Sequence record: NC_054935.2 | DNA from: Escherichia phage YUEEL01 | Strand: one strand, 5' to 3' | Length of the DNA stretch: 64,000 nucleotides | Shown: one piece after another, positions 1 through 64,000 of the stretch | How the letters are laid out: every line of letters starts with the position of its first letter | Position numbering within the stretch: the stretch's first letter is position 1 | Translations under genes and position numbers: made by a program | The notes under the pieces: model-generated | What the model was told of the DNA's origin: nothing | Seen by the model: the letters and a program-made list of their open reading frames with translations, nothing else | The model's database searches: none

Positions 1-1
1 A

Positions 2-1168
<1,167 letters not shown>

Positions 1169-1171
1169 GCT

Positions 1172-1201
1172 GTTTACAAGTCCCTCATGTTGTGTTATAG
1201 T
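1172..1201 (+). promoter_or_regulatory. T4-type early promoter (GTTTAC -35, TATAGT -10) upstream of alc
   Basis: GTTTAC 1172-1177, 18-bp spacer, TATAGT 1196-1201; immediately after rnlA stop. Confidence 0.6.
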
Positions 1202-1226
1202 AGACTTACTGACATAACATGAGGAC
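1172..1226 (+). repeat. copy A of ~55-bp early promoter/leader cassette
   Basis: GTTTACAAGTCCCTCATGTTGTGTTATAGTAGACTTACTGACATAACATGAGGA; differs from copy B (16636-16690) at about 3 positions. Confidence 0.8.
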
Positions 1227-1232
1227 TTTATG

Positions 1233-1736
1233 ATGGATTTACAGCTTATTACTACTGAAATGGTCGTTGAAGCATACGGTGATACTACAGATGGGATTTC
1301 TGTATTTAAAGGAAATCGTCGAGTTGGATATATCACCGATCTTAAGAAAGATTTAGCTAAGCAAGTCAAGCGGAAAACGACCATTAAAGAATATCGAAAT
1401 CGTCGTCTTGAGCAAGCCCGTGATATGCTTCCTGATGCGGTTGAGGAGATGAAAGTCTTTTTAGAAAATCAGCTTGCGAAATACGATTGTGAAGTATTCA
1501 TTAATCAGACTCAACCTAATGTTCACATTAATAGCTGTAAATGCTACATCATCGTTAATCCTTTGACGGGAAAACATCGTCTTGGAATTAGTAATCCAAA
1601 TCGTAGTGCATCAGATATGGCAGAAGATGTTGAGGCATGCTTTAAAATTTCTAAATCTCCAGCTGAACATCATATTTTAATTAACGGTCTTTCTCAAGAC
1701 GATATTGTAGAGGTTATTAAAACTTTATGCATGTAA
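1233..1736 (+). CDS. alc: Alc, host transcription shutoff protein
   Basis: 167 aa from second ATG; MDLQLITTEMVVEAYGD... resembles T4 Alc; position immediately downstream of rnlA as in T4. Confidence 0.85.
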   Translation: MDLQLITTEMVVEAYGDTTDGISVFKGNRRVGYITDLKKDLAKQVKRKTTIKEYRNRRLEQARDMLPDAVEEMKVFLENQLAKYDCEVFINQTQPNVHINSCKCYIIVNPLTGKHRLGISNPNRSASDMAEDVEACFKISKSPAEHHILINGLSQDDIVEVIKTLCM

Positions 1737-2080
1737 GTAATTTTACAGCTGGATTGCTATTACTTGTAATAGCATTTGGCGGAACATCTATTATTTTAAA
1801 AAATAAGGTAGAAAGATTAGAAACATCGGTTACTGAAATTACAAAAACAGCCAATGAAAACGCTTTAGCATTAGATAATTTGCGAATTCAGTATAATTAT
1901 ATTGATGCGATGAATAATAAAAATCGTGAGGCAATTGCTGCTATTGAGCGTGAAAATGAAAAACTGCGCAAAGATGCAAAGAAGGCGGATGTGGTGGCTC
2001 ATAAGCCAGGATTGGTTGAAAAACAAATCAACAACTCCTTCAACAAGTTCGCAGAAGACATCCAGGACCTTTCTAAATGA
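1727..2080 (+). CDS. i-spanin-like protein (N-terminal TM helix + coiled coil)
   Basis: 117 aa; hydrophobic segment FTAGLLLLVIAFGGTSIIL then heptad-like charged region; 4-bp overlap with downstream lipoprotein gene; equivalent to the T4 pseT.3/pseT.2 Rz/Rz1-type pair. Confidence 0.7.
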   Translation: MHVSNFTAGLLLLVIAFGGTSIILKNKVERLETSVTEITKTANENALALDNLRIQYNYIDAMNNKNREAIAAIERENEKLRKDAKKADVVAHKPGLVEKQINNSFNKFAEDIQDLSK

Positions 2081-2376
2081 TTAAACTATCAGCAGTAATA
2101 TTATCTATTGGTCTTCTAGTTGGTTGTTCGACAAAGCCTCTAGAAGTAAAGAAAGAAACAGTTCATCCTAATTGGCCTGTGCAAATAAAGTCATATGACG
2201 AAGCTAAACTATCTTGGCAAGTTAAAGTTATTGATGGCAAAGCTTGGGTCGGTATGCCATTTGAAGATTCCCAGGAATTTCGCATTTGGCTTAATGATGT
2301 AAAACGATATGTACATGACCAAAAAACTATGATATGTTATTATCGTCAAGAGCTAAAAGAGGATAAATGTAAATGA
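2077..2376 (+). CDS. o-spanin-like outer-membrane lipoprotein
   Basis: 99 aa; signal peptide MIKLSAVILSIGLLVGC with lipobox LVGC; C-terminal cysteines; translationally coupled to upstream i-spanin. Confidence 0.7.
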   Translation: MIKLSAVILSIGLLVGCSTKPLEVKKETVHPNWPVQIKSYDEAKLSWQVKVIDGKAWVGMPFEDSQEFRIWLNDVKRYVHDQKTMICYYRQELKEDKCK

Positions 2377-2599
2377 TTTCATGGCATCAATTTGAACATC
2401 TCAAAGGATTGATTTATGAATCTGAGATGGCTGCAATGATTTATGGACGCCAGATTCAACGATTAGAATCTTTACCTCCAACTAATGATGTTTTATTAGC
2501 TCAATCACGTGCTAATCTCAAAAATGAATATCAAAATAAGTGGGGCAAAGCATCTAAAGACCTGCATGATTATATTCAATCATTGGTTGAGAAAAATAA

Positions 2600-2603
<4 letters not shown>
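2373..2603 (+). CDS. hypothetical protein (76 aa)
   Basis: ATG-initiated ORF with 4-bp overlap to neighbours; fits T4 pseT-alc small-gene block. Confidence 0.55.
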
Positions 2604-3825
<1,222 letters not shown>

Positions 3826-3889
3826 TGGCTTTGCACCATGAAACTTGGACTATTATTAATTGGCTCGAAGAAAATTATGTGAGGTAAAT

Positions 3890-4165
3890 ATGTTTCCGAC
3901 TTACTCTAAAATCGTAGAAGTAGTGTTTAGCCAAATTATCGCTAATAATATGTTTGAAAAACTTGATAACGCAGCTGAGCTTCGAATCCACGCTCAAGTG
4001 ACTCATGTATTGAACACTTTGCTTCCAGACCAGGTGGATTCTATTGCCATTACGTTGTATCCAGGTTCCGCGCATATCATTGTTGTATTCGGTCTTGATG
4101 CTGAGCTAGTTATCAAAGGCGACATTCGCTTTGAATCTCAAACTGCGGAATTCAAAGCGATTTAA
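3890..4165 (+). CDS. hypothetical protein (91 aa)
   Basis: ORF track 3860..4165; ATG at 3890 preceded by GAGG SD chosen as start. Confidence 0.5.
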   Translation: MFPTYSKIVEVVFSQIIANNMFEKLDNAAELRIHAQVTHVLNTLLPDQVDSIAITLYPGSAHIIVVFGLDAELVIKGDIRFESQTAEFKAI

Positions 4166-4167
4166 TG

Positions 4168-4197
4168 GTTTACTTTACGGTAGAGTTGTGATATTAT
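4168..4197 (+). promoter_or_regulatory. T4-type early promoter
   Basis: GTTTAC 4168-4173, TATTAT 4192-4197 with upstream TG; precedes ORF 4228. Confidence 0.55.
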
Positions 4198-4227
4198 AGC
4201 TCTATCAAAACAAATGAGGAAATTAAA

Positions 4228-4755
4228 ATGAGCGAATGGTTTGAAGAAGATAAGGTTTATCGCTTTAAAACTGGGTATAAAGATATTTTTAATGAAACTT
4301 GCGGGGCTAATAAACGAATTGCCCAGTTTATTGGGGAAAATTCATTTAAAGTAAAAATAGATCCTGCGAAAAATGTTATTAGCATTAAACGCGAAATTGA
4401 TGACTGCTGGTATAAAGCTGTTGATGTAATGGGCGAATCCTATAAAGTTAGCCCGTTATTTTCAATTGCTTATATGTTAGAATATTCTTTTTTCGAAGAA
4501 GTTCAAAAAGATGATTCTGCCAGTAAATTTGAAATTAAAACTGATAAAGAAATTAAGTGGAAAGTAGTAGGTATTACTGGTTGTATGTTTTATATCTATG
4601 CTCAAACTGATACGAAGGAAGAAGCTAAAAATAAAGCTCTAGAATATCTTGAAGAGTATGAAGAAGGTCCGGTAATGATTACTCAAGATGCTGAATTAGT
4701 TTCTGTCAAATTAGTTAAAAACGTTGAAAGTAAGGAGCTGGGATCAACATGCTAA
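4228..4755 (+). CDS. hypothetical protein (175 aa)
   Basis: ATG with GAGGA SD; preceded by early-promoter-like element. Confidence 0.6.
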   Translation: MSEWFEEDKVYRFKTGYKDIFNETCGANKRIAQFIGENSFKVKIDPAKNVISIKREIDDCWYKAVDVMGESYKVSPLFSIAYMLEYSFFEEVQKDDSASKFEIKTDKEIKWKVVGITGCMFYIYAQTDTKEEAKNKALEYLEEYEEGPVMITQDAELVSVKLVKNVESKELGSTC

Positions 4756-4985
4756 GTGAAAAACCAATTACTGTTAAAGAATTCCAAGAAAAAGTTAAAC
4801 TATTTGCACAGGAATTAGTAAATAAGGTTTCTGAACGATTTCCTGAAACGTCGGTTCGTGTTATTACCGAAACTCCTCGTTCAGTATTAGTAATTGTGAA
4901 TCCAGGTGATGGCGATCAAATATCGCATCTTAAACTGGATTTTGATGGATTAGTTGAAGCACAAAGGGTGTATGGCGTACTATGA
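4749..4985 (+). CDS. hypothetical protein (78 aa)
   Basis: ORF overlapping neighbours by a few bp in cd-pseT block. Confidence 0.5.
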   Translation: MLSEKPITVKEFQEKVKLFAQELVNKVSERFPETSVRVITETPRSVLVIVNPGDGDQISHLKLDFDGLVEAQRVYGVL

Positions 4986-5320
4986 TGAATTTAACTGATA
5001 TAATTGATAATTGTCTTGAAAATGATACTGGCGATCATAGAGCGCTTGACTCTGAAACAGCACAGTTCATTAGAATAACTTTAATGAATGACACTCTAGT
5101 GAATAGTATTCATCCTTCTGTGTATGATGCTATTATTGTGACGAAGTATCCAGTTGAGCTTCACAAAAAGATGGTTGGCGCAATTTTTATTGATAAGAAA
5201 AACCGCTTTAAAGATGGGCAGAATATAATTAGTTCTGTTATTAAAAGTATAACTAAACTTCGTCACGAAATTTATCGTGTTGAAACTGCTAAATCTGCTT
5301 ATCTGGTGATTATGAAATGA
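4982..5320 (+). CDS. hypothetical protein (112 aa)
   Basis: ORF in cd-pseT block, 4-bp overlap with cd. Confidence 0.55.
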   Translation: MMNLTDIIDNCLENDTGDHRALDSETAQFIRITLMNDTLVNSIHPSVYDAIIVTKYPVELHKKMVGAIFIDKKNRFKDGQNIISSVIKSITKLRHEIYRVETAKSAYLVIMK

Positions 5321-5898
5321 AAGCGAGTACAGTACTTCAAATTGCATATTTAGTATCGCAGGAATCAAAATGTTGCTCCTGGAAGGTAGGAGCAGTAATT
5401 GAAAAGAATGGACGTATTATTTCTACTGGGTATAATGGTTCACCTGCAGGGGGTGTGAACTGTTGTGATTATGCTGCTGAGCAAGGTTGGTTGTTGAATA
5501 AGCCTAAACATACTATCATTCAAGGTCATAAGCCTGAATGCGTATCATTTGGTTCAACTGATCGTTTTGTCTTGGCGAAAGAACATCGTAGTGCTCACTC
5601 GGAATGGTCATCTAAAAATGAAATTCATGCTGAACTAAATGCGATTTTGTTTGCTGCACGAAATGGCTCTTCTATTGAAGGTGCTACTATGTATGTAACA
5701 CTTTCTCCTTGTCCAGATTGTGCAAAAGCGATAGCTCAATCTGGTATTAAAAAGCTGGTTTATTGCGAAACATATGATAAAAATAAACCTGGCTGGGATG
5801 ATATTCTGCGAAATGCAGGTATTGAAGTGTTTAATGTTCCTAAGAAAAACTTGAATAAGTTAAACTGGGAAAATATCAACGAATTCTGTGGTGAATAA
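5317..5898 (+). CDS. cd: dCMP deaminase
   Basis: 193 aa; cytidine/deoxycytidylate deaminase zinc motifs HAELNA and PCPDCA; length and position match T4 cd. Confidence 0.92.
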   Translation: MKASTVLQIAYLVSQESKCCSWKVGAVIEKNGRIISTGYNGSPAGGVNCCDYAAEQGWLLNKPKHTIIQGHKPECVSFGSTDRFVLAKEHRSAHSEWSSKNEIHAELNAILFAARNGSSIEGATMYVTLSPCPDCAKAIAQSGIKKLVYCETYDKNKPGWDDILRNAGIEVFNVPKKNLNKLNWENINEFCGE

Positions 5899-6134
5899 TG
5901 AAATTTCGTTTGGTACAACTCACAGCAATTAGTTCTTATTCCAACGAGAACATTTCATTTGCTGTAGAGTATAAGAAGTATTTTTTCTCTAAATGGAAGC
6001 AGTATTATAAGTCAAACTGGGTTTGTATTGATAGACCACATAGTTGGAAATCTGATTTAGAAAAATGCCAAAAATTACTTTCCACTCTTAAAGAACGTGG
6101 AACAACTCATATTAAAACTGTAATAGGTAAATAA
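5898..6134 (+). CDS. hypothetical protein (78 aa)
   Basis: ORF between cd and gene 31. Confidence 0.5.
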   Translation: MKFRLVQLTAISSYSNENISFAVEYKKYFFSKWKQYYKSNWVCIDRPHSWKSDLEKCQKLLSTLKERGTTHIKTVIGK

Positions 6135-6443
6135 ATGAAACTGACGACTGAACAAAAAGTAGCAATTCGTGAAATTTTGAAAACTAAATTGTCCATGGGT
6201 GTTTCAAACGTAGTTTTTGAAAAGTCTGATGGTACTATTCGTGTTATGAAAGGTACTCGTGATGCAGACTTTATGCCAACCATGCAAACTGGTAAATTGA
6301 CGGAATCTACTAGGAAAGAATCTACTGACATGATTCCAGTATTTGATGTTGAACTTGGTGTATGGCGAGGTTTTTCTATTGACAAATTGATTTCCGTTAA
6401 TGGTATGAAAGTTGAGCATTTGCTCCAATTTATTGGTAAATAA
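6135..6443 (+). CDS. hypothetical protein (102 aa)
   Basis: ORF between cd and gene 31. Confidence 0.55.
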   Translation: MKLTTEQKVAIREILKTKLSMGVSNVVFEKSDGTIRVMKGTRDADFMPTMQTGKLTESTRKESTDMIPVFDVELGVWRGFSIDKLISVNGMKVEHLLQFIGK

Positions 6444-6469
6444 ATGCTTTAAGAATTATTTGTTATTAT
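6444..6469 (+). promoter_or_regulatory. MotA-dependent middle promoter for gene 31
   Basis: MotA box ATGCTTTAA 6444-6452, 12-bp spacer, TATTAT 6464-6469. Confidence 0.55.
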
Positions 6470-6500
6470 TAATTCATCTGTTAACAAAAAGGAAAAAACG

Positions 6501-6836
6501 ATGTCTGAAGTACAACAGCTACCAATTCGTGCTGTCGGTGAATATGTTATTTTAGTTTCTGAACCTGCACAAGCCGGTGATGAAGAAGTTACAGAATCAG
6601 GACTTATTATCGGTAAACGTGTTCAAGGTGAAGTTCCTGAACTGTGTGTAGTTCACTCTGTCGGTCCTGATGTTCCTGAAGATTTCTGCGAAGTTGGTGA
6701 TTTGACTTCTCTTCCAGTTGGTCAAATTCGAAATGTTCCGCATCCTTTTGTAGCTCTGGGTCTTAAGCAGCCAAAAGAAATTAAACAAAAATTCGTTACT
6801 TGTCACTATAAAGCTATTCCGTGTCTTTATAAGTGA
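6501..6836 (+). CDS. 31: co-chaperonin gp31 (GroES analogue for capsid folding)
   Basis: 111 aa [30 protein letters not shown]... matches T4 gp31; middle promoter upstream. Confidence 0.92.
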
Positions 6837-6844
6837 TATAAATA
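6837..6844 (+). promoter_or_regulatory. late promoter TATAAATA upstream of rIII
   Basis: Exact TATAAATA overlapping gene 31 stop, about 140 nt upstream of rIII ATG. Confidence 0.45.
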
Positions 6845-6983
6845 ATAATATGAATTGGGTGTCGGAATAATAAGTTAACCGAACAATTCTATGTGGTAGT
6901 CTACAACTGAGAGATCTGTCGAAAGAAGATGAAATTCAGAAGAACGTGACTACCGAGTTTTAATCTCTAACGAGAATTTTTAA

Positions 6984-7232
6984 ATGATTAAACAATTACA
7001 ACACGCTCTTGAACTGCAACGAAACGCATGGAATAATGGTCACGAAAACTATGGCGCATCTATTGATGTTGAAGCCGAAGCTCTTGAAATCCTGCGTTAT
7101 TTCAAACATCTGAATCCTGCTCAAACTGCATTAGCTGCTGAGCTTCAGGAAAAAGATGAACTTAAATATGCTAAGCCTTTGGCTTCTGCTGCGCGAAAAG
7201 CAGTTCGTCACTTTGTGGTAACATTGAAGTAA
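6984..7232 (+). CDS. rIII: rIII lysis-inhibition accessory protein
   Basis: 82 aa MIKQLQHALELQRNAWNNGHENYG... matches T4 RIII. Confidence 0.9.
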   Translation: MIKQLQHALELQRNAWNNGHENYGASIDVEAEALEILRYFKHLNPAQTALAAELQEKDELKYAKPLASAARKAVRHFVVTLK

Positions 7233-7292
7233 TTTATTGGAGATTCATTGCCTTAGTGTGAGCTAAATCGAGGAGCCGTCGAACTGTCTGAT

Positions 7293-7320
7293 TAATGATT
7301 TGCGAATCATTATAGTTTTA
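7293..7320 (+). terminator. intrinsic terminator downstream of rIII
   Basis: Perfect 8-bp inverted repeat TAATGATT / AATCATTA with TGCG loop followed by TAGTTTTA. Confidence 0.5.
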
Positions 7321-7476
7321 AGACCCCGGCAGTTTTACGGTGTACCTCTTGAATGTGAATGATGACGGGTTTATGGTTATCCTGGTCGTTAAATATCCAA
7401 AAACCTATGTTCCCCTTGAGGGCTTGCGCAGGCAATGCCAATAAGTCCTGCATTTTCATTTAAAAGAGAATTTATA

Positions 7477-7653
7477 ATGGCAAAACAAGCTAAAGCAAAG
7501 AAAGCAGTTGAAAAGAAAGTTGGTGATTCTAAACGCGCTGGCTACAAGCGTGGGTCGAACTCTCGTATCAATCAAACTGTTGAGAAGATCATGCGCCGAG
7601 CACGTGCGGTTCTTCGAGATGATGCTTCTCGTTTTGGTAAGCAGAAAGCATAA
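7477..7653 (+). CDS. small highly basic protein (58 aa)
   Basis: Track ORF 7435..7653; ATG at 7477 gives MAKQAKAKKAVEKK..., Lys/Arg-rich; strong terminator directly downstream. Confidence 0.55.
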   Translation: MAKQAKAKKAVEKKVGDSKRAGYKRGSNSRINQTVEKIMRRARAVLRDDASRFGKQKA

Positions 7654-7658
7654 GTTGA

Positions 7659-7685
7659 GGACTCCTTCGGGAGTCCTTTTTTATT
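7659..7685 (+). terminator. intrinsic terminator
   Basis: GGACTCC-TTCG-GGAGTCC hairpin followed by TTTTTTATTTT, 6 nt after stop of ORF 7477..7653. Confidence 0.8.
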
Positions 7686-7706
7686 TTCCAAAGATTGCAT
7701 AAAGTT

Positions 7707-7739
7707 GTTTACAGTATGGTTCCTTTGTGATAGTATTAT
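7707..7739 (+). promoter_or_regulatory. T4-type early promoter
   Basis: GTTTAC 7707-7712, TAGTATTAT 7731-7739; precedes ORF 7764. Confidence 0.55.
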
Positions 7740-7763
7740 CTTACACAAACAAAGGAGAATAAA

Positions 7764-8096
7764 ATGAAAACGATTAATCTGAACGCTGCAGTTAAAACTA
7801 AATGCTTCAATGGTAAATATGATGAAACTATGTGGTTCTTAATGGCAGTTGAAGGTGATATTATTGAAGTAGAAACAACAGAAGGTATGGGAACAGATTT
7901 CACCTTTACAATTCAAGTTCATAATTTCTTTACTGGTTGGATTTATGAATTGAATACAGTAATCGTTGGAAAAATTGAACAAAATGAATTAGGTGAATGG
8001 TATTATGTTACAGCTCGCCAACGTGCCGAACGCTTAATTGAGAAGATGAAAAAAGTTGGTAAACTTGACATGCAGCATTGGAAAGTAGTAAAATAA
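7764..8096 (+). CDS. hypothetical protein (110 aa)
   Basis: ATG ORF with AAGGAG SD and its own early promoter. Confidence 0.6.
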   Translation: MKTINLNAAVKTKCFNGKYDETMWFLMAVEGDIIEVETTEGMGTDFTFTIQVHNFFTGWIYELNTVIVGKIEQNELGEWYYVTARQRAERLIEKMKKVGKLDMQHWKVVK

Positions 8097-8098
8097 TT

Positions 8099-8127
8099 GT
8101 TTACTTTGGTACAGGATATGATATTAT
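8099..8127 (+). promoter_or_regulatory. T4-type early promoter
   Basis: GTTTAC 8099-8104, 17-bp spacer, TATTAT 8122-8127; precedes ORF 8165. Confidence 0.55.
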
Positions 8128-8164
8128 ATACCTGTACCGCAATTAAACATCTTGGAGAATAAAA

Positions 8165-8530
8165 ATGAACTACATCAACTTTGAACGTAAATATGTTTCT
8201 AATGGTATTGCAGGTTCTATTGATACTATTTGCCTTTGGAAACATCAAAATGGATCAGTATGCGAAATTGAGCAGTATATGACTCCTAATTACGTTTATA
8301 TGCGATTTGAAAACGGTATCACGGTTTCAATCACGATGGAAGGTTCCAACTTTAAAATCGCTCTGGATGATGATTTCCGTGAACGCGATTTAGGGACTCA
8401 TCCTTGCTGGAATGGCGTTAATCGCAAGCTTTTGGTTAAAACTTGGATTCGTCATATTCTGAGTAACAGAGCTAAACCTGAGCATCTTGAAGCAATCTTT
8501 GATGTAGTTCTTAACGAATTTGATATTTAA
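8165..8530 (+). CDS. hypothetical protein (121 aa)
   Basis: ATG ORF with GGAG SD and its own early promoter. Confidence 0.6.
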   Translation: MNYINFERKYVSNGIAGSIDTICLWKHQNGSVCEIEQYMTPNYVYMRFENGITVSITMEGSNFKIALDDDFRERDLGTHPCWNGVNRKLLVKTWIRHILSNRAKPEHLEAIFDVVLNEFDI

Positions 8531-8538
8531 AATAAATG

Positions 8539-8554
8539 AGGGGCTTTGGCCCCT
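8539..8554 (+). promoter_or_regulatory. GC-stem hairpin between ORFs (attenuator/processing structure?)
   Basis: AGGGGC-TTTG-GCCCCT; no following U-tract; lies just upstream of SD of ORF 8571. Confidence 0.4.
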
Positions 8555-8570
8555 TACTGAGGAAAATGTT

Positions 8571-8858
8571 ATGTTTATGACTACTTATTTTGATACCCGT
8601 AAAAACTTCTGCGAAGTAGTTTTCTCAAAGGCGCCTAAAGACCTTCCTGCACATTTGCAACCTACTAGCGAATCGATTAAAAACTACGTTGATGTGGTTT
8701 GTCCTTTAGAGTTTCGTACTGTAAATGGGCGCGATACTTTAGCTATCACTAAACTCAATCGTGAAATTGACATTGACCCTTCAATTGCACGTGAAATTAA
8801 TAGTTCTGATATTAATGGCGGTAATGTTAAATCGCACGGTTTTCAGATGAGGTTTTAA
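8571..8858 (+). CDS. hypothetical protein (95 aa)
   Basis: Track ORF begins at TTG 8520; ATG at 8571 with GAGGA SD preferred; hairpin lies between previous stop and this start. Confidence 0.5.
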   Translation: MFMTTYFDTRKNFCEVVFSKAPKDLPAHLQPTSESIKNYVDVVCPLEFRTVNGRDTLAITKLNREIDIDPSIAREINSSDINGGNVKSHGFQMRF

Positions 8859-9055
8859 TGAAATTCTTTTTAGGTCAAACTGTTGAATTAAAGGGAGTTG
8901 GTATACCTGGATTAATTTCTAAGGTTCTACCTTCGTTTAAATGGAGTGGTATTCAAATAAAAGAGGCTTATATTGTTTCTTGGGTAGATGGAAATGAAGA
9001 CCTTCGTATGGGCGATGAATTATCTCCTATCTACGGATTAAAGGAATTAGTATGA
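8858..9055 (+). CDS. hypothetical protein (65 aa)
   Basis: ATG ORF, overlapping stop/start with neighbours. Confidence 0.5.
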   Translation: MKFFLGQTVELKGVGIPGLISKVLPSFKWSGIQIKEAYIVSWVDGNEDLRMGDELSPIYGLKELV

Positions 9056-9258
9056 ATATAATTAATAAGATTTTTGGAATTCAGTACATTAAGGTCACAT
9101 ATAAAGTAACAGATAAAAATCCGTATACTGATGAACACGAAGAACCGCAAGTTAAGTCTATTATATTAGAAAAAGGCAGTGACTGGCCAGTTGAATTTCG
9201 TCTACCAAACTGTGGTCATTGGGCTGATGTTGAAATTATAAGCATTGAAAATGTCTGA
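9052..9258 (+). CDS. hypothetical protein (68 aa)
   Basis: ATG ORF, 4-bp overlap with upstream gene. Confidence 0.5.
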   Translation: MNIINKIFGIQYIKVTYKVTDKNPYTDEHEEPQVKSIILEKGSDWPVEFRLPNCGHWADVEIISIENV

Positions 9259-9709
9259 GTTAGAGATTAGAAGCAATTTTAGGTGGCCATCATGCGCATT
9301 AAGTAATTTCGCCCAATGGCCTTTCGTTATGGATGGCATTCAATTTGGAGGTCTTGAAGGATTCCTCCAAGGGTGCAAGGTGAAAAATGTTGAACAACAA
9401 CGTCGTATATTTGGGTTATCCGGGCTTGCCGCCCAACAAGCTGGAAGGTCTTATGCTAGAGCTCAGGACCGTGGGACCCTCTTCTGGCTTGGAGTTCCGT
9501 TTTCAAGATACTCCCCAGCCTGGAAAGAATTATACACAAATGCGTATTTTGAAGCAGCGCTTCAAAACAGAGGCTTTCGCGATGCATTACAAGCCTCGAA
9601 AGGAAAAGTTTTGAAGCACAGCATGGCTAGTGGTCTAACAAAAGATGATACAATACTAACCGAAGCTGAATTTATTGATGTGTTAAACCTATTAAGAGAC
9701 TCTCTATGA
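9251..9709 (+). CDS. NADAR / YbiA-like (DUF1768) domain protein
   Basis: Motif ALSNFAQWPFVMDGIQF resembles the FSNFxxWP...DG core of E. coli YbiA/NADAR; ATG at 9251 (track starts TTG 9245); locally GC-rich; corresponds by position to T4 30.3. Confidence 0.7.
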   Translation: MSELEIRSNFRWPSCALSNFAQWPFVMDGIQFGGLEGFLQGCKVKNVEQQRRIFGLSGLAAQQAGRSYARAQDRGTLFWLGVPFSRYSPAWKELYTNAYFEAALQNRGFRDALQASKGKVLKHSMASGLTKDDTILTEAEFIDVLNLLRDSL

Positions 9710-10560
9710 AGCCTACTATTTTAACTGATATTGATGGAGTATGTTTAAGCTGGCAATCAGGCCTTCCTTATTTTGCTCAGAAATATAATCTTCCGTTAGA
9801 ACATATTTTAAAAATGATCCAGGATGAGAAATTTATTTCTCCTGGTAAACTATTTAATTGCGATGAAGAACTTGGCGTTAAGCTAATTGAAAAATACAAT
9901 CGTTCGGATTTTATTCGATACTTGTCTCCATATAAAGATGCCCTATGTGTAATTAACAAATTAAAAGAAGATTATAATTTTGTAGCTGTTACAGCATTGG
10001 GTGATTCTATTGACGCTCTGCTGAATCGTCAATTTAATTTGAATGCTCTTTTTCCTGGTGCCTTCTCAGAAGTACTGATGTGTGGTCATGATTCTTCAAA
10101 AGAAGAGTTGTTCAAAAAGGCAAAAGAAAAATATAACGTAATTTGTTATATTGACGATCTCGCTCACCACTGCGATCACGCAAGTGAAATATTAAATGTT
10201 CCTGTTTATTGGATGGCTCGAGGGGAACGTGACAGTATTCCAAAAACTGCACAGCGAGTTTATACATGGAATGATGTAGAGAATAAGCTTTTTCCATCGA
10301 AGGAAAATAAAGAAAGTTTTGATAGTGAAAAAGTTATAAAAGATGTAATTGAGAAGATGATTAAAAACGATTCTTTTCGTTGGAACACTACTTGGAGAAC
10401 TCCTGGATTTAATCCTTATAATCCATATCATCCATATTATACACACTCGCATCAGATGCATCCATTCCATACGTGGAGTTATATTAAGCCTGGCGACGCA
10501 GGGTATTTTAATAGACTTACTAGTGGTAGTGGTGATAATATTTTCCAAGGAGCATTCTAA
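9706..10560 (+). CDS. HAD-superfamily phosphatase-like protein with His/Tyr/Pro-rich C-terminal tail
   Basis: N-terminal ILTDIDGV = HAD motif I (DxDxV); 284 aa; C-terminal PGFNPYNPYHPYYTHSHQMHPFH segment. Confidence 0.65.
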   Translation: MKPTILTDIDGVCLSWQSGLPYFAQKYNLPLEHILKMIQDEKFISPGKLFNCDEELGVKLIEKYNRSDFIRYLSPYKDALCVINKLKEDYNFVAVTALGDSIDALLNRQFNLNALFPGAFSEVLMCGHDSSKEELFKKAKEKYNVICYIDDLAHHCDHASEILNVPVYWMARGERDSIPKTAQRVYTWNDVENKLFPSKENKESFDSEKVIKDVIEKMIKNDSFRWNTTWRTPGFNPYNPYHPYYTHSHQMHPFHTWSYIKPGDAGYFNRLTSGSGDNIFQGAF

Positions 10561-10829
10561 TGTTTGTTGTTCACACTATTTATGAAAATGAAGGTAATAC
10601 TACACGTGATTACGGTCACGTAAATCAATTTTTTAGATGCAATCCAGAATTCCGAGCTCAAAAAGACGAACGAATTTTTAAAAAATGTGTAGAGCAAGGT
10701 TTCATTTACGTCAAGCACTGGATGCAAGGAAATAAAGTTAGAACCACGTACCACAGGTCTTTGACTGAGCTTAATGATGAATTGATTTATAATAGAGCTG
10801 TAAACCAAACTCTAAAGGATGAACAATGA
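10560..10829 (+). CDS. hypothetical protein (89 aa)
   Basis: ATG ORF directly upstream of DNA ligase, overlapping stop/start. Confidence 0.55.
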   Translation: MFVVHTIYENEGNTTRDYGHVNQFFRCNPEFRAQKDERIFKKCVEQGFIYVKHWMQGNKVRTTYHRSLTELNDELIYNRAVNQTLKDEQ

Positions 10830-12289
10830 TTCTTAAAATTCTGAACGAAATAGCATCTATTGGTTCAACTAAGCAGAAGCAAGCAATTCTTGAAAAGAAT
10901 AAAGATAATGAATTGCTTAAACGAGTATATCGTCTGACTTATTCTCGTGGGTTACAGTATTATATCAAGAAATGGCCTAAACCGGGTATTGCTACCCAGA
11001 GTTTTGGAATGTTGACTCTTACCGATATGCTTGACTTCATTGAATTCACGTTAGCTACTCGGAAATTGACTGGAAATGCGGCAATTGAGGAATTAACTGG
11101 ATATATTACTGACGGTAAAAAAGATGATGTTGAAGTTTTGCGTCGGGTGATGATGCGAGACCTTGAATGCGGTGCTTCAGTATCTATTGCAAACAAAGTT
11201 TGGCCAGGTTTAATTCCTGAACAACCTCAAATGCTTGCAAGTTCTTATGATGAAAAAGGCATTAATAAGAATATCAAATTTCCAGCCTTTGCCCAGTTAA
11301 AAGCTGATGGAGCTCGGTGTTTTGCTGAAGTTAGAGGTGATGAATTAGATGATGTTCGTCTTTTATCACGAGCTGGTAATGAATATCTAGGATTAGATCT
11401 TCTTAAGGAAGAGTTAATCAAAATGACTGCAGAAGCTCGCCAGATTCATCCAGAAGGTGTGTTAATTGATGGCGAATTGGTATACCATGAGCAAGTTGAA
11501 AAGGAGCCAGAAGGCCTAGATTTTCTTTTTGATGCTTATCCTGAAATTAGTAAAGCTAAAGAATTCGCCGAAGTAGCTGAATCACGTACTGCATCTAATG
11601 GCATCGCCAATAAATCTTTAAAGGGAACCATTTCTGAAAAAGAAGCTCAATGCATGAAGTTTCAGGTCTGGGATTATGTCCCGTTGGTAGAAATATACGG
11701 TCTTCCTGCATTTCGTTTGAAATATGATGTACGTTTTTCTAAACTAGAACAAATGACATCAGGTTATGATAAAGTAATTTTAATTGAAAACCAGGTAGTA
11801 AATAACCTAGATGAAGCTAAGGTAATTTATAAAAAGTATATTGACCAAGGTCTTGAAGGTATTATTCTCAAAAATACCGATGGATTGTGGGAAAATGCTC
11901 GTTCAAAAAATCTCTATAAATTTAAAGAAGTAATTGATGTTGATTTAAAAATTGTAGGAATTTATCCTCACCGTAAAGACCCTACTAAAGCGGGTGGATT
12001 TATTCTTGAATCAGAGTGTGGAAAAATTAAGGTAAATGCTGGTTCAGGCTTAAAAGATAAAGCCGGTGTAAAATCGCATGAACTTGACCGTACTCGCATT
12101 ATGGAAAACCAAAATTATTATATTGGAAAAATTCTAGAGTGCGAATGCAACGGTTGGTTAAAATCTGATGGCCGCACTGATTACGTTAAATTATTTCTTC
12201 CGATTGTGATTCGTTTACGTGAAGATAAAACTAAAGCTAATACATTCGAGGATGTATTTGGTGATTTTCATGAGGTAACTGGTTTATGA
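10826..12289 (+). CDS. 30: ATP-dependent DNA ligase
   Basis: 487 aa MILKILNEIASIGSTKQKQAILEKNKDNELLKRVYRL... matches T4 DNA ligase; adenylation lysine context AQLKADGARC. Confidence 0.95.
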   Translation: MILKILNEIASIGSTKQKQAILEKNKDNELLKRVYRLTYSRGLQYYIKKWPKPGIATQSFGMLTLTDMLDFIEFTLATRKLTGNAAIEELTGYITDGKKDDVEVLRRVMMRDLECGASVSIANKVWPGLIPEQPQMLASSYDEKGINKNIKFPAFAQLKADGARCFAEVRGDELDDVRLLSRAGNEYLGLDLLKEELIKMTAEARQIHPEGVLIDGELVYHEQVEKEPEGLDFLFDAYPEISKAKEFAEVAESRTASNGIANKSLKGTISEKEAQCMKFQVWDYVPLVEIYGLPAFRLKYDVRFSKLEQMTSGYDKVILIENQVVNNLDEAKVIYKKYIDQGLEGIILKNTDGLWENARSKNLYKFKEVIDVDLKIVGIYPHRKDPTKAGGFILESECGKIKVNAGSGLKDKAGVKSHELDRTRIMENQNYYIGKILECECNGWLKSDGRTDYVKLFLPIVIRLREDKTKANTFEDVFGDFHEVTGL

Positions 12290-12474
12290 AAGCTTACTTA
12301 GAAACAATTGTCGTGGCTCAAAAAGAAGGTGGAGATGTTTCTACTTCTGTATCACAAGTCATTCTCGAATTTGTAGATGCATACGCTTATAATAAATTTA
12401 CAGAAACATTTGATGCCTATGAAAAAGGACCAAAGTTTGAAATATATCGTACTCTCTTACCACTAGATTACTAA
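12286..12474 (+). CDS. hypothetical protein (62 aa)
   Basis: Small ORF overlapping ligase stop, followed by hairpin terminator. Confidence 0.5.
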   Translation: MKAYLETIVVAQKEGGDVSTSVSQVILEFVDAYAYNKFTETFDAYEKGPKFEIYRTLLPLDY

Positions 12475-12492
12475 AGGCCTTCGGGCCTTTAA
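12473..12492 (+). terminator. intrinsic terminator upstream of alt late promoter
   Basis: AAAGGCC-TTCG-GGCCTTT hairpin followed by AATTTT. Confidence 0.65.
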
Positions 12493-12495
12493 TTT

Positions 12496-12503
12496 TATAA
12501 ATA
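12496..12503 (+). promoter_or_regulatory. late promoter TATAAATA for alt
   Basis: Exact TATAAATA 21 nt upstream of alt ATG, just after a terminator hairpin; alt is a late-expressed packaged protein in T4. Confidence 0.65.
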
Positions 12504-12526
12504 GAATAAACACTAGAGAGGCTATG

Positions 12527-14575
12527 ATGGAACTTATTACAGAATTATTTGACGAAGATACTACTCTTCCGATTACAAACTTAAATCCAAAGAAGAAAAT
12601 ACCGCAAATTTTTTCAGTTCATGTTGATGATGCAATTGAACAACCAGGCTTTCGTTTATGTACCTATACATCTGGAGGTGATACTAATCGCGATTTAAAA
12701 ATGGGCGATAAAATGATGCATATTGTTCCTTTTACATTAACTGCTAAAGGTTCAATTGCTAAATTAAAAGGTCTTGGTCCAAGCCCAATTAATTATATCA
12801 ATTCAGTTTTTACTGTTGCAATGCAAACAATGCGTCAGTATAAAATTGATGCTTGTATGCTTCGTATTCTTAAGTCTAAAACCGCTGGTCAAGCTCGACA
12901 AATTCAAGTTATTGCTGATAGACTTATCCGTAGTCGTTCAGGTGGCAGATACGTCCTTCTTAAGGAACTCTGGGATTATGATAAAAAGTATGCATATATT
13001 CTTATACATCGCAAAAATGTATCACTAGAAGACATTCCAGGAGTTCCGGAAATTAGTACCGAGCTCTTTACTAAAGTTGAATCGAAGGTCGGTGATGTTT
13101 ATATCAATAAAGATACCGGAGCTCAAGTAACCAAAAATGAGGCAATTGCAGCATCTATTGCACAAGAAAATGATAAACGTTCTGACCAAGCTGTAATCGT
13201 TAAAGTTAAAATTTCCCGTAGAGCAATTGCACAAAGTCAGTCATTGGAATCTTCTAGATTTGAAACACCGATGTTTCAAAAATTTGAGGCTTCAGCGGCA
13301 GAATTAAATAAACCAGCGGACGCGCCTTTAATTTCTGATTCTAATGAATTAACGGTAATTTCTACTTCAGGATTTGCACTAGAGAATGCTCTTAGCAGTG
13401 TTACAGCTGGGATGGCATTCAGAGAAGCTTCTATAATTCCTGAAGATAAAGAATCCATTATTAATGCAGAAATAAAAAATAAAGCTTTAGAAAAATTACG
13501 AAAAGAATCTATTACTTCAATAAAAACTTTAGAAACTATTGCTTCTATCGTCGATGATACTTTAGAAAAATATAAAGGTGCTTGGTTTGAAAGAAATATT
13601 AACAAACATTCGCATTTAAACCAAGATGCTGCAAATGAGTTAGTACAAAATTCTTGGAATGCAATAAAAACAAAGATTATTCGAAGAGAATTACGTGGAT
13701 ATGCTCTTACAGCTGGATGGTCATTACATCCTATAGTCGAAAATAAAGATTCATCTAAATACACACCAGCACAAAAACGCGGAATTCGTGAATACGTAGG
13801 TTCAGGATATGTAGACATAAATAATGCTCTTTTGGGATTATATAATCCAGATGAGCGTACAAGTATTTTGACAGCATCTGACATAGAAAAAGCTATTGAT
13901 AATTTAGATTCAGCCTTTAAAAATGGTGAACGATTACCAAAAGGTATTACTTTGTATCGTTCACAACGAATGTTACCTTCAATATACGAAGCAATGGTAA
14001 AAAATCGAGTTTTTTATTTTAGAAATTTTGTATCAACATCATTATATCCAAACATTTTTGGTACTTGGATGACTGATTCAGCTGTTGGTGTTTTACCAGA
14101 TGAAAAGCGTCTAAACATTTCTATCGATAAAAATGATGAAGGGCTTGTTAATTCTAGCGATAATTTAGTCGGAATTGGATGGGTTATTACTGGGGCTGAT
14201 AAAGTCAATGTTGTTTTACCCGGTGGAAGTTTAGCGCCTTCAAATGAAATGGAAGTCATTTTGCCACGTGGATTAATGGTCAAAGTTAATAAAATAACTG
14301 ATGCATCTTACAATGATGGAACAGTCAAAACTAACAACAAGCTTATTCAAGCTGAAGTTATGACCACCGAAGAACTCACCGAATCAGTAATTTATGACGG
14401 TGACCGTTTAATGGAAACCGGCGAAGTAGTTACAATGACAGGTGATATAGAAGATAGAGTTGACTTTGCATCATTTGTTTCATCAAATGTTAAACAAAAA
14501 GTAGAATCATCTCTTGGAATTATTGCGTCTTGCATAGATATTACAAACATGCCTTACAAGTTCGTTCAAGGATAA
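12527..14575 (+). CDS. alt: Alt ADP-ribosyltransferase (packaged, modifies host RNAP)
   Basis: 682 aa from second ATG; MELITELFDEDTTLPITNLNPKKKIPQIF... matches T4 Alt; ART-like R / STS / E motifs (LYRSQ, FVSTSL, EVILPRG); late promoter upstream. Confidence 0.93.
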   Translation: MELITELFDEDTTLPITNLNPKKKIPQIFSVHVDDAIEQPGFRLCTYTSGGDTNRDLKMGDKMMHIVPFTLTAKGSIAKLKGLGPSPINYINSVFTVAMQTMRQYKIDACMLRILKSKTAGQARQIQVIADRLIRSRSGGRYVLLKELWDYDKKYAYILIHRKNVSLEDIPGVPEISTELFTKVESKVGDVYINKDTGAQVTKNEAIAASIAQENDKRSDQAVIVKVKISRRAIAQSQSLESSRFETPMFQKFEASAAELNKPADAPLISDSNELTVISTSGFALENALSSVTAGMAFREASIIPEDKESIINAEIKNKALEKLRKESITSIKTLETIASIVDDTLEKYKGAWFERNINKHSHLNQDAANELVQNSWNAIKTKIIRRELRGYALTAGWSLHPIVENKDSSKYTPAQKRGIREYVGSGYVDINNALLGLYNPDERTSILTASDIEKAIDNLDSAFKNGERLPKGITLYRSQRMLPSIYEAMVKNRVFYFRNFVSTSLYPNIFGTWMTDSAVGVLPDEKRLNISIDKNDEGLVNSSDNLVGIGWVITGADKVNVVLPGGSLAPSNEMEVILPRGLMVKVNKITDASYNDGTVKTNNKLIQAEVMTTEELTESVIYDGDRLMETGEVVTMTGDIEDRVDFASFVSSNVKQKVESSLGIIASCIDITNMPYKFVQG

Positions 14576-14578
14576 ATC

Positions 14579-16636
14579 ATGGAACTTATTACAGAATTAT
14601 TTGACGGCGCTTCGGCGCCGGTTGTTAACTTAAATCCTAAGCATAAAATACCTCAAATTTTTGCTATTCAAGCCGGCGAAGAAAGCGTGCTTCCTGGATT
14701 TAGATTTTGTACATACACCTCTGGAGGTGATACAAATAAAAACGTTAAGCCGGGCGATAAAATGATGCATATCGTAATGATAGGTGTCAACGAGAAATTA
14801 TCACTGGTTAAACTTAGAAACTTGGGTGGAAATCCAATTGGCGTCATTAACGCTGTTTTTGATACTGCTCTTCAAACAATGAAACAGTATAAAATTGATG
14901 CATGCTTATTCCGCGTACTAAAGAGTAAAACAAATGGAGCTGCTCGTCAAATGCAAGTTATTGCTGACCGTTTAGTACGTACTAAAGGAGCAGGTCGATA
15001 TGTTCTTTTAAAGGAAATCTGGGATTATGATAAAAAGTACGCATATATTATGGTTTATCGTAAAAATGCCAATTTAGAAGACATTCCAGGTGTACCTCCT
15101 ATTTCAACTGAGTTATTCACAAAAGTTGAATCAAAGGTTGGTGATGTTTATGTAGATGTTAAAACAGGTAATGCTGTTCCTAAAGCTGTTGCTGTTGCTG
15201 CTTCTATTGCTTTAGAAAATGATAAGCGCACGGACCAAGCTGTTATTCAGAAAACTAAAATTAGTCGTCGATTAGCAGCACAAGCTCAATATTCTACTGT
15301 TGATGCTTCACTTCAGGGTGATAGCTTCGCTGCTAAGAAATATCAAGAGTTTGAATCTAAAGTTCCGGTGTATAAAGCAGAAGGACCAATGAACTCTGGC
15401 GTTATTCAAATTGGTTCAAACTTCAGCAAAGGAGCTATAGGCGGTATGAGAAGCGCTTCTCGTTTTAAATCTAGTGATTATGAACTCGAAAGCTTCCGAA
15501 ATCATATTGCATTAGCCCATGCACGTTTACGTGATCCATCTATCAAGTTACAGAGCGATATAACATATCAAGGTTCTCAAGAATATTTAAAGAATAAAGA
15601 ATTCTTTGATTATAAGACTGATAAAATTTTAAGCGATCTTGCTGATATTAATATTTCTAATAGCTTTGATGTTATTAAGAAAATTATCAATGATTTGGTT
15701 AAAGGTTCTAAAGCTACGCCAGATGAAAAGACAGCTATTATTCAATTTGTCATGAATGGCATTTATAAATTGATTAATGAATCTGCTGCTCAGGCATATG
15801 AATACGCAAGCACTGAAGTAACTCCAAAAGGATTAACTCAAGCTGAATCTGATGTAATTGAAGATTATTGTGCAGATTCATATGTTGAAATGAACTCGTT
15901 CCTTTTGGGTAAACCAGATTCTACCCGTGAAGAATATATGGAACGAGCTATTAAACATATTGAGACGCTTGATTCTGCATTCGCTAAAGGTTCAGTTCTT
16001 CCTCCAGGAACTACACTTTACCGTGGACAAGAAGTTACCTTTAAAACTTTGCGTCATAACATTGAAAATAAAATGTTCTATTTCAAGAACTTCGTATCCA
16101 CATCGCTTAAACCAAATATCTTCGGTGAGCATGGTAAAAACTATATGGCTCTAGATGATTCCGGCGCAGTATTTTCTGGTGAAGGAGAAGGTTCCGTTGA
16201 TGCAGAAGATTTGATGCATATGGGTAGTCATTCTACATATGCTAATGAAGATGCTGAAACTAGCGTGGGTATGGTAATTAAAGGAGCTGAGCGAATCAAA
16301 GTTATCGTTCCGGGTCATTTATCAGGATTTCCGTCAGAAGCTGAAGTTATTCTACCACGTGGAATTTTACTGAAGATTAATAAAGTAAGTACTTACTTTA
16401 TGAAAGAAACTGCTTATAACAAGTATCTAATCGAAGGTACAATCGTTCCTCCTTCTGAACAATTAGAAGAATCAGTATATGATGGCGACCATCTAATGGA
16501 AACTGGTGAAGTTCGTCCAATGGCTGGATTTAATCAATTCCTTGTAGAAGAATCAAAAGAAGAGGAAAGCGAAGTTTCTCAAATCTTAGCTTCTTTGGTT
16601 AACATCAACGGAATGTCTAAAAAGTTCAAAATGTAG
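14579..16636 (+). CDS. Alt-like ADP-ribosyltransferase paralog
   Basis: 685 aa; N-terminal ~230 aa and C-terminal ART-like region (LYRGQ, FVSTSL, EVILPRG) clearly homologous to the upstream Alt, central region divergent; 3-bp spacer from alt. Confidence 0.85.
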   Translation: MELITELFDGASAPVVNLNPKHKIPQIFAIQAGEESVLPGFRFCTYTSGGDTNKNVKPGDKMMHIVMIGVNEKLSLVKLRNLGGNPIGVINAVFDTALQTMKQYKIDACLFRVLKSKTNGAARQMQVIADRLVRTKGAGRYVLLKEIWDYDKKYAYIMVYRKNANLEDIPGVPPISTELFTKVESKVGDVYVDVKTGNAVPKAVAVAASIALENDKRTDQAVIQKTKISRRLAAQAQYSTVDASLQGDSFAAKKYQEFESKVPVYKAEGPMNSGVIQIGSNFSKGAIGGMRSASRFKSSDYELESFRNHIALAHARLRDPSIKLQSDITYQGSQEYLKNKEFFDYKTDKILSDLADINISNSFDVIKKIINDLVKGSKATPDEKTAIIQFVMNGIYKLINESAAQAYEYASTEVTPKGLTQAESDVIEDYCADSYVEMNSFLLGKPDSTREEYMERAIKHIETLDSAFAKGSVLPPGTTLYRGQEVTFKTLRHNIENKMFYFKNFVSTSLKPNIFGEHGKNYMALDDSGAVFSGEGEGSVDAEDLMHMGSHSTYANEDAETSVGMVIKGAERIKVIVPGHLSGFPSEAEVILPRGILLKINKVSTYFMKETAYNKYLIEGTIVPPSEQLEESVYDGDHLMETGEVRPMAGFNQFLVEESKEEESEVSQILASLVNINGMSKKFKM

Positions 16637-16665
16637 TTTACAAGTCCCTCGTGTTGTGTTATAGT
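16636..16665 (+). promoter_or_regulatory. T4-type early promoter (second copy of the 1172 cassette)
   Basis: GTTTAC 16636-16641, TATAGT 16660-16665; near-identical to 1172-1201. Confidence 0.6.
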
Positions 16666-16690
16666 AATCTTACTGACATAACATGAGGAA
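16636..16690 (+). repeat. copy B of ~55-bp early promoter/leader cassette
   Basis: GTTTACAAGTCCCTCGTGTTGTGTTATAGTAATCTTACTGACATAACATGAGGA. Confidence 0.8.
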
Positions 16691-16696
16691 CACAAA

Positions 16697-16987
16697 ATGA
16701 AATCTTCTTTACGCTTTTTAGGTCAAGAACTTGTAGTTGAAGGCGTTATTCCTGCTGATAACGCTTTTAATGAAGCAGTTTATGATGAATTTATCAAAAT
16801 TTTTGGAACAGATAAAAAGTTCGGAATTTTTCCTTCTGAAAATTTTTCAAAGCCAGAACAGACTGAAAGTATTTTCCAAGGTGTAGTAACAGGTAAATTT
16901 GAGTCAGAAGCTCCGGTAAAAATTGAAGTTTATATTGAAGACAGTTTAGTTGCTTCAGTTTCTGCTTTCATTTCATTCCGTAAATAA
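16697..16987 (+). CDS. hypothetical protein (96 aa)
   Basis: ATG ORF with GAGGA SD behind duplicated early promoter cassette; followed by bidirectional terminator. Confidence 0.55.
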   Translation: MKSSLRFLGQELVVEGVIPADNAFNEAVYDEFIKIFGTDKKFGIFPSENFSKPEQTESIFQGVVTGKFESEAPVKIEVYIEDSLVASVSAFISFRK

Positions 16988-16991
16988 AAAT

Positions 16992-17013
16992 ATGGGGACC
17001 GAAAGGTCCCCAT
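16992..17013. terminator. bidirectional terminator between convergent ORF 16697 (+) and gene 54 (-)
   Basis: ATGGGGACC-GAAA-GGTCCCCAT hairpin flanked by A/T runs on both sides. Confidence 0.7.
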
Positions 17014-17015
17014 TG

Positions 17016-17981
17016 TTATATTGCTCCTAATATTTTACTCTGCGAATTGACAATTCCTGTCATAGTATTAATATTTGAAATGCTTCCTGCAGTTCCCCCT
17101 AATCTACTAAGTCGTGAAAGCGAATTAGATAGTCCAGTAACACCTCCACTATTTCCGAGAACGCTTTGAATACCATTTATAGTAGCAGATTCAAGCCATT
17201 CAAGGGCAGCTTGTCTATCAACTGCTCCAGCCTGCATCACTCTATACGCAAAAGTAACATCAAATGTAGTTATTTGGTTATCTCCATCATATGATAACTC
17301 AGGAGCGCTTACGGACACTGGAATGCATCCAGTGAACATCACCGCAGTATGTGGTAATCCATTGCGAGAATGAAGATTAACCTGAATATCTGCCTCGACA
17401 TCTTGCGGCAAAGCACGCAATCCAGTTACTGGGTCTTGAACAGCGTTAACCCAGTCTTGCATTGCACGATAGTTACAAGCTTCTGAATCCATTCTGAATG
17501 AAATAACCAAAGGGTCTAATTCTCTCCCAGTTATACGAATATTAGGAGAATTATAGTTCCAGTCAGTTTCATAGGATAATCTATTCTCTGGCATTTTTAC
17601 AGAGTATATCATCAATCCAGATGAGTTATATGCCATGTTAAAGAAGTCAATTAAATATGTACCAACTGTAAATGAGCCTAATAAACTTTGAACTGTACGT
17701 TGACTCATGGCACCAATAAGATATTTACTAACCCCTGATTTTCTTATCAGTTTTTGTGTGCCAGCTGTAATTAGCGTAGTAATTCCCTGATTAATATCGC
17801 CTTGAGTTAATCCTAACCAATCTGAATTTAGGCCCAAGTTATTATAAGAAAAGTTGCTAATTGAACTTATCAACGAAGAGCTTTTAGTTGATGGAGTTGT
17901 AGCAAAAACACAGCTGAACATATTATTACGTTGGAAATCTGCGTTTATTGCTTGATTATTAAATTCCTCTAAAGAATACAT
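17016..17981 (-). CDS. 54: baseplate tail-tube initiator gp54
   Basis: 321 aa MYSLEEFNNQAINADFQRNNMFS...; length and synteny match T4 gp54. Confidence 0.9.
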   Translation of the reverse strand: MYSLEEFNNQAINADFQRNNMFSCVFATTPSTKSSSLISSISNFSYNNLGLNSDWLGLTQGDINQGITTLITAGTQKLIRKSGVSKYLIGAMSQRTVQSLLGSFTVGTYLIDFFNMAYNSSGLMIYSVKMPENRLSYETDWNYNSPNIRITGRELDPLVISFRMDSEACNYRAMQDWVNAVQDPVTGLRALPQDVEADIQVNLHSRNGLPHTAVMFTGCIPVSVSAPELSYDGDNQITTFDVTFAYRVMQAGAVDRQAALEWLESATINGIQSVLGNSGGVTGLSNSLSRLSRLGGTAGSISNINTMTGIVNSQSKILGAI

Positions 17982-19075
17982 TAAAAAGTCCCCGCATATA
18001 AAGAAGCACGGTTTAACGTGATAATTTCTCTCATAGTAATCTCGAGAGTAAATGTACTAGGGAGATTTGGAGCAATAGCTAATCCGTTAAAGTTACCATT
18101 AGGTGTTTTATCAAATCTGATACTCTGGATTTGACATGGACCGAATATTTCCGTTTTTCCATCAAACTTAGATGTTGCACCAAAGTTTTTCACCATCCAA
18201 ATTGTCGGGTTTGAAACTACAAGAACGTTAGTTAAACTCGATGTCATTTTCTCAAATAACGTCTTATTTTTAACTGCATCTTCTGGAGTTAACGGCTCAA
18301 TAAAAGTAGAACGGTACCACTCATCTAGATATCCTTTTATTTCAGCAGCATATTGAGATTTACCAGTTTCACCGTAAGAAAAATAGTTAAAATACTGATA
18401 GATATTAATAATAGCCATTAAATCTTCTGTTGAGCGCGGAGTCAAATCCCAAGTGAACACTTTAGTTCTATTTTCAGCACCGCCGTACATGCTTCTGGCT
18501 GTCGTATAAATCTGTTCATTATTATCAGCCATTATACCTTGTGTTATACTTTCCAGCGCTCCAAATACTGCTGTTGAAGCCATATTGCTTAGCACACCAG
18601 TAGCAGTACCTCCACCTTTTGTAATAAGACTATCTTGAACATCATTAAATCTATGTGATGACGTATCGACGTCAGATTTAGATCTAGGTAAAAGAATATT
18701 TGCAACAGGAACTTTACTTATTGTTCCTGAATTATTATTTGATATTAGTCCATTTGATAGTTTTGATACTGTATTACTGATAGTGTTTCTGGCTGTACGT
18801 AAAATACTCGAAGATGAAGAAGAGTAGTTAGATCTCATCGTTCTAAGACTTCCAGAATCCCTAGATGACATATTGTATGCAGTAAATAATAATCCATTCT
18901 TATATAGATCTGTTACCTGGAAGTCCCCTGTAGTGTCATTACCACTAGCACGCCCAGTTGGAAACTGGGCTGTGTATGTTTTAGTTCCTACTTCTGATTT
19001 AGTACTCTGTCCGGCTGAAATTGTTTCACCGGACTTTTTAATTAAATCAGCAGTTATTTCTTTAACAATTGCCAT
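17981..19075 (-). CDS. 48: baseplate tail-tube cap gp48
   Basis: 364 aa, length and synteny as T4 gp48. Confidence 0.9.
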   Translation of the reverse strand: MAIVKEITADLIKKSGETISAGQSTKSEVGTKTYTAQFPTGRASGNDTTGDFQVTDLYKNGLLFTAYNMSSRDSGSLRTMRSNYSSSSSSILRTARNTISNTVSKLSNGLISNNNSGTISKVPVANILLPRSKSDVDTSSHRFNDVQDSLITKGGGTATGVLSNMASTAVFGALESITQGIMADNNEQIYTTARSMYGGAENRTKVFTWDLTPRSTEDLMAIINIYQYFNYFSYGETGKSQYAAEIKGYLDEWYRSTFIEPLTPEDAVKNKTLFEKMTSSLTNVLVVSNPTIWMVKNFGATSKFDGKTEIFGPCQIQSIRFDKTPNGNFNGLAIAPNLPSTFTLEITMREIITLNRASLYAGTF

Positions 19076-19083
19076 ATTATTCC

Positions 19084-20856
19084 TTAATTAACTCCCGTCG
19101 CACCAAATACACCAGGAGCAGTCGTGCTCGTTACAGGTGTCATATTATGAACGACAGTATTTTTCTTAATAACATTATTAGTATTATTGATTGAAGGAGA
19201 TGCTTGTTGAACAGGAGCTTGTTGTGCTTTGTTCTTTTCAATCACCTGGACCTGTTTTGCTTCTGGTGATTTAGCAGAAGTTTCAGGTTTTGCTTCAGGT
19301 TGATTTTTCTTGAGCTCTTGATAAGTGGCATCAATTTTAGCAAATCTAGAAGCAAGTTCTTTTTTAACTGCTGGTGAATTATTTAAATCCGGATCATTCA
19401 TTCGTTTTTTAAGGTCTTCATGAGCAGCTTCAATTGATTTAACTGTCGAGTCTTTGCTCATATCAGCTGAATCAGCGTATTTTTCAAAACGAATCATCGC
19501 AGCACGAGCTTCATTAGCTTTCATTAAAGCATTTTTTCTTTCTTCCGGTGAAAGTTGTTTTAATTTTTCTTCTTCTGCTGCACGTTCTTCGTCAGTAGTC
19601 AATGCTTCTTTATTATCTACACCACGAATCCAGTTAGATGCACGAGTTTTCCAGTTCGCAATTTTGTCTAATCCTTTTGCTATTGGGCCAAGATCATCAT
19701 TCATTCGTTTATCTTGATAATTTGCTACTTTTTCTTGGTCTTCTTTATTAAGAGATGCTCCAGTAGAATTTTGGAAATTTTCTAATGCTCTTCCTTCTAC
19801 TTCATCAGCAGTATCCTTCATGCCAGGAATGACTCGAAGAATTGCTGCAGATAATTTAGCCATACCCAATTGAATAAGCTCTCCTAAATTATAAAGAACC
19901 TTTCCAAGCCCTTCTACAATAGCTACCGTCAAACCGCCCCAATCTCCCGCTTCCCAGAACTTTTTAATTTCATCAATAGATTCAAAGATGCTCTGTAATA
20001 AAGGACCCCAAGTTCCGGTTTCGCTTGAAAAAGTTTTAAAATCAGTGCTAAACAAATCCCAGGCTTTTGAAAATTTATCTGACCAATATTTAAAATGAAC
20101 CATCAGTAGGTCTATTCCAATAACAACAGCCATTATTAATGCAACCATTTTAGCAGCTTCAATAGCAGCACTGACAGTATACTTAAATAGCATGCTTGAT
20201 ATTTTATCAGTAATTGAAATGGATTTTTTAAATCCAAAATCAACAGTCTTTGTTAATTTATCTAAAGCTTGAGATAATTTTAAATTAAATGCTTCTTTTT
20301 TCTGTTTTTCTTCCGGTGACTCTCGCTTAGGTTCAACTGGTTGAGGGGCAGGGAAAAAATCAGCGTCAGGATCATTATTAACTGCTTCAGGAGCTGGTAA
20401 TAATGGACCAACAAATTCAGCTGTATCATCCTCAACAACTTTAACGGGAATAGCACTTTCGACTACAGCTAAGCTGGTTCCTGTCTGTTGAATTCCAGCT
20501 GTTTGAATTTTTTGTTCTAGTAAACTCGTTAATTTATCTAATTTACTTCCGAGTGATTCACCGATTTCTTTATTAATATTGTTGCCAATTTCTACAGTTT
20601 CAGCAATTAACTCAGAACCAGCAGTAGTATCACTCACTGCGCTTTCTACATTGTCAATTGCTCCAATTATTTCATTCGATTTTTCTTCAACGGTTTGAGC
20701 TATTAATTCAGAAGCAGCTTGAGCATCATCCAATTTTGTAGAAATGTCATTAAGCCCAGATAAAGTGTTAGAAGCGGATTTAGCCGCTTCCTGAACTGGT
20801 TTATTATCTGAAATAACTTTTCTACGCATCGTTTGCATTTCTTGTGGCTTTTTCAT
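19084..20856 (-). CDS. 29: tail length determinant / tape measure and baseplate hub protein gp29
   Basis: 590 aa, coiled-coil rich, synteny as T4 gp29. Confidence 0.9.
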   Translation of the reverse strand: MKKPQEMQTMRRKVISDNKPVQEAAKSASNTLSGLNDISTKLDDAQAASELIAQTVEEKSNEIIGAIDNVESAVSDTTAGSELIAETVEIGNNINKEIGESLGSKLDKLTSLLEQKIQTAGIQQTGTSLAVVESAIPVKVVEDDTAEFVGPLLPAPEAVNNDPDADFFPAPQPVEPKRESPEEKQKKEAFNLKLSQALDKLTKTVDFGFKKSISITDKISSMLFKYTVSAAIEAAKMVALIMAVVIGIDLLMVHFKYWSDKFSKAWDLFSTDFKTFSSETGTWGPLLQSIFESIDEIKKFWEAGDWGGLTVAIVEGLGKVLYNLGELIQLGMAKLSAAILRVIPGMKDTADEVEGRALENFQNSTGASLNKEDQEKVANYQDKRMNDDLGPIAKGLDKIANWKTRASNWIRGVDNKEALTTDEERAAEEEKLKQLSPEERKNALMKANEARAAMIRFEKYADSADMSKDSTVKSIEAAHEDLKKRMNDPDLNNSPAVKKELASRFAKIDATYQELKKNQPEAKPETSAKSPEAKQVQVIEKNKAQQAPVQQASPSINNTNNVIKKNTVVHNMTPVTSTTAPGVFGATGVN

Positions 20857-21386
20857 TCAAATAATCCAATAATATTGCCAATTCCAGTTATTGGACCATT
20901 AGGGCCAGGAATTGCTAAAGTTGTAAAAATATCATTTGCCCATTTTAAAACGAATGCTGGCATCTCAAGAAAATTAATTTCTTTAACTTCATCGTTGACC
21001 TTAAGCAAGCATTTAGATAACATATCGCTCACCGTTAAAAATTGTTCAAATTTTCCAGGAGGTCTAAAATAAAATGTATTTCCTTGGTATTGAAATTCTA
21101 ATCTTTGGCATACATAAACATCATTAATGTCATAAGTATAGCCATCTATTTCTTTACGAGATTTAATCTTTCCATTAAATTCCAATAAATGAATAGAAAC
21201 GAAATCAACTTCTGCCGGTGACAAATTCGGACAAATAGAATCAATAAGAAGTTTTAAATTTTCATCAGGGCCTTTAACATCTTTTAAAATGTTATAATGT
21301 TTAAGACCCATTTTAGGAATAGAAACTTCTTTATTGCTTATTGGAAGAACTACTTTCTTCAGTGGTAGTATCAGATTTAAATTCAT
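20853..21386 (-). CDS. 28: baseplate hub distal subunit gp28
   Basis: 177 aa, ATG start, synteny between 27 and 29. Confidence 0.85.
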
Positions 21387-22506
21387 TTTTAACCTTAACT
21401 GGGTCTATTGTTTCCAGTTTCGTTGCATTAGTGAACATATATAGATGAGTTACTGAATTATTATTTGATAATTCATGGATAACTTCATCAACGTAAAATT
21501 CTGTTTTAAATTGGTTTTTACTATCATTAAAAATAATTTTAACACCAGGAGTCAAGTTAAAATTACCGACAGTAGAACATTTAGCATAGCCATCATATTG
21601 CGCCATAGTTTGAAGACGAATAGCTTCTTCATAGCCATTCCTATAAGTCATTTCAGAATAAGCACCTGACCTTGACACTACAATAGAGTTTTCACCCTTT
21701 CCTGTAGTAATCATTGGCAGTGAAGAATCTAAAAACGAATGAGCATAGATAGTAGCATTTTTCATTGGATCACGTTTATGCGGGTTTGATTTAGTCAACC
21801 AAACAAAATCATATGCCAATGGATATTTTAATTCTTGGATGAATTGACCTATTAAAGATGGCTCACCTACAATCATTGGATATGGTTCTTGATTTATCAT
21901 CATATCATAGTCCATCATGTTAACTCCCATGATGTCTTGCCACACAAATACAAATTTGTCACTTCCTACAGCTAGAGCAACTTCTCTTACATAGGACAAA
22001 TAATTTTCAAATGTACTAGTCCATGGAATATCAGGAACATAAGCATTTATAGCATTTATTGCTGGAGTTAATAATGTGCGGTCTTGATAAATGACACCAA
22101 GCATTTCTTTTATAGATTCACCTGCATCAGGGAAAAATGGTCTACCAAATTTAAGATTTTCTATAGAATGAATAGTTCCCAATTCAATAGCAATGATGTT
22201 ATCGCCTTTTGAATCTACTGACACGGAAAAATGCTTGCATCCATAAATTCGTGTTTTAACATTATTAATATCGTTTGCATTAGCTACAGAAATTTGAAAT
22301 ATTTCATTTCCATCCATTTTTGTGTGGATATTTTTAGAATCATAAAACTGCAGCATTCCTTCATTTCGACCATAAAGAGAGTCACGCATAGTTAATGTGG
22401 TAATAGTAGCAGCTAATTCAACAAATCTATTATTACTCCAAGCGTCATAACTCTCAAATAATTTAACGCTGAGATTTGGATATCCAGGACGTTGTAACAT
22501 ACTCAT
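21331..22506 (-). CDS. 27: baseplate hub subunit gp27
   Basis: 391 aa [28 protein letters not shown]... matches T4 gp27. Confidence 0.9.
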
Positions 22507-23255
22507 TGATGTTTATCCTTCTCAATCAGTTTTAATACGAATCCGCGCTCGGCAGGAATCATTTTCATTATTGAATTTAAGCTATAATTACTTTTTACAA
22601 GCGTGTGATTAATTTGATAAAAAGTAAATATCTCATCTGGATTAACTAATAGCTTAAACACATCTACTATATCAGTGTATTTTTTAATGTACTTATCACA
22701 ACACGACATGTGCAATGTTAAATTAATAGGATTCATTGCATCGAGAATTTTTTCTAATGTTTCTATCTCGATGGCGTCAACAAGTTCTATTTGACTCGAT
22801 TCACTAATTTCCTTCCAATCATACCACATTTCATCTACTTGAACAGAATGAATATTTTCAGTAATCATCTTTGCTTTATTTTCATAAAACTCAGAAGGAA
22901 AATTTAATTTAATTTTAACATTAGCTACATCAAAAATAGGTTCCTTTAATTCTTTTTGATATATTTCAAATGGAACTGTCTTTTCTTTTTTACATTTTGG
23001 ACATACAAATGTGACTGGTACTTTAGTTTTACCTATTGAACCTACAAATACCTGCAAAAATATAAATGGTTGCCAAGTCTTCGGATAGTCTCCAAAATAA
23101 TCATCAATTAAATCAGTAATTATTTCTTTTTGTTCTTGTGGTGACCGATGTTCTATATCGTTTCGAACTAACAAAAAATCTCGATAATCTTCTACCGTAA
23201 ATGGTTTAAAACGATGAACACCATCTGGTAATTTACAACGAATAATGTTTGCCAT
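22503..23255 (-). CDS. 51: baseplate hub assembly catalyst gp51
   Basis: 250 aa, Cys-x2-Cys pair, synteny; late promoter upstream. Confidence 0.88.
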
Positions 23256-23272
23256 AGATGCTCCTTTTATTC

Positions 23273-23280
23273 TATTTATA
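23273..23280 (-). promoter_or_regulatory. late promoter TATAAATA for gene 51
   Basis: Reverse-complement TATAAATA 18 nt upstream of gp51 ATG; overlaps the gene 26 promoter. Confidence 0.6.
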
Positions 23281-23284
23281 AATA
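23277..23284 (+). promoter_or_regulatory. late promoter TATAAATA for gene 26
   Basis: Exact TATAAATA about 22 nt upstream of gp26 ATG; part of palindrome TATTTATAAATA. Confidence 0.6.
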
Positions 23285-23305
23285 TGATAAATAAAGGAGC
23301 TAAAT

Positions 23306-23932
23306 ATGTATGAATACAAATTTGATGTGAGAGTTGGTTCTAAAATAATCAACTGTCGCGCATTTACTCTTAAAGAATATCTAGAACTTATTACTGCCAA
23401 AAATAATGGTTCTGTAGAAGTAATTGTTAAAAAGCTAATCAAAGACTGCACAAATGCAAAAGATTTAAATCGCCAAGAATCAGAACTATTGTTGATTCAT
23501 TTATGGGCGCATTCTCTTGGAGAAGTTAATCACGAAAACTCCTGGAAGTGCACCTGCGGAACTGAAATACCAACCCATATAAATCTATTACATACACAAA
23601 TAGATGCACCAGAAGACCTTTGGTATACACTTGGTGACATTAAAATTAAATTCCATTACCCTAAAATTTTTGATGATAAAAATATAGCCCACATGATAGT
23701 ATCATGTATAGAAACGATTCATGCTAACGGTGAAAGCATTCCAGTTGAAGACTTAAATGAAAAAGAACTGGAAGATTTATATTCTATCATCACAGAGTCA
23801 GATATTGTAGCTATAAAAGATATGCTTTTAAAGCCTACTGTTTATTTGGCTGTTCCAATTAAATGTCCAGAGTGTGGAAAAACTCACGCTCATGTAATAA
23901 GAGGACTCAAAGAATTCTTTGAGCTATTGTAA
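23306..23932 (+). CDS. 26: baseplate hub subunit gp26
   Basis: 208 aa, divergent from gene 51 as in T4; late promoter upstream. Confidence 0.88.
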
Positions 23933-24330
23933 TGGCAAATATTAATAAGCTTTATTCTGATATTGACCCAGAGATGAAAATGGATTGGAACAAAGACGTT
24001 TCAAGATCACTTGGATTAAGGTCAATTAAAAATAGTCTTTTAGGAATTATTACAACAAGAAAAGGTTCAAGACCGTTTGACCCTGAATTTGGATGCGATT
24101 TATCTGACCAACTTTTTGAGAATATGACTCCTCTTACTGCTGACACGGTTGAGCGTAATATCGAAAGCGCAGTAAGAAACTATGAGCCACGTATTGATAA
24201 ATTAGCAGTTAATGTAATACCGGTTTATGATGATTATACTTTGATAGTAGAAATACGCTTTTCAGTCATCGATAACCCTGATGATATTGAGCAGATAAAA
24301 CTACAACTGGCTTCCAGTAATAGAGTATAA
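23932..24330 (+). CDS. 25: baseplate wedge / sheath-initiator gp25
   Basis: 132 aa [29 protein letters not shown]... matches T4 gp25. Confidence 0.9.
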   Translation: MANINKLYSDIDPEMKMDWNKDVSRSLGLRSIKNSLLGIITTRKGSRPFDPEFGCDLSDQLFENMTPLTADTVERNIESAVRNYEPRIDKLAVNVIPVYDDYTLIVEIRFSVIDNPDDIEQIKLQLASSNRV

Positions 24331-24356
24331 TGCTTCACGTATAAACGTGGTATAAT
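24329..24356 (+). promoter_or_regulatory. MotA-dependent middle promoter for uvsY
   Basis: MotA box AATGCTTCA 24329-24337, TATAAT 24351-24356. Confidence 0.65.
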
Positions 24357-24396
24357 GAATCTAAGTCCATCCAATAACAATTGAATAGAGAACAAT

Positions 24397-24810
24397 ATGA
24401 GATTAGAAGATCTTCAAGAAGAATTGAAGAAAGATGTATTTATAGATTCGACTAAATTACAGTATGAAGCAGCTAATAATGTGATGTTATATAGTAAATG
24501 GCTTAATAAGCATTCAAGTATTAAAAAGGAAATGCTTAGAATTGATGCACAGAAAAAAGTTGCTCTTAAAGCTAAATTAGACTACTACTCGGGACGAGGA
24601 GATGGTGATGAATTTAGTATGGATCGTTACGAGAAATCAGAAATGAAGACAGTTCTATCAGCTGATAAGGATGTTTTAAAGGTTGATACCTCGTTACAGT
24701 ATTGGGGGATTTTATTAGATTTCTGTAGCGGAGCTCTTGATGCTATTAAATCACGTGGATTTGCTATTAAGCATATTCAAGACATGCGAGCATTTGAGGC
24801 TGGAAAATAA
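24397..24810 (+). CDS. uvsY: UvsY recombination mediator
   Basis: 137 aa MRLEDLQEELKKDVFIDSTKLQYEAANNVMLYSKWLNK... matches T4 UvsY; classic MotA-box middle promoter upstream. Confidence 0.9.
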   Translation: MRLEDLQEELKKDVFIDSTKLQYEAANNVMLYSKWLNKHSSIKKEMLRIDAQKKVALKAKLDYYSGRGDGDEFSMDRYEKSEMKTVLSADKDVLKVDTSLQYWGILLDFCSGALDAIKSRGFAIKHIQDMRAFEAGK

Positions 24811-25034
24811 TGAGATATAGCATTGATGATGCTTTTAATTATGAAGAAGAATTTGAAACGGAAATTCAATTCTTAATGAAAAAGCATAATCTTAAGCGTC
24901 AGGATATTCGTATCCTGGCCGACCACCCGTGCGGTGAAGATGTTCTTTATATTAAAGGAAAATTTGCCGGATATCTTGATGAATATTTTTATTCTAAAGA
25001 TATGGGCATTGATATGCATATGAGAGTTGTATAA
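24810..25034 (+). CDS. hypothetical protein (74 aa; T4 uvsY.-1 position)
   Basis: ORF overlapping uvsY stop (ATGA-type coupling). Confidence 0.6.
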   Translation: MRYSIDDAFNYEEEFETEIQFLMKKHNLKRQDIRILADHPCGEDVLYIKGKFAGYLDEYFYSKDMGIDMHMRVV

Positions 25035-25037
25035 ATA
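25030..25037 (+). promoter_or_regulatory. late promoter TATAAATA upstream of small ORF 25063
   Basis: Exact TATAAATA overlapping stop of ORF 24810..25034. Confidence 0.5.
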
Positions 25038-25062
25038 GATATATAATTCAGAGGAGACAATC

Positions 25063-25230
25063 ATGTCAGATAAGATTTGTGTTGTCTGTAAAACTCCAAT
25101 CGATTCTGCATTGGTTGTTGAAACAGACAAAGGTCCTGTACATCCTGGGCCTTGCTATAATTACATTAAAGAACTACCAGTTTCAGAAAGTTCGGAAGAA
25201 CAATTAAATGAAACGCAACTTTTGCTATAG
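25063..25230 (+). CDS. hypothetical small Cys-containing protein (55 aa; T4 uvsY.-2 position)
   Basis: Not in ORF track (<60 aa); ATG 25063 preceded by GAGGAG SD and a TATAAATA late promoter; product MSDKICVVCKTPIDS...PGPCYNY. Confidence 0.45.
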   Translation: MSDKICVVCKTPIDSALVVETDKGPVHPGPCYNYIKELPVSESSEEQLNETQLLL

Positions 25231-25253
25231 TGTGACCTTTAGTCTATAGTTTT

Positions 25254-25282
25254 GGCCCTTCCTTTTTGGTTGGGCCTTTTTT
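25254..25282. terminator. candidate bidirectional terminator between convergent ORF 25063 (+) and uvsW.1 (-)
   Basis: GGCCC ... GGGCC stem with 13-nt loop followed by TTTTTT; weak stem. Confidence 0.35.
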
Positions 25283-25285
25283 AAT

Positions 25286-25516
25286 TTAAAAGCTTTCTTC
25301 TACTTCATCGTCTGAATCTTCTAATTCAGCTCTTTTTCCTGCCAAAGCATCTCTGACTGAGATGTCATCAGTATCTTTTAATTCAGTTTCTTTAACTCTT
25401 TTCTTATAATAAGCTTCAAGTTCTTCTAAACCTTCTAATGTTTGACAAGAGGCAATTTTACCCATAAATTCATCAATAGAAGCTTCATAAAGAAATTGTT
25501 TAAATTCTAGTAACAT
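25286..25516 (-). CDS. UvsW.1 small helicase-associated protein
   Basis: Track start is TTG at 25528; ATG at 25516 with GGAG SD gives 76 aa, the length I recall for T4 UvsW.1; directly downstream of uvsW. Confidence 0.75.
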   Translation of the reverse strand: MLLEFKQFLYEASIDEFMGKIASCQTLEGLEELEAYYKKRVKETELKDTDDISVRDALAGKRAELEDSDDEVEESF

Positions 25517-25527
25517 CTTTTTCTCCA

Positions 25528-25543
25528 AAGGGCCGAAGCCCTT
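25528..25543 (-). promoter_or_regulatory. hairpin at uvsW stop / uvsW.1 leader
   Basis: GGGC-TTCG-GCCC (minus strand) overlapping uvsW stop, 12 nt before uvsW.1 ATG. Confidence 0.4.
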
Positions 25544-27053
25544 ATAAATTAACTGTTTTCATTACGTAATTAAATTTTTCATCTGCGTAGCGCTGAATAC
25601 GATCAATGCCGTGTTTTAAAAGATAGTTCAAGTGAACATATTTCTTTTTAGTATTAGCAGATTTTGGCTTGACACCACAGTCATCTATGAGGTCCCAGAC
25701 TGTTGCGATTGTTTTAGAACCATGTTTACGTAATACGCGACCTATTGTTTGCAATACAATAATTTTAGATTTAACACCGTGTGCTAAAACAACGTGATGC
25801 AGATTTTTAACTGAAATACCAGTAGAAAATACACCATAACTAGCTACTATAATTATTCCTTTACCGTTTTCAGCTAAGGTTTTCATTATATTGCGGGTTT
25901 CGGTATCAACTTCCCCTGATACGTAATAAACTTTATCGTATTCATTTTTAATTAAATCGAAAATAGCTTTACCGTGCGATACGTGTTTAAACATGACAAA
26001 AGCGTTTTCATCTTTTTGTGCAAGCTTAATAGCTAATTTAGCGATCCATTTATTTCTTTTACTAAGCCCAGTAATAATTTTTATTTCTTCTTGGTAAGTT
26101 TTTCCCTTTAATTTAGTAGTGAACTCATCGGGATAGCGAAGAAAAATACTATTAATTTTTAACTCAGTTACTTGTCCATCTTCCATTAATTTAGAGGTCG
26201 TTACTGGCTTAAATATTTCACCGAACATTCCAACATACTGCATGATATTGGCTTTGCCATCACGTAATGAACCAGACAAACCGAATTTGAACATGCAGTT
26301 ATTTAAACCTGATATGATAGATGAAATACTTTTTCCTGTAGCAAGATGACATTCATCATTCATCATCATTCCAAACTGTGAGAACCATTCTTTCGGTTGT
26401 TTTACTACAGTTTGCCATGTACCAACAACGACCGGTGCATCATTTTTATATTTATCATCTTTTGATGCTCCACCACCGATTTTCTTTATCATTGCATGAC
26501 TGAATAAACGATAGTCAACAAAGTCATCAGCCATCTGAGTTGTCAGAGCAGTTGTTGGAACAATAATAAGAATTTTGCCTTCATAATTTTCCAAATAATA
26601 CCGAGCAAGCAAAGCTTGAATTAAAGATTTACCTGCGGATGTTGGAAGATTAAGAATTCTACGACGATTAACTAATCCTTCGAACACTGCATCTTTTTGA
26701 TACCAATGCGGTTCAATTCTTTTATTTCCTGAATAGATTTCTAATTTAGAAAGCCATTCATCAAAATCTTTTCTTGATAATTCTTCTTTTTCGTTAATCT
26801 GTGGGTCAATCCAGGCTTTATAGCCAAAGTTATCGCAGAACTTTTTAATTTGCCCGACTAAACCGAATGGAAGAAGGCGATTATAATCTAAAAGACGAAT
26901 TCGTCCATCCCAGTGGCCATATTTGTACTTCGGATTAAAACGATACCCATCAGCTTCAAAGCTAAAGAAATCACGGAGTTCATGAAATGTACTTTCTTCG
27001 CAATCAATTCTCACGTGACTAAAATCATAAAAATGTACTTTAATGTCAGTCAT
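25542..27053 (-). CDS. uvsW: UvsW DNA/RNA helicase (SF2)
   Basis: 503 aa; Walker A LPTSAGKS and DECH box (MMNDECH); N-terminus MTDIKVHFYDFSHVRIDCEE matches T4 UvsW. Confidence 0.93.
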   Translation of the reverse strand: MTDIKVHFYDFSHVRIDCEESTFHELRDFFSFEADGYRFNPKYKYGHWDGRIRLLDYNRLLPFGLVGQIKKFCDNFGYKAWIDPQINEKEELSRKDFDEWLSKLEIYSGNKRIEPHWYQKDAVFEGLVNRRRILNLPTSAGKSLIQALLARYYLENYEGKILIIVPTTALTTQMADDFVDYRLFSHAMIKKIGGGASKDDKYKNDAPVVVGTWQTVVKQPKEWFSQFGMMMNDECHLATGKSISSIISGLNNCMFKFGLSGSLRDGKANIMQYVGMFGEIFKPVTTSKLMEDGQVTELKINSIFLRYPDEFTTKLKGKTYQEEIKIITGLSKRNKWIAKLAIKLAQKDENAFVMFKHVSHGKAIFDLIKNEYDKVYYVSGEVDTETRNIMKTLAENGKGIIIVASYGVFSTGISVKNLHHVVLAHGVKSKIIVLQTIGRVLRKHGSKTIATVWDLIDDCGVKPKSANTKKKYVHLNYLLKHGIDRIQRYADEKFNYVMKTVNL

Positions 27054-27082
27054 GTCTAAATACCATGTAATAAATATATCTA

Positions 27083-27090
27083 TATTTATA
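27083..27090 (-). promoter_or_regulatory. late promoter TATAAATA for uvsW
   Basis: Reverse-complement TATAAATA 30 nt upstream of uvsW ATG. Confidence 0.6.
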
Positions 27091-27103
27091 CTGAGGAAAT
27101 ATT

Positions 27104-27784
27104 ATGATAGATAAAGATTATATTGCAGAGCTGAAGGCTCTTGATGATAATAAAGAAGCTAAAGCTAAATTAGCTGAATATGCTGAACAGTTTGGTATAA
27201 AGGTCAAAAAGAATAAATCTTTTGATAATATCGTTAATGATATTGAAGAAGCTCTCCAGAAGCTCGCTAGTGAACCTATGCCAGAGACTGATGGGTTATC
27301 TATTAAAGACTTAATTGATGCTGCTGATGCCGCAGACGGATTAAAATATGACGATGAAGAAGTCAATCCAGAGGCAGCACTTCTGATTGATTCTCCGGTT
27401 AAATCTGACATTAAAATTGAAGTAGTAGAAACGGATAAAATTCCTGAAAATACCACTGTTTTAATTGAAGATACTCCTTTTGTTGAAGAAAAATTCGAAC
27501 AGGCTGTAGCTGAGATTATTGAATCCGAAAAGCCGTCTGTATTTACTCTTCCGGAAAACTTTAGTCCGAATCTTCAGCTGATTGGAAAAAATCCAGGATT
27601 CTGCACTGTTCCTTGGTGGATTTATCAATGGATTGCTGAAACCCCAGATTGGAAATCTCACCCAACTAGTTTTGAACATGCGTCGGCACACCAAACTTTA
27701 TTTAGCTTAATTTACTACATTAATCGTGACGGATCAGTTCTAATTCGTGAAACACGTAATTCTTCTTTCGTAACATTAAAATAA
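27104..27784 (+). CDS. inh: Inh, inhibitor of prohead protease (by position)
   Basis: 226 aa acidic protein directly upstream of hoc as in T4; assignment by synteny and length only. Confidence 0.6.
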   Translation: MIDKDYIAELKALDDNKEAKAKLAEYAEQFGIKVKKNKSFDNIVNDIEEALQKLASEPMPETDGLSIKDLIDAADAADGLKYDDEEVNPEAALLIDSPVKSDIKIEVVETDKIPENTTVLIEDTPFVEEKFEQAVAEIIESEKPSVFTLPENFSPNLQLIGKNPGFCTVPWWIYQWIAETPDWKSHPTSFEHASAHQTLFSLIYYINRDGSVLIRETRNSSFVTLK

Positions 27785-27793
27785 GGATAACTT

Positions 27794-29500
27794 ATGGCTT
27801 TTACAGTTGATATAACTCCTAAAACACCTACTGGAGTTATAGATCAGACTCAGCAGTTTACTGCTACACCCAGTGGTCAAACTGGAGATGGACCTATTAC
27901 ATATGCTTGGACTGTAGACGACGCTCCACAGGAAGAAACGTCAGCAACTTTTAGTTATGTACTAAAAGTACCTGCCGGTCAAAAGACTATTAAAGTAGTT
28001 GCAACCAATCAAGTTGCAGAATCTGAACCTGAAACAGCAGAAATTAGTACAACTATCACAGTTCAAAATAAGACACAAACAACTACTTTAGCTGTAACTC
28101 CTGGTAGCCCTGATGCTGGAGTGATTGGAACTCCAATTGAATTTACCGCTGCCTTAGCTTCACAGCCATCAGGTGCAAACGCTACGTATCAATGGCACGT
28201 TGACGGTTCTCCTGTAGACGAAGCAACTGACGCTACATTCAATTACACTCCTGACACAAGCGGAGTTAAAAAAATCAAGTGTGTAGCTCAAGTAACTGCG
28301 GCAGATTATGATGCACTAAGCGTTACTTCTAATGAAGTATCATTGACTGTTAATAAAAAGACGCAGACGACTACCTTGGCAGTAACTCCTGATAGTCCTC
28401 CAGCTGGAGTGATTGGAACAGCCGTTGAATTTACTGCTGCCTTAGCTTCTCAACCTGATGGGGCATCTGCTACGTATCAGTGGTATGTAGATGATTCTCA
28501 AATTGGTGAAGCGACTTCTGCTACATTTAGCTATACTCCAACTACAAGTGGAGTAAAAAGAATTAAATGCGTAGCGCAAGTAACAGCAACAGATTATGAC
28601 GCAAAAACAGTTACTTCTAATGAAGTATCATTAACAGTTAATAAGAAGACACAGACAACTACGTTAGCCGTAACTCCTGCTAATCCTGCTGCCGGAGTAA
28701 TTGGAACCCCAGTTCAATTTACTGCTGCCTTGGATTCACAGCCACCAGGAGCGTCTGCTACGTATCAGTGGTATGTTGACGGTTCTCTGGTCGATGGAGA
28801 AACTACTACTACATTTAACTATACTCCTACCACAGTTGGAGCTAAAACAGTTAAGTGTGTAGCGCAAGTAACTGCAGAAAATTACAATGAAAAGGAAGTT
28901 ACTTCTAATGAAGTATCATTGACTGTTAATAAGAAAACAATGAATCCACAGGTTACATTGACTCCTCCTTCTATTAACGTTCAGCAAGATGCTTCGGCTA
29001 CATTTACGGCTAATGTTACGGGTGCTCCAGAAGAAGCACAAATTACTTACTCATGGAAGAAAGATTCTTCTCCTGTAGAAGGGTCAACTAACGTATATAC
29101 TGTCGATACCTCATCTGTTGGAAGTCAAACTATTGAAGTTACTGCTGTCGTTACTGCAACTGATTACGATAGCAAAACTATTACAGCAGAAGGTCAAGTT
29201 CAGGTAACTGATAAAGTTGCTCCAGAACCAGAAGGTGAATTGCCTTATGTTCATCCTCTTCCACATCGTACTTCAGCTTATATCTGGTGCGGTTGGTGGG
29301 TTATGGATGAAATCCAAAAAATGACCGAAGAAGGTAAAGATTGGAAAACTGAAGATCCAGACAGTAAATACTACCTGCATCGTTACACTCTTCAGAAGAT
29401 GATGAAAGACTATCCAGAAGTTGATGTTCAAGAATCACGCAATGGATACATCATTCATAAAACTGCTTTAGAAACTGGTATCATCTATACCTATCCATAA
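27794..29500 (+). CDS. hoc: Hoc, highly immunogenic outer capsid protein (expanded Ig-domain form)
   Basis: 568 aa; five Ig-like modules, three of them near-identical 96-aa tandem units, plus C-terminal capsid-binding region (WCGWWVMDEIQ...); synteny inh-hoc-rnlB. Confidence 0.88.
   Translation: MAFTVDITPKTPTGVIDQTQQFTATPSGQTGDGPITYAWTVDDAPQEETSATFSYVLKVPAGQKTIKVVATNQVAESEPETAEISTTITVQNKTQTTTLAVTPGSPDAGVIGTPIEFTAALASQPSGANATYQWHVDGSPVDEATDATFNYTPDTSGVKKIKCVAQVTAADYDALSVTSNEVSLTVNKKTQTTTLAVTPDSPPAGVIGTAVEFTAALASQPDGASATYQWYVDDSQIGEATSATFSYTPTTSGVKRIKCVAQVTATDYDAKTVTSNEVSLTVNKKTQTTTLAVTPANPAAGVIGTPVQFTAALDSQPPGASATYQWYVDGSLVDGETTTTFNYTPTTVGAKTVKCVAQVTAENYNEKEVTSNEVSLTVNKKTMNPQVTLTPPSINVQQDASATFTANVTGAPEEAQITYSWKKDSSPVEGSTNVYTVDTSSVGSQTIEVTAVVTATDYDSKTITAEGQVQVTDKVAPEPEGELPYVHPLPHRTSAYIWCGWWVMDEIQKMTEEGKDWKTEDPDSKYYLHRYTLQKMMKDYPEVDVQESRNGYIIHKTALETGIIYTYP
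28070..28933 (+). repeat. three tandem ~288-bp repeats inside hoc (Ig-like domain units)
   Basis: Units at 28070-28357, 28358-28645, 28646-28933 each encode KTQTTTLAVTP...TSNEVSLTVNK (96 aa) with high mutual identity. Confidence 0.85.
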
Positions 29501-29518
29501 TCATAATCATAATCATAA
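29496..29518 (+). repeat. (CATAAT)n microsatellite, about 3.8 units
   Basis: CATAATCATAATCATAATCATAA overlapping hoc stop codon and leading into terminator hairpin. Confidence 0.7.
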
Positions 29519-29545
29519 GGGGCTTCGGCCCCTTTCTTCATTTTG
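29517..29545 (+). terminator. intrinsic terminator downstream of hoc
   Basis: AAGGGGC-TTCG-GCCCCTT followed by TCTTCATTTT. Confidence 0.7.
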
Positions 29546-29601
29546 AAAGCACACAAAACATACTCAGAAAATGATGTATATAATGGCATCAACTCGATAA
29601 C

Positions 29602-29799
29602 ATGAGATTGATTATGAGAACTGAGGTTGTGGTGTTTACTCTTCATGAGTCTGGAAAGTCATTCATTGAAATTGCTCGTGAATTAAACTTACAGGCGAAA
29701 GAAGTGGCTGTATTATGGGCTCGAGCTATGACTGCTAAGAATAAATTTGAAACTCGAGAAAAAGTTGTCTATAGAAAAAGACATATTAATAAAAGGTGA
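29602..29799 (+). CDS. small putative helix-turn-helix protein (65 aa)
   Basis: Segment SGKSFIEIARELNLQAKEVAVLWARA looks like an HTH; basic C-terminus; T4 24.3 position. Confidence 0.5.
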   Translation: MRLIMRTEVVVFTLHESGKSFIEIARELNLQAKEVAVLWARAMTAKNKFETREKVVYRKRHINKR

Positions 29800-29802
29800 A
29801 AA

Positions 29803-30081
29803 ATGGAACAGTATGATCTTTATGAAAATGAATCTTTTGCTAATCGATTACGCGAAAAAGCACTTAAAAGTAAACAGTTTAAGCTAGAGTGTTTTATTAA
29901 AGATTTTTCGGAACTTGCTAATAAAGCAGCTGAACAAGGTAAAACATATTTTAGTTATTATTGTACTGCTCGCGATAAATTGATTACTGAAGAAATTGGT
30001 GATTGGCTGAGAAAAGAAGGATTTAGCTTTAAAGTCAATAGTGATCAGCGTGATGGTGATTGGTTAGAAATTACATTTTGA
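29803..30081 (+). CDS. hypothetical protein (92 aa)
   Basis: ATG ORF between hoc and rnlB (T4 24.2 position). Confidence 0.55.
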   Translation: MEQYDLYENESFANRLREKALKSKQFKLECFIKDFSELANKAAEQGKTYFSYYCTARDKLITEEIGDWLRKEGFSFKVNSDQRDGDWLEITF

Positions 30082-30090
30082 GGATTAATT

Positions 30091-31095
30091 ATGTTTAAAA
30101 AGTATAGCAGTCTTGAAAATCATTACAACTCTAAATTTATTGAAAAACTTTATAGCTTGGGATTGACTGGTGGGGAGTGGGTAGCTCGTGAAAAGATTCA
30201 CGGCACAAATTTCTCATTGATTATTGAGCGTGATAAAGTAACTTGCGCTAAACGCACTGGTCCTATTCTTCCTGCTGAAGATTTCTTTGGGTATGAAATT
30301 ATTTTGAAGAATTACTCTGATTCCATTAAAGCAGTACAAGATATTATGGAAACTTCAGCGGTTGTATCTTATCAAGTTTTTGGCGAATTCGCTGGACCTG
30401 GCATTCAGAAGAATGTCGATTATGGCGATAAAGATTTTTATGTATTTGACATTATTGTTACTACAGAAAGTGGTGATGTGACTTATGTCGATGATTATAT
30501 GATGGAATCATTCTGCAATACATTTAAATTTAAAATGGCTCCACTTTTAGGTCACGGTAAATTTGAAGAACTTATTAAATTGCCAAATGATTTAGATTCT
30601 GTCGTCCAGGATTATAATTTTACGGTAGACCATGCTGGATTAGTTGATGCAAATAAATGCGTTTGGAATGCTGAAGTAAAAGGCGAAGTATTTACCGCTG
30701 AAGGATATGTATTGAAACCTTGTTATCCTTCTTGGATGCCTAATGGCAATCGCGTAGCTATCAAATGCAAGAACTCTAAATTTAGTGAAAAGAAAAAGTC
30801 TGATAAGCCTATTAAAGCTAAAGTTGAACTGTCAGAAGCTGATAACAAATTGGTTGGAATTTTAGCTTGTTACGTTACACTGAACCGAGTAAATAACGTT
30901 ATTTCTAAAATTGGTGAAATTGGTCCAAAAGATTTTGGAAAGGTGATGGGGCTAACTGTTCAAGATATTTTGGAAGAAACTTCTCGTGAAGGTATTACTC
31001 TAACTCAAGCGGATAATCCTTCTTTGATTAAGAAGGAATTAGTTAAAATGGTACAAGATGTACTTCGTCCGGCTTGGATTGAATTGGTAAGTTAA
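30091..31095 (+). CDS. rnlB: RNA ligase 2
   Basis: 334 aa [42 protein letters not shown]... with adenylation motif KIHGTN; matches T4 Rnl2. Confidence 0.93.
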
Positions 31096-31100
31096 ATAAA

Positions 31101-31124
31101 AAGGGACCTTTCGGTCCCTTTGTT
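31101..31124. terminator. bidirectional terminator between convergent rnlB (+) and gene 24 (-)
   Basis: AAGGGACC-TTTC-GGTCCCTT followed by TGTTTTATT on plus strand and preceded by AAATAAAA. Confidence 0.75.
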
Positions 31125-32408
31125 TTATTCATCAATGATAATTTTTGGTAGCTTAACACCTAATAAAACAGACAAATCTGAACGACCCGCCATTTTATCC
31201 ATATCTCCACCATCAATTACTCTTGCTTCTTTTTCATCTTTTGCTACAGTGTAAGGATTTGCAGATAAAGCATATCTAACTAATAAACCGATAGATGGCT
31301 GCAAACTTTCTGGATCAACTACAACTTTAAATGCACCTACATGTTCAGGGTCATCTAAGTCAAGACCTTCTGTATACGGAGCATAGAAAATTGATCCAAC
31401 AATTTCTTTTTCACCAATATTTTCTACTACGCCAACGATTACATAATCTAATGGACTGTTGGTATCGCAATAAAGCGGTAAACCATTAGCTAAGAACCCG
31501 TAGGCATTTTGTGAAAGATATTTGTCATCTTCTGGTTTATGTTTTAACCAACCTGATGCAGCAAGAATCGCAGCGGCACGAGCTGAAGCAACACAGAACG
31601 TTGCTGTATAAGTTGATTCTTTCTGGATATGTGAAACCATTTCACACACCATTCGGTATAATGAACGACCAGCTTCAGGTGCAGATGCATAACTCAAATC
31701 AATGAATCCAGTATCAGTAATTCCTGTAACTTTATAGCGTTTTGATACTGTAATCAAAGACTGCAGAATATCTTTATTGATTTCATCCGCCATTTCAGTT
31801 GCAAGCAAATCTTCCAAGAAATTAGGAGCATCGAATCCGTTTGCTTCTAAATCTTGTGCTAATTCAACTGTGATGCCAGTTTTAAGTTTACGAGATTTAA
31901 CTGCGGTTTGCCATTTATTAATCTGGAATCTAGCATCCGCAATTTCGCTATCAGAGTTTTCAAATTTGCTTGTTACTGCAGCATCAGAAAATAGACGAAC
32001 CTTTAAAAGAACGATTGCAATCTGAAGAGCTAATTCTAAATCGCTTTCTTCAATATCAGCAAATGGTGTATCTTCTAATACTTTATAAACGATATTATTA
32101 TATTTGAATAAATCGCCTTTATTGAGAGTTAATTTAGACTCTTCTGTTAATTCTGTGATTTGTTCTCGGTCTACATACCCAGCTTCGCCAGCGTAAGTAG
32201 CACCAGTTTTAAATGTAAATTCGTTATCCGGGTTAAGGTATTTGATACCATAAAAAGCAGCAACAGGTTGATTAGTTCTTTGCGTTGCTACAATGTCAGA
32301 ATATATTAATTTAGTGGTAGCGCGAGTCAAAGCAACGAGATTTGGGCGACCGATTGAGTTGCTATTCGTTGTGGTTGATTCGCGCAGAAGTTCGTTGATT
32401 TTAGCCAT
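31125..32408 (-). CDS. 24: head vertex protein gp24
   Basis: 427 aa MAKINELLRESTTTNSNSIGRPNLVALTRATTK... matches T4 gp24; late promoter upstream. Confidence 0.93.
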   Translation of the reverse strand: MAKINELLRESTTTNSNSIGRPNLVALTRATTKLIYSDIVATQRTNQPVAAFYGIKYLNPDNEFTFKTGATYAGEAGYVDREQITELTEESKLTLNKGDLFKYNNIVYKVLEDTPFADIEESDLELALQIAIVLLKVRLFSDAAVTSKFENSDSEIADARFQINKWQTAVKSRKLKTGITVELAQDLEANGFDAPNFLEDLLATEMADEINKDILQSLITVSKRYKVTGITDTGFIDLSYASAPEAGRSLYRMVCEMVSHIQKESTYTATFCVASARAAAILAASGWLKHKPEDDKYLSQNAYGFLANGLPLYCDTNSPLDYVIVGVVENIGEKEIVGSIFYAPYTEGLDLDDPEHVGAFKVVVDPESLQPSIGLLVRYALSANPYTVAKDEKEARVIDGGDMDKMAGRSDLSVLLGVKLPKIIIDE

Positions 32409-32435
32409 TGCGCTTTCCTTTCAGTTTATATGATT

Positions 32436-32443
32436 TATTTATA
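32436..32443 (-). promoter_or_regulatory. late promoter TATAAATA for gene 24
   Basis: Reverse-complement TATAAATA 28 nt upstream of gp24 ATG. Confidence 0.65.
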
Positions 32444-32457
32444 CCATAAAAACAACT

Positions 32458-32478
32458 AAAGGGACCCGAAGGTCCCTT
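32458..32478 (-). terminator. intrinsic terminator downstream of gene 23
   Basis: Minus strand GGGACC-TTCG-GGTCCC followed by TTTAGTTGTTTTTATGG, 14 nt after gp23 stop. Confidence 0.8.
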
Positions 32479-32491
32479 AAATCGTCAAAGA

Positions 32492-34057
32492 TTAGATACC
32501 TTTAACATATACACGGCGGAAGTAAGCGTTTTTACCAAGGCTATTCAGAATAGAAGGCATACCGCTCTGGATGCGAGAAGCCGGAGCCTGAGCAGCGGAT
32601 TCTGCAAATGGGTTGATACCGATACCGTAACGAGTTTTGAATCCCATTACCGGTTGGAAGTTCTTCGGATCAGAACCACGCAGCGGAGTCAGAGCTACAT
32701 ATGGAGCATAGTAAATACCAGCATCCATTTCGTTCGGACCTTTATAACCTACGGTGAAATAATCCTGTTTAGCATACTGGTCGATATATACACGGTATTT
32801 ACCACCCAGAACACCAGCAAATACTGACTTGGTAGTATCAGTGTTAAAGCCAGTAGCCAGACCTTGTGCAGCATAAGAAATGCCGGTATCAACTGAAGCC
32901 AGAACGTTAACTACGTTACGGGAAGCGATAATGAAGTTACCTTCGCCGCGACCAGTCTGACGAGCAATTTCAACTGCTTCTTTGTCAATCTGGAACAACA
33001 GAGCTTTAAAGGATTCACCTGCCCAGCGAGCACCACGAATATCGATTGGGTCCTGGAAGTCAAATACACCAGCTTTAGAACCCGGAGTCAGGGTCATACC
33101 AGATTTACCAACCTGAGCGGAGTAGTTAATCCAATCAACAACTTCGCGGTTGATTTCCAGCATAATTTCGGTAGCCAGAATACCAGACAGTTCAGCATCA
33201 GCATCCATACCGTGAACAGCGCGAAGGTCTTGTGCTAATTCAATAGAGTAAGCAGCTTTCAGCTGACGAGATTTAGCTTCGATAACTTGCTTATCGATAC
33301 GGAAGCCCATTTCATTCCATGGGTTATCGGTAGAACCGTTAAAACCTTCCTGAAGTTCAGCGATAGAAGTAGCCATACCTTCAGCGATTTCTACCAGTAC
33401 ACCAGCTTCCATTTGTTTCTTAATTTCAGCATCTAATTTGTCTGCGTCAGATGCGCCTGAATCAATTTGTTTAACTTCTGTAGCTTGCAGATATACTGTA
33501 CCAGTTTCCTGGAAGAAGTGAGTGTAAATAGTTCCGACTTCAAGAGTATCACTTGCTTTCAAAGCAGCGAATTTCTTAGCAGCACCCTGACCAGAGAACA
33601 TTGCATCTGGACCATACATTGGGTGGAATGCTTCTTTAGCACCGGAAGCGATTGGGTCTTTACCATATACTGCGCGCAGTGCGAATACCTGGCCAGTCGG
33701 GCTGTTCATTGGCTGAACACCACAAATATCGAAAGCAATCAGGTTAGGAATAGCACGACGTACCATACCCATAACAGCTGGGCCAATCTGAGTTACTGCT
33801 CCAGAAGTCTGACCTGCAGCGATGTTGGTAGCATTGTAACCGTGGTCACCACCGATTTCAGCTTCTGTTAAGAAAGAACCGAATGCCTGAGCAATTTTTT
33901 CGTCTTTATATTCCGGAGCTGTCTGGAAATCTTTTTCCTGGTTTTCAAAGATTTTAGCGATAATCGCTTGTTTGCTATTAGCAATTTCCGGTAAACCTTC
34001 ACCTTCCAGTAATGGCTTCCATTTGTTCAAAAGTTCAGCTTTAGTTTTGATAGTCAT
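32492..34057 (-). CDS. 23: major capsid protein gp23
   Basis: 521 aa MTIKTKAELLNKWKPLLEGEGLPEIANSKQAIIAKIFENQEKDF... matches T4 gp23; strong terminator downstream. Confidence 0.96.
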   Translation of the reverse strand: MTIKTKAELLNKWKPLLEGEGLPEIANSKQAIIAKIFENQEKDFQTAPEYKDEKIAQAFGSFLTEAEIGGDHGYNATNIAAGQTSGAVTQIGPAVMGMVRRAIPNLIAFDICGVQPMNSPTGQVFALRAVYGKDPIASGAKEAFHPMYGPDAMFSGQGAAKKFAALKASDTLEVGTIYTHFFQETGTVYLQATEVKQIDSGASDADKLDAEIKKQMEAGVLVEIAEGMATSIAELQEGFNGSTDNPWNEMGFRIDKQVIEAKSRQLKAAYSIELAQDLRAVHGMDADAELSGILATEIMLEINREVVDWINYSAQVGKSGMTLTPGSKAGVFDFQDPIDIRGARWAGESFKALLFQIDKEAVEIARQTGRGEGNFIIASRNVVNVLASVDTGISYAAQGLATGFNTDTTKSVFAGVLGGKYRVYIDQYAKQDYFTVGYKGPNEMDAGIYYAPYVALTPLRGSDPKNFQPVMGFKTRYGIGINPFAESAAQAPASRIQSGMPSILNSLGKNAYFRRVYVKGI

Positions 34058-34075
34058 TTGTGTTAACCTTTAAAA

Positions 34076-34885
34076 TTAGAAACGAGATGCGACTTTCGCA
34101 TATACACTTACAATATCTTCTGCACCTTGTGCAGATTTATCTTCTACAGCTTCAGTGACGAAATTCAGTCCGGCTGCTTCAGTATCAGGAGTATTTATAC
34201 TCTCAGTAATAGTGCTTTCATCTTTATTAGATTTCTTCACCATTTCTACGATTGCACTCAATTTACTTGAGAATGCATCTGAATAATCCATACCTTCGAC
34301 CAGAGCAGAGACTTTTTCTTTTTGAGACTCAGTCAGATCTTTAGTACTTTCGCTCAATGCCACTTCACGCTGCACATAATTGATATATGCGTCACGCTTA
34401 TTGAGTTCTTCGAACAGACGAGCTGATTCTTCTTTATGTTCTTGCAGTTCTTCTTCCATTTCAGCTACAACATCAACTGATTCTTCTGGAACAACAACGT
34501 TGTGTTCAACGAAGAGCTCTTTCAATCCACCAAGCATGGATTCAAACAGTTCGGCTTTGATACCTTTATCTACTGCTAATTTATTTTCAGTGAGCCATTC
34601 TTTTGCAAGATGGTCAAGGAATTTAGAAGCTTGCTCAGCGATTTTCTTCTCAGCTTTTTCTTCTGCTTCTTCTTTATTTTTTTCTACTTCTTCTTCTGCT
34701 TTTTCAGCAATTTTAGCGATATGAGATTCAGCTAATTTAACGGCGTGCTGCTTGACGGTAGCTTCGAATACAGTGCCGAAAGTTTCTTTTGCTTCCGGAG
34801 AAATATTAACTGATTCGAAAATACTATCAAGAGCAACGGAAGCATCAATTTTTTGCGCTTCAGCAATCAGTTGTTCTTTAAGCAT
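34076..34885 (-). CDS. 22: prohead core scaffold protein gp22
   Basis: 269 aa, highly acidic/helical; synteny 21-22-23. Confidence 0.9.
   Translation of the reverse strand: MLKEQLIAEAQKIDASVALDSIFESVNISPEAKETFGTVFEATVKQHAVKLAESHIAKIAEKAEEEVEKNKEEAEEKAEKKIAEQASKFLDHLAKEWLTENKLAVDKGIKAELFESMLGGLKELFVEHNVVVPEESVDVVAEMEEELQEHKEESARLFEELNKRDAYINYVQREVALSESTKDLTESQKEKVSALVEGMDYSDAFSSKLSAIVEMVKKSNKDESTITESINTPDTEAAGLNFVTEAVEDKSAQGAEDIVSVYAKVASRF
34192..34199 (-). promoter_or_regulatory. candidate late promoter for gene 23 inside gene 22
   Basis: Only TATAAATA (minus strand) within 150 nt upstream of gp23 ATG. Confidence 0.4.
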
Positions 34886-34912
34886 TTTGTAGTCCTGTTG
34901 TTTAGATAATAA

Positions 34913-34920
34913 TATTTATA
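34913..34920 (-). promoter_or_regulatory. late promoter TATAAATA for gene 22
   Basis: Reverse-complement TATAAATA overlapping gp21 stop, 28 nt upstream of gp22 ATG. Confidence 0.65.
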
Positions 34921-35554
34921 ACGCTTTTTTCATGGCCTCTGCGAGAGCCATATAGGCGTCATCGGCACTTGTATCGGCTTCCGCCGTCTGTGATTCGGTA
35001 ATTTCCTTAGGAGTTACCCATGCATCTGGAGCACTTGGACCCCATACTGCATCAACACCTACAGTTAATTTGAATCCTTCGTTTACGATACGATAACCTT
35101 TATTTGTGTCAGTCAATGAACCTAATCCACGAGAAGAAACTCCTGGAATCCATCCGGCACGAATATTAGCTGCTAATTTATCTCCAGGACCGTGGTCACC
35201 TTCAATAACACGAGCTCGTCCGTATACGTCATTTCCTTTCCACCACATATCTTCTATAATGATAGCGGCTTGCATCGGGTCAACATTAGCGCGTGGAGGA
35301 TGATTTAATTCTCCGAGAGCTTGTTTAGTTAAAACTTGCTCATTAATATAGTCTTTTACCGCTTTTTCTAATATACGTTTTGGATAAAGACGTTTATTTC
35401 TATTGACGACTTCCGCTTGCATGAATATTCCTTCGATGTATAAACCCGGTTTTAAACCTAAGTCTTTTCCATCATGAGATTCAAGCATTGGTACGCCATC
35501 AATAATTTCGCCAGGTTGACCCCAAGTTTCAATTAGTAATTGGGGTTCATTCAT
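34916..35554 (-). CDS. 21: prohead protease gp21
   Basis: 212 aa, synteny and length as T4 gp21. Confidence 0.92.
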   Translation of the reverse strand: MNEPQLLIETWGQPGEIIDGVPMLESHDGKDLGLKPGLYIEGIFMQAEVVNRNKRLYPKRILEKAVKDYINEQVLTKQALGELNHPPRANVDPMQAAIIIEDMWWKGNDVYGRARVIEGDHGPGDKLAANIRAGWIPGVSSRGLGSLTDTNKGYRIVNEGFKLTVGVDAVWGPSAPDAWVTPKEITESQTAEADTSADDAYMALAEAMKKAL

Positions 35555-35979
35555 TAGCTTAATCCTAATGCTTTACGGCGTTTAAGAGCTTTTTTACGCT
35601 TACGCTGAGCACGAGATTGACCTGCTGGATTGGCAATCTTCGTTTTGGTAGCTTTACGAGCAATTTGTCTACGTTTTGCTTTAGACAACCCGGTAGTTTG
35701 AAATGCATTACGTTCGCGGGTTTTGCGATCTTTAGTGCGAGTAATTTCACCACGGGCAGAAACATGTTTAACGATAAATTCATTTAACGGCATATTTTCA
35801 TTAATAGAAGCTAATGCAACCGCTAAATCAGTTTCATCATCAAGCATATTCTCGACAATTGTATTTATATCGTCTTTATTTAAAGCAGAAGACAATTCGT
35901 CAAAGCGACCCTGTGCTTCAGGAATAAGTGCTTCGACATTCTCGAGAACTAATTCATGAGTTTCAGGGATCAGAAGCAT
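35554..35979 (-). CDS. 68: prohead core protein gp68
   Basis: 141 aa, basic C-terminus, between 67 and 21 as in T4. Confidence 0.8.
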
Positions 35980-36217
35980 TATTCATCATCCTCGTCTTCG
36001 TCAGAGTCTTTGTCTTTTTTGTCGTCTTTATCATCACTATCTTCGTCTTCGTCATCATCCTCGTCATCAGGTTCTTCACCTTCGATTAAGAAATTACGAG
36101 CGATAGCGATTTTTTCTTCTTTAATTAAATCAGTCGTTCTTGCAGCCATGGCTTCAGCAAATAATTTACGAGCGGCTACGAGGTCGTTTGATTTAATAGC
36201 TTCAATTAAACCTTCCA

Positions 36218-36218
<1 letters not shown>
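35979..36218 (-). CDS. 67: prohead core protein gp67
   Basis: 79 aa with poly-Asp/Glu C-terminal tract, between 20 and 68. Confidence 0.8.
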
Positions 36219-37843
<1,625 letters not shown>

Positions 37844-37854
37844 TTAAGCAGGAT

Positions 37855-37868
37855 GGGGATTTCTCCCC
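37855..37868 (-). promoter_or_regulatory. hairpin in 19-20 intergenic region
   Basis: GGGGA-TTTC-TCCCC just after gp19 stop; no clear U-tract on minus strand. Confidence 0.4.
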
Positions 37869-37875
37869 ATTCATT

Positions 37876-38367
37876 TTATTCCCAATAATCGAGAGCAAGA
37901 GTTACTTCAAAGGTTTGGATTTCATTGTTTGAATCCCAATCTAATTGAAGTTCACCCACGTTAGTAGGCCACAGACCTTTAATTTCAATTTCTTTTGTTA
38001 CTGTTTTAGCATCACGAGCATATTGACGAACAATAGCGCTCTTTTTATACTCTGCAGGTTTTCCACCAGTAATTTCGTTTCCTTGACCAGCAGCAATGCT
38101 TTGCCAATCAACAAACTTCTGGCGAGCATCATGAGCTTCATCGTTCATTACTGTAACAGTCCAGTCATCGAATGTACGATCGCCTGCTACGTTAATTTTA
38201 CGGTTCATAAATCCGACTGGAATTTTTTCTACAATACCAGCTGGTAAAGCAGTGGCTTTACATTGGAATGTAAAATTTTGTCCAAGATAAGAAATTTCTA
38301 CTTGGAATAAGTTAGGTCGAGCAAAATCACCAGATTCAAACGCTCGTGTTACATCATCTACAAACAT
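37876..38367 (-). CDS. 19: tail tube protein gp19
   Basis: 163 aa, synteny and length as T4 gp19. Confidence 0.93.
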   Translation of the reverse strand: MFVDDVTRAFESGDFARPNLFQVEISYLGQNFTFQCKATALPAGIVEKIPVGFMNRKINVAGDRTFDDWTVTVMNDEAHDARQKFVDWQSIAAGQGNEITGGKPAEYKKSAIVRQYARDAKTVTKEIEIKGLWPTNVGELQLDWDSNNEIQTFEVTLALDYWE

Positions 38368-38381
38368 ATTAGCCTCTGTAG

Positions 38382-38389
38382 TATTTATA
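38382..38389 (-). promoter_or_regulatory. late promoter TATAAATA proximal to gene 19
   Basis: Reverse-complement TATAAATA 15 nt upstream of gp19 ATG. Confidence 0.45.
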
Positions 38390-38440
38390 TCCCTATGTTT
38401 AACCTAGGGCATATAGAATTAAAGAATTAAGGATATAGTG

Positions 38441-38448
38441 TATTTATA
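38441..38448 (-). promoter_or_regulatory. late promoter TATAAATA distal to gene 19
   Basis: Second reverse-complement TATAAATA in the 18-19 intergenic region, adjacent to hairpin. Confidence 0.5.
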
Positions 38449-38449
38449 T

Positions 38450-38467
38450 GGCCTGCCGAAACAGGCC
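38450..38467 (-). promoter_or_regulatory. hairpin in 18-19 intergenic region
   Basis: GGCCTG-CCGAAA-CAGGCC, 16 nt after gp18 stop, directly followed (minus strand) by a TATAAATA late promoter. Confidence 0.45.
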
Positions 38468-38483
38468 TTTAGAATGCACCGTA

Positions 38484-40463
38484 TTAACCAGCAAGACCAG
38501 TTAACTCATCGAAATCTGCACCAGTAGCAGTTGCTACGAAGTTTAAGGTAATGTAGTTAATGCTTCTAGCCGGTTGGATGTAGAATGTTGCAACAAACTC
38601 ATTTCTATCAATTACTGACGGAGTGTTATTTGTTGTATCGCAAACTACACGATATTCATAAATTCCACCGAGAGCTTTAATTCCCTGTAAGTACTGGGCA
38701 GTTTCTGTGCGGAATGATGAACGAGTAAACGCGTTGTTTAATTCGAACAAACGATATTTTGAACTACGTCCGATATTCGTTTTCAACATATTAAACAGAC
38801 GACGAACGTTAATACGATCAAATGGAGAAGGAACAGAAGTAGCTGTTTTATCACCATACAATACGTAACCATCACCACCTGTACCAGTTACTGGGTTGAT
38901 AGCTTCTTGATATAAACGGTCGCGCTGAGCTTGGCGAGTTTCAATAGCAAGTTTAATAACGTTAAGAATCTGACCACGATTATAACCAGCTGGAGACATC
39001 CAAGTCTGAGAAACGTTATCAGTTCTCGCGCATAAACCAGCAATGTCAGCTGCTAATGGAACCCAACGATTTACATCATTATATTTGTCATACTGATATT
39101 TGTAGTTACCATCAATTGCTGCGTAGGTTGAACTAATATTAAAGTTATTATCAGTATATGAACCTGCCGCAGTTCTCCAGTTAACTAAATTATCTACTGC
39201 ACGAGTTACAGGAATTCCAACAACAGTTTCACGCGGTGGTGAGCACAATACTAAGCAATCTTGGCGAGCATCTCCAATTGAAACGACGTGTTTTTGGACA
39301 GTAGATGCTGTTTCTAAAGATTCACCGGCACAAGAACCCGCAATAAACAGTTGAACGTCAACAGATTCACGGTCAGCAAAGAAGTCCCAAGCTTCCATCA
39401 AATCTCCTGCTGTAACTTCAGCATTTGATGATAATCCACCAGAAAGAGTTAAAATTCCAGAGAATCCTTCTGGCCAGTTTTGTGCAGTTGCAAAAATATA
39501 TTCTGAACCACCTTTTGCGAAAAAGTCATCGATATAGATGTTACTATCGTAAATATCTTTTTCACCACGCTTAGTTGAAAGAACAACGCTTTGAACAATA
39601 GCATCATTTCGACGAACTATAATAGCGTACTGTGAGTCAGTCTGCGGCCCATATCCAAATACTGCCTTGGCAGTAGATGCACGAGTACCACCACCTGGAT
39701 AAATTGGCAGTAATGCAGAAGCGCCTTTCGCATAGTCAGCTTTAGATACGATTTCAATTTCAATTTTATCGCCTAATTCGCCTGGATAGAGAGCTACTAC
39801 TCCTGGAATTCCATATTTTTCAAGATTTGCCTGAAAATCAACTGCTGTCATAGCAGTTTCAGCGCTCTCGATTTCAGCTAATAAAATACCGGAATCAGTA
39901 ATAATTTTTCCAAGAGTTATTACTGCAGCTAAACCGGAAGAAGATGAAGAAATTTCTGCAGTCCAGTTAGAACCTAATGTTGGGTATTCGCCAACTTCTT
40001 TAGCTTTAGCAATAATTTTTGCAGTAGGAATATTAATTTTCTTAATTTTTCCATCAGCATCTACTTCGGTAATTTTACCTTCTGTTTCAACATCTTCTGA
40101 AACATATTTGACCGTGATTTTATCTCCAACCGCGTAGTTACTACCTGGGGTAGAAATTGTGTATTCAATATTACCAGCAATCGGAGATGAGTTTTTAGCG
40201 GTATCTCTATCGACAGCGCGCACAACTCGCAAATCATTTCCATATTGTAAGAAATTCATTGCAGACATAAAATAGTCAGCAGTTTCAGCTGTAGGTTGAC
40301 CAAAAGTATTAACTAAATCTACTTCGTTTGTAACCTGTTTAATCTGAAAAGCAGGACCCCACTGGAATTTACCGGCCAAAGCTGCTGTACCAGTAGAGTT
40401 ATTAACCACGGTGCTTTGAACCGTAGTTTCTTTGAGCTCAATGCCCGGAGATAATAAAGTCAT
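38484..40463 (-). CDS. 18: tail sheath protein gp18
   Basis: 659 aa, synteny and length as T4 gp18. Confidence 0.95.
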   Translation of the reverse strand: MTLLSPGIELKETTVQSTVVNNSTGTAALAGKFQWGPAFQIKQVTNEVDLVNTFGQPTAETADYFMSAMNFLQYGNDLRVVRAVDRDTAKNSSPIAGNIEYTISTPGSNYAVGDKITVKYVSEDVETEGKITEVDADGKIKKINIPTAKIIAKAKEVGEYPTLGSNWTAEISSSSSGLAAVITLGKIITDSGILLAEIESAETAMTAVDFQANLEKYGIPGVVALYPGELGDKIEIEIVSKADYAKGASALLPIYPGGGTRASTAKAVFGYGPQTDSQYAIIVRRNDAIVQSVVLSTKRGEKDIYDSNIYIDDFFAKGGSEYIFATAQNWPEGFSGILTLSGGLSSNAEVTAGDLMEAWDFFADRESVDVQLFIAGSCAGESLETASTVQKHVVSIGDARQDCLVLCSPPRETVVGIPVTRAVDNLVNWRTAAGSYTDNNFNISSTYAAIDGNYKYQYDKYNDVNRWVPLAADIAGLCARTDNVSQTWMSPAGYNRGQILNVIKLAIETRQAQRDRLYQEAINPVTGTGGDGYVLYGDKTATSVPSPFDRINVRRLFNMLKTNIGRSSKYRLFELNNAFTRSSFRTETAQYLQGIKALGGIYEYRVVCDTTNNTPSVIDRNEFVATFYIQPARSINYITLNFVATATGADFDELTGLAG

Positions 40464-40491
40464 TTTTAATCCTCTTTAATATGCTTTAATA

Positions 40492-43632
<3,141 letters not shown>

Positions 43633-43673
43633 GATTTCTCCTAATCTGGGCTTTAATTAGTTTATAATATTTA

Positions 43674-46184
<2,511 letters not shown>

Positions 46185-46196
46185 TTAAAATCCTTT

Positions 46197-46212
46197 GGGG
46201 CCCTGCGGCCCC
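46197..46212 (-). promoter_or_regulatory. hairpin in wac-13 intergenic region
   Basis: GGGGCC-CTGC-GGCCCC between wac stop and gp13 start. Confidence 0.45.
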
Positions 46213-46215
46213 ATG

Positions 46216-47673
46216 TTATGCTGGTGATAAAAAGGTAGAAAGTAGTACCCATTCGCCGTCTTTACGAACGTAAGCTTGGCCATCTTTTGGAGCTTCAGGA
46301 ATATAACCTGCTTCTTGTAGAGCTTGAACGCTGCTCTGTAAAGAGGATATATTGTCTTTAGCTGTATTTACTTCATGCGTGACTACCGCAATGTTAGTTT
46401 CATTCGTTTTTATAGAATTAGTTAATCCTCGTTCTTCAACAGTTGATCCGTCAGGATTATTTCCATTTATAAGTGAAGTAAGTTCAATAACTTGACCTTT
46501 AATTCCCGTTCTATTATTTCCTATTTCAACTTGTATATTTTGAACATTATTGTTTAAAACTGAAACTTCTCCTTCAAGCACTGAAACTTTATTTAATAGA
46601 GATCCAGAAGGAGACGGTTGTCCTCCGCTGGAGTCAGTTCCAACAATTTGATTTAACCACGAAACATTCGCTCTTAAACCAGACGAAGTGTTTTCACCAA
46701 CAATTCCGTTTAAAGACTCAATAGAAGTTGTGTGATTTTTAATTTTTCCTTTAATACTAGAAGGAATATCATCTGAACCTATAGAAGTTTCAATAGCCGT
46801 TAAGCGCTGTTTAACACCTTCACTCTGATTTAATTCATTATTAATAGATTCAATGCTACTTTTGTTATTATTAATTTCTGTTATTATAGAAACATTTTCT
46901 GGGTATCCAATAGAAGATTTAATTTCTGCTATATCAGAATTTATTAAAGTTTGTTTATCATCTATAGTGTTTAATCTATTATAAATATTTGGTCCAAAAT
47001 CTACTGGTTTATTACCAAGTTCATCGCGTAATTTACCAACTTCAACCGTCAATGATCCTACGTCAGATTCAGTAAATTTATTTTCTAATTCACTTAAACG
47101 AATGCCTTGTGAAGATAATAATGTACTATTTGTTATTATTCTATGTTTCATTCCTGTGCTAGCATTACCAACAACAGGAAGACCGTTAATGTCTTGGCCA
47201 GAATATTGCCCTAGTTCTTGTTTAATCCACAATAAATCATTTCTAATTGTTCTATAAACAGAGTTTTCTTCATCATTAAATGGACCTATATCAGCAATAA
47301 TTTTGTCAACTGTATTATTAGTTCCAGTTAATATATCAGTGTGTTCATTAGTAAGTGTCTTTAAATTTGATATGTCATTTTTATTAACACTGATCTGTGC
47401 TAGTGCTTCTATATCTCCTGATACATCTAAAACTCCTTGAATTGTTTTAATATCTTTCTGCGATGTTTCAATGGCAGTTTTAAGAATTCCCACATTTTCA
47501 TCAAGAACTTCGACATTTTTAAACACGGAAACAATAGGTCTATTCATTGATCCATCATTTCCATACTTAGTACTAGCTCCTAATATTTCTTCACCATTTT
47601 TAATCCATGAAATACGTTCCTGACCTTCATCAGGAACGCTATCAACAAAAGGTAAATCTTTTAATTCAATCAT
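46216..47673 (-). CDS. wac: fibritin (whisker antigen control)
   Basis: 485 aa, coiled-coil segmented protein; C-terminal foldon-like [27 protein letters not shown]. Confidence 0.9.
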
Positions 47674-47682
47674 TTGTAATCC

Positions 47683-49233
47683 TTAGTAATGAACTTTAAT
47701 AATATAGTTTAATGATATATTCCATGGTCTAGTTTCATAACCAATTAATCCTTCACGATTAAGTGTACCAAGGGCATCTCTCGGTCCGCCTAATTCAAAT
47801 CCATCATTAGTGAAGTATGAAGCATTATCCCAGTCGGCATATTTTCTAGTTCCAAGATATCCTTGATAAACAGACGCGCCAAATGGGCCTTCACTTCTGT
47901 TATATTCCCCCCAACCACCGGCGTGTTTATGGTATGACATTTGTTGTGCTTGAACACCACCAACATGCATTCCGTCACATCCTACGCCAAGTCTATCCTT
48001 TCCATAACCATCTTGTCCTCGTTGATTTAAAATATGACCGCCTGTGCCAGCTCCTCTGACGAAAAGACCCCGCATATCAGGAACGCCAGGATTATTCCAA
48101 TCGCCACCAAATCTTGTTCCAACTACGTTTCTATAATCAGGAAATTGGTCACCTGACACGGTTCCACCATGACACATAATCCAACCTGGAGGTGCTGAAT
48201 CACCCGCAAACATCATAATAGTTCCAACCGGAACTCGTTCGGACGCATATCTTTCAGTGGCAACAGGTTGATCGCCATTTTTCCACATTCCACCGCGTGA
48301 CCAAATTCCATTTGCTGTAAGATGGTCTAAATTTAAAGAACCATTAATAGTTTGTCCACCACGAGTATTAATTACATCTGCGTTCCATGCTAATGCTCCA
48401 GAGCTATCACCTTCAGGGGCAATACCGGCTTGCGTCGTTAATTTAACTACTCCACGCATAGAACCGGTAGCTCCTCGACCATTTAGTGTTTCACCTGTTA
48501 CTGCAACACCACCCAAATTATTATTAATTTCAGTCTGCGTTCCTAGGCGTATAACACCCTTATATTCATGTGTTGCAACAGAATTCATAAAGGTATACGG
48601 GGAAATTGCATATCCTTCGCGGAGAGTTCCTTGACGAATTTGTGCAACAGTAGATAATTGAACTACTCCTCTCACCGATTCTGTTGCAGTGTCTTCTGAA
48701 GGAGCTATTTGCGAAATTAATTTTATTGCAAGTTTTTGGGTTTTTAGCGGAGTCATCGCAGTAGTATCATCAACTCCAGCCAAAGCTGCAGGTGTAGATG
48801 ATATTTTAATAACCCCGTTTGATGACTCAGACGAATATCTATTTTTGAACACATCGTCAGTGTGGTATTTCAGTTTTTGTGGTGTTATTGATGAATTATT
48901 ATCTGAGCCTTTTAATGTTTCTTCATTTGTTGAATAACGCGTTAAACCATATTTAGTTTCAGTAGCATTTGGATACAATAATCTTGTTGCTAATGTAGCT
49001 GGTGTAACGATTTTAGAATTATTAGTTCCATCTAAAACCTCTTGCTCTGACGCAATCATTGCTATTCCTTTAACTTCCATAGTTGCATCAGGAATACCAT
49101 TTACGCCGATATTACTTATTTTTGATAATGCAGACTGTACTGTCGTAACAGTGCCAGGAAAATTCGATCCAGTAGGATCGAATTTAACATATTTTGATTC
49201 ATTTGATACGTGCTGATATGTATTGTTACTCAT
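47683..49233 (-). CDS. 12: short tail fibre gp12
   Basis: 516 aa [27 protein letters not shown]... matches T4 gp12 N-terminus. Confidence 0.9.
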
Positions 49234-49889
49234 GCTACTCTCTCAAAATAATAAAATACTGTAGGTTGTGTGTGACTATCTAGCGTAACAGTTTGCGCAC
49301 CTAATAATTGCCAAGTTCCATACCCAGGTTTAGAAGGAGAAATTATTTCCTGTTTGAAAGTAATTCCTTTATCAGAGTATTGTTCTAAGATATGTTCTTG
49401 GTTATCTAAATACTTAACTTGTATTTTATTTCCTATGGTAGGATGGTCTTCAAATGAATCAATTGCAATAAATTTTACAACCATTTCCTGTAGAGCTATT
49501 CTAACGGCACTAGTAAATTCAACTGAAGTCATTCCATTAGTAGCTTTAACTGGAATACCAAACATGTTAACAATAACTGGGTCACCTGATTTGACTGAAG
49601 TATCAGTAACAGTTCCTTCAAATGACCAATAGTCGGTTTGTTGCACGCCAGTAGGAGATACGCCGCTTATATTAACTAATACAGCTCCAACCGGTTGCTC
49701 TGCCATATTTCTAACGTCATTGATAGCAGATTCTACATTTGAATCATAAAAACCTTTTGATATTTGTGAAATTGTTACAGCGCCTACTGGCTGATTATTC
49801 ATAATCGAAATATCATTTTTCTTAGTTCTAAAACCAAGAAAATCCGCTAAGCGGGAAATAACTCCCGCTTTATTATTAAGTAAACTCAT
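49230..49889 (-). CDS. 11: baseplate wedge protein gp11
   Basis: Track start is TTG at 49907; ATG at 49889 (TAATG overlap with gene 10 stop) gives 219 aa, the T4 gp11 length. Confidence 0.88.
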
Positions 49890-51694
49890 TATGCAATCCT
49901 TATCCAACGGTATACAGTAATAGACGGTTGAATATTACTAATATTAGTAGGAGGAGTATGTGAAGAGTTTGTTGTTGCATAGTCTTCACGATATTTTGTA
50001 TATATAGGACCAGTTTCATCTGGGTCATATTGACAACCTCCAATAATAACTGATCCATTTTCATCTTCAATTAAAACTCTTTCGTCAGTTTTAGTCGCAG
50101 GAAGATTTGCATTTTCAAGCGTTACTGACGTTGTTCCAACTGTTCCACCGGCAGTGTGTGAAGGATTTCCGCTAGAATCTAAATCATTATTGTTTAATGC
50201 AAAGTTTGGATCTGTAACATCATCATTCCATCCTACTAAAACTTGTCCTTTACCAAATAATTTCCACGAACCAAACCCCATATAAGTCACCGGATTATTT
50301 GGGTTTATAGCATTTTCATAAATTGAACCTACAGGATAAATGCTATCGAAAATAGATGATATTGAATTATACGTTCTAGTATAAGAATCAACTTTTTCAA
50401 CATTTGGCCAACCGATTTTATCAAAATCTGTTAAGGCTACATCCCCAGTAACTTCAGTAGATGATCCTTTACTAACATAACGGTCATCAGTTAATTCAAT
50501 AATGTCATCTTTTTCTAAAAGAGTTCCTAAATCATTATTAAACCATGTTATAACGATTATATCACCTGATTCAAATTTTCTATCAAATAAAAGACTGACA
50601 GGTTTTCCATCTTCATATTCTATAGAATAATCTGTGTTAGATTCTTTCCATTCACCACCAAGAGATATACATCCTGCTTGCGTATCTGAGTTAGCACCTT
50701 CACACAAAAACAGAGGATATCCTGCTGTTCCAGCTTGTTGTTGTAAAATTCCATTAAAACGAACTTCAAGAGAATTAGGATTAATAGGTTCTCCAGGAAT
50801 TAATCCAAATGCAGAGAATGGAATTGATTTCATTGTTGATAAATCAGTAACGTAAATACTTCCTTCTAAAGAAGTTTTTGACGTTAATTTTGAATCTAAT
50901 ACTTTTATTTGGCGTCTTGTATATGAACTTCTCCATTGTGATATACCATCCATAAATGTTTCAATTTGAACAGTGTCACCAATATTACAAGGCTGTCTTA
51001 ACCTAATATTAAATCCATCAAGAGGAATCAATTCTCCTTCATTTTCCCCAGGAGAGCCAAAGTCACTGTTTTCACTAAATACATCGCCGTAATATAATTC
51101 ATTACCACGGTGTTTTACTCGGATGTTATTAACATTATAGCTAGTTCCGCGGAAAACATCTAAAAAGTCTGTTTGTCCTTGAACTTCGACTAAAAATTCT
51201 TTACGTGCTACATTACTAATATCTGAACTAATAATTTTGTCAATTTGTTTGTTTTTGACATATTCCCAACGTCCTGGAGCACAATAAACGAGCTCTAAAT
51301 CACTAAATTGAATATTAATTTCAACTGACGATGACGACCCTTTAATTGTATCCCCAGAAGCAGCTACTAAAGTAACTGGATTAATGTTCCATGTTGCAAA
51401 TACATCCCTAGCTCTAATTACTTTATTATAATCATTAACAGTTCCTTTAGGAAGTTGTAAAGTTACTCTTCCAGAAGAGGTATTAATAGCGTATGATTTT
51501 CCCCACTTAGCTTTTAATGTTTGACCGGATGAAGCATTATAAGTTTTCCAGGCACCGGCTGAATATGGAACATCTCCATCGCCAAGTTCATAATAAAGTT
51601 CATCAAAGTTTTCATTTATTTTTATACCACCTTTACGCAGGTAGTCACCGGTACCATCATCAACAACATTACCGATATTAATATTTTGTTTCAT
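49889..51694 (-). CDS. 10: baseplate wedge protein gp10
   Basis: 601 aa, synteny. Confidence 0.9.
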
Positions 51695-52560
51695 TATTGA
51701 GCCACCCCGATTTTCTGCGTAGCGATAACTTTAACTGCTGCTCTCATACCGACAGTTGAAGAACTTATAGTTGCCGTTACATAATTTTCTTTAATACTAA
51801 ATGCAATATTAGCGATTTCGTCTTCTTCTGTTTCATTTCCAACCCGCATGACAGCATATTCAGAAGAAATGACCGCTGAATTAACAGTATCTACAAGAAT
51901 ATTTATTTCTGCCGTTTTAATTTTTCTTCCATCTACTGATTGGCATGTAACTAACAATTTAGCCATGTTATATTCAGTACGATGAAACAATGGAATGTCA
52001 ACTGACCCAGATGTAGAAATATTCCATGTACCTTCGGCCGGTGATTCCTTTTGACCAAACATACTTTCAATAGAATAATTCCAAACCGACGTAGAATTAT
52101 CAGATGAAATACAACGTAAAGTAACTTTACTATATGGACTAGTTACTACTAAATTACCTGAAACGCCTTTAATTGAATCAATAGCCTGAATCGTTAAAGG
52201 ATTAGTAACTGATATTGATCCATTAGAGTTAATGAATTCAACACAATCGCCAAGTTCTCCTCTTTCAATAATAACTTTAACACCTACAGTAGAGGTATCA
52301 ATATCATGTCTAGTGCCAACTTTCACTGGAGTTGCGTACTCCGCGATAGAGTGCTTTTGATAATATCCAGTAGCATGGATAATTTGACCATCTGCTCCAG
52401 TGCCATTTGCTACTGCCATTTTACGCTGATCGCCAAACGCATTATAAATTGCGTTAAAATCACTATTAATTTTATTACCACCGTCGAATAAGATATCACC
52501 AGTAGAAGCGTTACCAATTTCGCCGGTATCAATCAATTTCTTTGGTTCTTGAATGAACAT
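51694..52560 (-). CDS. 9: baseplate wedge / long-tail-fibre socket protein gp9
   Basis: 288 aa, synteny; late promoter upstream. Confidence 0.9.
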   Translation of the reverse strand: MFIQEPKKLIDTGEIGNASTGDILFDGGNKINSDFNAIYNAFGDQRKMAVANGTGADGQIIHATGYYQKHSIAEYATPVKVGTRHDIDTSTVGVKVIIERGELGDCVEFINSNGSISVTNPLTIQAIDSIKGVSGNLVVTSPYSKVTLRCISSDNSTSVWNYSIESMFGQKESPAEGTWNISTSGSVDIPLFHRTEYNMAKLLVTCQSVDGRKIKTAEINILVDTVNSAVISSEYAVMRVGNETEEDEIANIAFSIKENYVTATISSSTVGMRAAVKVIATQKIGVAQ

Positions 52561-52584
52561 AGCGGTTTCCTTATGAGTTTATAG

Positions 52585-52592
52585 TATTTATA
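52585..52592 (-). promoter_or_regulatory. late promoter TATAAATA for gene 9
   Basis: Reverse-complement TATAAATA 25 nt upstream of gp9 ATG. Confidence 0.65.
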
Positions 52593-52595
52593 AAG

Positions 52596-52620
52596 AAAAA
52601 GGGAGCCCATGGGCTCCCTT
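52596..52620 (-). terminator. terminator-like hairpin downstream of gene 8
   Basis: Palindrome GGGAGCCCATGGGCTCCC; on minus strand followed by TTTTTCTTTA; immediately upstream of gene 9 late promoter. Confidence 0.6.
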
Positions 52621-52623
52621 AAT

Positions 52624-53628
52624 TTAAAATGTAAACAGAATATTGATTTCTTCTGTCTGATCCATTGCCATGATAATAGGTGGCCTATTTTCCATATAAA
52701 TCATTTCGCCCGAATGCCTCATTAAATCTTCTGGATCATAATAATCCTTTTCAGCTTTAACATTTGGGTCATTTGGATGAGCTTTAGCTTCAAGAGGATT
52801 TGTGATTATTGATATTTGTCTAAATCCTTTATTTCCTGGCAATGCAGCATCAGGAAAGTAAACTGAATCTAAATATGCTTTAAAACGGATAGTATTTGCC
52901 TTAACCCGGTAAATTAATCCAAAATCATCTTGTTGCCAAGTGAGATTATCTTCATACCCCCATCTAGTTGGGTCTTCTTTTAATTCCTCAGGCCAAGGAA
53001 CTACGATATATTCATTTGTGCATCTATTTATAGATACATCGGGCGGAATCTCAAAAAGATATTCCCAAACATATCCGTCTCCAGGTTCGATTGTTCCTTC
53101 CGCATCTCCTCGACCTTCAGGAGGAGTCATTGACCTAACAGAAGGAGTCCATTTTCCGCCTAATTTGAGGCATTCATCCTTATTAGTTAAAGATGCTATT
53201 GAACACATTCCGGTATCAGGAACATCTAAACAACGATATACTAACCAGCCTGCGCCTGATTCAGTAGCGTTGTAAGGAGCTGAGTTACACACTACAATAT
53301 CGTTAATTCTAAATGTGTATGGATCCGGATATCTAGTATCTCCCCAATCTCTGCGAGGAATAACAGCATCAAGCATTGATGGAAGAACTTTTACTGTTCC
53401 CATCATATGCGTCCACATGTCAGTTACGCCTAATACAGAATCGGTTGGATAAGGTGGGGCAAAGCCCACCTCATTTTCATTTGATGACCACGGTTCTGAT
53501 CTTCCAAATGTGATAAAGATAGTGTTTTTATCCGGACCACTTCCAATTGAATTATAAAAATTCAGCATTTTTTCTGTTCTAAATTTTGAAGTAACTATCG
53601 CACGATAGATAACACTTGAATCATTCAT
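52624..53628 (-). CDS. 8: baseplate wedge protein gp8
   Basis: 334 aa, synteny. Confidence 0.9.
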   Translation of the reverse strand: MNDSSVIYRAIVTSKFRTEKMLNFYNSIGSGPDKNTIFITFGRSEPWSSNENEVGFAPPYPTDSVLGVTDMWTHMMGTVKVLPSMLDAVIPRRDWGDTRYPDPYTFRINDIVVCNSAPYNATESGAGWLVYRCLDVPDTGMCSIASLTNKDECLKLGGKWTPSVRSMTPPEGRGDAEGTIEPGDGYVWEYLFEIPPDVSINRCTNEYIVVPWPEELKEDPTRWGYEDNLTWQQDDFGLIYRVKANTIRFKAYLDSVYFPDAALPGNKGFRQISIITNPLEAKAHPNDPNVKAEKDYYDPEDLMRHSGEMIYMENRPPIIMAMDQTEEINILFTF

Positions 53629-56600
53629 CTATTTTAACCTGTGTTGGATTTTCAGGGTCTCTTGGATTTCCTATATTATCTTTTAGACGTTTATTAACTA
53701 AATCCCTAAATTGCGCAAATGTTGTTCCAGAAGCATCAAATAGGGGACTCATTAATTTACGTCGTTCAGACGGCAATTGACCTTGAAATATTGAATTATT
53801 ATTTTCAGCATTATAGTCATCAGGAAGAGGATATTCTACACCAGCCATTGGGCCAGGCTCATAAATTGCTTCGCCTGTTACTGAATCATACTCAATTTCA
53901 CCGGTTGGAGTTAATTTAGCTACTCTATCAGCATATTCAGTAGGCAATCCAGAATCCCATTTATAGTTTTTGTATTTATTAATTATAGTCTCTGTATGTT
54001 TAAGAGTTAAACCAACATTAATAAACATCGTTAAAAGGGTAATTGCTATAAATCCAAATCCTACTGGATGAACAAAACGAATAACGTCAGATTTCCAGCG
54101 GGAAGAAGGTAAATTGGATTTAATTTTCATTACATAGTATGATCTACTTCTATTAATATAGTCTATATTGTTTTGAAGCAAATCCTTTCCTTTAACTCCA
54201 CGAATAATTTCGCCTTCAAAACTAGGGAGTCTTTCTGCTTTAACTTCTTGACCAGCAATTAATCTTCCCAAAAGATTATGAATAGTTACGGTCCATTGCA
54301 ATTTACCATTAGAATAACTTCTTTCTATATAAGTAACATTACATCTTCCTGTGGCTGTATAAATCGTTTGTCCTACTAAATCTTCAGTCAAAGAATCAGA
54401 TTGAACGATTATGTCATATTCAGTACCAGCCCCAGATTCAATTTCAATTTCAACTTCTTCATTATAAAGAACTTTAAAAAGAAATTTGTATGATGCTTCA
54501 ATTCCTTTAGTAGAATAAAAATCATAACTACGTGATTCAAAAAATCTTGCAACAGCATCACGTTTGTCAGCATTTAAATAAATGTTTCTTTTATATATCT
54601 CTGACCACAAATATTCCCACGCATGCTCTTCTCGTGGATACTGATTACGAATTAAATTTCGTAAATTATTATACTGAGTTCCGTATCCGTCAGAAAGATA
54701 TTGAATATATGCTTCACAAAATGCCTCAAAATTCGAATCCTGCAACAAATAAGAATCAGGCATCATTGTGCCAATTAATGGTCTTAAATCAGGGTCAGCT
54801 AATCCATGCTCTTCTTCTGGCGACCAAGGAGTCTCATGCTCTTGGTTTTGTAAAAATGCTTTTAAAAATACTCCAGTCGGCTTCCAAATAATTTCTACTG
54901 TATCTCTCACACGATAGTTAAAATCATAATAAGAAATTATTTCACCAGAAGATTTATAAAAAAGCATCCCAGACGCATATTTTTTAAATCCCGTGAATTT
55001 AACATTTGGCATTACTATCGTACAATCACCATCATCCCAGTATTCATGAACTAATCTATCTGGTGATGTTTCCGGAATATTTTCTATAACTTTAGTGTAT
55101 TTTAAATCAGCATAAACTACTACAGCTCTATTAGAGTTGTTTATCCAGCACCGTGTATTAGACTTTTTAGACCAGTTAAAGAATGGTTCTGCATAGTATT
55201 TCATTGGCTGAGGCGTAAAAGTTTCCCAATCAGACTTTTCATCTGCTATAAATGCCATCATATGATAATGCTTATCAGCTAACCATTCACGAGGAAATTC
55301 ATATTTAACGGCACCGATTAACTGATATTTTGCTACAGTTTCAGGGTCATTAACAACGTTATCATTTAAAAATTTAAAATTACTCGAAGATAGAGAAACT
55401 AATTTACCATCAGTTGACATATTCGCATACCCAGGTTGAATACGTCTTCTTTCTTCTTCAGTGTTGCCAAAAACTCTTTTCCACGTTTTTGTGTCATGAT
55501 TTAAAACATATATTCCTTTATCAGTAGAATCAATTATTTTTGACGTTCTAGGATTAGCATTTAATGTTTCAACTTCACCGATAATAAGAGCAAAAACTTT
55601 ATCACCAATAGAATCCATTTTATAGCATACTGCTTTAGGATTTCCAGTTATAGTCATTGTATCAGGTTCAAATAGCCTTTCCGAATATGTTGGAGATAAT
55701 GGATCAGAATCTATAGGTGCATTGCTCGTTTTTATATATCTAACTTTATCTCTGGCAACAACATAGATATAATCATCCGTACAAGTAATGGCTTCAGCTA
55801 TACGATATACATTCGCTGGTAAAGTCGCATAAGTACCAAAGATTTCTACATCAAATCCTAAATGTAACTGGTCGCCAAGTTTAGCAAATGTTATATCCTG
55901 CGAACTGAATCTGACATCATCTGCTGACCATCTAACGTCAGTCGATTTACGGCCATAGAAAATCTTGTCGTATCCTAGAACGTATGTTGTGTTCGCAGAT
56001 TGGTAATATACTGTCTTAGATAAAGGATATCCTACACGGTCATTGAAGAGCTTTACGGCTTTCCAGGTTTGTCCTTTATCATTGGATACTTTAACTACAG
56101 GTTGATAGCGCTCAAAAAGATATAGAATTCCTTCTGATTCCATCAAATAAACTCGGTTAATATCCTTACATACTTGCTGAATAGAACCTTGTATTTCATG
56201 ATACTCATTTTCACCAATAATAAAATTACTTATTGATGAAACATCAACATACGATGGGCTGAATTGAAATGATTCATTCATCAATGCAGCCATTATAGTG
56301 TCATTGTTAAAATTAACATAATCAGAATTATTAAGAGTAAATTTTTCCTGAATGAATTTATTGGCTAATTGTATTTCAATCATGTTTTGAAATGTATAAG
56401 CATTTGTAGCAAAAGTTTCAAACTCTTCGGTATAAATCCAATCAGACTGCTCAAAATCTTGCGCAGCTGTAGCTACTCTGATAATGTATGATGTCAATGG
56501 GTCAGCATCATCAAAAAAGAAGCTGTTATTTGCAGTATATCCTAAGTTAATCCATCTGTATTGATTACTCGGGAGATTTTCCCCCGAGTTCGTTTTTGTC

Positions 56601-56719
56601 TCAGCGATTTCTACAAAATAGTAGAAATTAGCACCAACGTCATCCCAGCGTACTTGCACCTGATTTGCGGATAACTTGGAAATTCTGAGACTAGTGACTG
56701 AAGGTGCTTTTACTGTCAT
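53621..56719 (-). CDS. 7: baseplate wedge protein gp7
   Basis: 1032 aa, synteny and length as T4 gp7. Confidence 0.92.
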   Translation of the reverse strand: MTVKAPSVTSLRISKLSANQVQVRWDDVGANFYYFVEIAETKTNSGENLPSNQYRWINLGYTANNSFFFDDADPLTSYIIRVATAAQDFEQSDWIYTEEFETFATNAYTFQNMIEIQLANKFIQEKFTLNNSDYVNFNNDTIMAALMNESFQFSPSYVDVSSISNFIIGENEYHEIQGSIQQVCKDINRVYLMESEGILYLFERYQPVVKVSNDKGQTWKAVKLFNDRVGYPLSKTVYYQSANTTYVLGYDKIFYGRKSTDVRWSADDVRFSSQDITFAKLGDQLHLGFDVEIFGTYATLPANVYRIAEAITCTDDYIYVVARDKVRYIKTSNAPIDSDPLSPTYSERLFEPDTMTITGNPKAVCYKMDSIGDKVFALIIGEVETLNANPRTSKIIDSTDKGIYVLNHDTKTWKRVFGNTEEERRRIQPGYANMSTDGKLVSLSSSNFKFLNDNVVNDPETVAKYQLIGAVKYEFPREWLADKHYHMMAFIADEKSDWETFTPQPMKYYAEPFFNWSKKSNTRCWINNSNRAVVVYADLKYTKVIENIPETSPDRLVHEYWDDGDCTIVMPNVKFTGFKKYASGMLFYKSSGEIISYYDFNYRVRDTVEIIWKPTGVFLKAFLQNQEHETPWSPEEEHGLADPDLRPLIGTMMPDSYLLQDSNFEAFCEAYIQYLSDGYGTQYNNLRNLIRNQYPREEHAWEYLWSEIYKRNIYLNADKRDAVARFFESRSYDFYSTKGIEASYKFLFKVLYNEEVEIEIESGAGTEYDIIVQSDSLTEDLVGQTIYTATGRCNVTYIERSYSNGKLQWTVTIHNLLGRLIAGQEVKAERLPSFEGEIIRGVKGKDLLQNNIDYINRSRSYYVMKIKSNLPSSRWKSDVIRFVHPVGFGFIAITLLTMFINVGLTLKHTETIINKYKNYKWDSGLPTEYADRVAKLTPTGEIEYDSVTGEAIYEPGPMAGVEYPLPDDYNAENNNSIFQGQLPSERRKLMSPLFDASGTTFAQFRDLVNKRLKDNIGNPRDPENPTQVKIDE

Positions 56720-58698
56720 TGTGATATAGGCTCCAAATCGATAGTTAAGTATTGTGGACGTAAGTCATTTTCAAATACAATCAGTGAACCGTCGCGAGTA
56801 AAGATAACATCATCGGTTGGGTCAGAATATAATTCGATGGTCTGAACTTCAAATTTTTCAGATGTTAAATTAATTTTAGCGATATTCCAATAAATCACAT
56901 CAGCTGGATAATTTATTTCACCGATAACATAGTATTTGTCGCGTCCATCAGAATTTGCTAATTTGTTAAAATCGTTGCCTGTATATGGCTGAATGTTTTC
57001 ATTTTCTGTAACATCGCCAGAAGCAAATGGACCAATAATAACTTTACCAATTCCTTTAGAATCTCGGTCTGTTGATACTATGCGAACGTCATATAATACA
57101 TCTTCTTCTAAACCAGTATCAGGATTTACAACCTTTCGTCCAGAATTAAATGAAAACGTATTAGATTCCATAGAACGATCTTTTATTTGATTATTGTATT
57201 TAATACCTGCTTCAGGCGTTTTATAGAAGTTTTGTACTTCACGAACAATTTGAATTGTCGCTGATGAGCCAATGATAGAATGATCTGCATCATCTACATA
57301 TGTCAACATCTTAGATTTAGCGAAAGATGAATTAAAAATTTCTACGTCTTCAGTATAATAACGATCAATTTTATCAATTATTTGACCTTCGAGCCACTGT
57401 TCGGATTCTTGCAGCTTATTTAAAGCATATGTGACTTTTAAATTAGTCTTAATAAAAAGATAATTAGGAGAAATAATTGATGGCGTAATAGGAGCTAAAT
57501 TATAGTCTTTGAGATAATTTTTAATATCTTCACGCTGTACAGTAGTTAAATACAGACCTGATTTAGGTTTAGCAGCAATAAATGCATAACCAGGTTTAGT
57601 AGAATCAGTGAAAGTCTGAACTGCTTGAATAATAGAACCAAATCTCTCTGAAACGAATGTATCATAGTCAGTCGCAGTTACGCAGCGTTGCTGGGTTTCG
57701 CGTTTAATAGTACCCAATTCGCGGATACGCTCAATATCTTCTGGATCACCGCCGCCATCTGCCCCAACAAAATCTGGGTCATCGTTTGGATTTTCATTAA
57801 TATTGATGACAGTTATATTTGTTAATGTATCTGCGTATGAAAATCCGACTGCTCCGTTCGCGTCAGCACCATTAGTACTGATGTACTCAATAACAATCGT
57901 AGAGTTCTGAGTAGGTTTAAGACCTCCGATATAATTAGCGGTCAAAGCTCCTTCAGAAGCATTAACAGAAATTTCACCTTCACCAAAATAGAATTCAGTA
58001 TTTCCATCAATAGTTTCACGCATGTAGTAAATTGTCGATGTAGAACCAGCATGAACCATTGACTTTCTTGTCCAGTTAATCCATTCTGCTCCATCAACGT
58101 ATAATTTAACCTGGTTTCTATCAATATTTTTATCATAAATGATAATAGGTGTTAATTTATCATAAATGATTTCAGTTCTTACTATACGTCCCTGGGCCAA
58201 TTTTAAACGCGGAAAATATTGGTTATTTTTATCACGAATAGCAATAACGTCTTCGGTAGAAACGAAGTTATATGGATTAACAGAAGTATCTTTTGCATAT
58301 GCTAAAAAGCGAGTTCCGCGAGGAATAGTAATGTAATTCCTATTCAATGCGTCGGTGCATGTTAACATAATTTCGGTCTGCGCAGCGGATTTTGAAGTAG
58401 GTAAATATCCGTTATCTTGTGCAGCTTGAACAACTGAACTTCGTAAGTTAGCAGTACGCATAAAGCTTTCATACACAGCAGCATTACCAAACTGTTGAAT
58501 GTACAGCGTATTATAAGCCAAAAGGTCGCACAGAACGTTTAATCTTGAGCCTTCAAAATCATAATCCAAAAATTCATTTTGGCCATTAAGCCATTCAATG
58601 AGGTTTTGTTTTATTTCAGCAAATGTACCCCCGACGAATATCTCGGGAATAGCATTTGCTGTTCTTGTTAATTGATAATTTACAGGGGTATTTGCCAT
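56716..58698 (-). CDS. 6: baseplate wedge protein gp6
   Basis: 660 aa, synteny and length as T4 gp6. Confidence 0.92.
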   Translation of the reverse strand: MANTPVNYQLTRTANAIPEIFVGGTFAEIKQNLIEWLNGQNEFLDYDFEGSRLNVLCDLLAYNTLYIQQFGNAAVYESFMRTANLRSSVVQAAQDNGYLPTSKSAAQTEIMLTCTDALNRNYITIPRGTRFLAYAKDTSVNPYNFVSTEDVIAIRDKNNQYFPRLKLAQGRIVRTEIIYDKLTPIIIYDKNIDRNQVKLYVDGAEWINWTRKSMVHAGSTSTIYYMRETIDGNTEFYFGEGEISVNASEGALTANYIGGLKPTQNSTIVIEYISTNGADANGAVGFSYADTLTNITVININENPNDDPDFVGADGGGDPEDIERIRELGTIKRETQQRCVTATDYDTFVSERFGSIIQAVQTFTDSTKPGYAFIAAKPKSGLYLTTVQREDIKNYLKDYNLAPITPSIISPNYLFIKTNLKVTYALNKLQESEQWLEGQIIDKIDRYYTEDVEIFNSSFAKSKMLTYVDDADHSIIGSSATIQIVREVQNFYKTPEAGIKYNNQIKDRSMESNTFSFNSGRKVVNPDTGLEEDVLYDVRIVSTDRDSKGIGKVIIGPFASGDVTENENIQPYTGNDFNKLANSDGRDKYYVIGEINYPADVIYWNIAKINLTSEKFEVQTIELYSDPTDDVIFTRDGSLIVFENDLRPQYLTIDLEPISQ

Positions 58699-58706
58699 TT
58701 TAAATC

Positions 58707-59000
58707 CTATTTAATGAATACTTTAGATGATGCCTGAGCCACAGTATCACCGCATGATATTGGATCAGCCATTTGAACAGCTTTCTTTCCAGTGACATAT
58801 ACCTTAGAAGTTCTAGGTTGTGTCACTCCGCCATGTGTTTCATATGGCTTTTTAATTTCTGTATGTTCTGTAATTGGATCACCTGCTACGAGAACAGCAA
58901 TTCCTCCAGTGAATACTTTACTTTGTGTAGCATTCACAACTGTTGGAGGCCATGCTTCATGGCCGGCAGTAACACACTTATCATAACTTAATCCTGACAT
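58707..59000 (-). CDS. 5.4: PAAR-like spike-tip protein gp5.4
   Basis: 97 aa, small beta-rich protein between genes 5 and 6 as in T4. Confidence 0.85.
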
Positions 59001-59558
59001 CTATGACCTCTCATACACATAGCTTCTTAATTTATTAGCCCAACGACTCCAATTTCCAACTATAGTTTTAGTATAATTTTTAACGAGAGTTTTTCTTACT
59101 GGAGCAGGAGGATCTGTCGGTTCAGTAGTATCAGAAGATGACCTAGAATTACTGCCAGAACCTCCAGATTCACTTTGTTCTTGGTAGTCATATATTAATG
59201 TTACTTCGTAAGTGAATGTCTTCTGGAGGTTTTGAGGAGCTTTCCATAAATACAACTGAGTATCAGAATCAGTAGGAAGTTCTTCCCATGAAGCAGCAGT
59301 TTTAAATTCATCGCCTAAACGATATTTCAACGCGTCATTTCCAAATCCAAACACAGATTCATATGTTCCGTATAAGCGATTTTCTTCTACTAAAACCCCA
59401 GGAGTTTCTTCGTAACTAGTTATATTTATAGATACTAACGTTTCACCTGTTTCTAATTGAGCGGTAAAGGTGACGTCGATAGAAGAACCTTCCATGGATT
59501 CTCCTAAATCAGCGCTCATTGGAAGTATATTAGCCAATGTCAATCCTCGATCCATCAA
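59001..59558 (-). CDS. hypothetical protein (T4 5.1 position)
   Basis: 185-aa ORF between gene 5 and 5.4; start uncertain (overlaps gene 5 end by 29 bp). Confidence 0.6.
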
Positions 59559-61257
59559 TTGTGTATTGACCAGATGAAATAGAACTCATAGATGCCATTT
59601 TTTCTGTCCAATCACCACCAACGTCCCAATCAACTGTCCCAGCAACTTTCCAAGAAAGATTTCCATTTACTGTGTTAGTTTGATTTCCTTCAACTAAAGT
59701 GGTAGCATCTCCTTTAACTGTAATGTCAGCATTACCTTCAACTACAATAGTAACATTACCTTTAACTAGGATAGTTCCATTGCCTTCAACAGTTTTCGTT
59801 TCGTCGCCACGTACAAATATTGTATTGCTTCCATCTATCTGGTGAAGACGATTATCCATGTTGTAATAAATTTCTGATCCACCGACGTTAGTCTTTTTAT
59901 CACCGGCTACCAAAAAATTACCATCAGCGTTGGTTATATCATACAAATTATCAACAGTTTTTCTTGTTCTTCTTCCTGACGGTGATACTTCTTCATAAGT
60001 TCCAGTTGGATGAACTAATCTGTATCGTTCTTGCCCAGGGGTATCATCAAATTCCTGAATATGTCCACTTTCAGTTTCCATTGTATGCACATAAGGATAT
60101 TCACCTTTATATGAAGAAACTGGTTCTTTGAATAAAATTCTCGAGTCATTTGGAATAGGAGGGTCAGCAGGGTCAGAAGATTTAGCTACAGTAGCAGCCA
60201 TTGCTGATAGAGACCTAGCTGGGGTTTTCACTTCAACGCCATATGATTCTAAATTTCCCGTAAGAATAATCATGGTAACACGGGATGCACGGCCTTTTGT
60301 TTGTTGATACCATAATGAATCACGACCGGCTTTATACGCTTTTTCCCAATCTCCTGCTAACATAGCAGTTAACATTGTGTTAAATTTAGCTACACCACCA
60401 ACACCCATCTGAAATGCCATATTTTCTAACGCCATTTGACGAGAACGGTTGACAGCTTGCCAGACTGGTCCTACTTTAGAATGTGATTTAATGTCCCGTT
60501 GCATATCAGCCAAATCACGTTCAAATAAAGTCGTCGCCTCTTCCATCGTAATAGAACCTGGGTTTCCAGTAATTTCACGACCAACTTGTTTTGATAAAAC
60601 TTTATTAATTTGAGCCATATCACGAACTGGCTGCTTCATGATAAGATGACCAATACCAATTGTCGGATATCCTTCGGTATCCCAATAAACTTTTAATCTT
60701 AATCCTTCATCACGGCGAAGCATTTCAGCCATTGACATATTTGGATTATCATCGGTTGGAATCTCTGATAGTGGTCTATCATCGGGATTTATTGCAGTGT
60801 CTAAGTTACTATCTTGGATAATGTTAGAAGACGAATCATATCCTACTTCTCCGCCTTGGTTTAATACATTAGTATCATTTCCTAAACGTCTAGGATATTG
60901 CCCAGTTGGGTCAGAAAATCCTTCAAGTCTATTCGGTTTTTCGCGAACTATTCCACCATACGTGCCAAGGACAATTCCGTTAGTTTTCCATTTGTCTAAA
61001 AAATGACCATAAACTCTAGTTCCTTCTACCGGTCCAGTAACAGAACCTCCAATTCCAGACATTGCTGCAGAAGTTATAGGTTGAATAACTGACATCCATG
61101 GTAATTTTTCAGTTGGAATACCCATTACATCGCCTTGTGCTCTTTGAGGTGGATGCAGACCAACCACACGAACACGAACACGACCTAATTTTAATGGGTC
61201 CATTCTATCTTCAACAACACCAACAAACCAATTAAGGTTATTACTTATCATTTCCAT
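59530..61257 (-). CDS. 5: baseplate central spike / cell-puncturing lysozyme gp5
   Basis: 575 aa MEMISNNLNWFVGVVEDRMDPLKLGRVRVRV...; C-terminal VEGN-type beta-helix repeats; matches T4 gp5. Confidence 0.95.
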   Translation of the reverse strand: MEMISNNLNWFVGVVEDRMDPLKLGRVRVRVVGLHPPQRAQGDVMGIPTEKLPWMSVIQPITSAAMSGIGGSVTGPVEGTRVYGHFLDKWKTNGIVLGTYGGIVREKPNRLEGFSDPTGQYPRRLGNDTNVLNQGGEVGYDSSSNIIQDSNLDTAINPDDRPLSEIPTDDNPNMSMAEMLRRDEGLRLKVYWDTEGYPTIGIGHLIMKQPVRDMAQINKVLSKQVGREITGNPGSITMEEATTLFERDLADMQRDIKSHSKVGPVWQAVNRSRQMALENMAFQMGVGGVAKFNTMLTAMLAGDWEKAYKAGRDSLWYQQTKGRASRVTMIILTGNLESYGVEVKTPARSLSAMAATVAKSSDPADPPIPNDSRILFKEPVSSYKGEYPYVHTMETESGHIQEFDDTPGQERYRLVHPTGTYEEVSPSGRRTRKTVDNLYDITNADGNFLVAGDKKTNVGGSEIYYNMDNRLHQIDGSNTIFVRGDETKTVEGNGTILVKGNVTIVVEGNADITVKGDATTLVEGNQTNTVNGNLSWKVAGTVDWDVGGDWTEKMASMSSISSGQYTIDGSRIDIG

Positions 61258-61831
61258 AAGATTTCTCCATTATACGTATAAGGTCGTTCATAAATGAATT
61301 AATGTCTGATTTTGCTATTATTTTTATTTGACGAAGTTTTTCATTTTCAAGAACAGCATCTTCATACGTATTAACAGCAGCAAGTGCTCCTTCATATTGA
61401 GGATATTTTCTAGCTTTATCACCTTTATCATACCAAACATATGGATTATCATCGTATGATATTAAATTATAAAATTTTTCACCGTTCTCATTCACATGAT
61501 ATACTATTTGGTCTCCACCTACATTTTTGTATTTTTGTATAGATGCTTGATAAGCTGCTTCTTGTGAAGTAATCCATCCATAATACGGGTCATAATTATC
61601 ATTACACATCAATAAAACCCAATACAACTGTGGATTTCCATATATAGTATTTGCTAATTCTTCCGGGCGTGGTGAACCTTTGATATAATAAGTACGTAAG
61701 CGGTATCCCGCAAGAGCGCGTTTAAAATAGTCTTTATAGTTTCTAAAAATATCTGTCATAGGAATAGTCGGCGCGTTTTTATTCACCGTTTTGGCCGCAT
61801 ATTCAATCGGATCAAAAAATGTAAAGAGCAT
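61241..61831 (-). CDS. 53: baseplate wedge protein gp53
   Basis: 196 aa, synteny; late promoter upstream. Confidence 0.88.
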   Translation of the reverse strand: MLFTFFDPIEYAAKTVNKNAPTIPMTDIFRNYKDYFKRALAGYRLRTYYIKGSPRPEELANTIYGNPQLYWVLLMCNDNYDPYYGWITSQEAAYQASIQKYKNVGGDQIVYHVNENGEKFYNLISYDDNPYVWYDKGDKARKYPQYEGALAAVNTYEDAVLENEKLRQIKIIAKSDINSFMNDLIRIMEKSYGNDK

Positions 61832-61844
61832 GGGCCCTCCTGTT

Positions 61845-61852
61845 TATAAATA
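61845..61852 (+). promoter_or_regulatory. late promoter TATAAATA for gene 4
   Basis: Exact TATAAATA 27 nt upstream of gp4 ATG. Confidence 0.6.
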
Positions 61853-61859
61853 TATTATC

Positions 61860-61867
61860 TATTTATA
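61860..61867 (-). promoter_or_regulatory. late promoter TATAAATA for gene 53
   Basis: Reverse-complement TATAAATA 29 nt upstream of gp53 ATG. Confidence 0.6.
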
Positions 61868-61878
61868 AGGAGAATCCA

Positions 61879-62331
61879 ATGGCATATTCTGGAAAATGGG
61901 TTCCTAAAAATATATCAAAGTATAGAGGTGACCCTAAAAAAATTACGTATAGATCAAATTGGGAAAAATTCTTTTTTGAATGGTTAGATAAAAATCCAGA
62001 AATTATTGCATGGGGTAGTGAAACAGCAGTAATTCCTTATTTTTGTAATGCAGAAGGGAAAAAACGTAGATACTTCATGGATATTTGGATGAAAGATTCT
62101 TCTGGACAAGAATTTTTTATTGAAATAAAACCTAAAAAAGAAACACAACCACCAGTTAAACCGGCGCATCTAACAACCGCAGCGAAGAAAAGATTTATGA
62201 ATGAAATTTATACCTGGTCTGTTAACACCGACAAATGGAAAGCAGCACAATCTTTAGCTGAAAAGCGTGGAATAAAATTTAGAATTTTAACAGAAGATGG
62301 ATTACGAGCTCTTGGCTTTAAGGGGGCATAA
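61879..62331 (+). CDS. 4: head completion protein gp4
   Basis: 150 aa, divergent from gene 53 as in T4; late promoter upstream. Confidence 0.88.
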
Positions 62332-63155
62332 TGGCTATTTTTCAAATAATTAATGAAAGCACTCCCCAAGTTCCAAAGGTTAAGCAATCATTAAACGAAA
62401 AGAAATGGATTCAGATAGGTCTTGAATATAAAAAGGCCAAAGCAAAAGGAATGACAGGAAAGCAATTTGCTGAAGAAAGAGGAATCAAATACTCTACGTT
62501 TACTTCAGCAATGTCAAAATATGCTTCAGGAATTAAAACGGCTGAAAAGATTCAAAAGCTTGAATCAAAACCAATGAATAAACTCAATAAGCAAGAAAGA
62601 CAACTGCTTATGATAAATTCATTCAGACAAACATTGCGTGATAAAATTCGTAATGAAGGTGCAGCAATTAATAATAAAACCAGAAAGTGGTTTGCTGAAA
62701 CTATTAAGCAAGTAAAAGGACATAAAGTTGTTCGCCCGCAGCCGGGACGAATATATGCTTTTGCTTATGATGCTAAACACAAGGAAACTCTTCCTTACTG
62801 GGATAAATTTCCTTTAATAATTTACCTTGGTTTAGGTAAGCATAATTTAATGTATGGATTAAACTTGCACTATATTCCACCTAAAGCTCGTCAGCAATTT
62901 CTAGAAGAGCTTTTAAAGCAATATTCAAATACACCTACTATTACTAATAAAACGAAATTAAAAATTGATTGGAGTCAAGTGAAAGGATTTAGGGGTGCAG
63001 ACCAAATGATTAAGGCATATATCCCCGGTAATATTATGGGTAGCCTTGTTGAAATCGCCCCGAAAGACTGGGCGAACGTTGTGTTAATGCCACTTCAGCA
63101 GTTCGTTTCAAAAGGAAAACGTTTCTCTGCAAACAAAGTCTGGTCAAATATCTAA
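62331..63155 (+). CDS. 2: DNA end-protector protein gp2
   Basis: 274 aa, synteny and length as T4 gp2. Confidence 0.88.
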
Positions 63156-63261
63156 TTCTATTATCTTCCATTCTTTTCTATTGTTTGTTCTAATTGGAAT
63201 TGAATGGAAGGGACTTAGACCCATTATACCACCAACATTTATAAAGCATTATGAGGAATAT

Positions 63262-63792
63262 ATGTCGCAAGCACTGCAACAAATTTTTAACCAAGCAAAT
63301 ACAACTAACTTTGTAGTATCAATACCACATAGTAATACTACATCTGCTTTTACTTTAAATGCTCAGTCAGTTCCTATTCCAGGAATTAGGATACCTGTTA
63401 CTGATACCGTGACTGGGCCGTTTGGACTAGGCAGAGCACAACGTCCAGGAGTTACATTTGAATACGATCCACTCATCGTGAGATTTATAGTTGACGAAGA
63501 GCTTAAGTCGTGGATAGGAATGTATGAATGGATGCTAGGAACTAGTAACTATCTTACAGGCGAAAATACTGCCCAAAAAACAGGTCCTGAATACATTACG
63601 CTTTACATTTTAGATAATAGCAAAACTGAAATCGTGATGTCAATAAATTTTTATAAGCCTTGGGTTTCTGACCTATCTGAAGTAGAATTTAGCTACACAG
63701 AAGATTCAGACCCGGCTTTAGTATGTACAGCAACGATTCCTTATACGTATTTTCAAGTAGAAAAAGATGGAAAAATTATAGCGGAAGTTTAA
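63262..63792 (+). CDS. 3: tail completion / tube terminator protein gp3
   Basis: Track ORF starts at 63181; ATG at 63262 with GAGG SD gives 176 aa MSQALQQIFNQANTTNFVV... matching T4 gp3. Confidence 0.88.
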   Translation: MSQALQQIFNQANTTNFVVSIPHSNTTSAFTLNAQSVPIPGIRIPVTDTVTGPFGLGRAQRPGVTFEYDPLIVRFIVDEELKSWIGMYEWMLGTSNYLTGENTAQKTGPEYITLYILDNSKTEIVMSINFYKPWVSDLSEVEFSYTEDSDPALVCTATIPYTYFQVEKDGKIIAEV

Positions 63793-63816
63793 TGCTTCAG
63801 TTTCATGTGTTATAAT
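63791..63816 (+). promoter_or_regulatory. MotA-dependent middle promoter for gene 1
   Basis: MotA box AATGCTTCA 63791-63799, 11-bp spacer, TATAAT 63811-63816. Confidence 0.55.
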
Positions 63817-63841
63817 CTTAACTAAATTTGAGGAGAAACAT

Positions 63842-64000
63842 ATGAAACTAATCTTTTTAAGCGGTGTAAAGCGTAGTGGAAAAGATACTACTGCTGATTT
63901 TATCATGAGCAATTATTCTGCAGTTAAATACCAACTTGCTGGTCCTATTAAGGATGCATTGGCTTATGCATGGGGAGTATTTGCAGCAAATACCGACTAT
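63842..64000 (+). CDS. 1: deoxynucleoside monophosphate kinase gp1 (5' part; runs off window end)
   Basis: MKLIFLSGVKRSGKDTTADF with P-loop-like GVKRSGKDT; AGGAG SD; middle promoter upstream; truncated at window edge. Confidence 0.85.
   Translation, partial: MKLIFLSGVKRSGKDTTADFIMSNYSAVKYQLAGPIKDALAYAWGVFAANTDY

Follow-up and report, generated by a model that had tools for sequence, protein, structure and literature searches.

An early promoter and leader cassette carried twice by a T4-like phage, with a promoter spacer complementary to the SD of the following gene

Two nearly identical early promoter and leader cassettes, one before alc and one before alt.-3, were found in the window (the whole stretch of 64,000 nucleotides of Escherichia phage YUEEL01, NC_054935.2, that was analysed). 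In both, a stable hairpin pairs the promoter spacer with the region of the SD of the next gene. On the basis of the folding calculations and, above all, of the comparison among related phages it is considered, with moderate confidence, that the cassettes act as a translational gate, which would restrict the translation of alc and alt.-3 to RNA from their own early promoters and deny it to middle or late read-through RNA of rnlA or alt.

The window belongs to the genus Tequatrovirus (T4-like coliphages). Its first 20 kb showed up to 98.6% identity to Tequatrovirus genomes, and 461 records spanned at least 80% of this query. The gene order on the + strand is rnlA, alc, pseT.3 through pseT, cd, 31, rIII, 30.x, 30 (DNA ligase), alt.1, alt, a second Alt paralogue and alt.-3, and baseplate and tail-tube genes follow alt.-3 on the - strand. 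The two cassettes and their neighbouring genes are as follows.

8–1168, + strand, rnlA (RNA ligase 1 / tail-fibre attachment), from the ORF list and the annotation of relatives; presumed upstream source of read-through RNA for copy A.
1172–1225, + strand, cassette copy A (early promoter and leader), between the rnlA stop codon (TAA, 1166–1168) and the alc ATG (1230).
1230–1736, + strand, alc (inhibitor of host transcription), from the ORF list and the annotation of close relatives and T4; gene after copy A.
14579–16636, + strand, full-length gene of a second Alt-like ADP-ribosyltransferase, from the ORF list and relatives; upstream of copy B and presumably co-transcribed with alt.
16636–16689, + strand, cassette copy B (early promoter and leader, before alt.-3), 51/54 identical to copy A.
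16697–16987, + strand, alt.-3 homologue (96 aa), from the ORF list and annotation; gene after copy B.

At the site of the second Alt-like gene only two small remnants (alt.-1 and alt.-2) are present in T4, and copy B is kept both there and here. Alt.-3 has recently been linked to escape from the CmdTAC defence system.

The two copies aligned without gaps over their 54 bases, with mismatches at 1187 (A/G) and 1203–1204 (GA/AT), and a comparable match was obtained in none of 100 dinucleotide shuffles. The preliminary description, made from the sequence alone, had located both sites and recognized their near-identity correctly; its count of about 52 in 55 has to be corrected to 51/54, or to 51/55, since position 55 differs. 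The identity is bounded exactly by the -35 hexamer on the left and by GAGGA on the right, and the flanks are unrelated (4–11 of 20 bases alike). At the right-hand ends the GAGGA that had been named as the SD was found at 1221–1225 and 16685–16689. At the left-hand ends the copies had been said to start at the stop codon of the preceding gene, which is so for copy B, whose first base (the G of GTTTAC) is the last base of the stop codon TAG (16634–16636) of the Alt paralogue, while copy A begins 3 nt past the rnlA stop codon. The other early-promoter cassettes of the window were like copy A or B at just 16–35 of the 54 positions; the pair is thus far closer than the family consensus accounts for.

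About 497 sequenced Tequatrovirus relatives, T4 among them, have exactly two copies, before alc and before alt.-3. A 201-bp query around copy A was found at 997 places in 501 records, that is, at two places in essentially every Tequatrovirus record, and in T4 both copies are present with a one-base difference. Neither cassette matched any Rfam family at E ≤ 1. One matching record, MG010123.1 (L114, 'Staphylococcus phage SAJK-IND'), is an UNVERIFIED partial record with copy B, alt.-3 and gene 54 and with Tequatrovirus in its taxonomy line. It was rejected as a sign of a mobile cassette, as the record is really Tequatrovirus and its host label looks wrong.

Both cassettes have the make-up of T4-type early sigma-70 promoters, with GTTTAC, a 17-bp spacer and a TGn-extended -10, in line with the 17 (±1) bp and the form TAnnnT of that type. 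The pair of a GTTTAC -35 and a TATAGT -10 that had been picked out by eye was recovered in both copies by the promoter scan.

1172–1177, + strand, -35 GTTTAC of copy A, equal to the T4 early -35 consensus; promoter scan 10/12, 17-bp spacer.
1193–1201, + strand, extended -10 TG-n-TATAGT of copy A, from the promoter scan; predicted start at about 1208.
16636–16641, + strand, -35 GTTTAC of copy B, from the promoter scan, 17-bp spacer.
16657–16665, + strand, extended -10 TG-n-TATAGT of copy B, from the promoter scan; predicted start at about 16672.

The start sites at about 1208 and 16672 were derived from the usual 7-nt distance after the -10. An A/T-rich run, TTTTTTGAAAAATTATAAAAAATTTAT, lies at 1127–1153 and ends about 19 nt 5' of the -35 of copy A; AAAAAGTTCAAAATGTA lies immediately 5' of the -35 of copy B. 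Both are inside coding sequence. The late promoter motif TATAAATA was found neither in nor near either cassette.

Folding of the two cassettes gave the following structures, in each of which the helix is interrupted by a one-base and a two-base bulge.

1178–1228, + strand, hairpin A, with the 5' arm (1178–1202) over the spacer and -10 and the 3' arm (1207–1228) over the leader, including the SD.
1221–1225, + strand, SD GAGGA of alc, paired with 1181–1186 in the MFE and centroid structures.
16644–16691, + strand, hairpin B, with the 5' arm in the spacer and -10 and the 3' arm containing the SD GAGGA (16685–16689).

Hairpin A has 22 bp and an energy of -24.8 kcal/mol (z -4.36), and hairpin B about 22 bp and -23.0 kcal/mol (z -4.84); 0/200 shuffles were as stable in either case. 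A negligible energy of the stem, which the preliminary description had named as grounds for giving up its reading, is not what these values show. The 9-bp inverted repeat CCTCATGTT/AACATGAGG on which that reading was built is present, but it is the mere core of the helix of about 22 bp, and the G.U position reported for the second copy was seen in copy B and also in both T4 copies. The apical loop of each hairpin lies just 5' of the predicted start (about 1208 and about 16672). GAGGA at 1221–1225 lies 4–7 nt 5' of the alc start, and GAGGA at 16685–16689 lies 7 nt 5' of the ATG at 16697. The alc gene has two in-frame ATGs, at 1230 and 1233 (ATGATGG), 4 or 7 nt from GAGGA, of which the second is used in the T4 annotation (167 aa) and the first in that of some relatives (168 aa).

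The accessibility of the SD was expressed as the energy for exposing its five bases, and read-through RNA was modelled from 60 or 150 nt upstream. At copy A the opening energy was 8.0 kcal/mol in the read-through RNA versus 1.1 kcal/mol in the promoter-initiated RNA, and at copy B 10.4–11.1 versus 1.6 kcal/mol. The promoter-initiated leaders themselves are nearly unstructured (-3.2 and -2.2 kcal/mol; z -1.1 and -0.3). Since the whole of the 5' arm precedes the predicted start, read-through RNA would bury the SD and promoter-initiated RNA would leave it nearly free. An SD hidden on read-through and free on the gene's own transcripts had been proposed before any folding, and the modelled energies (8–11 versus 1.1–1.6 kcal/mol) agree with it.

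The sources from which read-through RNA may come were considered next to the known expression of these genes, and two elements around alt are relevant.

12496–12503, + strand, late promoter motif TATAAATA before alt, 3' of a terminator hairpin (12472–12491); likely source of late read-through into alt.-3.
16992–17013, bidirectional terminator-like hairpin, from the terminator scan; closes the alt / alt.-3 unit.

No terminator was called by the terminator scan between the late promoter of alt (12496–12503) and 16992, so late transcripts from alt should run into alt.-3. In T4, rnlA has a middle-promoter-like TGCTT ... TACTAT upstream. T4 time-course data place alc and alt.-3 among genes with early RNA and early protein, and according to T4 omics data rnlA has early RNA and late protein and Alt protein accumulates late.

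The proposed gate would work as follows. An early sigma-70 promoter is fused to the leader of the next gene, and its spacer is complementary to the SD region about 40 nt downstream. RNA containing both arms would arise at copy A by middle or read-through transcription through rnlA and at copy B by late transcription from the TATAAATA promoter of alt; it would fold into the hairpin of about 22 bp and, with the SD buried, alc or alt.-3 would not be translated from it. Such untranslated read-through RNA may then undergo Rho-dependent termination or decay. RNA from the cassette's own promoter would have its 5' end within the apical part of the hairpin and would not include the 5' arm; its leader of 22–25 nt would be almost unstructured and translatable. 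Translation of the two genes would in this way be bound to the brief phase in which the early promoters fire.

Such a gate probably explains how two early genes can lie directly 3' of middle or late genes (rnlA and alt) without giving a late product. The spacer of a sigma-70 promoter would here carry a second code, at the RNA level, in the form of an anti-SD. For phage engineering and annotation it would mean that moved or replaced promoters alter not transcription alone but also translation.

The region upstream of alc was compared in GenBank phages of 11 genera and in 40 IMG/VR loci, which were found with an Alc protein alignment. Pairing between spacer and SD was present in at least 10 sequence lineages, comprising eight Tevenvirinae genera (Tequatro-, Gelderland-, Karam-, Jiaoda-, Dhaka-, Kanagawa-, Winkler- and Kagamiyamavirus) and further IMG/VR lineages, with differing stem sequences. 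The anti-SD part of these spacers is formed by the bases directly 3' of GTTTACA. Six of the stems before alc are listed below; the last two lineages are given by their labels.

Melville: 5' arm TCTCCGTTT, 3' arm AAACGGAGA.
Pet-CM3-4: 5' arm TCTCCATTTGGTT, 3' arm AACCAAATGGAGA.
Jiaodavirus: 5' arm TCCTCATCA, 3' arm TGATGAGGA.
WG01: 5' arm TCTCCTCAT, 3' arm ATGAGGAGA.
L094: 5' arm CTCTCATTTT, 3' arm AAAATGAGAG.
L095: 5' arm CTCTCGTTTT, 3' arm AAAACGAGAG.

In an alignment-free swap test on duplex energies, performed with 16 lineages including the exceptions given below, each lineage's own spacer and own leader had a mean of -14.7 kcal/mol versus -7.7 kcal/mol for cross-lineage combinations, and 0/20000 permutations were as extreme. 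Compensatory changes were seen in 4/14 pairs, counted on 15 aligned leaders of which 12 were in register and three rows of the Jiaodavirus group, off by one, were counted as unpaired. The covariation score was 0.244 versus 0.141 in shuffles (0/500), above that of every slid register. When 33 alc leaders were simply aligned with MAFFT, their 3' arms fell 1–3 nt out of register from one lineage to another, and for this reason RNAalifold predicted no structure. A covariance-model alignment placed some lineages wrongly and was excluded from the pair counting.

Exceptions were found at alc. Mosigvirus has just a short hairpin within the spacer and no SD pairing; Tegunavirus and phage PEi20 have strong hairpins that stop about 3 nt 5' of the SD; Gaprivervirus is arranged differently; and lineage L110 has no hairpin. 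Without selection on the pairing itself, its maintenance through differing sequences and compensatory changes would be difficult to account for. The alc hairpin is judged to be ancestral in the subfamily. Upstream of alc in Acinetobacter phage Henu6 (L066:165-232) there is a promoter hairpin, AACCCATTATG ... CATAATGGGTT, followed by a U-run, which, unlike those of the enterobacterial phages, looks like a true terminator overlapping the promoter.

Before alt.-3 the long SD-masking helix was found in Tequatrovirus only. In most other genera a short hairpin of the form CCAC-AAGGAx-GTGG lies within the spacer. In Kanagawavirus (L070:191-253 and L071:191-253) the partner of the alt.-3 spacer GAATGAACG is the AUG with the first codons, CGTTCATTC (AUGCGUUCAUUC); here the start codon is masked instead of the SD, a like logic with another target. 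The near-identity of copies A and B points to one past copying event, and most parsimoniously the Tequatrovirus alt.-3 cassette would be an alc cassette that was copied over the original alt.-3 promoter. The sole argument for this direction is the architecture, which at alc goes back to the ancestor and before alt.-3 is missing from the other genera; in the orthologue comparison the cassette identities were 36–42 to alc orthologues versus 34–41 to alt.-3 orthologues, from which the donor is not discernible.

The short spacer hairpin, with a stem CCAC/GTGG (or CACC/GGTG) and an SD-like loop AAGGA or TGGAG, recurs in promoter spacers. Upstream of alt.-3 it was located at L057:32866-32925 and L058:33831-33892 and in L067-L069 and L072. 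It is also present in the middle-promoter-like region before T4 rnlA (CCACATGGAGTGTGG; L002:18985-19020, minus strand).

All five + strand early promoters of the window lie inside hairpins that span the -10. The SD is masked at three of them (1172, 7707 and 16636) and unmasked at the other two (4168 and 8099). The third masked promoter has a like architecture.

7707–7766, + strand, third early promoter, GTTTAC ... TGTGATAGTAT, whose spacer TTCCTTTGT pairs with ACAAAGGAG, containing the SD of the 30.8-like ORF at 7764.

At this promoter the probability that the SD is paired with bases before the start was 1.00, a value reached by 2/200 in the null. The orthologous promoters of PhAPEC2 (L058:27029-27101) and Melville (L057:27351-27421) also have a masked SD, and their stem sequences differ. 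At the promoters 4168–4230 and 8099–8167 hairpins of -13.7 and -16.1 kcal/mol were obtained (at most 2/200 shuffles as stable), in which the spacer pairs with bases just 3' of the -10 and the SD is free. SD masking can therefore not be the sole reason for promoter-embedded hairpins. A weak Rfam match, to the Rhizobiales sRNA Atu_C8, was recorded at 7609–7692 (31.4 bits, gathering score 50, E 0.0066). Terminator-like hairpins at 7615–7631 and 7657–7678 fall in this interval, and tandem hairpins of this kind probably gave the match by chance.

In the window and in 40-kb stretches of Melville and PhAPEC2 together, the SD was paired to pre-start bases with a probability of at least 0.99 at 7/21 early promoters, and about half of the 21 had hairpins more stable than nearly all motif-preserving shuffles. 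SD masking is one recurrent use of a broader habit of hairpins in early promoters, and it explains this habit in part. It is possible, though rather doubtful, that a spacer doubling as anti-SD (or anti-AUG) is a general design rule of T4-type early cassettes, which would insulate translation from upstream transcription. If this rule were true, the protein output of each early gene would track its own promoter alone, which could be part of the reason why early-protein synthesis drops rapidly after about 3 min, a drop so far unexplained, and Rho polarity on untranslated RNA could explain terminator-like stem-loops without a U-tract in the cassettes known as PeSL (promoter-early stem-loop).

The hairpins could also belong to a PeSL-type module that acts on DNA and transcription, as a terminator or attenuator and as a recombination site, in which case the pairing with the SD would be a by-product. 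The inverted repeat consists mostly of Watson-Crick pairs and could thus act in DNA as well as in RNA, and folding favoured the sense over the antisense RNA only in Tequatrovirus, being neutral or reversed in other genera. In the PeSL reports, lacZ placed 3' of one stem-loop was expressed less, as after a strong terminator, and nearby PeSLs gave rise to minicircles; SD masking together with Rho polarity could, however, itself give an attenuator-like effect of this kind on a reporter. All five early promoters here lie in hairpins, two of which do not touch the SD, and copy B adjoins a variable spot, where the Alt paralogue is intact in this phage and reduced to remnants in T4. A weak UUUAU follows the helix of copy A, but the tails are A-rich, without a U-run, at copy B and in most genera and alc orthologues, and the terminator scan called neither cassette. 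Moreover, the 3' arm before alc covers the SD in at least 10 lineages, for which a pure terminator or DNA site has no need.

Exchange between the copies bears on the same point. As direct repeats in the same orientation the cassettes had been regarded as possible substrates for deletion of the whole alc-to-alt block. The 15.4-kb interval between them contains genes 30 (DNA ligase) and 31 (co-chaperonin), both essential in T4. Synthetic junctions for the deletion and for the reciprocal duplication were searched for, and 0/497 Tequatrovirus records matched either contiguously; each junction was matched as two separate halves. The idea of a deletion is therefore unsupported, given the essential genes within the interval and the absence of a junction from the 497 genomes, and the absence of an A/B recombinant junction also stands against a recombination site. 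On this evidence a module acting on DNA and transcription, with incidental SD pairing, is considered unlikely.

Another possibility is translational coupling, in which the hairpin would keep alc or alt.-3 silent on polycistronic RNA as long as its 5' arm has not been melted by a ribosome completing rnlA or alt. The anti-SD begins just 7–15 nt past the stop codon of the preceding gene, in many genera a TAG that overlaps GTTTAC. A terminating ribosome unwinds about 7 nt past the stop codon, by the usual estimate. It would then reach at most the outer 0–2 bp, and a core of 12–14 bp with the SD would remain; the distance from the stop codon to the downstream AUG is about 60 nt, and the tight spacing is equally explained by the fitting of a promoter into a short intergenic gap. 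Coupling is thus held to be improbable. As a point against the translational gate preferred here, ribosomes terminating at the upstream stop, which lies 7–12 nt 5' of the anti-SD, might transiently loosen outer base pairs.

The palindrome could instead be an operator for a dimeric DNA-binding protein, a repressor site that shuts off early promoters: it extends over the -10 and the start site, and how T4 early promoters are shut off is, according to the literature, unknown. The arms, however, differ completely between genera and yet stay complementary, and their spacing shifts by 1–3 nt, which fits a nucleic-acid helix rather than a conserved site for protein binding. They measure 13–22 nt, and in Tequatrovirus the sense strand tolerates G.U pairs. 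The operator reading was rejected because the arms covary rather than stay conserved, and its probability is very small. That the cassettes have no function beyond the promoter, with the likeness due to the long T4 early consensus (whose extended elements are shared among T4 early promoters according to the literature, and of which GTTTAC and TTGTG-TA..T recur at 4168 and 7707) or to neutral duplication and with an inverted repeat formed by chance, is scarcely credible in view of 51/54 versus 16–35/54 for other cassettes and hairpin z values of -4.4 and -4.8, and is already contradicted by the covariation across genera and by the keeping of both copies in about 497 genomes.

The translational gate can be compared with four kinds of known system. 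With the T4 early promoter family (UP / -35 GTTTAC / TGn / -10) the cassettes share GTTTAC, the 17-bp spacer, the TGn-extended -10 and a short A-rich leader with an SD. The family consensus covers about half of the bases common to copies A and B; the remaining identity over 54 bp and the long helix are peculiar to the pair. With intrinsic (Rho-independent) terminators they share a stable G+C-containing hairpin at a gene end; such terminators have a U-tract, whereas none follows copy B or most orthologues. A reading as intrinsic terminators was rejected on account of this missing U-tract and of the terminator scan, which called neither site.

PeSL cassettes have been described from RB49/phi1, PST/T4 and nt-1/KVP40 as a strong sigma-70-like promoter with a stem-loop, either over the -10 or between it and the -35, together with an SD and an ATG (Arbiol 2010; Comeau 2014). 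Compared by descriptions, both cassettes share this structure, with an intergenic sigma-70-like early promoter, an overlapping stem-loop, an SD and an ATG, and with repetition within the genome; they differ in exchange between copies, of which 0/497 genomes gave a recombinant junction. The PeSL stem-loops are read as terminators or attenuators and as recombination sites, an interpretation given in the available part of Comeau 2014, whereas here the 3' arm is the SD and copy B has no U-run. A search of the text of Arbiol 2010 returned no mention of translation or sequestration. The gate offers a testable reading of T4-type early-cassette stem-loops, which until now have been discussed as terminators and recombination sites.

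The closest likeness in logic is to the hairpins of T4 e, soc, 49 and I-TevI, in which long RNA initiated upstream has its SD and/or AUG paired within a helix and the RNA of an internal promoter is translated (PMC3014915). Neither alc nor alt.-3 nor 30.8 is among the known cases given in PMC3014915, and no description of SD masking at these three genes was found in the searchable T4 literature, a scope that most of the older T4 literature lies outside. As in those hairpins, the SD of both cassettes is paired in the long RNA, and their own transcripts, from the predicted start, would lack the 5' arm, which would give temporal control without a protein factor. The e, soc, 49 and I-TevI hairpins have late promoters (TATAAATA) and translation that is late only; both cassettes depart from this class in having an early sigma-70 promoter, with the anti-SD in its spacer and with translation that would be early only. 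The alc and alt.-3 cassettes would be the early-promoter counterpart of the T4 e, soc, 49 and I-TevI hairpins; the trick is known and the example is new.

Follow-up and report, generated by a model that had tools for sequence, protein, structure and literature searches.

The small 30.x genes that lie between rIII and the DNA ligase gene of the T-even phages are long-standing entries of the T4 genome record, and the cluster described here is to that extent already known. Two lines of earlier work bear on it. The first concerns promoter-early stem-loop composites, or PeSLs, as defined by Arbiol 2010. In RB49, phi1 and other T4-like phages these cassettes, in which the stem-loop overlaps the -10 element, lie on either side of small, functionally uncharacterised genes in hyperplastic regions, and a model of PeSL-mediated ORFan shuffling has been published (Arbiol 2010; Comeau 2014). 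The second concerns small early proteins that act on the host or on its defences. T4 30.3 (adfN) encodes an enzyme, identifiable by its PF08010 domain, that reverses the ADP-ribosylation of DNA by DarT1; the gene is conditionally essential against DarTG1 and is not required in hosts that lack the matching defence system. T4 55.2, an ORFan inhibitor of E. coli topoisomerase I, and T2 gp6 and gp57, which bind CoaA and GlpK, are likewise small, homologue-less early proteins of T-even phages, each of which acts by binding one host enzyme. For the 30.x cluster itself, a preprint (bioRxiv 10.1101/2024.12.17.629029) documents T4 gp30.5 as both a binder and an immune trigger: the protein co-purifies with the host polyphosphate kinase Ppk and activates the immune sensor bNACHT11, which T4 with 30.5 deleted partly evades. 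What is documented there is binding, not inhibition.

Identity and layout of the five genes

We analysed a 64,000-nucleotide stretch of Escherichia phage YUEEL01 (NC_054935.2), referred to below as the window. The phage is a Tequatrovirus, and the cluster region is 100% identical to that of Escherichia phage 107. Five consecutive ORFs of 65-121 aa on the plus strand begin at 7764, 8165, 8571, 8858 and 9052, exactly where a sequence-only reading of the window had placed them, and each is preceded at 6-8 nt by a Shine-Dalgarno (SD) sequence (Table 1). They are the orthologues of T4 30.8, 30.7, 30.6, 30.5 and 30.4 (NP_049822 to NP_049818) in the hyperplastic region between rIII and ligase, with gene order and lengths (110, 121, 95, 65 and 68 aa) conserved, amino acid identities of 90–99% and promoters and hairpins that are nearly the same as in T4. 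The substitutions amount to a handful, and 30.4 has diverged the most, at 7 of 68 residues. For 30.6, we place the start at the ATG at 8571 and not at the TTG at 8520 that a mechanical ORF list gives, as all homologues begin MFMTTYF.

Table 1. Coordinates of the cluster genes, their neighbours and the associated signals in the YUEEL01 window
Feature	Position	Strand	Description
Intrinsic-terminator-like hairpin	7657..7688	+	C(UUCG)G loop and U-run; terminator scan; -15.9 kcal/mol, z -3.2; conserved in relatives
30.9 (upstream context)	7477..7653	+	58 aa, pI 11.4, net charge +13.5; 100% identical to T4 gp30.9; PHROG 1427, function-unknown family
Putative 30.8 early promoter, T4-type	7707..7736	+	GTTTAC, then TG-a-TAGTAT (extended -10)
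30.8	7764..8096	+	110 aa; SD GGAG 7754-7757; 99.1% identical to T4 gp30.8
Putative 30.7 early promoter in stem-loop	8099..8138	+	GTTTAC-17-TATTAT with TG; promoter itself 8099-8127
30.7	8165..8530	+	121 aa; SD GGAG 8154-8157; 97.5% identical to T4 gp30.7
Tetraloop hairpin	8537..8556	+	Core GGGGC-UUUG-GCCCC 8540-8553; fold -14.1 kcal/mol; ends a few nt 5' of 30.6 SD
30.6	8571..8858	+	95 aa from ATG; SD GAGG 8559-8562; 96.8% identical to T4 gp30.6; PHROG 2153, E 4e-51
30.5	8858..9055	+	65 aa; start overlaps 30.6 stop (TAATG); 98.5% identical to T4 gp30.5; PHROG 1690, E 3e-33
30.4	9052..9258	+	68 aa, acidic, pI 4.95; 89.7% identical to T4 gp30.4; PHROG 2042, E 1e-32
30.3, NADAR-type enzyme AdfN (downstream context)	9251..9709	+	98% identical to T4 gp30.3; Pfam PF08010

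The ORFs had been described as orphans, a label that does not hold. Two of them are Pfam families, gp30.8 matching PF06019 (Phage_30_8; E 2.4e-59, 199 bits against a gathering cut-off of 25, residues 1-110) and gp30.7 matching PF06919 (Phage_T4_Gp30_7) over its full length (E 2.2e-52, 176 bits against a cut-off of 27). All five match PHROG families, and homologues are present in 717-1039 phage records per gene (30.8, 1039; 30.7, 992; 30.6, 829; 30.5, 873; 30.4, 717, the last nearly all from Escherichia and Shigella phages). Most database entries for these proteins are named 'hypothetical protein' or 'gp30.x', and the exceptions ('branching enzyme', 'head vertex protein' and 'baseplate hub subunit') are evident mis-annotations. 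The proteins themselves are small, soluble, mildly acidic (pI 4.95-6.7), single-domain, cytoplasmic and early, and they are unrelated to one another: HHalign gave no pair a probability above 2.6%, which rules out that they are paralogues. Between rIII and the five lies one more small gene, 30.9.

Early promoters, stem-loops and the turnover of genes

The pattern GTTTAC-N-TAnnAT with a TG-extended -10 occurs at only three sites in the 64 kb window, each of them on the plus strand, where 1.5 sites would be expected by chance for a looser pattern. One, at 4168, corresponds roughly, and by position only, to the early promoter Pe133295 of the T4 record, between cd.2 and cd.3. The other two precede 30.8 and 30.7 and have the sequence, spacing and intergenic placement of T4 early promoters; nearly identical sites are found in T4, where the 30.8 and 30.7 RNAs are early. 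Both are real sequence features, and 30.8 and 30.7 would each be transcribed from a promoter of their own. The sequence-only reading had assigned a GTTTAC/TATTAT promoter and an SD to each of these two genes; both promoters and both SDs stand, but the first -10 must be corrected to TAGTAT, which is properly spaced, whereas TATTAT at that site would lie 21 nt from the -35.

The two promoters differ in their surroundings. At the 30.9/30.8 junction, a terminator-like hairpin that closes the 30.9 unit is followed directly by the 30.8 promoter, the -10 of which is flanked by a short inverted repeat (TTTGTG/CACAAA); the 110 nt 5' of 30.8 differ from T4 at two bases. The 30.8/30.7 junction has every element of a PeSL (stop codon, AT-rich tract, early promoter, stem-loop, SD and start codon), and the -10 of its promoter is bracketed by the stem arms GGTACAGG (8108-8115) and CCTGTACC (8131-8138). 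RNA that reads through the junction (8094-8164) folds at -20.1 kcal/mol (z -5.1), and the leader of a transcript begun after the -10 is predicted to be unstructured. The same layout recurs in distant phages with different stem sequences, and we regard positions 8099 to 8138 as a candidate PeSL-like promoter and attenuator cassette; the layout itself is the one described in RB49 and phi1. Unlike those, the promoter here is of the T4 type (GTTTAC, TG-extended) rather than a sigma-70 consensus and the stems are not polyG/polyC, and for the YUEEL01 cassettes both attenuation and circle excision are putative. The stem-loop packaged with each promoter would damp read-through from upstream.

Neither 30.6, 30.5 nor 30.4 carries such a cassette. 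They are preceded instead by a tetraloop hairpin on the plus strand that lacks a U-run and is conserved in 17 relatives with loops of UUCG, UUCA, GAAA or UUUG (UUUG in YUEEL01, UUCA in T4) and one compensatory change from G-C to A-U; its probable role is in stabilising or processing the mRNA. The genes 30.6, 30.5, 30.4, 30.3/adfN, 30.2, 30.1 and that for DNA ligase are linked by stop codons that overlap the next start (ATGA between 30.5 and 30.4, and the last 8 nt of 30.4 with the start of 30.3), and a promoter and terminator scan found no outstanding promoter-like or terminator-like site inside this run. Strict patterns for MotA-box middle promoters and for late promoters likewise had no match within the cluster. 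Everything from 30.6 through ligase would form one translationally coupled early message.

The sequence-only reading took the 30.x interval of the T-even phages to be an accessory region, and comparison bears this out. In a presence/absence matrix of 40 T4-like loci anchored on rIII, the cluster takes many forms, with various combinations of the five genes kept, lost or replaced, and extra as well as replacement ORFs occur, so that the region is an accessory array. Phages LZ9 and L013 are missing 30.8 and 30.7 at a clean junction, with the 30.8 promoter and leader fused straight onto the hairpin before 30.6; in L014 and AV110 a 204-aa ORF stands in place of 30.6; and in six loci (L015-L019 and L024) 30.8 and 30.7 have leaders that form nearly identical direct repeats. 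Repeats of this promoter and stem-loop type are thought to allow genes to be gained and lost by recombination, and in YUEEL01 relatives, as at the described PeSLs, gain and loss fall at the cassette boundaries. Among T-even phages the locus is a clean case in which promoter-stem-loop cassettes mark where accessory genes are lost.

This architecture, the clean loss of 30.8 and 30.7, the published shuffling model and the absence of a knock-down phenotype (see below) are what one would expect if the genes were passengers of mobile cassettes, kept by shuffling between co-infecting phages and not by any benefit to the phage. We consider this improbable. The genes are found in 700-1000 genomes across several genera with their order conserved, they are under strong purifying selection, their proteins accumulate early in infection, and 30.6 to 30.4, as noted, have no cassette with which to travel.

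Conservation, expression and similarity searches

Against diverged relatives, dN/dS ranges from 0.03 to 0.34 across the five genes (30.8, 0.08-0.09; 30.7, 0.04-0.08; 30.6, 0.03-0.14; 30.5, 0.14-0.22; 30.4, 0.21-0.34), as expected under purifying selection. The T4 orthologues of all five are classed 'early-RNA_early-Protein', which agrees with the earlier supposition that the genes are early. Because of these dN/dS values and the detection of the T4 orthologues as early RNA and early protein, we regard the five ORFs as real genes. Knock-down in T4 carried no fitness cost for four of them, and 30.6 was scored 'Semi-Fit' at a marginal 0.72 (p 0.067); the five are dispensable on the E. coli K-12 laboratory host.

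Beneath this general constraint the genes have diverged in quite different ways. The synteny of 30.8 after rIII and 30.9 extends to Jiaodavirus, Winklervirus and Gaprivervirus, while within one genus the gene exists as two alleles that are only 37-41% identical. Fastest evolving of the five is 30.4, with 40-50% identity in comparisons where rIII retains 87-92%. At the other extreme, 30.7 is 90-93% identical where ligase is only 61-74% identical, exceeding ligase in Mosigvirus- and Dhakavirus-type phages, and this fits a core-like role better than that of an arms-race gene. Conservation of 30.7 at or above the level of ligase, the marginal 30.6 score and the presence of the DNA ligase gene in the same early message could together suggest that the five are housekeeping factors and not host-directed ones, auxiliary to phage DNA and nucleotide metabolism alongside ligase, the 30.2 phosphatase-like protein and dCMP deaminase. 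That proposal is very unlikely to be correct: the proteins have no homology to replication or nucleotide-metabolism families, four of the five knock-downs were without effect, and many T4-like phages (L033, L035 and L039-L045) retain ligase and 30.2 but lack the cluster genes.

Similarity searches led back to the phages themselves. Scans of the five proteins against Pfam, PHROGs, NCBIfam and PADLOC returned only self-named families of unknown function, and single-sequence and profile searches of the PDB gave nothing below E 0.04; in the family libraries and PDB searches there was no signature of an enzyme or a structural protein, nor any domain of the kind that AdfN has. A HMMER search with gp30.6 of 1.84 billion representatives found T4-like relatives only, two long repeat proteins in its output being spurious matches. 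Structure prediction had been recommended as a check. The AF2 model of gp30.8 is very confident (pLDDT 95.8, pTM 0.84) and that of gp30.7, with seven strands and two helices, is of low confidence (pLDDT 71.8); no fold match was found for either, and the matches to the gp30.8 model in BFVD were limited to its own family. Neither these fold comparisons nor the Pfam, PHROGs, NCBIfam, PADLOC and PDB searches with all five revealed similarity to a characterised anti-defence protein. At present neither experiment nor homology assigns a function to 30.8, 30.7, 30.6 or 30.4. Neither homology to housekeeping phage proteins nor lack of expression, the two outcomes that the sequence-only reading had named as counting against it, was found.

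Host partners and host defences

Among the five, 30.5 is the only one with an experimentally shown host partner, and in a literature search by gene name, protein accession and UniProt accession the bNACHT11 study was the sole match for any of the genes. The YUEEL01 protein agrees with the assayed T4 gp30.5 at 64 of 65 residues, the sole substitution (P27S) falling in a column that varies among homologues, and it would be expected to bind Ppk and to activate bNACHT11 as the T4 protein does. An effect of gp30.5 on Ppk activity is a proposal.

Taken as a whole, the cluster is best explained, with somewhat better than even confidence on our part, as a set of accessory early genes that encode binders of host factors. 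In favour of this explanation are the binding of Ppk by 30.5 within the cluster, the place of the anti-defence gene adfN in the same message, the accessory nature and dispensability of the genes, and the small, soluble proteins with no signature of an enzyme or a structural protein. Each protein would most likely work in stoichiometric amounts during the opening minutes of infection, binding one particular host protein and retuning or disarming it, with 30.8, 30.7, 30.6 and 30.4 proposed to do so by analogy with 30.5. Proteins such as T4 55.2 and T2 gp6 and gp57 have no sequence relationship to those of the cluster, and their partners are known where, within the cluster, that of 30.5 alone is. 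The benefit of the genes would depend on the host strain, and such a dependence would explain their conservation and purifying selection despite their dispensability on K-12 and patchy distribution. It counts against this explanation that 30.8, 30.7, 30.6 and 30.4 have no direct evidence of a partner or a phenotype, that 30.7 exceeds ligase in conservation in some phages and its structure model is of low confidence, and that none of the four is mentioned in the main text of a study in which T4 transposon mutants were screened on clinical hosts and on hosts expressing defence systems. In the Mosigvirus AV110, six early proteins inhibit growth, and their gene numbers do not fit the 30.x region; the AV110 homologues, if included among the 45 proteins assayed, probably lack toxicity when produced singly.

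Much of the same evidence could be read in terms of dedicated anti-defence proteins, each inhibiting an immune system that is missing from laboratory strains. The genes are expressed early, distributed patchily and not needed on K-12; all are co-transcribed with adfN, the proven anti-DarTG1 gene, and 30.4 overlaps it; 30.8 comes in two forms and 30.4 is fast-evolving; and 30.5 physically interacts with an immune sensor. We think this possible but rather doubtful, as 30.5 triggers bNACHT11 rather than inhibiting it and the partner identified for it is a kinase of metabolism, all five genes have dN/dS values far below 1 (very low for 30.7, 30.6 and 30.8), and PADLOC found no similarity to known defence-system proteins.

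The view that these small early proteins are host-takeover or anti-defence factors was reasonable but generic, and it is partly supported: 30.5 is reported to bind a host enzyme and to be sensed by a defence protein, while an inhibitory role for any of the five is a proposal. The finding of the cluster is correct but mostly ordinary. Its value lies in a short list of four conserved, expressed, early T-even proteins that lack an assigned function, encoded in one message with a proven anti-defence enzyme and beside 30.5, a protein that touches both host metabolism and immunity. Knowing their partners would add detail to the picture of T4 takeover of E. coli and of the signals that bacterial sensors detect.

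The spacer between rIII and 30.9 deserves separate mention. A minus-strand ORF within it (7310-7459) was ruled out as a gene by stops and frameshifts in relatives, and Rfam and tRNA scans returned no RNA genes. The spacer, which is unannotated, contains a non-coding element that is more highly conserved than any of the neighbouring genes.

Identity and conservation of the five genes

The interval 7233-9300 matches Escherichia phage 107 at 100% identity, and hundreds of Tequatrovirus genomes match it at 98% or more. By order and length, as compared with the T4 reference record, its five central ORFs are T4 genes 30.8, 30.7, 30.6, 30.5 and 30.4, which in T4 are bounded by rIII/30.9 on one side and by 30.3-30.2-30.1-30 (DNA ligase) on the other. 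The sequence-only reading had placed and sized these ORFs correctly and had rightly assigned them to the T-even 30.x interval, but its term "orphan" was wrong: 30.8 and 30.7 belong to Pfam families (PF06019 and PF06919, respectively), all five belong to PHROG families of unknown function, and tblastn detects them in 717 to 1039 phage records, with 30.8 and 30.6 extending to Aeromonas phages and 30.4 practically limited to Escherichia/Shigella phages. As a genomic feature, the cluster is already known.

[quoted passage not shown] 2022). The proteins are small and soluble, with pI values of 4.95-6.7. No family of known function was found for them in Pfam, PHROGs, NCBIfam or PADLOC, and neither sequence nor profile searches of the PDB gave a relative. 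An exhaustive HMMER search started from 30.6 returned T4-like relatives alone, and the five are mutually unrelated (HHalign probability ≤2.6% for every pair). AlphaFold2 gave a very confident model for gp30.8 (86-sequence alignment; pLDDT 95.8, pTM 0.84), in which long beta-hairpins are packed on a C-terminal helix and for which the sole BFVD match was its own family. The gp30.7 model (11 sequences) was of low confidence and had no credible structural match.

Mis-annotations aside, public databases name the five proteins only "hypothetical protein" or "gp30.x". The errors include "1,4-alpha-glucan branching enzyme GH-13" over the non-coding rIII-30.9 spacer, "Head vertex protein" for a record within 7233-9300, "Putative baseplate hub subunit" for gp30.7 and, evidently, the 72-aa 30.9 and 109-aa 30.3 called in phage 107. 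Downstream, gp30.2 has 284 aa as compared with 278 in T4, at an identity of only 92%, and its C-terminal tail is rearranged and repeat-like (PYNPYHPY...).

Coordinates and conservation of features between rIII and 30.2
Feature	Position	Strand	aa identity to T4 protein	dN/dS	Phage records (tblastn)	Remark
rIII-30.9 gap	7233-7476					244 nt
Spacer block, first	7268-7356					
Spacer block, second	7359-7460					
30.9	7477-7653					58 aa
30.9/30.8 terminator hairpin	7657-7688					C(UUCG)G plus U-run, then 30.8 promoter
Early promoter of 30.8	7707-7736	+				pattern match in gap before 30.8
30.8	7764-8096	+	99.1%	0.08-0.09	1039	dN/dS for like-for-like allele
Early promoter of 30.7	8099-8127	+				pattern match in gap before 30.7
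30.8/30.7 stem-loop arms	8108-8115 and 8131-8138					enclose promoter, either side of -10 box
30.7	8165-8530	+	97.5%	0.04-0.08	992	
30.7-30.6 tetraloop hairpin	8537-8556					
Same hairpin, minus strand	8539-8554	-				followed by T-run
30.6	8571-8858	+	96.8%	0.03-0.14	829	
30.5	8858-9055	+	98.5%	0.14-0.22	873	
30.4	9052-9258	+	89.7%	0.21-0.34	717	
30.2	9706-10560					

Promoters, hairpins and the coupled message

In the 64 kb window there are three matches to the T4 early-promoter pattern GTTTAC-N-TG-n-TAnnAT, each on the + strand. Two copies are the sites that the sequence-only reading had seen before 30.8 and 30.7; both stand, except that the -10 box of the 30.8 promoter is by spacing TAGTAT rather than TATTAT. 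The third, at 4168, roughly coincides with an early promoter annotated between cd.2 and cd.3 in the T4 record, an equation judged by position and not by mapping.

RNA reading through the 30.8/30.7 junction folds at -20.1 kcal/mol (z -5.1), while a transcript beginning just past the stem-loop promoter is predicted to have an unstructured leader. Distant T4-like phages share this promoter-in-stem-loop layout ahead of 30.7 and 30.8, built there from stems of quite another sequence, which points to selection acting on the architecture. The layout fits the published promoter-early-stem-loop (PeSL) cassettes, proposed as read-through attenuators and as mediators of small-gene shuffling in hyperplastic regions.

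The gap between 30.7 and 30.6 has no promoter and holds a stable tetraloop hairpin alone, which is kept in 17 relatives, where the loop is UUCG, UUCA, GAAA or UUUG and one pair has undergone a compensatory change from G-C to A-U. On the minus strand this hairpin scores as an intrinsic terminator and might stop antisense (late-direction) transcription. From 30.6 to ligase, stop and start codons overlap at each gene junction (TAATG, then ATGA, then 8 nt shared with 30.3, etc.), and sequence scans show no conspicuous promoter or terminator inside the run; 30.6-30.5-30.4 would therefore open a single coupled early message that also bears adfN (30.3) and ligase. We infer promoter activity, attenuation and coupling at 30.8-30.4 from sequence together with the T4 expression classes.

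Gain, loss and probable roles of the array

Presence and absence of the five genes were compared across 40 rIII-anchored T4-like loci (L-numbers). Tequatrovirus-, Mosigvirus-, Dhakavirus- and Gaprivervirus-type genomes carry all five, L013 and phage LZ9 are without exactly 30.8 and 30.7, their 30.8 promoter and leader being fused to the pre-30.6 hairpin, and in L014 (4513-5127) and Mosigvirus AV110 (L049, 1351-1965) 30.6 is replaced by an ORF of 204 aa that has an early promoter of its own (GTTTAC type, downstream). L016 (6892-7200) and L019 carry an additional ~100-aa ORF between 30.6 and 30.5. More distant phages retain 30.8, 30.7 and 30.5 and are missing 30.4, 30.3 and usually 30.6, and several genomes retain 30.3, 30.2 and ligase but not one of the five. 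A housekeeping role is contradicted by the many relatives that keep ligase and miss the five genes.

Within Tequatrovirus, 30.8 exists as two alleles just 37-41% identical, a T4-type of 110 aa, as here, and an LZ1/VR7-type of 122 aa (L004, 982-1350; L008, 2495-2863), the longer type being commoner in distant T4-like phages. In some Mosigvirus-/Dhakavirus-type genomes the 30.8 and 30.7 leaders are near-identical direct repeats, the substrate that the PeSL model requires. Chimeric ORFs among public protein clusters (P0011, P0023, P0024), in which an N-terminal stretch of gp30.7 or gp30.8 is joined to gp30.3 (or an SH3_3 domain), hint at more natural deletions or recombinants in the interval. Unexpectedly, gp30.7 is 90-93% identical in L015-L024, where ligase is 61-74% and gp30.4 40-46% identical and synonymous sites have diverged (pS ~0.5), a constraint unusually strong for an "accessory" gene. 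That the five are neutral passengers is contradicted by selection and conservation.

On the best-supported reading, the five are early host-interaction proteins independent of one another; each would probably act by binding a single host protein, to a benefit that varies with host strain. Binding, and binding only, has been shown for T4 30.5, from which ours departs in a single residue, at a variable position: it co-purifies reciprocally with host polyphosphate kinase, its co-expression activates the NLR-related sensor bNACHT11, and T4 without 30.5 and two other activators escapes bNACHT11 defence (preprint 10.1101/2024.12.17.629029). For the other four we infer it. That each inhibits a defence system, which the sequence-only reading had proposed alongside host takeover, is possible but unsupported. 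The HIDEN-SEQ transposon study confirmed that the neighbour 30.3 is AdfN, needed against DarTG1; in the main text of that study none of 30.4-30.8 is listed as conditionally essential. In CRISPRi-ART knock-downs of T4, 30.4, 30.5, 30.7 and 30.8 were "Not Fit" and 30.6 "Semi-Fit" (0.72, p 0.067). When 45 early proteins of AV110 were screened for toxicity, six proved to be inhibitors; their gene numbers are at odds with the 30.x region, and the screened set may omit 30.x homologues. For functional studies the five genes are still a sensible short list.

The rIII-30.9 spacer

The gap between rIII and 30.9, without annotation in T4, holds a non-coding element better conserved than any flanking gene. 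Its first block is 97-99% identical to relatives (83% in one locus, L024) and its second 88-97%, as compared with only 58-90% nucleotide identity for flanking genes in those same genomes, and a variable insert (0, ~45 or ~190 nt) falls exactly between the two blocks. Single-base indels and broken ORFs exclude a coding role. The fold is specific to the + strand, which is more stable than shuffled sequence (z -2.9; other strand, -1.4). Compensatory changes occur in 6 of the 46 pairs predicted (1.4 expected from shuffles, 0-1 in slid controls), and many G-U pairs are valid on the + strand alone. The element is found in 768 phage records and has no match in Rfam. A U-rich tract follows its final helix immediately upstream of the 30.9 SD, and the spacer may serve the very basic gp30.9 (pI 11.4, charge +13.5) as a structured leader or attenuator; the gene of gp30.9 is a self-contained unit between structured spacer and strong terminator. 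That gp30.9 binds RNA and acts on the leader of its own gene is pure speculation. In L047 and L048 (4792-5120), the element lies directly 5' of a match to the C-terminal half of rIII only, which implies a rearrangement or another gene with an rIII-like end.

Follow-up and report, generated by a model that had tools for sequence, protein, structure and literature searches.

A T4 gene 30.3 (adfN) ortholog in Escherichia phage YUEEL01, very probably encoding a phage-clade NADAR that acts on ADP-ribosylated guanine

What does a small, GC-rich gene in the packed gene run that leads up to the DNA ligase gene do for Escherichia phage YUEEL01? The window analysed here, by which we mean the whole 64,000-nucleotide stretch from sequence record NC_054935.2, contains such a gene at 9251-9709. 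A sequence-only reading had seen a YbiA/NADAR-type core in its product, and had proposed an enzyme that reverses the guanine ADP-ribosylation made by DarT-type toxins. We consider it very likely (probability about 0.93) that the gene is the ortholog of T4 gene 30.3, adfN (anti-DarT factor NADAR), with a role as a DNA ADP-ribosyl-guanine glycohydrolase. The gene and its upstream neighbour are:

9251-9709, + strand: adfN (T4 gene 30.3), encoding an intact 152-aa phage-clade NADAR that keeps the C-terminal helix (which the RB69 frameshift allele lacks)
9052-9258, + strand: gene 30.4, 68 aa, listed here without a function; stop codon overlapping the adfN start (ATGTCTGA)

The open reading frame starts with an ATG at 9251, and its stop codon ends at 9709. 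An in-frame TTG lies two codons upstream, at 9245, while the T4 annotation takes the ATG. Escherichia phages 107, ES19 and ES21 match the surrounding region (8800-10900) at 100% identity, and at least 80% of it is covered by 491 phage records; the window belongs to a Tequatrovirus. The genes are ordered alike in the T4 reference genome (AF158101), where they lie on the opposite strand: rIII, 30.9 through 30.4, 30.3 (with a nested 30.3'), 30.2, 30.1, gene 30 (DNA ligase), alt.1 and alt. The product of 9251-9709 and T4 gp30.3 are equal in length and identical at 149/152 positions (98%), and the three substitutions (L104 for I, R107 for K and M125 for I) are all conservative. M125 is two residues from H123, at a position where both M and I are common in the family. 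The two proteins also share the residues E36, K43 and H123 and the C-terminal helix, and their genes occupy the same place, flanked by 30.4 and 30.2 and with the ligase gene further downstream. The Pfam model PF08010 (Phage_30_3) matches the product at E = 8.4e-70 over 138/138 model positions.

A family profile built from 39 diverse homologs aligns residues 14-68 of the adfN product with E. coli YbiA (PDB 2b3w) over 55 residues at E = 0.003, setting LSNFA..pF..DG....EGFlQ..K against FSNFAAWPIKVDGKTWPTSEHYFQAQKF. This match covers the SNF...DG...E..Q..K stretch that the sequence-only reading had quoted for its YbiA/NADAR core, and by this alignment the resemblance is genuine but remote. The same reading had named a profile match to NADAR/DUF1768 as a check; the Pfam model PF08719 gave no match to the product at E ≤ 1, and membership was set instead by the family profile, the fold and the literature. 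A homolog at 38% identity (P0072) carries both PF08010 and PF08719. A single-sequence search of PDB sequences returned only a chance match (3rjz, E = 0.36), and NCBIfam has no family for gp30.3.

The predicted structure agrees with this assignment. The AF2 model (pLDDT 92.4, pTM 0.88) has the NADAR fold, a helical core between two small sheets, and includes a C-terminal helix at residues 138-151. We located the expected active-site residues and examined their conservation, both in the 39-homolog alignment and in a second set of 165 homologous loci (85 viral and 80 genome-derived):

9302-9310, + strand: S18-N19-F20, the 'SNF' active-site motif, aligning with FSNF of YbiA; invariant in the 39-homolog alignment, with S and N in 163-165 of the 165 loci
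9356-9358, + strand: E36 (GAA), catalytic Glu; invariant in the alignment and present in 165/165 loci
9377-9379, + strand: K43 (AAG), catalytic and ADP-ribose-binding Lys; at least 90% in the alignment and present in 164/165 loci
9617-9619, + strand: H123 (CAC), last-strand His; invariant in the alignment and present in 164/165 loci, the remaining locus being unaligned there

In PnNADAR, the catalytic Glu and the Lys that touches ADP-ribose are E43 and K50. Mutating the corresponding residues of AdfN-T4 leads to a loss of activity in the case of E36A and impairs it in the case of K43A (PMC11825919). H123 lies within the last predicted strand (120-123), where a His defines the phage/gp30.3 clade of NADARs, as opposed to the Glu of the YbiA type and the Asp of the DarG1 type (PMC11543638, PMC11125620).

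These features separate the phage protein from the better-known NADARs. DarG1 (BC4488 subfamily, e.g. the Geobacter lovleyi NADAR, PDB 8bat) has an Asp in the last strand where the phage protein has a His, and a basic N-terminal extension, whereas the YUEEL01 protein consists of the core only, at 152 aa. DarG1 also adjoins darT1, whereas adfN is flanked by 30.4 and 30.2 and by no DarT gene. Together, His123, the core-only length and the lack of a neighbouring darT1 rule out membership of the DarG1/BC4488 subfamily. E. coli YbiA (PDB 2b3w) and PnNADAR (PDB 8bau) share 19-21% identity with the adfN product and have a Glu at the position of His123, which rules out membership of the YbiA subfamily. 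YbiA-type enzymes additionally remove cytidine-ADPr, while phage NADAR is absent from the row for that activity in a 2026 summary table (PMC12945103). YbiA itself has a housekeeping role, in the metabolism of riboflavin intermediates and in swarming. AdfN-Bas32 and AdfN-Bas60, from T5-like and Vequintavirinae phages, are, like AdfN-T4, phage-borne orphan NADARs that neutralise DarTG1; they belong to other, independently acquired NADAR clades and need no extra phage factor, whereas the T4 type does (PMC11825919).

The function of the T4 ortholog has been studied in some depth. Johannesman et al. (Nat Commun 2025) traced the ability of T-even phages to resist DarTG1 to gene 30.3, which they renamed adfN (PMC11825919). 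[quoted passage not shown] The RB69 allele is frameshifted and lacks its last 15 residues; this phage is DarTG1-sensitive, and is rescued by ectopic AdfN-T4 (PMC11825919). Purified AdfN strips ADP-ribose from DarT1-modified DNA; AdfN-T4 is specific for guanine adducts, not thymine adducts, and does not counter the thymine-modifying DarTG2 (PMC11825919). In vitro hydrolysis of G-ADPr by the T4 phage NADAR has also been reported elsewhere (PMC11125620, PMC12945103), together with the observation that the protein alone is not protective in vivo (PMC11125620). Unlike the antitoxin DarG1, AdfN-T4 does not rescue uninfected E. coli from DarT1 toxicity (PMC11825919, PMC11125620), and it helps T5 and Bas25 only weakly (PMC11825919). 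For these two reasons, a further T-even factor has been postulated for full AdfN-T4 activity (PMC11825919), and the failure in uninfected cells means that a picture in which the enzyme alone is enough is incomplete.

Transferred to YUEEL01, these results would give the following sequence of events. In an infected host carrying the DarTG1 toxin-antitoxin system, DarT1 would use NAD+ to ADP-ribosylate guanine in the phage DNA, thereby blocking phage replication. AdfN, as a minimal NADAR-fold glycohydrolase (a helical core only, lacking DarG1's N-terminal extension), would bind the ADP-ribosyl-guanine adduct, with E36 and K43 predicted to contact the ADP-ribose and H123 placed where other NADAR clades have a catalytic Glu or Asp. 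Hydrolysis of the N-glycosidic bond between ribose and guanine would then free ADP-ribose and restore the base, allowing replication to proceed. The gene lies in a dense series of small genes, apparently coupled in translation, that precedes the DNA ligase gene, and it is presumably expressed early.

With 98% identity to T4 gp30.3, we infer with high confidence that the YUEEL01 copy would act in the same way; the same function is assigned to this allele because it is full-length and its C-terminal helix is intact. The proposal that the gene encodes an anti-defence NADAR reversing DarT-type guanine ADP-ribosylation is supported by fold, catalytic residues and orthology, and by experiments on the T4 protein (PMC11825919, PMC11125620, PMC12945103). 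The anti-DarT1 role itself is not new. The biology of AdfN, in which a lytic phage uses an orphan enzyme resembling an antitoxin to erase the DNA modification made by a defence system, was published for the T4 ortholog in 2023-2025, and the window adds one more intact allele.

The main physiological substrate could also be something other than DarT1-modified DNA, such as ADP-ribosylated RNA, the adducts of other guanine-specific ADP-ribosyltransferases or the riboflavin-pathway intermediates handled by YbiA. The T4 phage NADAR does remove G-ADPr from RNA in vitro (PMC12945103), riboflavin intermediates are targets of YbiA-type NADARs (PMC11543638), and T4 encodes ADP-ribosyltransferases of its own, with alt lying about 2.8 kb downstream of adfN in the same gene run. 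However, the DarTG1 phenotype depends on adfN in T4 and T2 genetics (PMC11825919), and the Glu that defines the YbiA type is a His in the adfN product. Any extra substrates would also complement the anti-DarT1 role instead of displacing it, and we find it unlikely that one of them is the principal target. DarT1-modified DNA remains our preferred substrate.

Directly downstream of adfN lies the gene that had been described as HAD phosphatase-like, with the suggestion that the two form an anti-defence or nucleotide-salvage module:

9706-10560, + strand: gene 30.2, HAD-superfamily hydrolase; the predicted domain spans roughly residues 1-200, bears the greatest likeness to 5'(3')-deoxyribonucleotidases, and is followed by a disordered, non-conserved C-terminal tail

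The first part of this description is correct. Across gp30.2 homologs, D8-x-D10-G11, K132 and D150-D151 are invariant and T96 is conserved at 90% or more, so that all four HAD motifs are present. The AF2 model exceeds pLDDT 90 for residues 1-190 and falls below 50 for residues 241-284. Foldseek matches the model to many HAD enzymes at E-values of 3.6e-8 to 1e-5, with values of about 1e-7 to 1e-8 for a set that includes 2jao, 2i7d and 3bwv. These three 5'(3')-deoxyribonucleotidases have the best target-length-normalised TM-scores. Matches to Pfam and NCBIfam are sub-threshold only. By these models, gp30.2 is a real HAD-fold hydrolase.

Whether gp30.2 works together with the NADAR is another matter. 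In a two-gene module, the pair would serve nucleotide or ADP-ribose salvage, or gp30.2 would supply the T-even protein that AdfN-T4 requires according to the literature (PMC11825919). The adfN stop overlaps the 30.2 start (ATGA), and the genes are adjacent in all T-even-like lineages examined, including those with homologs at 59-69% identity, although one locus (L085) has an extra small gene between them. The HAD motifs and nucleotidase-like fold of gp30.2 would also suit such a role. Each gene is found in about 1450-1500 phage genomes, with near-identical host distributions, but any two near-core Straboviridae genes would be expected to be distributed together in this way. Among 82 viral gp30.3-type loci, a 30.2 homolog lies within 4 kb of the NADAR gene in only 21, all of them T4-like, and about 60 have none within that distance. 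Where the spacing varies, 30.2 stays with the ligase gene rather than with the NADAR gene, and in Klebsiella phage KPN6 the homologs of adfN and 30.2 are about 106 kb apart. The neighbourhoods of these 82 loci thus reject a conserved NADAR-HAD module as a general rule, leaving adjacency as a feature of T4-like synteny. The NADAR reaction also frees ADP-ribose by itself and needs no phosphatase, and we found no support for a nucleotide-salvage role. We therefore regard a functional module as most unlikely, and rate just as low the idea that gp30.2 is the missing cofactor of AdfN-T4, in which case 30.3-30.2 would be a counter-defence cassette of two components; in a weaker variant of this idea, the cofactor would be the product of the nested 30.3'.

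The GC richness of the gene had been noted by eye, and it is confirmed by windowed GC and codon usage. GC content is 46.6% at 9280-9620 and 46.8% at 9300-9600, against 35.8% for the whole window; the latter segment has a z-score of about 2.95 and falls in the top 0.6% of 300-bp windows. A 100-bp stretch from 9420 reaches 58%, the maximum of the entire 64 kb. Among the 60 long ORFs, adfN ranks second in GC and first in GC3 (0.353 vs a mean of 0.241, z = 2.8), with only the major capsid gene 23 having a comparable GC3 in the window. Its product ranks fourth of 60 in richness in G, A, R and P, but amino-acid composition alone was rejected as the cause of the excess, since GC3 is also the highest of the 60 ORFs. 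Dual coding with 30.3' was likewise rejected, as GC3 is 0.355 both inside and outside the overlap.

The sequence-only reading had attributed the GC excess to horizontal acquisition from a host. That adfN is an outlier in both GC and GC3 is in keeping with such a transfer, as is the published phylogeny, in which the AdfN-T4 clade is nearest to bacterial DarT1-associated NADARs and co-option from a DarG1-like NADAR was proposed as its ancient origin (PMC11825919). However, the gene is found, in conserved synteny, throughout Tevenvirinae and in more distant Straboviridae, so its acquisition must be old. The excess also depends on the phage group. In Tequatrovirus loci (flanks of ~36% GC and GC3 ~0.24), adfN exceeds its flanks by 0.06-0.08 in GC and by 0.08-0.12 in GC3, whereas in the T-even group at 84-86% identity, with flanks of ~40% GC, its GC (0.41-0.42) and GC3 (0.34-0.37) equal those of the flanks and the excess is gone. 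Across 63 distant phages, with genome GC values between 24% and 67%, the GC of the gene follows that of the genome, and the mean excess is just 0.017.

Comparison with possible donors also speaks against a recent host origin. E. coli-like GC3 values lie at about 0.55, and the 0.35 of adfN is far below them. The best bacterial or archaeal relatives among the 80 listed loci are sequences from MAGs at 33-43% identity, mostly on gut or environmental contigs, and no enterobacterial homolog is among these 80. We therefore find no support for a recent transfer from a bacterial host and hold it to be very unlikely. Between T-even groups, the pS of adfN is about 0.55, while that of 30.6, 30.5, 30.4, 30.2, 30.1 and the ligase gene is 0.63-0.79, which is essentially saturated. 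This low synonymous divergence, together with the donor-like composition, suggests either that T-even phages differing in GC content have exchanged the gene or that it has ameliorated unusually slowly; both would fit better than host transfer. The GC and GC3 excess of adfN would then point to exchange between T-even phages rather than to recent capture from a host.

The sequence-only reading had also noticed a second ORF embedded in another frame of adfN, and left it as either a GC artefact or a real nested gene. The ORF does exist, and it corresponds to an annotated T4 feature:

9387-9614, + strand: 30.3', nested ORF in the +1 frame of adfN, 75 aa, Pfam DUF2883, annotated in T4 as an internal translation product

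If 30.3' were a genuine overlapping gene, it would be translated from an internal start. Besides its annotation in the T4 reference genome, a Shine-Dalgarno-like string (AAGGTGA) precedes its ATG at a distance of 4 nt, and AAG GTG is found there in 14/14 close orthologs. However, this string is merely the codons of the catalytic K43 (AAG) and of V44 (GTG). The +1 frame is open in 13 of the 14 close orthologs, the exception (L013) having an internal stop. The start is less well kept: ATG is replaced by ACG in one ortholog (L004), and is shifted or GTG in others.

Much of the open length is predicted by the AdfN protein sequence alone. When the synonymous codons of adfN were permuted, 13-18% of trials gave an open stretch of 76 codons or more in the +1 frame (P = 0.13-0.18). 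The resulting view of a chance ORF, drawn from a single sequence, was challenged by lineages at 59-69% AdfN identity, in which the +1 open frames are longer (99-126 codons). It was nevertheless kept, since the null expectations in those lineages are also long: permutation means for the +1 frame are 54-96 codons overall and 82-96 codons in the 59-69% lineages, and per-lineage P-values run from 0.05 to 0.53, with no lineage individually significant. Fisher combination over five lineages gives a marginal excess with own-codon permutation (P = 0.036), but not with local genome codon usage (P = 0.10). In distant homologs, the same permutation test of the +1 frame shows no signal (median P about 0.79).

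Selection on the nested frame was assessed from substitution patterns, in which third codon positions of adfN are second positions of 30.3'. dN/dS is 0.995 in the 30.3' frame, against 0.10-0.15 in adfN. There is no extra constraint on adfN third positions within the overlap (variability 0.635 inside and 0.641 outside), and synonymous differences between groups are similar inside and outside it (0.340 vs 0.361, P = 0.76). Between T-even groups, the 30.3' product is 59% identical, whereas AdfN is 83% identical over the same nucleotides. It is thus unlikely that 30.3' is a real gene. Although a marginal signal remains, the ORF is probably a by-product that arises from the sequence coding for AdfN and has no function. 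This provides quantitative evidence that a long-annotated ORF with its own Pfam family (DUF2883) behaves as a by-product rather than as a selected gene.

Finally, we considered how adfN may be transcribed and translated. The overlap between the 30.4 stop and the adfN start (ATGTCTGA) suggests translational coupling, and a chain of ATGA/TAATG overlaps runs on from the adfN-30.2 junction through 30.1, the ligase gene and alt.1. Two candidate signals flank this chain:

8065-8094, + strand: candidate early sigma-70-like promoter upstream of 30.7, the best match in the region (11/12), by consensus match only
12472-12491, + strand: terminator-like hairpin directly 3' of alt.1

The total number of sigma-70-like sites in the promoter scan did not exceed the expectation from shuffled sequence, and we only tentatively propose the site at 8065-8094 as an early promoter for the chain from 30.7 to alt.1, including adfN. 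The hairpin is likely to mark the end of the transcription unit. These consensus matches suggest that 30.7 to alt.1 form one compact transcription unit. An Rfam scan of the whole window found no RNA family.

We also observed that many public T4-like genome records place the start of adfN incorrectly, such that the active site is deleted. These mis-starts are relevant for automated annotation of anti-defence genes.

The sequence-only reading had taken the GC-richness of adfN, the T4 gene 30.3 ortholog, to suggest acquisition from a host. The window contains five other GC-rich genes, however:

2917-3825, (+), polynucleotide kinase/phosphatase (PseT-like)
27794-29500, (+), Hoc-like protein carrying PKD and Ig domains
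32492-34057, (-), gp23 major capsid protein
34916-35554, (-), gp21-type prohead protease
47683-49233, (-), gp12 short tail fibre

GC peaks in the YUEEL01 genome do not by themselves mark foreign DNA. Among them, only gp23 has a GC3 (0.345) near that of adfN. A scan of window 1-64000 against Rfam returned no family at the gathering threshold.

The divergence of adfN hints instead at mosaic recombination among T-even phages, as synonymous divergence (pS) is both low and unevenly distributed along the gene. Between Tequatrovirus and the T-even group with approximately 40% GC (window 9251-9709 vs loci L008-L014), adfN has a pS of ~0.55, well below the 0.63-0.79 of 30.6, 30.5, 30.4, 30.2, 30.1 and ligase. 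Within the gene, synonymous differences are 0.22-0.38 at codons 1-105 and 0.48-0.55 at codons 106-152. Gene 30.7 also shows low synonymous divergence.

We also followed the +1 frame of adfN, which holds the nested ORF 30.3', into three T4-like metagenome contigs of intermediate AdfN identity (59-69%). The frame is open for 126 (L083), 99 (L085) and 108 (L087) codons, exceeding its length in T4, and each contig has an ATG or GTG close to the same start position. With permutation P values of 0.05-0.37, these long open frames are mostly expected from the protein sequence, and only a marginal residual signal is left when five lineages are combined (P = 0.036 with own-codon permutation, or 0.10 with local genome codon usage).

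In the identical record of Escherichia phage 107 (OQ599309), adfN is annotated from an internal GTG at window position 9380 (9380-9709, or 3581-3910 of locus L001). This start yields a 109-aa product without S18-N19-F20, E36 and K43, and the phage SV76 deposit (P0007, a cluster of 16 sequences) has the same shortened form. The 109-aa form is probably a gene-caller artefact, since no clear Shine-Dalgarno sequence precedes the true ATG, which is instead coupled to the stop codon of 30.4.

Downstream, residues ~225-284 of the HAD-fold hydrolase gp30.2 (window 10378-10560) form a predicted disordered tail (pLDDT < 50) with a high content of His, Pro, Tyr and Asn residues (NPYNPYHPYYTHSHQMHPFHTW). 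The tail is not conserved; relatives align only over residues ~1-195 and carry tails of differing length in its place.

His-type NADARs (the gp30.3 clade) with the full catalytic set also occur on ~230 bacterial and archaeal genome contigs, with 33-43% identity among the matches listed (L088-L167). These contigs are assigned to MAGs of gut Clostridia, Akkermansia, Bacteroidales, CPR bacteria and DPANN archaea; the NADAR genes on them may belong to prophages, to phage contigs binned in error or to the cellular genomes themselves.

The methods of a 2024 Toxins paper describe an 'E. coli T4 phage NADAR (gp30.3)' construct of residues 1-208 (PMC11125620), whereas T4 gp30.3 and the window ORF are both 152 aa long. 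The construct either includes added sequence or originates from a longer homolog; forms of 201 aa are known (for example P0027 and P0028).

What the first reader, a model, noticed from the sequence alone, without database searches (positions are those of the whole stretch)
9706..10560. HAD-like phosphatase with unusual His/Tyr/Pro-rich C-terminal tail, coupled to the NADAR gene
The ORF starts with a canonical HAD motif I (ILTDIDGV) and overlaps the NADAR gene stop by 4 bp, implying co-expression. Its last ~60 residues (PGFNPYNPYHPYYTHSHQMHPFHTWSYIKPGD) are low-complexity, aromatic/His-rich and unlike the catalytic core, perhaps a metal-binding or interaction tail. Together with the upstream NADAR this could process ADP-ribose or nucleotide phosphates.
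Basis: partly seen in the sequence, partly recalled or inferred. Interest (0 to 1): 0.4.

Follow-up and report, generated by a model that had tools for sequence, protein, structure and literature searches.

The report
T4 gene 30.2: nucleotidase-like HAD phosphatase
This is the T4-type phage gene 30.2: an uncharacterised but apparently intact phosphatase, most like the enzymes that strip phosphate from DNA building blocks, with a floppy fast-evolving tail. It sits next to the anti-defence gene adfN, but published transposon data show it is not needed for adfN to work.

Summary
The ORF is real. It runs 9706-10560 on the + strand, encodes 284 aa, and is the orthologue of phage T4 gene 30.2, which T4 annotates as a hypothetical protein. 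The window is a Tequatrovirus.

All four HAD motifs are present: D8/D10, T96, K132 and D150/D151. The AlphaFold model is confident for residues 1-200 and shows a HAD fold with a helical C1 cap.

The nearest characterised family is NT5C, the 5'(3')-deoxyribonucleotidases. This protein falls below Pfam's NT5C threshold, so it belongs to a separate phage family, phrog_420.

The tail is not a frameshift artefact. It is predicted disordered and evolves 5-10 times faster than the core. It is absent from about 40% of homologues. Across the family it is rich in Pro and Trp, not His. The His run here comes partly from a lineage-specific 15-nt insertion.

The 4-bp overlap with the NADAR gene (30.3/adfN) is real, but the functional link is not supported:
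- NADAR is nearby in only 35 of 71 related loci, against 69 of 71 for DNA ligase.
- In published T4 transposon sequencing under DarTG1, 30.2 insertions are neutral (log2FC -0.12) while adfN insertions are lost (-7.25).

This is an ordinary, uncharacterised phage enzyme of modest interest.

The parts
9706..10560 (+). CDS of the T4 gene 30.2 orthologue (284 aa, stop included)
   Evidence: ORF listing. 92% identical to T4 gp30.2, in the same gene order 30.3-30.2-30.1-30-alt.1-alt. phrog_420 at E 2.5e-90.
9706..10296 (+). HAD catalytic domain, residues 1-197
9718..9741 (+). HAD motif I, ILTDIDGV (nucleophile D8, general acid/base D10)
   Evidence: D8, D10 and G11 are invariant in 52 homologues. 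D8 and D10 are invariant in the broad 51-sequence family alignment.
9742..9969 (+). C1-type helical cap inserted after motif I (residues about 13-88), including W16-Q17-S18-G19-L20 and Y64-N65-x-S67-x-F69
   Evidence: Model helices at 16-26, 32-40, 46-49, 54-65, 68-72 and 77-86. This stretch aligns to the cdN/NT5C cap: DGVLvkWqSGL against DGVLADFESGL, and YnsSdFiryL against YESPGFFLNL.
9982..9999 (+). HAD motif II, VAVTAL (T96)
   Evidence: T96 is conserved in at least 90% of sequences.
10027..10029 (+). R108, a basic residue invariant across the family, 12 residues after motif II
   Evidence: Invariant in both alignments. hhalign places it opposite the conserved Lys of the NT5C 'EK' motif. 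An active-site role is inferred, not shown.
10099..10101 (+). HAD motif III, K132
   Evidence: Invariant.
10153..10158 (+). HAD motif IV, D150-D151 (YIDDL)
   Evidence: At least 90% conserved in A1. D151 is invariant in the broad family.
10297..10557 (+). C-terminal extension, residues 198-284: a linker, an amphipathic helix (207-220), then a disordered Pro/aromatic-rich tail (228-284)
   Evidence: pLDDT is below 50 for 228-231 and 241-284; helix at 207-220. pN/pS is 0.28-0.32 against 0.03-0.06 in the core. A tail of 40 aa or more is present in 58 of 100 homologues.
10393..10407 (+). WRTPG, the first conserved island of the tail (W-[KR]-x-P type)
   Evidence: A similar motif lies 21-65 residues into the tail in 31 of 58 tails (shuffle mean 3.8). 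The pattern was defined after seeing the data.
10436..10452 (+). Lineage-specific in-frame 15-nt insertion (about YTHSH) that adds two of the tail's His residues
   Evidence: DNA alignment to T4 and protein alignment. The exact boundaries are ambiguous by 2 nt.
10501..10521 (+). GYFNRLT, a degraded copy of the second tail island (EYLxRQPT type; T4 has EYLYNRPT)
   Evidence: The motif lies 14-18 residues from the C-terminus in 17 of the 57 homologue tails (shuffle mean 0.03; post hoc pattern). The window's own copy, 19 residues from the end, brings the count to 18 of 58.
9251..9709 (+). Upstream neighbour 30.3/adfN (NADAR DNA ADP-ribosylglycohydrolase); its stop overlaps the 30.2 ATG (ATGA at 9706-9709)
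   Evidence: Pfam Phage_30_3 at E 8.8e-70. 98% identical to T4 gp30.3. Function from PMC11825919.
10560..10829 (+). Downstream neighbour 30.1 (DUF3045); its start overlaps the 30.2 stop by 1 nt
   Evidence: Pfam DUF3045 at E 2.9e-64; sequence.
10826..12289 (+). DNA ligase gene 30, the most consistently linked neighbour of 30.2 homologues
   Evidence: Pfam DNA_ligase_A_M. Ligase lies within the fetched locus in 69 of 71 related loci.
8065..12491 (+). Probable transcription unit 30.7 to alt.1, running from a promoter-like site (8065-8094, 11 of 12 matches) to a terminator-like hairpin (12472-12491)
   Evidence: Consensus scan only, and site counts in the region do not exceed shuffles. Genes are tightly packed or overlapping. 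T4 30.2, 30.1, 30 and alt.1 share the expression class 'early RNA, middle protein'.

Best explanation
The ORF is the orthologue of phage T4 gene 30.2. It belongs to a family found almost only in T4-like phages (phrog_420).

Residues 1-197 form a Mg2+-dependent HAD-superfamily phosphomonoesterase with a closed helical C1 cap. Inferred mechanism, from HAD chemistry:
- D8 attacks the substrate phosphate to give an aspartyl-phosphate intermediate.
- D10 acts as general acid and base.
- T96 and K132, and probably R108, hold the phosphate.
- D150 and D151 hold the metal.

The cap and the residues just after motif I resemble those that clamp the nucleoside in 5'(3')-deoxyribonucleotidases (NT5C: cdN, mdN). 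The most likely substrates are therefore (deoxy)nucleoside monophosphates, with a role in shaping nucleotide pools during early to middle infection.

Residues 198-284 are a lineage-variable extension: one amphipathic helix followed by a disordered Pro/Trp/aromatic-rich tail. The tail keeps two short motif islands and probably serves as a docking element rather than a metal site.

The gene is co-transcribed and translationally coupled with adfN, 30.1 and DNA ligase, but it does not depend on AdfN, and AdfN does not depend on it.

What is shown: the fold, the motifs, the family relationships, how the tail evolves, the gene linkage, and the dispensability. What is inferred: the substrate class, the role of R108, and the docking role of the tail.
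For: Identity:
- 92% identical to T4 gp30.2, in the same gene order.

Catalytic residues:
- D8, D10, G11 and K132 are invariant, and T96, D150 and D151 are at least 90% conserved, in 52 homologues.
- D8, D10, R108, K132 and D151 are invariant down to 22% identity.

Fold:
- AlphaFold2 block-mean pLDDT is 92-98 for residues 1-190 and 85 for 191-200, with helices 16-86 inserted between motifs I and II.

Nearest characterised family is NT5C, by four routes:
- The best PDB sequence hit for the family profile is cdN 2jao, E 0.031. The alignment pairs DGVLvkWqSGL with DGVLADFESGL.
- Pfam NT5C is the most frequent specific family among sub-threshold hits: 11 of 52 members, best E 1.2e-4.
- The Foldseek PDB top hit is 2jao at E 2.3e-8. 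NT5C entries have the best target TM-scores, 0.61-0.70.
- hhalign of the broad family against an NT5C alignment gives probability 96.6% and E 5e-10 over 175 columns, with all four motifs in register.
- Named viral structural neighbours are mostly '5' nucleotidase'.

Tail:
- Disordered.
- Differs from T4 only by in-frame indels.
- pN/pS 0.28-0.32 against 0.03-0.06 in the core.
- Pro 11.1% against 4.3%, Trp 3.5% against 1.3%, His 1.6% against 2.4% (tails against cores), plus two recurring islands.

Expression and dispensability in T4:
- Expression class 'early RNA, middle protein'.
- Non-essential, with 72 of 72 TA sites hit.
- Neutral under DarTG1, DarTG2 and in minimal medium.
Against: - No biochemical data exist for any family member. 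Literature searches found none.
- The window protein itself does not reach Pfam's NT5C threshold, or even E<=1.
- The spacing between motifs III and IV is 18 residues here, against 10 in NT5C.
- The second half of the domain also gives weak hits to PNK-type 3'-phosphatase models.
- No fitness phenotype has been seen that would confirm a role in nucleotide pools. LB against M9 gives log2FC -0.10.
- I could not inspect model coordinates, so the positions of R108, R172 and W16 relative to the active site are not verified.
Confidence: 0.55

Rival explanations
1. gp30.2 would work downstream of the NADAR enzyme AdfN, dephosphorylating ADP-ribose-derived or related phosphates released when ADP-ribosylated DNA is repaired. 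The tail would bind metal or AdfN.
For: - 4-bp ATGA overlap with adfN.
- The same arrangement is seen in T4 and in 13 related loci.
- The AdfN paper suggests that full AdfN activity may need another T-even protein.
Against: - NADAR is detectable within about 6 kb in only 35 of 71 loci that carry a 30.2 homologue. Detection used tblastn with a single query, so very divergent NADARs could be missed.
- Tails of 40 aa or more co-occur with NADAR in 8 loci but occur without it in 20. Twenty-seven NADAR-bearing loci have tail-less homologues.
- T4 transposon sequencing under DarTG1: 30.3 log2FC -7.25, 30.2 log2FC -0.12 with p 0.61 over 71 TA sites. A 30.2 insertion cannot be polar on the upstream adfN, so this is a clean test.
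- ADP-ribose has no phosphomonoester.
- His is not enriched in homologues' tails.
Confidence: 0.05
2. gp30.2 would be an end-healing enzyme for DNA ligase. It would remove 3'-phosphates, or similar blocking groups, from nicks so that gp30 can seal them. This would be a second activity like the PNK phosphatase.
For: - Ligase is near the 30.2 homologue in 69 of 71 loci, although the surrounding small genes vary.
- Proximity survives a change of gene order: ligase lies upstream in L077, L079, L080 and L081.
- Weak similarity to PNK-phosphatase models: Pfam HAD_PNKP E 0.17; phrog_415 E 0.0039 for the window protein and 3.8e-5 for P0230. The window's own PseT hits phrog_420 at E 4e-4.
- One relative is fused to a domain that PHROGs labels 'DNA polymerase'.
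- 30.2 shares its expression class with gene 30.
Against: - The protein has a full C1 helical cap. By established HAD knowledge, such caps enclose small substrates, and enzymes acting on polynucleotide ends are capless.
- hhalign against the window's own PseT gives only 9% probability, limited to motif I.
- PNKP entries do not rank among the top PDB structural matches.
- The phage already carries PseT at 2917-3825.
- T4-like genomes are strongly syntenic, so adjacency could simply be inherited.
- Ligase is essential in T4 but 30.2 is fully dispensable.
Confidence: 0.12
3. gp30.2 would be a HAD phosphatase for a non-nucleotide small molecule, such as a sugar phosphate, phosphoglycolate or a cofactor precursor, or for a phosphorylated immune-signalling molecule.
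For: - General HAD Pfam models match as often as NT5C.
- Source annotations of homologues disagree with each other: 'FMN phosphatase YigB', '5'(3')-deoxyribonucleotidase', 'HAD-superfamily hydrolase'.
Against: - The sequence-level similarity in the cap and specificity region is to NT5C, not to those families.
- Foldseek ranks cdN first.
- Named viral structural neighbours are mostly nucleotidases.
Confidence: 0.2
4. gp30.2 would be a catalytically dead scaffold whose real function lies in the tail.
For: The tail evolves fast and carries motif-like islands. No knockout phenotype is known.
Against: - All catalytic residues are invariant across a family that diverges to 22% identity.
- The core is under strong purifying selection.
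- About 40% of homologues have essentially no tail.
Confidence: 0.03

Closest known systems
Phage T4 gp30.2 (NP_049815, UniProt P32275), PHROG family phrog_420
   Same: Orthologue: 92% identity overall, 98% in the core. It occupies the same position between 30.3 and 30.1/30 and shows the same 4-bp overlap.
   Different: The tail differs by three in-frame indels and is 85% identical. The window copy has an extra YTHSH and a degraded EYLYNRPT motif. T4 gp30.2 itself has no assigned function.
5'(3')-deoxyribonucleotidases, Pfam NT5C PF06941 (mammalian cdN and mdN, e.g. PDB 2jao, 2i7d, 1mh9)
   Same: - Same HAD core with a C1 helical cap.
- Shared DxDGVL-x-x-aromatic-x-SGL signature after the nucleophile.
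- Shared Y-x-x-x-x-F cap helix.
- A basic residue 12-13 positions after motif II.
- All four motifs in register in the profile-profile alignment.
   Different: - Below the Pfam threshold.
- Only 14-18% identity in the Foldseek alignments.
- 18 rather than 10 residues between motif III Lys and motif IV DD.
- Family-specific WQSGLPYF and NRxxNLxxxFP motifs.
- A C-terminal extension of up to about 145 residues in many members.
- Substrate untested.
Phosphatase domain of T4 polynucleotide kinase PseT (Pfam HAD_PNKP, phrog_415), present in this window at 2917-3825
   Same: HAD phosphatase of the same phage. There is weak reciprocal profile similarity over motifs II-IV.
   Different: By established knowledge the PseT domain is capless and acts on polynucleotide 3' ends. 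gp30.2 has a full cap. hhalign probability is only 9%.

Membership tests
HAD superfamily (phosphatase branch) | Motif I hhhDxDx[TV], with nucleophile Asp and an Asp two residues later | tested here: met
   ILTDIDGV. D8 and D10 are invariant in two alignments.
HAD superfamily (phosphatase branch) | Motif II Ser/Thr, motif III Lys, motif IV acidic pair | tested here: met
   T96 (at least 90% conserved), K132 (invariant), D150/D151 (at least 90%; D151 invariant). All are in register with NT5C in hhalign.
HAD superfamily (phosphatase branch) | Rossmann-like alpha/beta core fold | tested here: met
HAD superfamily (phosphatase branch) | Mg2+-dependent phosphoryl transfer through an aspartyl-phosphate intermediate | not testable with these tools
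   Needs an enzyme assay with wild type and D8N.
C1-capped HAD subclass | Helical cap module inserted between motif I and motif II | tested here: met
   Model helices at 16-26, 32-40, 46-49, 54-65, 68-72 and 77-86 lie between strand 4-7 and strand 91-97. The best structural matches are C1-capped enzymes.
NT5C, 5'(3')-deoxyribonucleotidase (Pfam PF06941) | Score at or above Pfam's gathering threshold | tested here: not met
   The window protein has no NT5C hit at E<=1. Eleven of 52 homologues hit at E<=1, best 1.2e-4. The one member whose NT5C score was listed, P0026, scored 12.1 bits against the 24.8-bit cut-off.
NT5C, 5'(3')-deoxyribonucleotidase (Pfam PF06941) | Full-length profile-level homology with the catalytic motifs in register | tested here: met
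   hhalign of the broad family against an NT5C alignment: probability 96.6%, E 5.3e-10, 175 columns. The NT5C alignment was small and partly built from splice isoforms.
NT5C, 5'(3')-deoxyribonucleotidase (Pfam PF06941) | Aromatic residue 8 positions after the nucleophile, and an aromatic cap residue, that sandwich the base (roles recalled from the cdN/mdN structural literature) | tested here: inconclusive
   W16 aligns with the Phe of DGVLADFESGL, and F69 aligns with the first Phe of PGFF. The geometry in the model could not be inspected.
NT5C, 5'(3')-deoxyribonucleotidase (Pfam PF06941) | Hydrolysis of 5'- and 3'-(deoxy)nucleoside monophosphates | not testable with these tools
   Needs a substrate screen.
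PNKP-type polynucleotide 3'-phosphatase (Pfam PF25109, phrog_415) | Score above threshold against the family model | tested here: not met
   HAD_PNKP scores 12.5 bits against a 27.6-bit cut-off. phrog_415 E 0.0039, against 5.7e-24 for the window's own PseT.
PNKP-type polynucleotide 3'-phosphatase (Pfam PF25109, phrog_415) | Open, capless active site able to admit a polynucleotide end | tested here: not met
   A roughly 75-residue helical cap is predicted with high confidence.
NADAR-linked ADP-ribose processing module | Conserved co-occurrence of the two genes | tested here: not met
   NADAR was detected in 35 of 71 loci, and the overlapping arrangement in 13.
NADAR-linked ADP-ribose processing module | Shared requirement under DarTG1 challenge | tested here: not met
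   Published T4 transposon sequencing: 30.3 log2FC -7.25; 30.2 log2FC -0.12 with adjusted p 1.0.
His-rich metal-binding tail | His or Cys enrichment conserved among homologues | tested here: not met
   His is 1.6% in the 58 tails (57 homologues plus the window) against 2.4% in cores. Two of the five His residues here come from a lineage-specific insertion.

The most novel reading that the evidence does not exclude
The family would not be a routine nucleotidase. It would be a ligase-linked accessory enzyme of T4-like phages that cleans up a specific phosphorylated nucleotide or a blocked DNA end. Its hypervariable Pro/Trp-rich tail, with the W[KR]xP and EYLxRQPT islands, would dock it onto a phage or host partner. 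The rapid turnover of the tail would then reflect an arms race with the host. The evidence does not exclude this: linkage to ligase holds in 69 of 71 loci and survives gene-order changes, one relative is fused to a polymerase-like domain, and the tail evolves 5-10 times faster than the core while keeping its reading frame and two motif islands.
Probability: 0.12. Interest if true: 0.55.

Novelty: new member of a known kind. Interest (0 to 1): 0.25.

Why it matters
Gene 30.2 is one of the T4 'hypothetical' genes that is kept across T4-like phages of enterobacteria, Acinetobacter, Aeromonas, Vibrio and other hosts, yet no paper in the searchable library addresses it.

Assigning it to an intact, NT5C-like capped HAD phosphatase gives a concrete and cheap hypothesis to test: a substrate screen on nucleoside monophosphates. 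If confirmed, it would add a catabolic enzyme to the well-studied T4 nucleotide-metabolism network.

The negative result is also useful. Despite its translational coupling to adfN, gp30.2 is not the 'additional T-even protein' that might be needed for AdfN's anti-DarTG1 activity.

The variable tail is a modest lead for protein-interaction work. None of this changes current understanding of phage biology.

Tried and rejected
- Literature. Four full-text searches for gene 30.2 or gp30.2 found nothing about the protein. Most '30.2' hits were numbers.
- Complex prediction. I built a paired, glycine-linked AdfN+gp30.2 alignment (16 pairs) to test for a predicted interface.
- AlphaFold database fold search. 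The library was not available.
- Bacterial genomes. The broad alignment had no stretch conserved enough to scan with. The closer alignment found one locus among 185,579 species genomes, on a 178-kb contig that looks like a T4-like phage. This search is pattern-limited, so the family looks phage-restricted only at that sensitivity.
- Defence-system models (PADLOC). No hits for gp30.2, gp30.1 or AdfN.
- NCBIfam. Nothing meaningful.
- Distant family members. Gene neighbourhoods on other phage-like contigs showed no consistent partner gene.
- Fused relative P0150. Its N-terminal domain had no PDB sequence match. It does hit a PHROG family labelled DNA polymerase.
- Yersinia phage phiR1-RT. Its long tail (P0066) is not detectably a DUF3045/gp30.1 domain.
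- Tail motifs elsewhere. A search of all six frames of the window found one other match, GYFTQLT on the minus strand near 45770, which looks like chance and was not followed up.
- Promoter and terminator scan. Site counts do not exceed shuffles, so the operon boundaries are only suggestive.
- Frameshift artefact. Rejected.
Full report
WHAT IS THERE

The window is a T4-type phage (Tequatrovirus). Window positions 9000-11000 are 100% identical to Escherichia phages ES19, ES21 and 107, and 628 phage records match this stretch.

The ORF at 9706-10560 (+) encodes 284 aa. Its neighbours are:
- upstream, a Pfam Phage_30_3 protein;
- downstream, a DUF3045 protein, then the ATP-dependent DNA ligase;
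- after the ligase, alt.1 and alt.

This is the T4 order 30.3-30.2-30.1-30-alt.1-alt. The protein is 92% identical to T4 gp30.2, which T4 annotates as a hypothetical protein.

It matches PHROG family phrog_420 ('unknown function') at E 2.5e-90 over residues 1-271. The window protein reaches no Pfam or NCBIfam threshold.

The 4-bp ATGA overlap with the upstream gene is real. So are the 1-nt overlap with 30.1 and the ATGA overlap between 30.1 and ligase. Coupling is therefore a property of the whole gene string. A promoter-like site at 8065-8094 and a terminator-like hairpin at 12472-12491 bracket the genes from 30.7 to alt.1. These are consensus matches only, and their counts do not exceed chance.

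THE CATALYTIC DOMAIN

A search of 5.8 billion proteins returned 100 homologues. A profile search of 1.84 billion cluster representatives found 1365 relatives, most of them 190-220 aa long.

In a 52-sequence alignment:
- D8, D10, G11 and K132 are invariant;
- T96, D150 and D151 are at least 90% conserved.

In a second alignment reaching 22% identity, D8, D10, R108, K132 and D151 remain invariant. These residues make up the four HAD motifs.

WHICH HAD FAMILY IS CLOSEST

Four independent routes point to the 5'(3')-deoxyribonucleotidases (NT5C):
1. The only near-significant PDB sequence hit of the family profile is mouse cdN (2jao, E 0.031). The alignment pairs DGVLvkWqSGL with DGVLADFESGL, and YnsSdFiryL with YESPGFFLNL.
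2. Scanning all 52 members against Pfam, NT5C is the only specific family hit repeatedly: 11 members, best E 1.2e-4. That is on a par with the generic HAD models.
3. Foldseek against the PDB ranks 2jao first (E 2.3e-8). NT5C structures have the best target-normalised TM-scores, 0.61-0.70.
4. hhalign of the broad family alignment against an NT5C alignment gives 96.6% probability and E 5e-10 over 175 columns. It spans the whole domain with all motifs in register. The invariant R108 lies opposite the conserved Lys of the NT5C 'EK' motif.

In addition, named viral structural neighbours are mostly annotated '5' nucleotidase'.

Caveats:
- My NT5C alignment was small and partly built from splice isoforms.
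- All HADs are homologous, so part of the hhalign signal is superfamily-level.
- The window protein does not reach the Pfam NT5C threshold.
- The spacing between motifs III and IV differs (18 against 10 residues).

I therefore treat gp30.2 as a sister family that probably works like NT5C, not as a member of it.

Weak reciprocal similarity also exists to PNK-type 3'-phosphatase models. However, hhalign against the window's own PseT (2917-3825) gives only 9% probability. The confident cap also argues for a small substrate.

THE TAIL

The tail is real coding sequence:
- Three independent genomes share it exactly.
- T4 differs only by in-frame indels of 15, 3 and 6 nt.
- pN/pS against T4-type relatives is 0.28-0.32. 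That is below 1, but 5-10 times the core value of 0.03-0.06.

Against relatives whose cores are 85% identical, the tails are only 26-27% identical.

The model shows one helix (207-220) and then disorder, with pLDDT below 50 for 228-231 and 241-284.

Among the 100 homologues, 58 have tails of 40 aa or more and 40 have tails of 26 aa or less. The 58 tails analysed are 57 homologue tails (excluding the P0014 fusion) plus the window's own. Across the family the tails are enriched in Pro (11.1% against 4.3% in cores) and Trp (3.5% against 1.3%). They are not enriched in His (1.6% against 2.4%). Two of the five His residues in the window's tail come from a 15-nt insertion (YTHSH) specific to this sub-lineage.

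Two short islands recur:
- W-[KR]-x-P, 21-65 residues into the tail, in 31 of 58 tails. Here it reads WRTPG.
- EYLxRQPT, 14-18 residues from the C-terminus in the 17 homologue copies; with the window's copy the count is 18 of 58. Here it is degraded to GYFNRLT, 19 residues from the end. T4 has EYLYNRPT.

I defined these patterns after seeing the data, so the comparison with shuffles is only indicative.

The picture is a weakly constrained, disordered extension with short linear motifs. A docking role fits that picture better than a metal site.

IS IT FUNCTIONALLY TIED TO THE NADAR GENE?

The upstream gene is adfN. It encodes a NADAR DNA ADP-ribosylglycohydrolase that defeats the DarTG1 defence system (PMC11825919). 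That paper notes that AdfN works fully only during T-even infection and may need another T-even protein. This made gp30.2 an obvious candidate, so I tested the link in three ways.

1. Co-occurrence. In 71 related viral loci with adequate flanks, DNA ligase lies near the 30.2 homologue in 69, NADAR in 35 and gp30.1 in 23. The overlapping NADAR/30.2 arrangement occurs in only 13 loci.
2. Tail against NADAR. Counts are: both present 8, tail only 20, NADAR only 27, neither 18. There is no positive association.
3. Published genetics. In T4 transposon-insertion sequencing (HIDEN-SEQ, bioRxiv 10.1101/2025.11.20.689424), gene 30.2 is non-essential, with 72 of 72 TA sites hit. The other results are below.

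| Comparison | Gene | log2FC | Note |
|---|---|---|---|
| Control vs DarTG1 | 30.3/adfN | -7.25 | insertions lost |
| Control vs DarTG1 | 30.2 | -0.12 | p 0.61, 71 TA sites |
| Control vs DarTG2 | 30.2 | 0.00 | neutral |
| LB vs M9 | 30.2 | -0.10 | neutral |

Insertions in 30.2 cannot be polar on the upstream adfN. So gp30.2 is not required for AdfN's counter-defence. The physical coupling reflects a shared early transcription unit.

In T4 omics data, 30.2 shares the class 'early RNA, middle protein' with 30.1, 30 and alt.1. Gene 30.3 is classed 'early RNA, late protein'.

THE LIGASE LINK

Proximity to ligase is the most conserved feature of the gene's context. It survives a change of order: ligase lies upstream in L077, L079, L080 and L081. 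One marine relative is fused to a domain that PHROGs labels DNA polymerase. One short metagenomic contig encodes a fusion of the HAD domain with DUF3045 (gp30.1).

These hints keep an end-healing or ligase-helper role alive as a minority reading. Against it stand the cap, the weak similarity to PNKP, the presence of PseT in the same phage, the generally strong synteny of T4-like genomes, and the full dispensability of 30.2 while ligase is essential.

VERDICT

It is partly wrong: the tail is not a metal-binding element, and there is no NADAR partnership.

The most likely function is a (deoxy)nucleoside-monophosphate phosphatase of T4-like phages, carrying a variable docking tail. This is a new, uncharacterised member of a well-known enzyme kind, found in a gene already catalogued in T4. 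Interest is modest.

Noticed in passing
window 9245-9258: The mechanical ORF list starts the NADAR gene (30.3/adfN) at TTG 9245. The T4-type start MSELEIR... is the in-frame ATG at 9251, which overlaps the stop of the upstream 30.4 ORF (ends 9258) by 8 nt.
   Followed up: partly
window 9387-9614 (+): A 75-aa ORF lies in a different frame inside adfN. It corresponds to T4's annotated 30.3' ('internal translation, in a different reading frame'), so the out-of-frame ORF is conserved in this phage too.
   Followed up: no
L086 234-1142 (protein P0014): One 1.4-kb metagenomic contig encodes a single 302-aa protein joining the gp30.2 HAD core to a DUF3045 (gp30.1) domain (Pfam E 8.3e-15). It could be a true fusion, which would hint that 30.2 and 30.1 act together, or it could be an assembly or stop-codon artefact.
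   Followed up: partly
L083 6001-7776 (protein P0150): A 591-aa protein on a 58-kb marine contig has the gp30.2-type HAD domain at its C-terminus. Its N-terminal roughly 260 residues match PHROG 24943 ('DNA polymerase', E 1.7e-34) and contain a GDLDIIIED motif like that of Pol-beta-type nucleotidyltransferases. Other relatives carry unexplained extra domains: P0205 (660 aa), P0103 (430 aa) and P0140 (365 aa, whose C-terminal end includes a GRHR motif that resembles ParB-type proteins by eye only).
   Followed up: partly
L077, L079, L080, L081: In these more distant T4-like contigs the ligase gene lies upstream of the HAD gene, two small genes away, instead of downstream. Proximity is kept although the order changed.
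   Followed up: partly
T4 genes 30.4 and 30.5 (window 9052-9258 and 8858-9055): In the published T4 DarTG1 transposon data, 30.4 is also depleted (log2FC -1.79, adjusted p 0.014). Gene 30.5 shows very uneven counts (log2FC -3.0, not significant). The likely cause is polarity on adfN, but an independent contribution was not excluded.
   Followed up: no
L013 5660-6001: In one RB69-like viral genome the NADAR match covers only the 3' part of the gene, and translating from the expected gene start hit a stop after 5 residues. This recalls the frameshifted, truncated adfN reported for RB69.
   Followed up: no
window 2917-3825 and 8-1168: The window also carries polynucleotide kinase/3'-phosphatase PseT, a second HAD phosphatase with motif FDVDGT, and RNA ligase 1 (rnlA). 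The phage therefore already has a dedicated end-healing phosphatase.
   Followed up: partly
L087 (NZ_JBHSCL010000010.1, 178,077-bp contig): The only hit among 185,579 species-representative bacterial and archaeal genomes lies on a 178-kb contig of a Flagellimonas marina assembly. Its size and its gp30.2 homologue (47% identity) suggest a co-assembled T4-like phage genome rather than a bacterial gene.
   Followed up: no
window 7657-7678 and 12472-12491 (+): Two GC-rich hairpins, each followed by a T-run, sit just after the ORF ending at 7653 and just after alt.1. They are plausible terminators bounding the 30.7-to-alt.1 unit.
   Followed up: no

Follow-up and report, generated by a model that had tools for sequence, protein, structure and literature searches.

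The alt-alt2 locus and its transcription unit

The 64,000-nt stretch of DNA analyzed here (the window) belongs to a Tequatrovirus, a T4-like phage, and carries two adjacent intact genes, alt and alt2, which lie between DNA ligase (gene 30) and the baseplate genes 54 and 48 in the order 30, alt.1, alt, alt2, alt.-3, 54, 48 (Table 1). Such a pair is already known, being usual in T4 relatives and annotated before, and the alt2 of the window adds a further allele of a known gene. Our re-reading returned the coordinates and lengths that had been proposed for the two open reading frames (ORFs), including the 3-bp spacer at their junction, which reads TAA-ATC-ATG. The likelier alt start is the second of two ATGs, at 12527, since the Shine-Dalgarno sequence is 5 nt away from it but only 2 nt away from the first ATG (12524), where the ORF list begins the gene.

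The original prediction placed a late promoter ahead of the first copy, and this was borne out by the T4-type motif TATAAATA, which has its sole plus-strand copy within 12000-17100 at this site and whose equivalent in the T6 alt record is labeled 'T6 late promoter'. An intrinsic-terminator-like hairpin stands between the alt unit and the early/middle unit that precedes it, and the record of phage G4498 has a terminator annotated at the equivalent position. We looked for a promoter motif in the interval between alt and alt2 and found none, with no copy of TATAAATA there. The two genes form one late unit that shares the TATAAATA promoter, and the 3' limit of this unit is the early-type promoter of alt.-3.

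Table 1. Coordinates of features at the alt-alt2 locus in the window
Feature	Position	Strand	Basis or remark
Intrinsic-terminator-like hairpin 3' of alt.1	12472..12491	+	Terminator scan: 8-bp stem, GC-rich, T-run
T4-type late promoter TATAAATA of the alt-alt2 unit	12496..12503	+	Direct reading
Shine-Dalgarno GAGAGG of alt	12516..12521	+	Direct reading
alt (ORF1; Alt or Alt1, T4-type)	12527..14575	+	682 aa
Alt1 catalytic Arg478 (LYR)	13958..13960	+	Invariant in family alignment A3
Alt1 S503-T504-S505	14033..14041	+	S503 and S505 invariant (A3)
Alt1 E574-M-E576 (ExE)	14246..14254	+	E574 and E576 invariant (A3)
Shine-Dalgarno AAGGA of alt2	14568..14572	+	Direct reading; 6 nt before the alt2 ATG, overlaps the alt 3' end
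alt2 (ORF2; Alt2)	14579..16636	+	685 aa
Alt2 predicted N-terminal propeptide MELITE	14579..14596	+	gp21 site I-T-E/L; identical to the T4 Alt propeptide, cut at ITE-6
A-run AATAAAAACG in alt2	14735..14744	+	One A fewer in T4 (DNA alignment, window versus T4)
Left 9-nt microhomology CTAAAGAGT	14918..14926	+	Left end of the ~1.7-kb T4 deletion
Alt2 catalytic Arg482 (LYR)	16022..16024	+	Invariant in family alignment A2; profile alignment to PDB ARTs
Alt2 S507-T508-S509	16097..16105	+	S507 and S509 invariant, T508 at least 90% conserved (A2)
Alt2 E587-A-E589 (ExE)	16337..16345	+	E587 and E589 invariant (A2)
Alt2 predicted C-terminal propeptide, aa 632-685	16472..16633	+	Preceded by gp21-type site L629-E-E631/S; aligned to LTE-619, a mapped site of T4 Alt
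Right 9-nt microhomology CTAAAAAGT	16617..16625	+	Right end of the ~1.7-kb T4 deletion
Early-type sigma-70 promoter of alt.-3, GTTTACA - 17 nt - TGTTATAGT	16637..16665	+	Promoter scan, 10/12 matches, extended -10 TG; direct reading

Two full-length Alt paralogs with a conserved catalytic motif

Alt is the ortholog of T4 Alt (672 of 682 residues identical, 99%), and Alt2 is a full-length paralog, with 41% identity to Alt overall in BLASTP (E=1e-157, far beyond chance) and 41% identity to T4 Alt. The proposed identity of both ORFs as Alt-type ADP-ribosyltransferases (ARTs) was confirmed by matches to PF03496 (ADPrib_exo_Tox) above its gathering score of 23.4 (Alt, E=3e-36, 125 bits; Alt2, E=6e-20, 71.9 bits) and by end-to-end matches to the PHROG Alt family, phrog_802 (Alt, 4.6e-262 over aa 1-681; Alt2, 3.8e-256 over aa 1-685). 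Homologs have precomputed matches to PF26846, an Alt-specific N-terminal domain, and the family architecture is PF26846 plus PF03496. A whole-library search for the N-terminal domain returned only 69 representative clusters, nearly all of them proteins of 600-712 aa with a C-terminal ART.

We infer a common layout in which an N-terminal propeptide (aa 1-6) and an alpha/beta domain (~7-238) are followed by a helical central region (~239-405 in Alt, ~239-420 in Alt2), the ART domain (~406-619 and ~421-631), and a C-terminal propeptide (620-682 and 632-685). Identity between the two proteins is 65.6% over residues 1-238, in agreement with the predicted conservation of the N-terminal ~230 aa, and it is 16.7% in the central helical region (residues 239-405), 33% in the ART domain (residues 406-620), and 37% in the C-terminal tail (residues 621-682). 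The N-terminal domain of Alt2 is constrained rather than recently copied, given that it is 62-66% identical to Alt1 and to the Alts of other genera alike. The claim that the central residues (~240-430) are essentially unrelated stands at the sequence level, since profile-profile comparison of the two central regions detected no similarity (hhalign probability, 1.7%), but the divergence is not limited to this region: the ART domain contains a second highly divergent stretch, which separates its STS and ExE motifs (~512-545 in Alt1, ~516-556 in Alt2).

The motifs on which the original prediction had relied (LYR[SG]Q, FYF[RK]NFVSTSL, and EVILPRG) are all present, and the catalytic triad is kept in the second ORF as R482, S507-T-S509, and E587-x-E589. 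In an Alt-family profile derived from alignment A2, of which Alt1 is a member, the catalytic Arg column pairs with its counterpart in C3-like and iota-like toxins and the ExE columns pair with the QxE of C3 and the ExE of CPILE-a. The catalytic domain matches the solved structures of C3/VIP2-type R-S-E mono-ADP-ribosyltransferases; confidence in the AF2 models is moderate (pLDDT 71-74) and falls to pLDDT <50 in the ART loop that diverges most. In the ARTT-like loop ahead of the ExE, a three-way alignment places Phe at position -3 in Alt2 (GFPSEAE), Pro in Alt1, and Ile in the T6-type Alt, and the profile alignment pairs this position with the ARTT Tyr of C3. Because the N-terminal domains of Alt and Alt2 matched no acetyltransferase Pfam family, even at E<=10, we did not class these proteins as GNATs. 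As a weaker possibility, the N-terminal domain common to all Alt proteins may be a GNAT-fold module with a ligand-binding or enzymatic role of its own rather than a passive packaging handle.

Selection on alt2 and its deletion in T4

Of roughly 500 Tequatrovirus records, about 400 have alt2, T2 and T6 among them, and 399 phage records contain an Alt2 copy of at least 90% identity. The gene is missing from T4 and from 90 further records, and Alt2 is therefore dispensable in at least some settings. The gene appears under several names. RefSeq Tequatrovirus genomes call both genes 'Alt-like RNA polymerase ADP-ribosyltransferase', the BASEL phage records name the pair 'Alt' and 'Alt2', many records label alt2 'hypothetical protein', and both the 'ADP-ribosyltransferase Alt2' of the BASEL phages (bas35_0031, bas36_0031, bas43_0032, and bas37_0032) and the 'alt.-2' of T6, RB5, and ime09 are the same gene as ORF2. 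Against these named copies and the second RefSeq 'Alt-like' copies, ORF2 shows 97-100% protein identity, with the same position and the same length of 685 aa.

T2, T6, RB5, and G4498 all have an intact 685-aa ORF, as does the window, and the Alt2 orthologs are under strong purifying selection, with dN/dS of 0.016-0.055 at dS of 0.09-0.15, the divergent central part included. In Extended Data Table 7 of a Bas37 transposon library study (10.1101/2025.11.20.689424), Alt2 (bas37_0032) was hit at 116 of 164 TA sites and assigned to the class 'Intermediate', which could be technical or could arise from harmful truncated products rather than from loss of function; the authors of the screen regard some class differences as technical. 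Mean counts for Alt2 in the same library were ~4.6-fold below those of Alt and both flanking genes, and two resampling sheets of the study give Alt2 insertions no conditional effect (log2FC of 0.11 and 0.19).

The original prediction left open whether T4 carries the same paralog. Comparison with T4 answers this, given that T4 has no intact Alt2 and retains only a frameshifted, deleted stub, alt.-1/alt.-2. The stub corresponds to the first ~116 codons of alt2 (93% nucleotide identity over 344 nt), and its families, phrog_23015 and phrog_15247, match Alt2 with E=2e-40 and 1e-37 versus 1e-21 and 2e-19 for Alt. The loss of one A from the A-run AATAAAAACG is the frameshift that splits alt.-1 from alt.-2. 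The ~1.7-kb deletion is bounded by the 9-nt microhomologies CTAAAGAGT and CTAAAAAGT; T4 retains the last codons and the stop of alt2 past the right repeat, and the halves of a T4 junction query overlap by exactly the 9-nt repeat in undeleted genomes. The T4 annotation treats alt.-1/alt.-2 as having arisen by duplication of the initial part of alt; in the T6 record, the full gene is described as an 'insertion'. The junction anatomy indicates instead that the T4 remnant arose by deletion from a full-length Alt2.

Alt2 as a candidate second injected effector

T4 Alt is a nonessential prohead core protein, present at ~40 copies per head and ejected into the host (PMC9026906), whose cleavage at ITE-6 and LTE-619 was determined by mass spectrometry (PMC5694885) and which ADP-ribosylates the alpha subunit of E. 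coli RNA polymerase (Arg265) and other host proteins (PMC8120803). Both gp21 motifs (ITE-6 and an LxE ~60 aa from the C terminus) occur at aligned positions in Alt and Alt2, the sites having been mapped experimentally in T4 Alt only. E631 of Alt2 is invariant in the family alignment (A2), and the C-terminal propeptide is predicted to be disordered (pLDDT <50 for residues 629-666).

We consider it probable that Alt2, like Alt, is an arginine-specific ADP-ribosyltransferase that is packaged and injected, with a target set of its own; the alt-alt2 arrangement that encodes the pair is the common one. Each of the two proteins would comprise the MELITE propeptide, a ~230-aa alpha/beta domain found in Alt-like proteins only, a fast-evolving all-helical region, a C3/VIP2-type ART, and a disordered C-terminal propeptide. 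Alt and, by analogy with T4 Alt, Alt2 would be incorporated into the prohead core and trimmed by the gp21 prohead protease at I-T-E(6) and at L-x-E (residue 619 of Alt and 631 of Alt2). Both would stay in the head once it is filled with DNA, enter the host together with the genome, and at once use NAD+ to mono-ADP-ribosylate host proteins on arginines. The termini and the conserved N-terminal domain may represent a constant 'packaging and delivery' part, with the central helices, the STS-ExE loop, and the ARTT-like loop as a variable 'target-choice' part, such that Alt and Alt2 would act on different host proteins. Different targets are suggested only by sequence differences at sites that are known to determine the specificity of C3-like toxins. 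The original idea that the paralog might differ from Alt in target or in regulation is a reasonable hypothesis. Our literature search found no experiment on Alt2, no virion proteome listing Alt2, and no paper joining 'Alt2' with ADP-ribosyltransferase and phage.

Alternatively, Alt2 could be a redundant, packaged, and active copy of Alt with essentially the same targets (RNA polymerase alpha and others), serving for dosage or as a back-up when the host blocks or senses one version. The shared Alt architecture, catalytic motif, and promoter, the loss of Alt2 from T4 and 90 other records without obvious harm, and the nonessential nature of T4 Alt (PMC9026906) are consistent with such a role, but we consider it unlikely. 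Identity is only 17% in the central region and 33% in the ART domain, the central regions lack profile similarity, and the ARTT-like and STS-ExE loops differ; each paralog is also nearly unchanged across T2, T6, RB5, and the window phage under strong purifying selection, which fits two separate jobs better than a shared one. Nor are the T4-type and T6-type Alts interchangeable against Mokosh, although they are much closer to each other. The T6-type Alt (X69894; also in T2, RB5, and Bas43), a 698-aa protein that occupies the ORF1 slot and is absent from the window, is 99.6% identical to the T4-type over residues 1-238 and 92% in the C-terminal tail, but identity drops to 31% for the central region and to 62% for the ART domain, and it is a third effector cassette besides the T4-type Alt and Alt2. 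Plating under Mokosh type I is rescued by Alt(T4) and not by Alt(Bas37); cassette differences matter in vivo.

It is improbable that Alt2 is an active ADP-ribosyltransferase that stays unpackaged and acts late in the producing cell, where its substrates could be, for instance, host or phage proteins at the time of assembly. Late transcription would suit this role, and our literature search found no direct demonstration of Alt2 packaging. However, Alt2 has kept the exact N-terminal propeptide and both gp21-type motifs of packaged Alt, together with the Alt-specific N-terminal domain at 66% identity. Phage PST carries as its sole alt gene a natural chimera of the Alt1 N terminus (aa 1-~100) and the Alt2 body, which suggests that the two N termini are exchangeable and likewise argues against an unpackaged Alt2. 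A mainly structural Alt2, such as an internal head/core protein that affects the amount of packaged DNA, with enzymatic activity secondary, is very improbable. According to a review, alt- mutants package more DNA (PMC3012670), and Alt therefore takes up head volume, but the catalytic residues are invariant family-wide, distant genera included, and a filler would not need them. A decaying duplicate or mis-called ORF without function, as the T4 pseudogene fragments alt.-1/alt.-2 and the 'hypothetical protein' label in many records might suggest, is effectively refuted by the selection analysis (dN/dS of 0.02-0.05) and is hard to reconcile with the intact 685-aa ORF in about 400 records, the retention of all catalytic and cleavage motifs, and the reduced transposon tolerance in the Bas37 tables.

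On the favored reading, the locus holds at least three effector cassettes, namely Alt2 and the T4- and T6-type Alts, which are reshuffled by recombination and deletion, as in the loss of Alt2 from T4 and the fusion of alt and alt2 in PST. Alt was recently linked to MazF and Mokosh evasion, and we entertain, as a doubtful extension, an injected Alt2 whose own substrate set might include host defense components. Should Alt2 have its own substrates, the 'three ARTs of T4' would under-describe the first seconds of infection by most T-even phages, a picture that would be too narrow because the laboratory model T4 lost Alt2, and part of the difference between T2/T6 and T4 in sensitivity to host defenses might trace to alt2.

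Among known systems, T4 Alt (gpAlt, NAD+--arginine ADP-ribosyltransferase, UniProt P12726) has its length and order of domains in common with Alt2, as well as the propeptide, the cleavage and R-S-E motifs, and a late promoter unit located between genes 30 and 54, but Alt2 differs in sequence (41% identity overall, 17% in the central helical region) and in the ARTT-like and STS-ExE loops. The C3 exoenzymes, the enzymatic components of VIP2, iota, CPILE-a, and C2-I, and Vis and Certhrax are also R-S-E mono-ARTs, yet they are toxins that bacteria secrete and that have other delivery domains, whereas the Alt proteins have, for virion delivery, an N-terminal domain specific to phages and propeptides cleaved by gp21. 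T4 ModA and ModB are, like the Alt proteins, phage R-S-E ARTs that act on host transcription and translation proteins, but they are ~200 aa long, early expressed, and unpackaged, and they lack the Alt N-terminal and helical regions.

Two Alt paralogues with a shared N-terminal domain

The adjacent genes ORF1 (alt; product Alt1, 682 residues) and ORF2 (alt2; product Alt2, 685 residues) encode proteins with 41% identity to each other (BLASTP, E=1e-157), and this similarity is distributed unevenly, given that in Alt1 numbering it amounts to 65.6% over residues 1-238, 16.7% over residues 239-405, 33% over residues 406-620 and 37% over residues 621-682. Profile-profile comparison of the central regions with hhalign returned a probability of only 1.7%, and therefore homology between these regions is not demonstrable from sequence. 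Together with the segment identities, this confirms the original prediction of a pair of Alt-type ADP-ribosyltransferases (ARTs) with a divergent centre. The catalytic domain itself contains a second strongly divergent stretch, which separates the STS motif from the ExE motif. ORF1 agrees with T4 Alt at 672 of 682 residues and is its orthologue; for ORF2 the identity to T4 Alt is 41%.

Both proteins scored above the Pfam gathering threshold of PF03496 (ADPrib_exo_Tox) and matched phrog_802, the PHROG Alt family, over their whole length. The catalytic residues, R478, S503-T-S505 and E574-x-E576 in Alt1 and R482, S507-T-S509 and E587-x-E589 in Alt2, do not vary across alignments that cover several genera, and in the Alt-family profile the arginine and the E-x-E align to the catalytic Arg and the Q/E-x-E of C3-like and iota-like toxins. 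A sequence search of PDB chains with both proteins found no solved Alt, the sole match being a marginal one to CdtA, and the family profile reached C3-like, CPILE-a, Certhrax and Vis entries, which served to check the catalytic residues. Pfam searches at E<=10 with the isolated N-terminal domains and central regions gave nothing meaningful, with YpM (0.12) and CesA (0.022) falling below cut-offs. The AF2 models (pLDDT 71 for ORF1 and 74 for ORF2) have a common four-part layout consisting of an alpha/beta N-terminal domain (residues ~15-215), a run of ~9-10 helices (~220-470), the ART beta-core and a disordered C-terminal tail. The helices of the central regions run in similar order in both models, which leaves the impression that these regions may be structurally equivalent.

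The N-terminal domain of Alt2 is 62-65% identical to those of Alts from other genera and 66% identical to that of Alt1. Because the two similarities are about equal, recent concerted evolution is ruled out as the cause of the conserved N-termini, which instead reflect constraint. Searched exhaustively for this domain, 1.84 billion representative proteins yielded just 69 clusters, nearly all of them 600-712 aa with a C-terminal ART, and so the idea that it serves as a general delivery module on other effectors is unsupported. Three distant family members from this search, P0183 (485 aa), P0184 (541 aa) and P0185 (221 aa), lack a Pfam ART match and could be fragments or the sole cases of the domain joined to a non-ART.

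Gene order and expression signals

Gene order at 10.8-19 kb of the window is that of the T4 "30-alt-54" region, and a 4.8-kb segment shares 99.7% identity with Escherichia phages ES19, ES21 and 107 and 99.6% with the Tequatrovirus vB_EcoM_G4498. The lengths originally given for the two genes and their 3-bp spacer were correct, with TAA-ATC-ATG read between them. Minus-strand ORFs within alt and alt2 (e.g., 13276-13884, 202 aa) are mechanical and unsupported. The 62-aa product of alt.1 gave an end-to-end match to PF24647 ("Phage blade protein"; E=2e-29), and the terminator hairpin ahead of the alt late promoter begins at the alt.1 stop codon.

Features of the alt locus, in window coordinates
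Feature	Position	Strand	Remark
DNA ligase gene 30	10826-12289		
alt.1	12286-12474		
Terminator-like hairpin	12472-12491		after alt.1
Late promoter motif TATAAATA	12496-12503	+	sole + strand copy within 12000-17100
Shine-Dalgarno (SD) GAGAGG	12516-12521		5 nt ahead of ATG 12527
ORF1 (alt)	12527-14575		
alt2 SD AAGGA	14568-14572		
ORF2 (alt2)	14579-16636		
Early-type promoter GTTTACA-17-TGTTATAGT	16637-16665		directly after alt2 stop; serves alt.-3
alt.-3	16697-16987		96 aa, DUF5498
Bidirectional terminator			3' of alt.-3
Baseplate genes 54 and 48		opposite to alt genes	beyond alt.-3

A site homologous to TATAAATA is annotated as a late promoter in the T6 alt database entry. Given that TATAAATA stands alone, that no promoter motif was found in the interval between alt and alt2, and that alt2 has its own SD, the motif evidence suggests that the two genes form one late transcription unit. 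ORF1 opens with two adjacent ATGs (window 12524-12529), and database records are inconsistent on the alt start (MELITE in T4, MMELITE in T6 X69894 and the BASEL phages). We favour the second ATG (12527) because of its SD spacing (5 nt versus 2 nt) and the published removal of six residues at ITE-6. As for alt.-3, T4 can escape the CmdTAC defence system through mutations that extend Alt.-3 at its C-terminus (Vassallo et al. 2024; PMC11618068), and the homologue in phage Bas37 (bas37_0031) was depleted (log2FC -2.7) in one clinical-isolate comparison of the HIDEN-SEQ preprint (10.1101/2025.11.20.689424).

Retention of alt2, its remnant in T4 and exchange at the locus

The two-gene arrangement is already annotated and common, and we claim no discovery of it. 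RefSeq entries for many Tequatrovirus genomes name both genes "Alt-like RNA polymerase ADP-ribosyltransferase", the BASEL phage records use "ADP-ribosyltransferase Alt" and "ADP-ribosyltransferase Alt2", and the second gene is labelled "alt.-2" in RB5 and T6, the T6 note reading "apparent insertion in alt.-2; also similar to alt". Nolan et al. (2006; PMC1524935) listed alt.-1 and alt.-2 as paralogous duplications of alt and described Aeromonas phage 44RR with a full-length alt duplicate. ORF2 is found at a protein identity of at least 90% in 399 phage records, and Alt2 is present in T2 and T6; literature searches found no functional study or virion proteomics of Alt2. Tandem or multiple alt-like genes also occur beyond Tequatrovirus in other Straboviridae, including one full-length and one partial alt duplicate in 44RR, two Alt-like genes in Citrobacter phage CF1, an Alt-like gene plus a second ART gene in Phi1 and KFS-EC, a partial copy adjoining alt in RB49 and four matching places in one Aeromonas phage. 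The alt locus seems prone to duplication and diversification throughout the Straboviridae.

Among the window, G4498, RB5, T6 and T2, pairwise dN/dS for alt2 was 0.016-0.055 at dS 0.09-0.15 in all pairs but window-G4498, which are three substitutions apart, and these values are as low as those of alt itself. Segment by segment, ratios between the window and T2, T6 or RB5 were low too, central region included; only the short C-terminal propeptide varies, its highest dN/dS of 0.49 coming from three substitutions. The possibility that ORF2 is a pseudogene is ruled out by these ratios and its conservation, and our confidence that Alt2 is a functional ART is high.

In the Bas37 transposon library (10.1101/2025.11.20.689424), Alt2 (bas37_0032) was classed as Intermediate, with 116 of 164 TA sites hit, and Alt (bas37_0033) as Non-essential, with 164 of 179 sites hit. 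Mean counts in the K-12 control were 44.5 for Alt2, 203.6 for Alt and 169.7 and 197.7 for the alt.-3 and alt.1 homologues. Because the authors warn that class differences are in part technical, these Bas37 figures give only a hint that disruption of alt2 carries a cost. The same preprint reports that T4 Alt helps evade Mokosh type I and that Bas37 Alt (gene of 2097 nt, the T6-type length) is no substitute for it, and its Mokosh results are direct evidence that different alt-locus cassettes are functionally non-equivalent.

Whether T4 carries the same paralogue had been left as a question, and the answer is that it has no intact copy, only a frameshifted and deleted remnant of Alt2. The first ~350 nt of ORF2 correspond to T4 alt.-1 and alt.-2 (321 of 344 positions identical), and PHROG families built on these two match ORF2 far better than ORF1. 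The T4 sequence is one A short in an A-run (window 14735-14744), which causes the frameshift. It then breaks off at the 9-mer CTAAAGAGT (window 14918) and resumes at CTAAAAAGT (window 16617), retaining the final alt2 codons and stop and, after these, the alt.-3 promoter. A 111-nt query across the junction aligned without a break in 91 of the 495 records that it matched; in the remainder it splits into two halves whose overlap is exactly the 9-nt repeat. Given this anatomy, the T4 state is a deletion derivative of full-length Alt2, and the earlier readings of T6 alt.-2 as an insertion and of T4 alt.-1/alt.-2 as a partial duplication are ruled out. The junction sequence indicates that T4 lost Alt2 by deletion at a 9-nt microhomology, and T4 belongs, by the record counts, to a minority in which only a broken stub of alt2 survives.

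The first slot itself varies. A T4-type Alt, at least 90% identical to ORF1, occupies it in 170 records, and a T6-type Alt (as in T6, T2 and RB5), 60-80% identical to ORF1, in 320. These two types share 99.6% identity over residues 1-238, 31% in the central region, 62% in the ART domain and 92% in the C-terminal tail. An alt2 deletion of the T4 kind adjoins both types, as in vB_Eco_EL with a T6-type Alt plus remnant, and therefore alleles reassort. Yersinia phage PST (3501-5561 of its comparison locus, L003) carries as its only alt gene a natural chimera, Alt1-like to residue ~100 and then Alt2-like, consistent with unequal recombination between the conserved N-terminal regions of the paralogues, with one gene-length lost. 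What remains of value is the description of the locus as three cassettes in which the delivery part is constant and the effector part varies.

Proposed activity of Alt2 and comparison with T4 Alt

In T4, Alt is a prohead-core component present at ~40 copies per head and ejected with the DNA (PMC9026906), and it is cut by the prohead protease gp21 at ITE-6 and LTE-619 (PMC5694885). Its targets include RNA polymerase alpha Arg265, MazF Arg84, EF-Tu and >20 further proteins (PMC8120803). Alt2 has an identical MELITE/L start, and its L629-E-E631/S aligns with LTE-619 of T4 Alt, the Glu being invariant family-wide. By analogy, Alt2 would be packaged in the head, trimmed to about residues 7-631 and injected, after which it would act as a mono-ART, predicted to be arginine specific because of its E-x-E motif. 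We place moderate to high confidence in packaging and injection.

Alt, T6-type Alt and Alt2 differ in the helices preceding the catalytic core and in the STS-to-ExE loop. At position -3 to the first Glu of E-x-E, which corresponds to the C3 ARTT tyrosine in the profile-to-C3 alignment, Alt2 has Phe, Alt1 has Pro and T6-type Alt has Ile. Elements of this kind set substrate choice in C3-like and iota-like toxins, and we therefore propose different targets for the three proteins; that Alt2 may have distinct targets is held with moderate confidence. The original prediction was accurate and its reading sound, with the ART family, the catalytic motifs and the late promoter motif all borne out.

To our knowledge, nearly all that is known of injected phage ADP-ribosyltransferases comes from T4. 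Most T4 relatives, T2 and T6 included, encode two strongly conserved Alt enzymes whose presumed target-recognition parts are very unlike, and the first slot comes in two swappable versions. Alt2 is kept in most T-even phages yet has no functional study that we found in the literature. Should Alt2 act on targets of its own, T-even phages would use one injected enzyme beyond the textbook account in host take-over and anti-defence. The analysis also clarifies which way the T4 difference runs, in that it is T4 that departs from its relatives, through loss of Alt2 by deletion.
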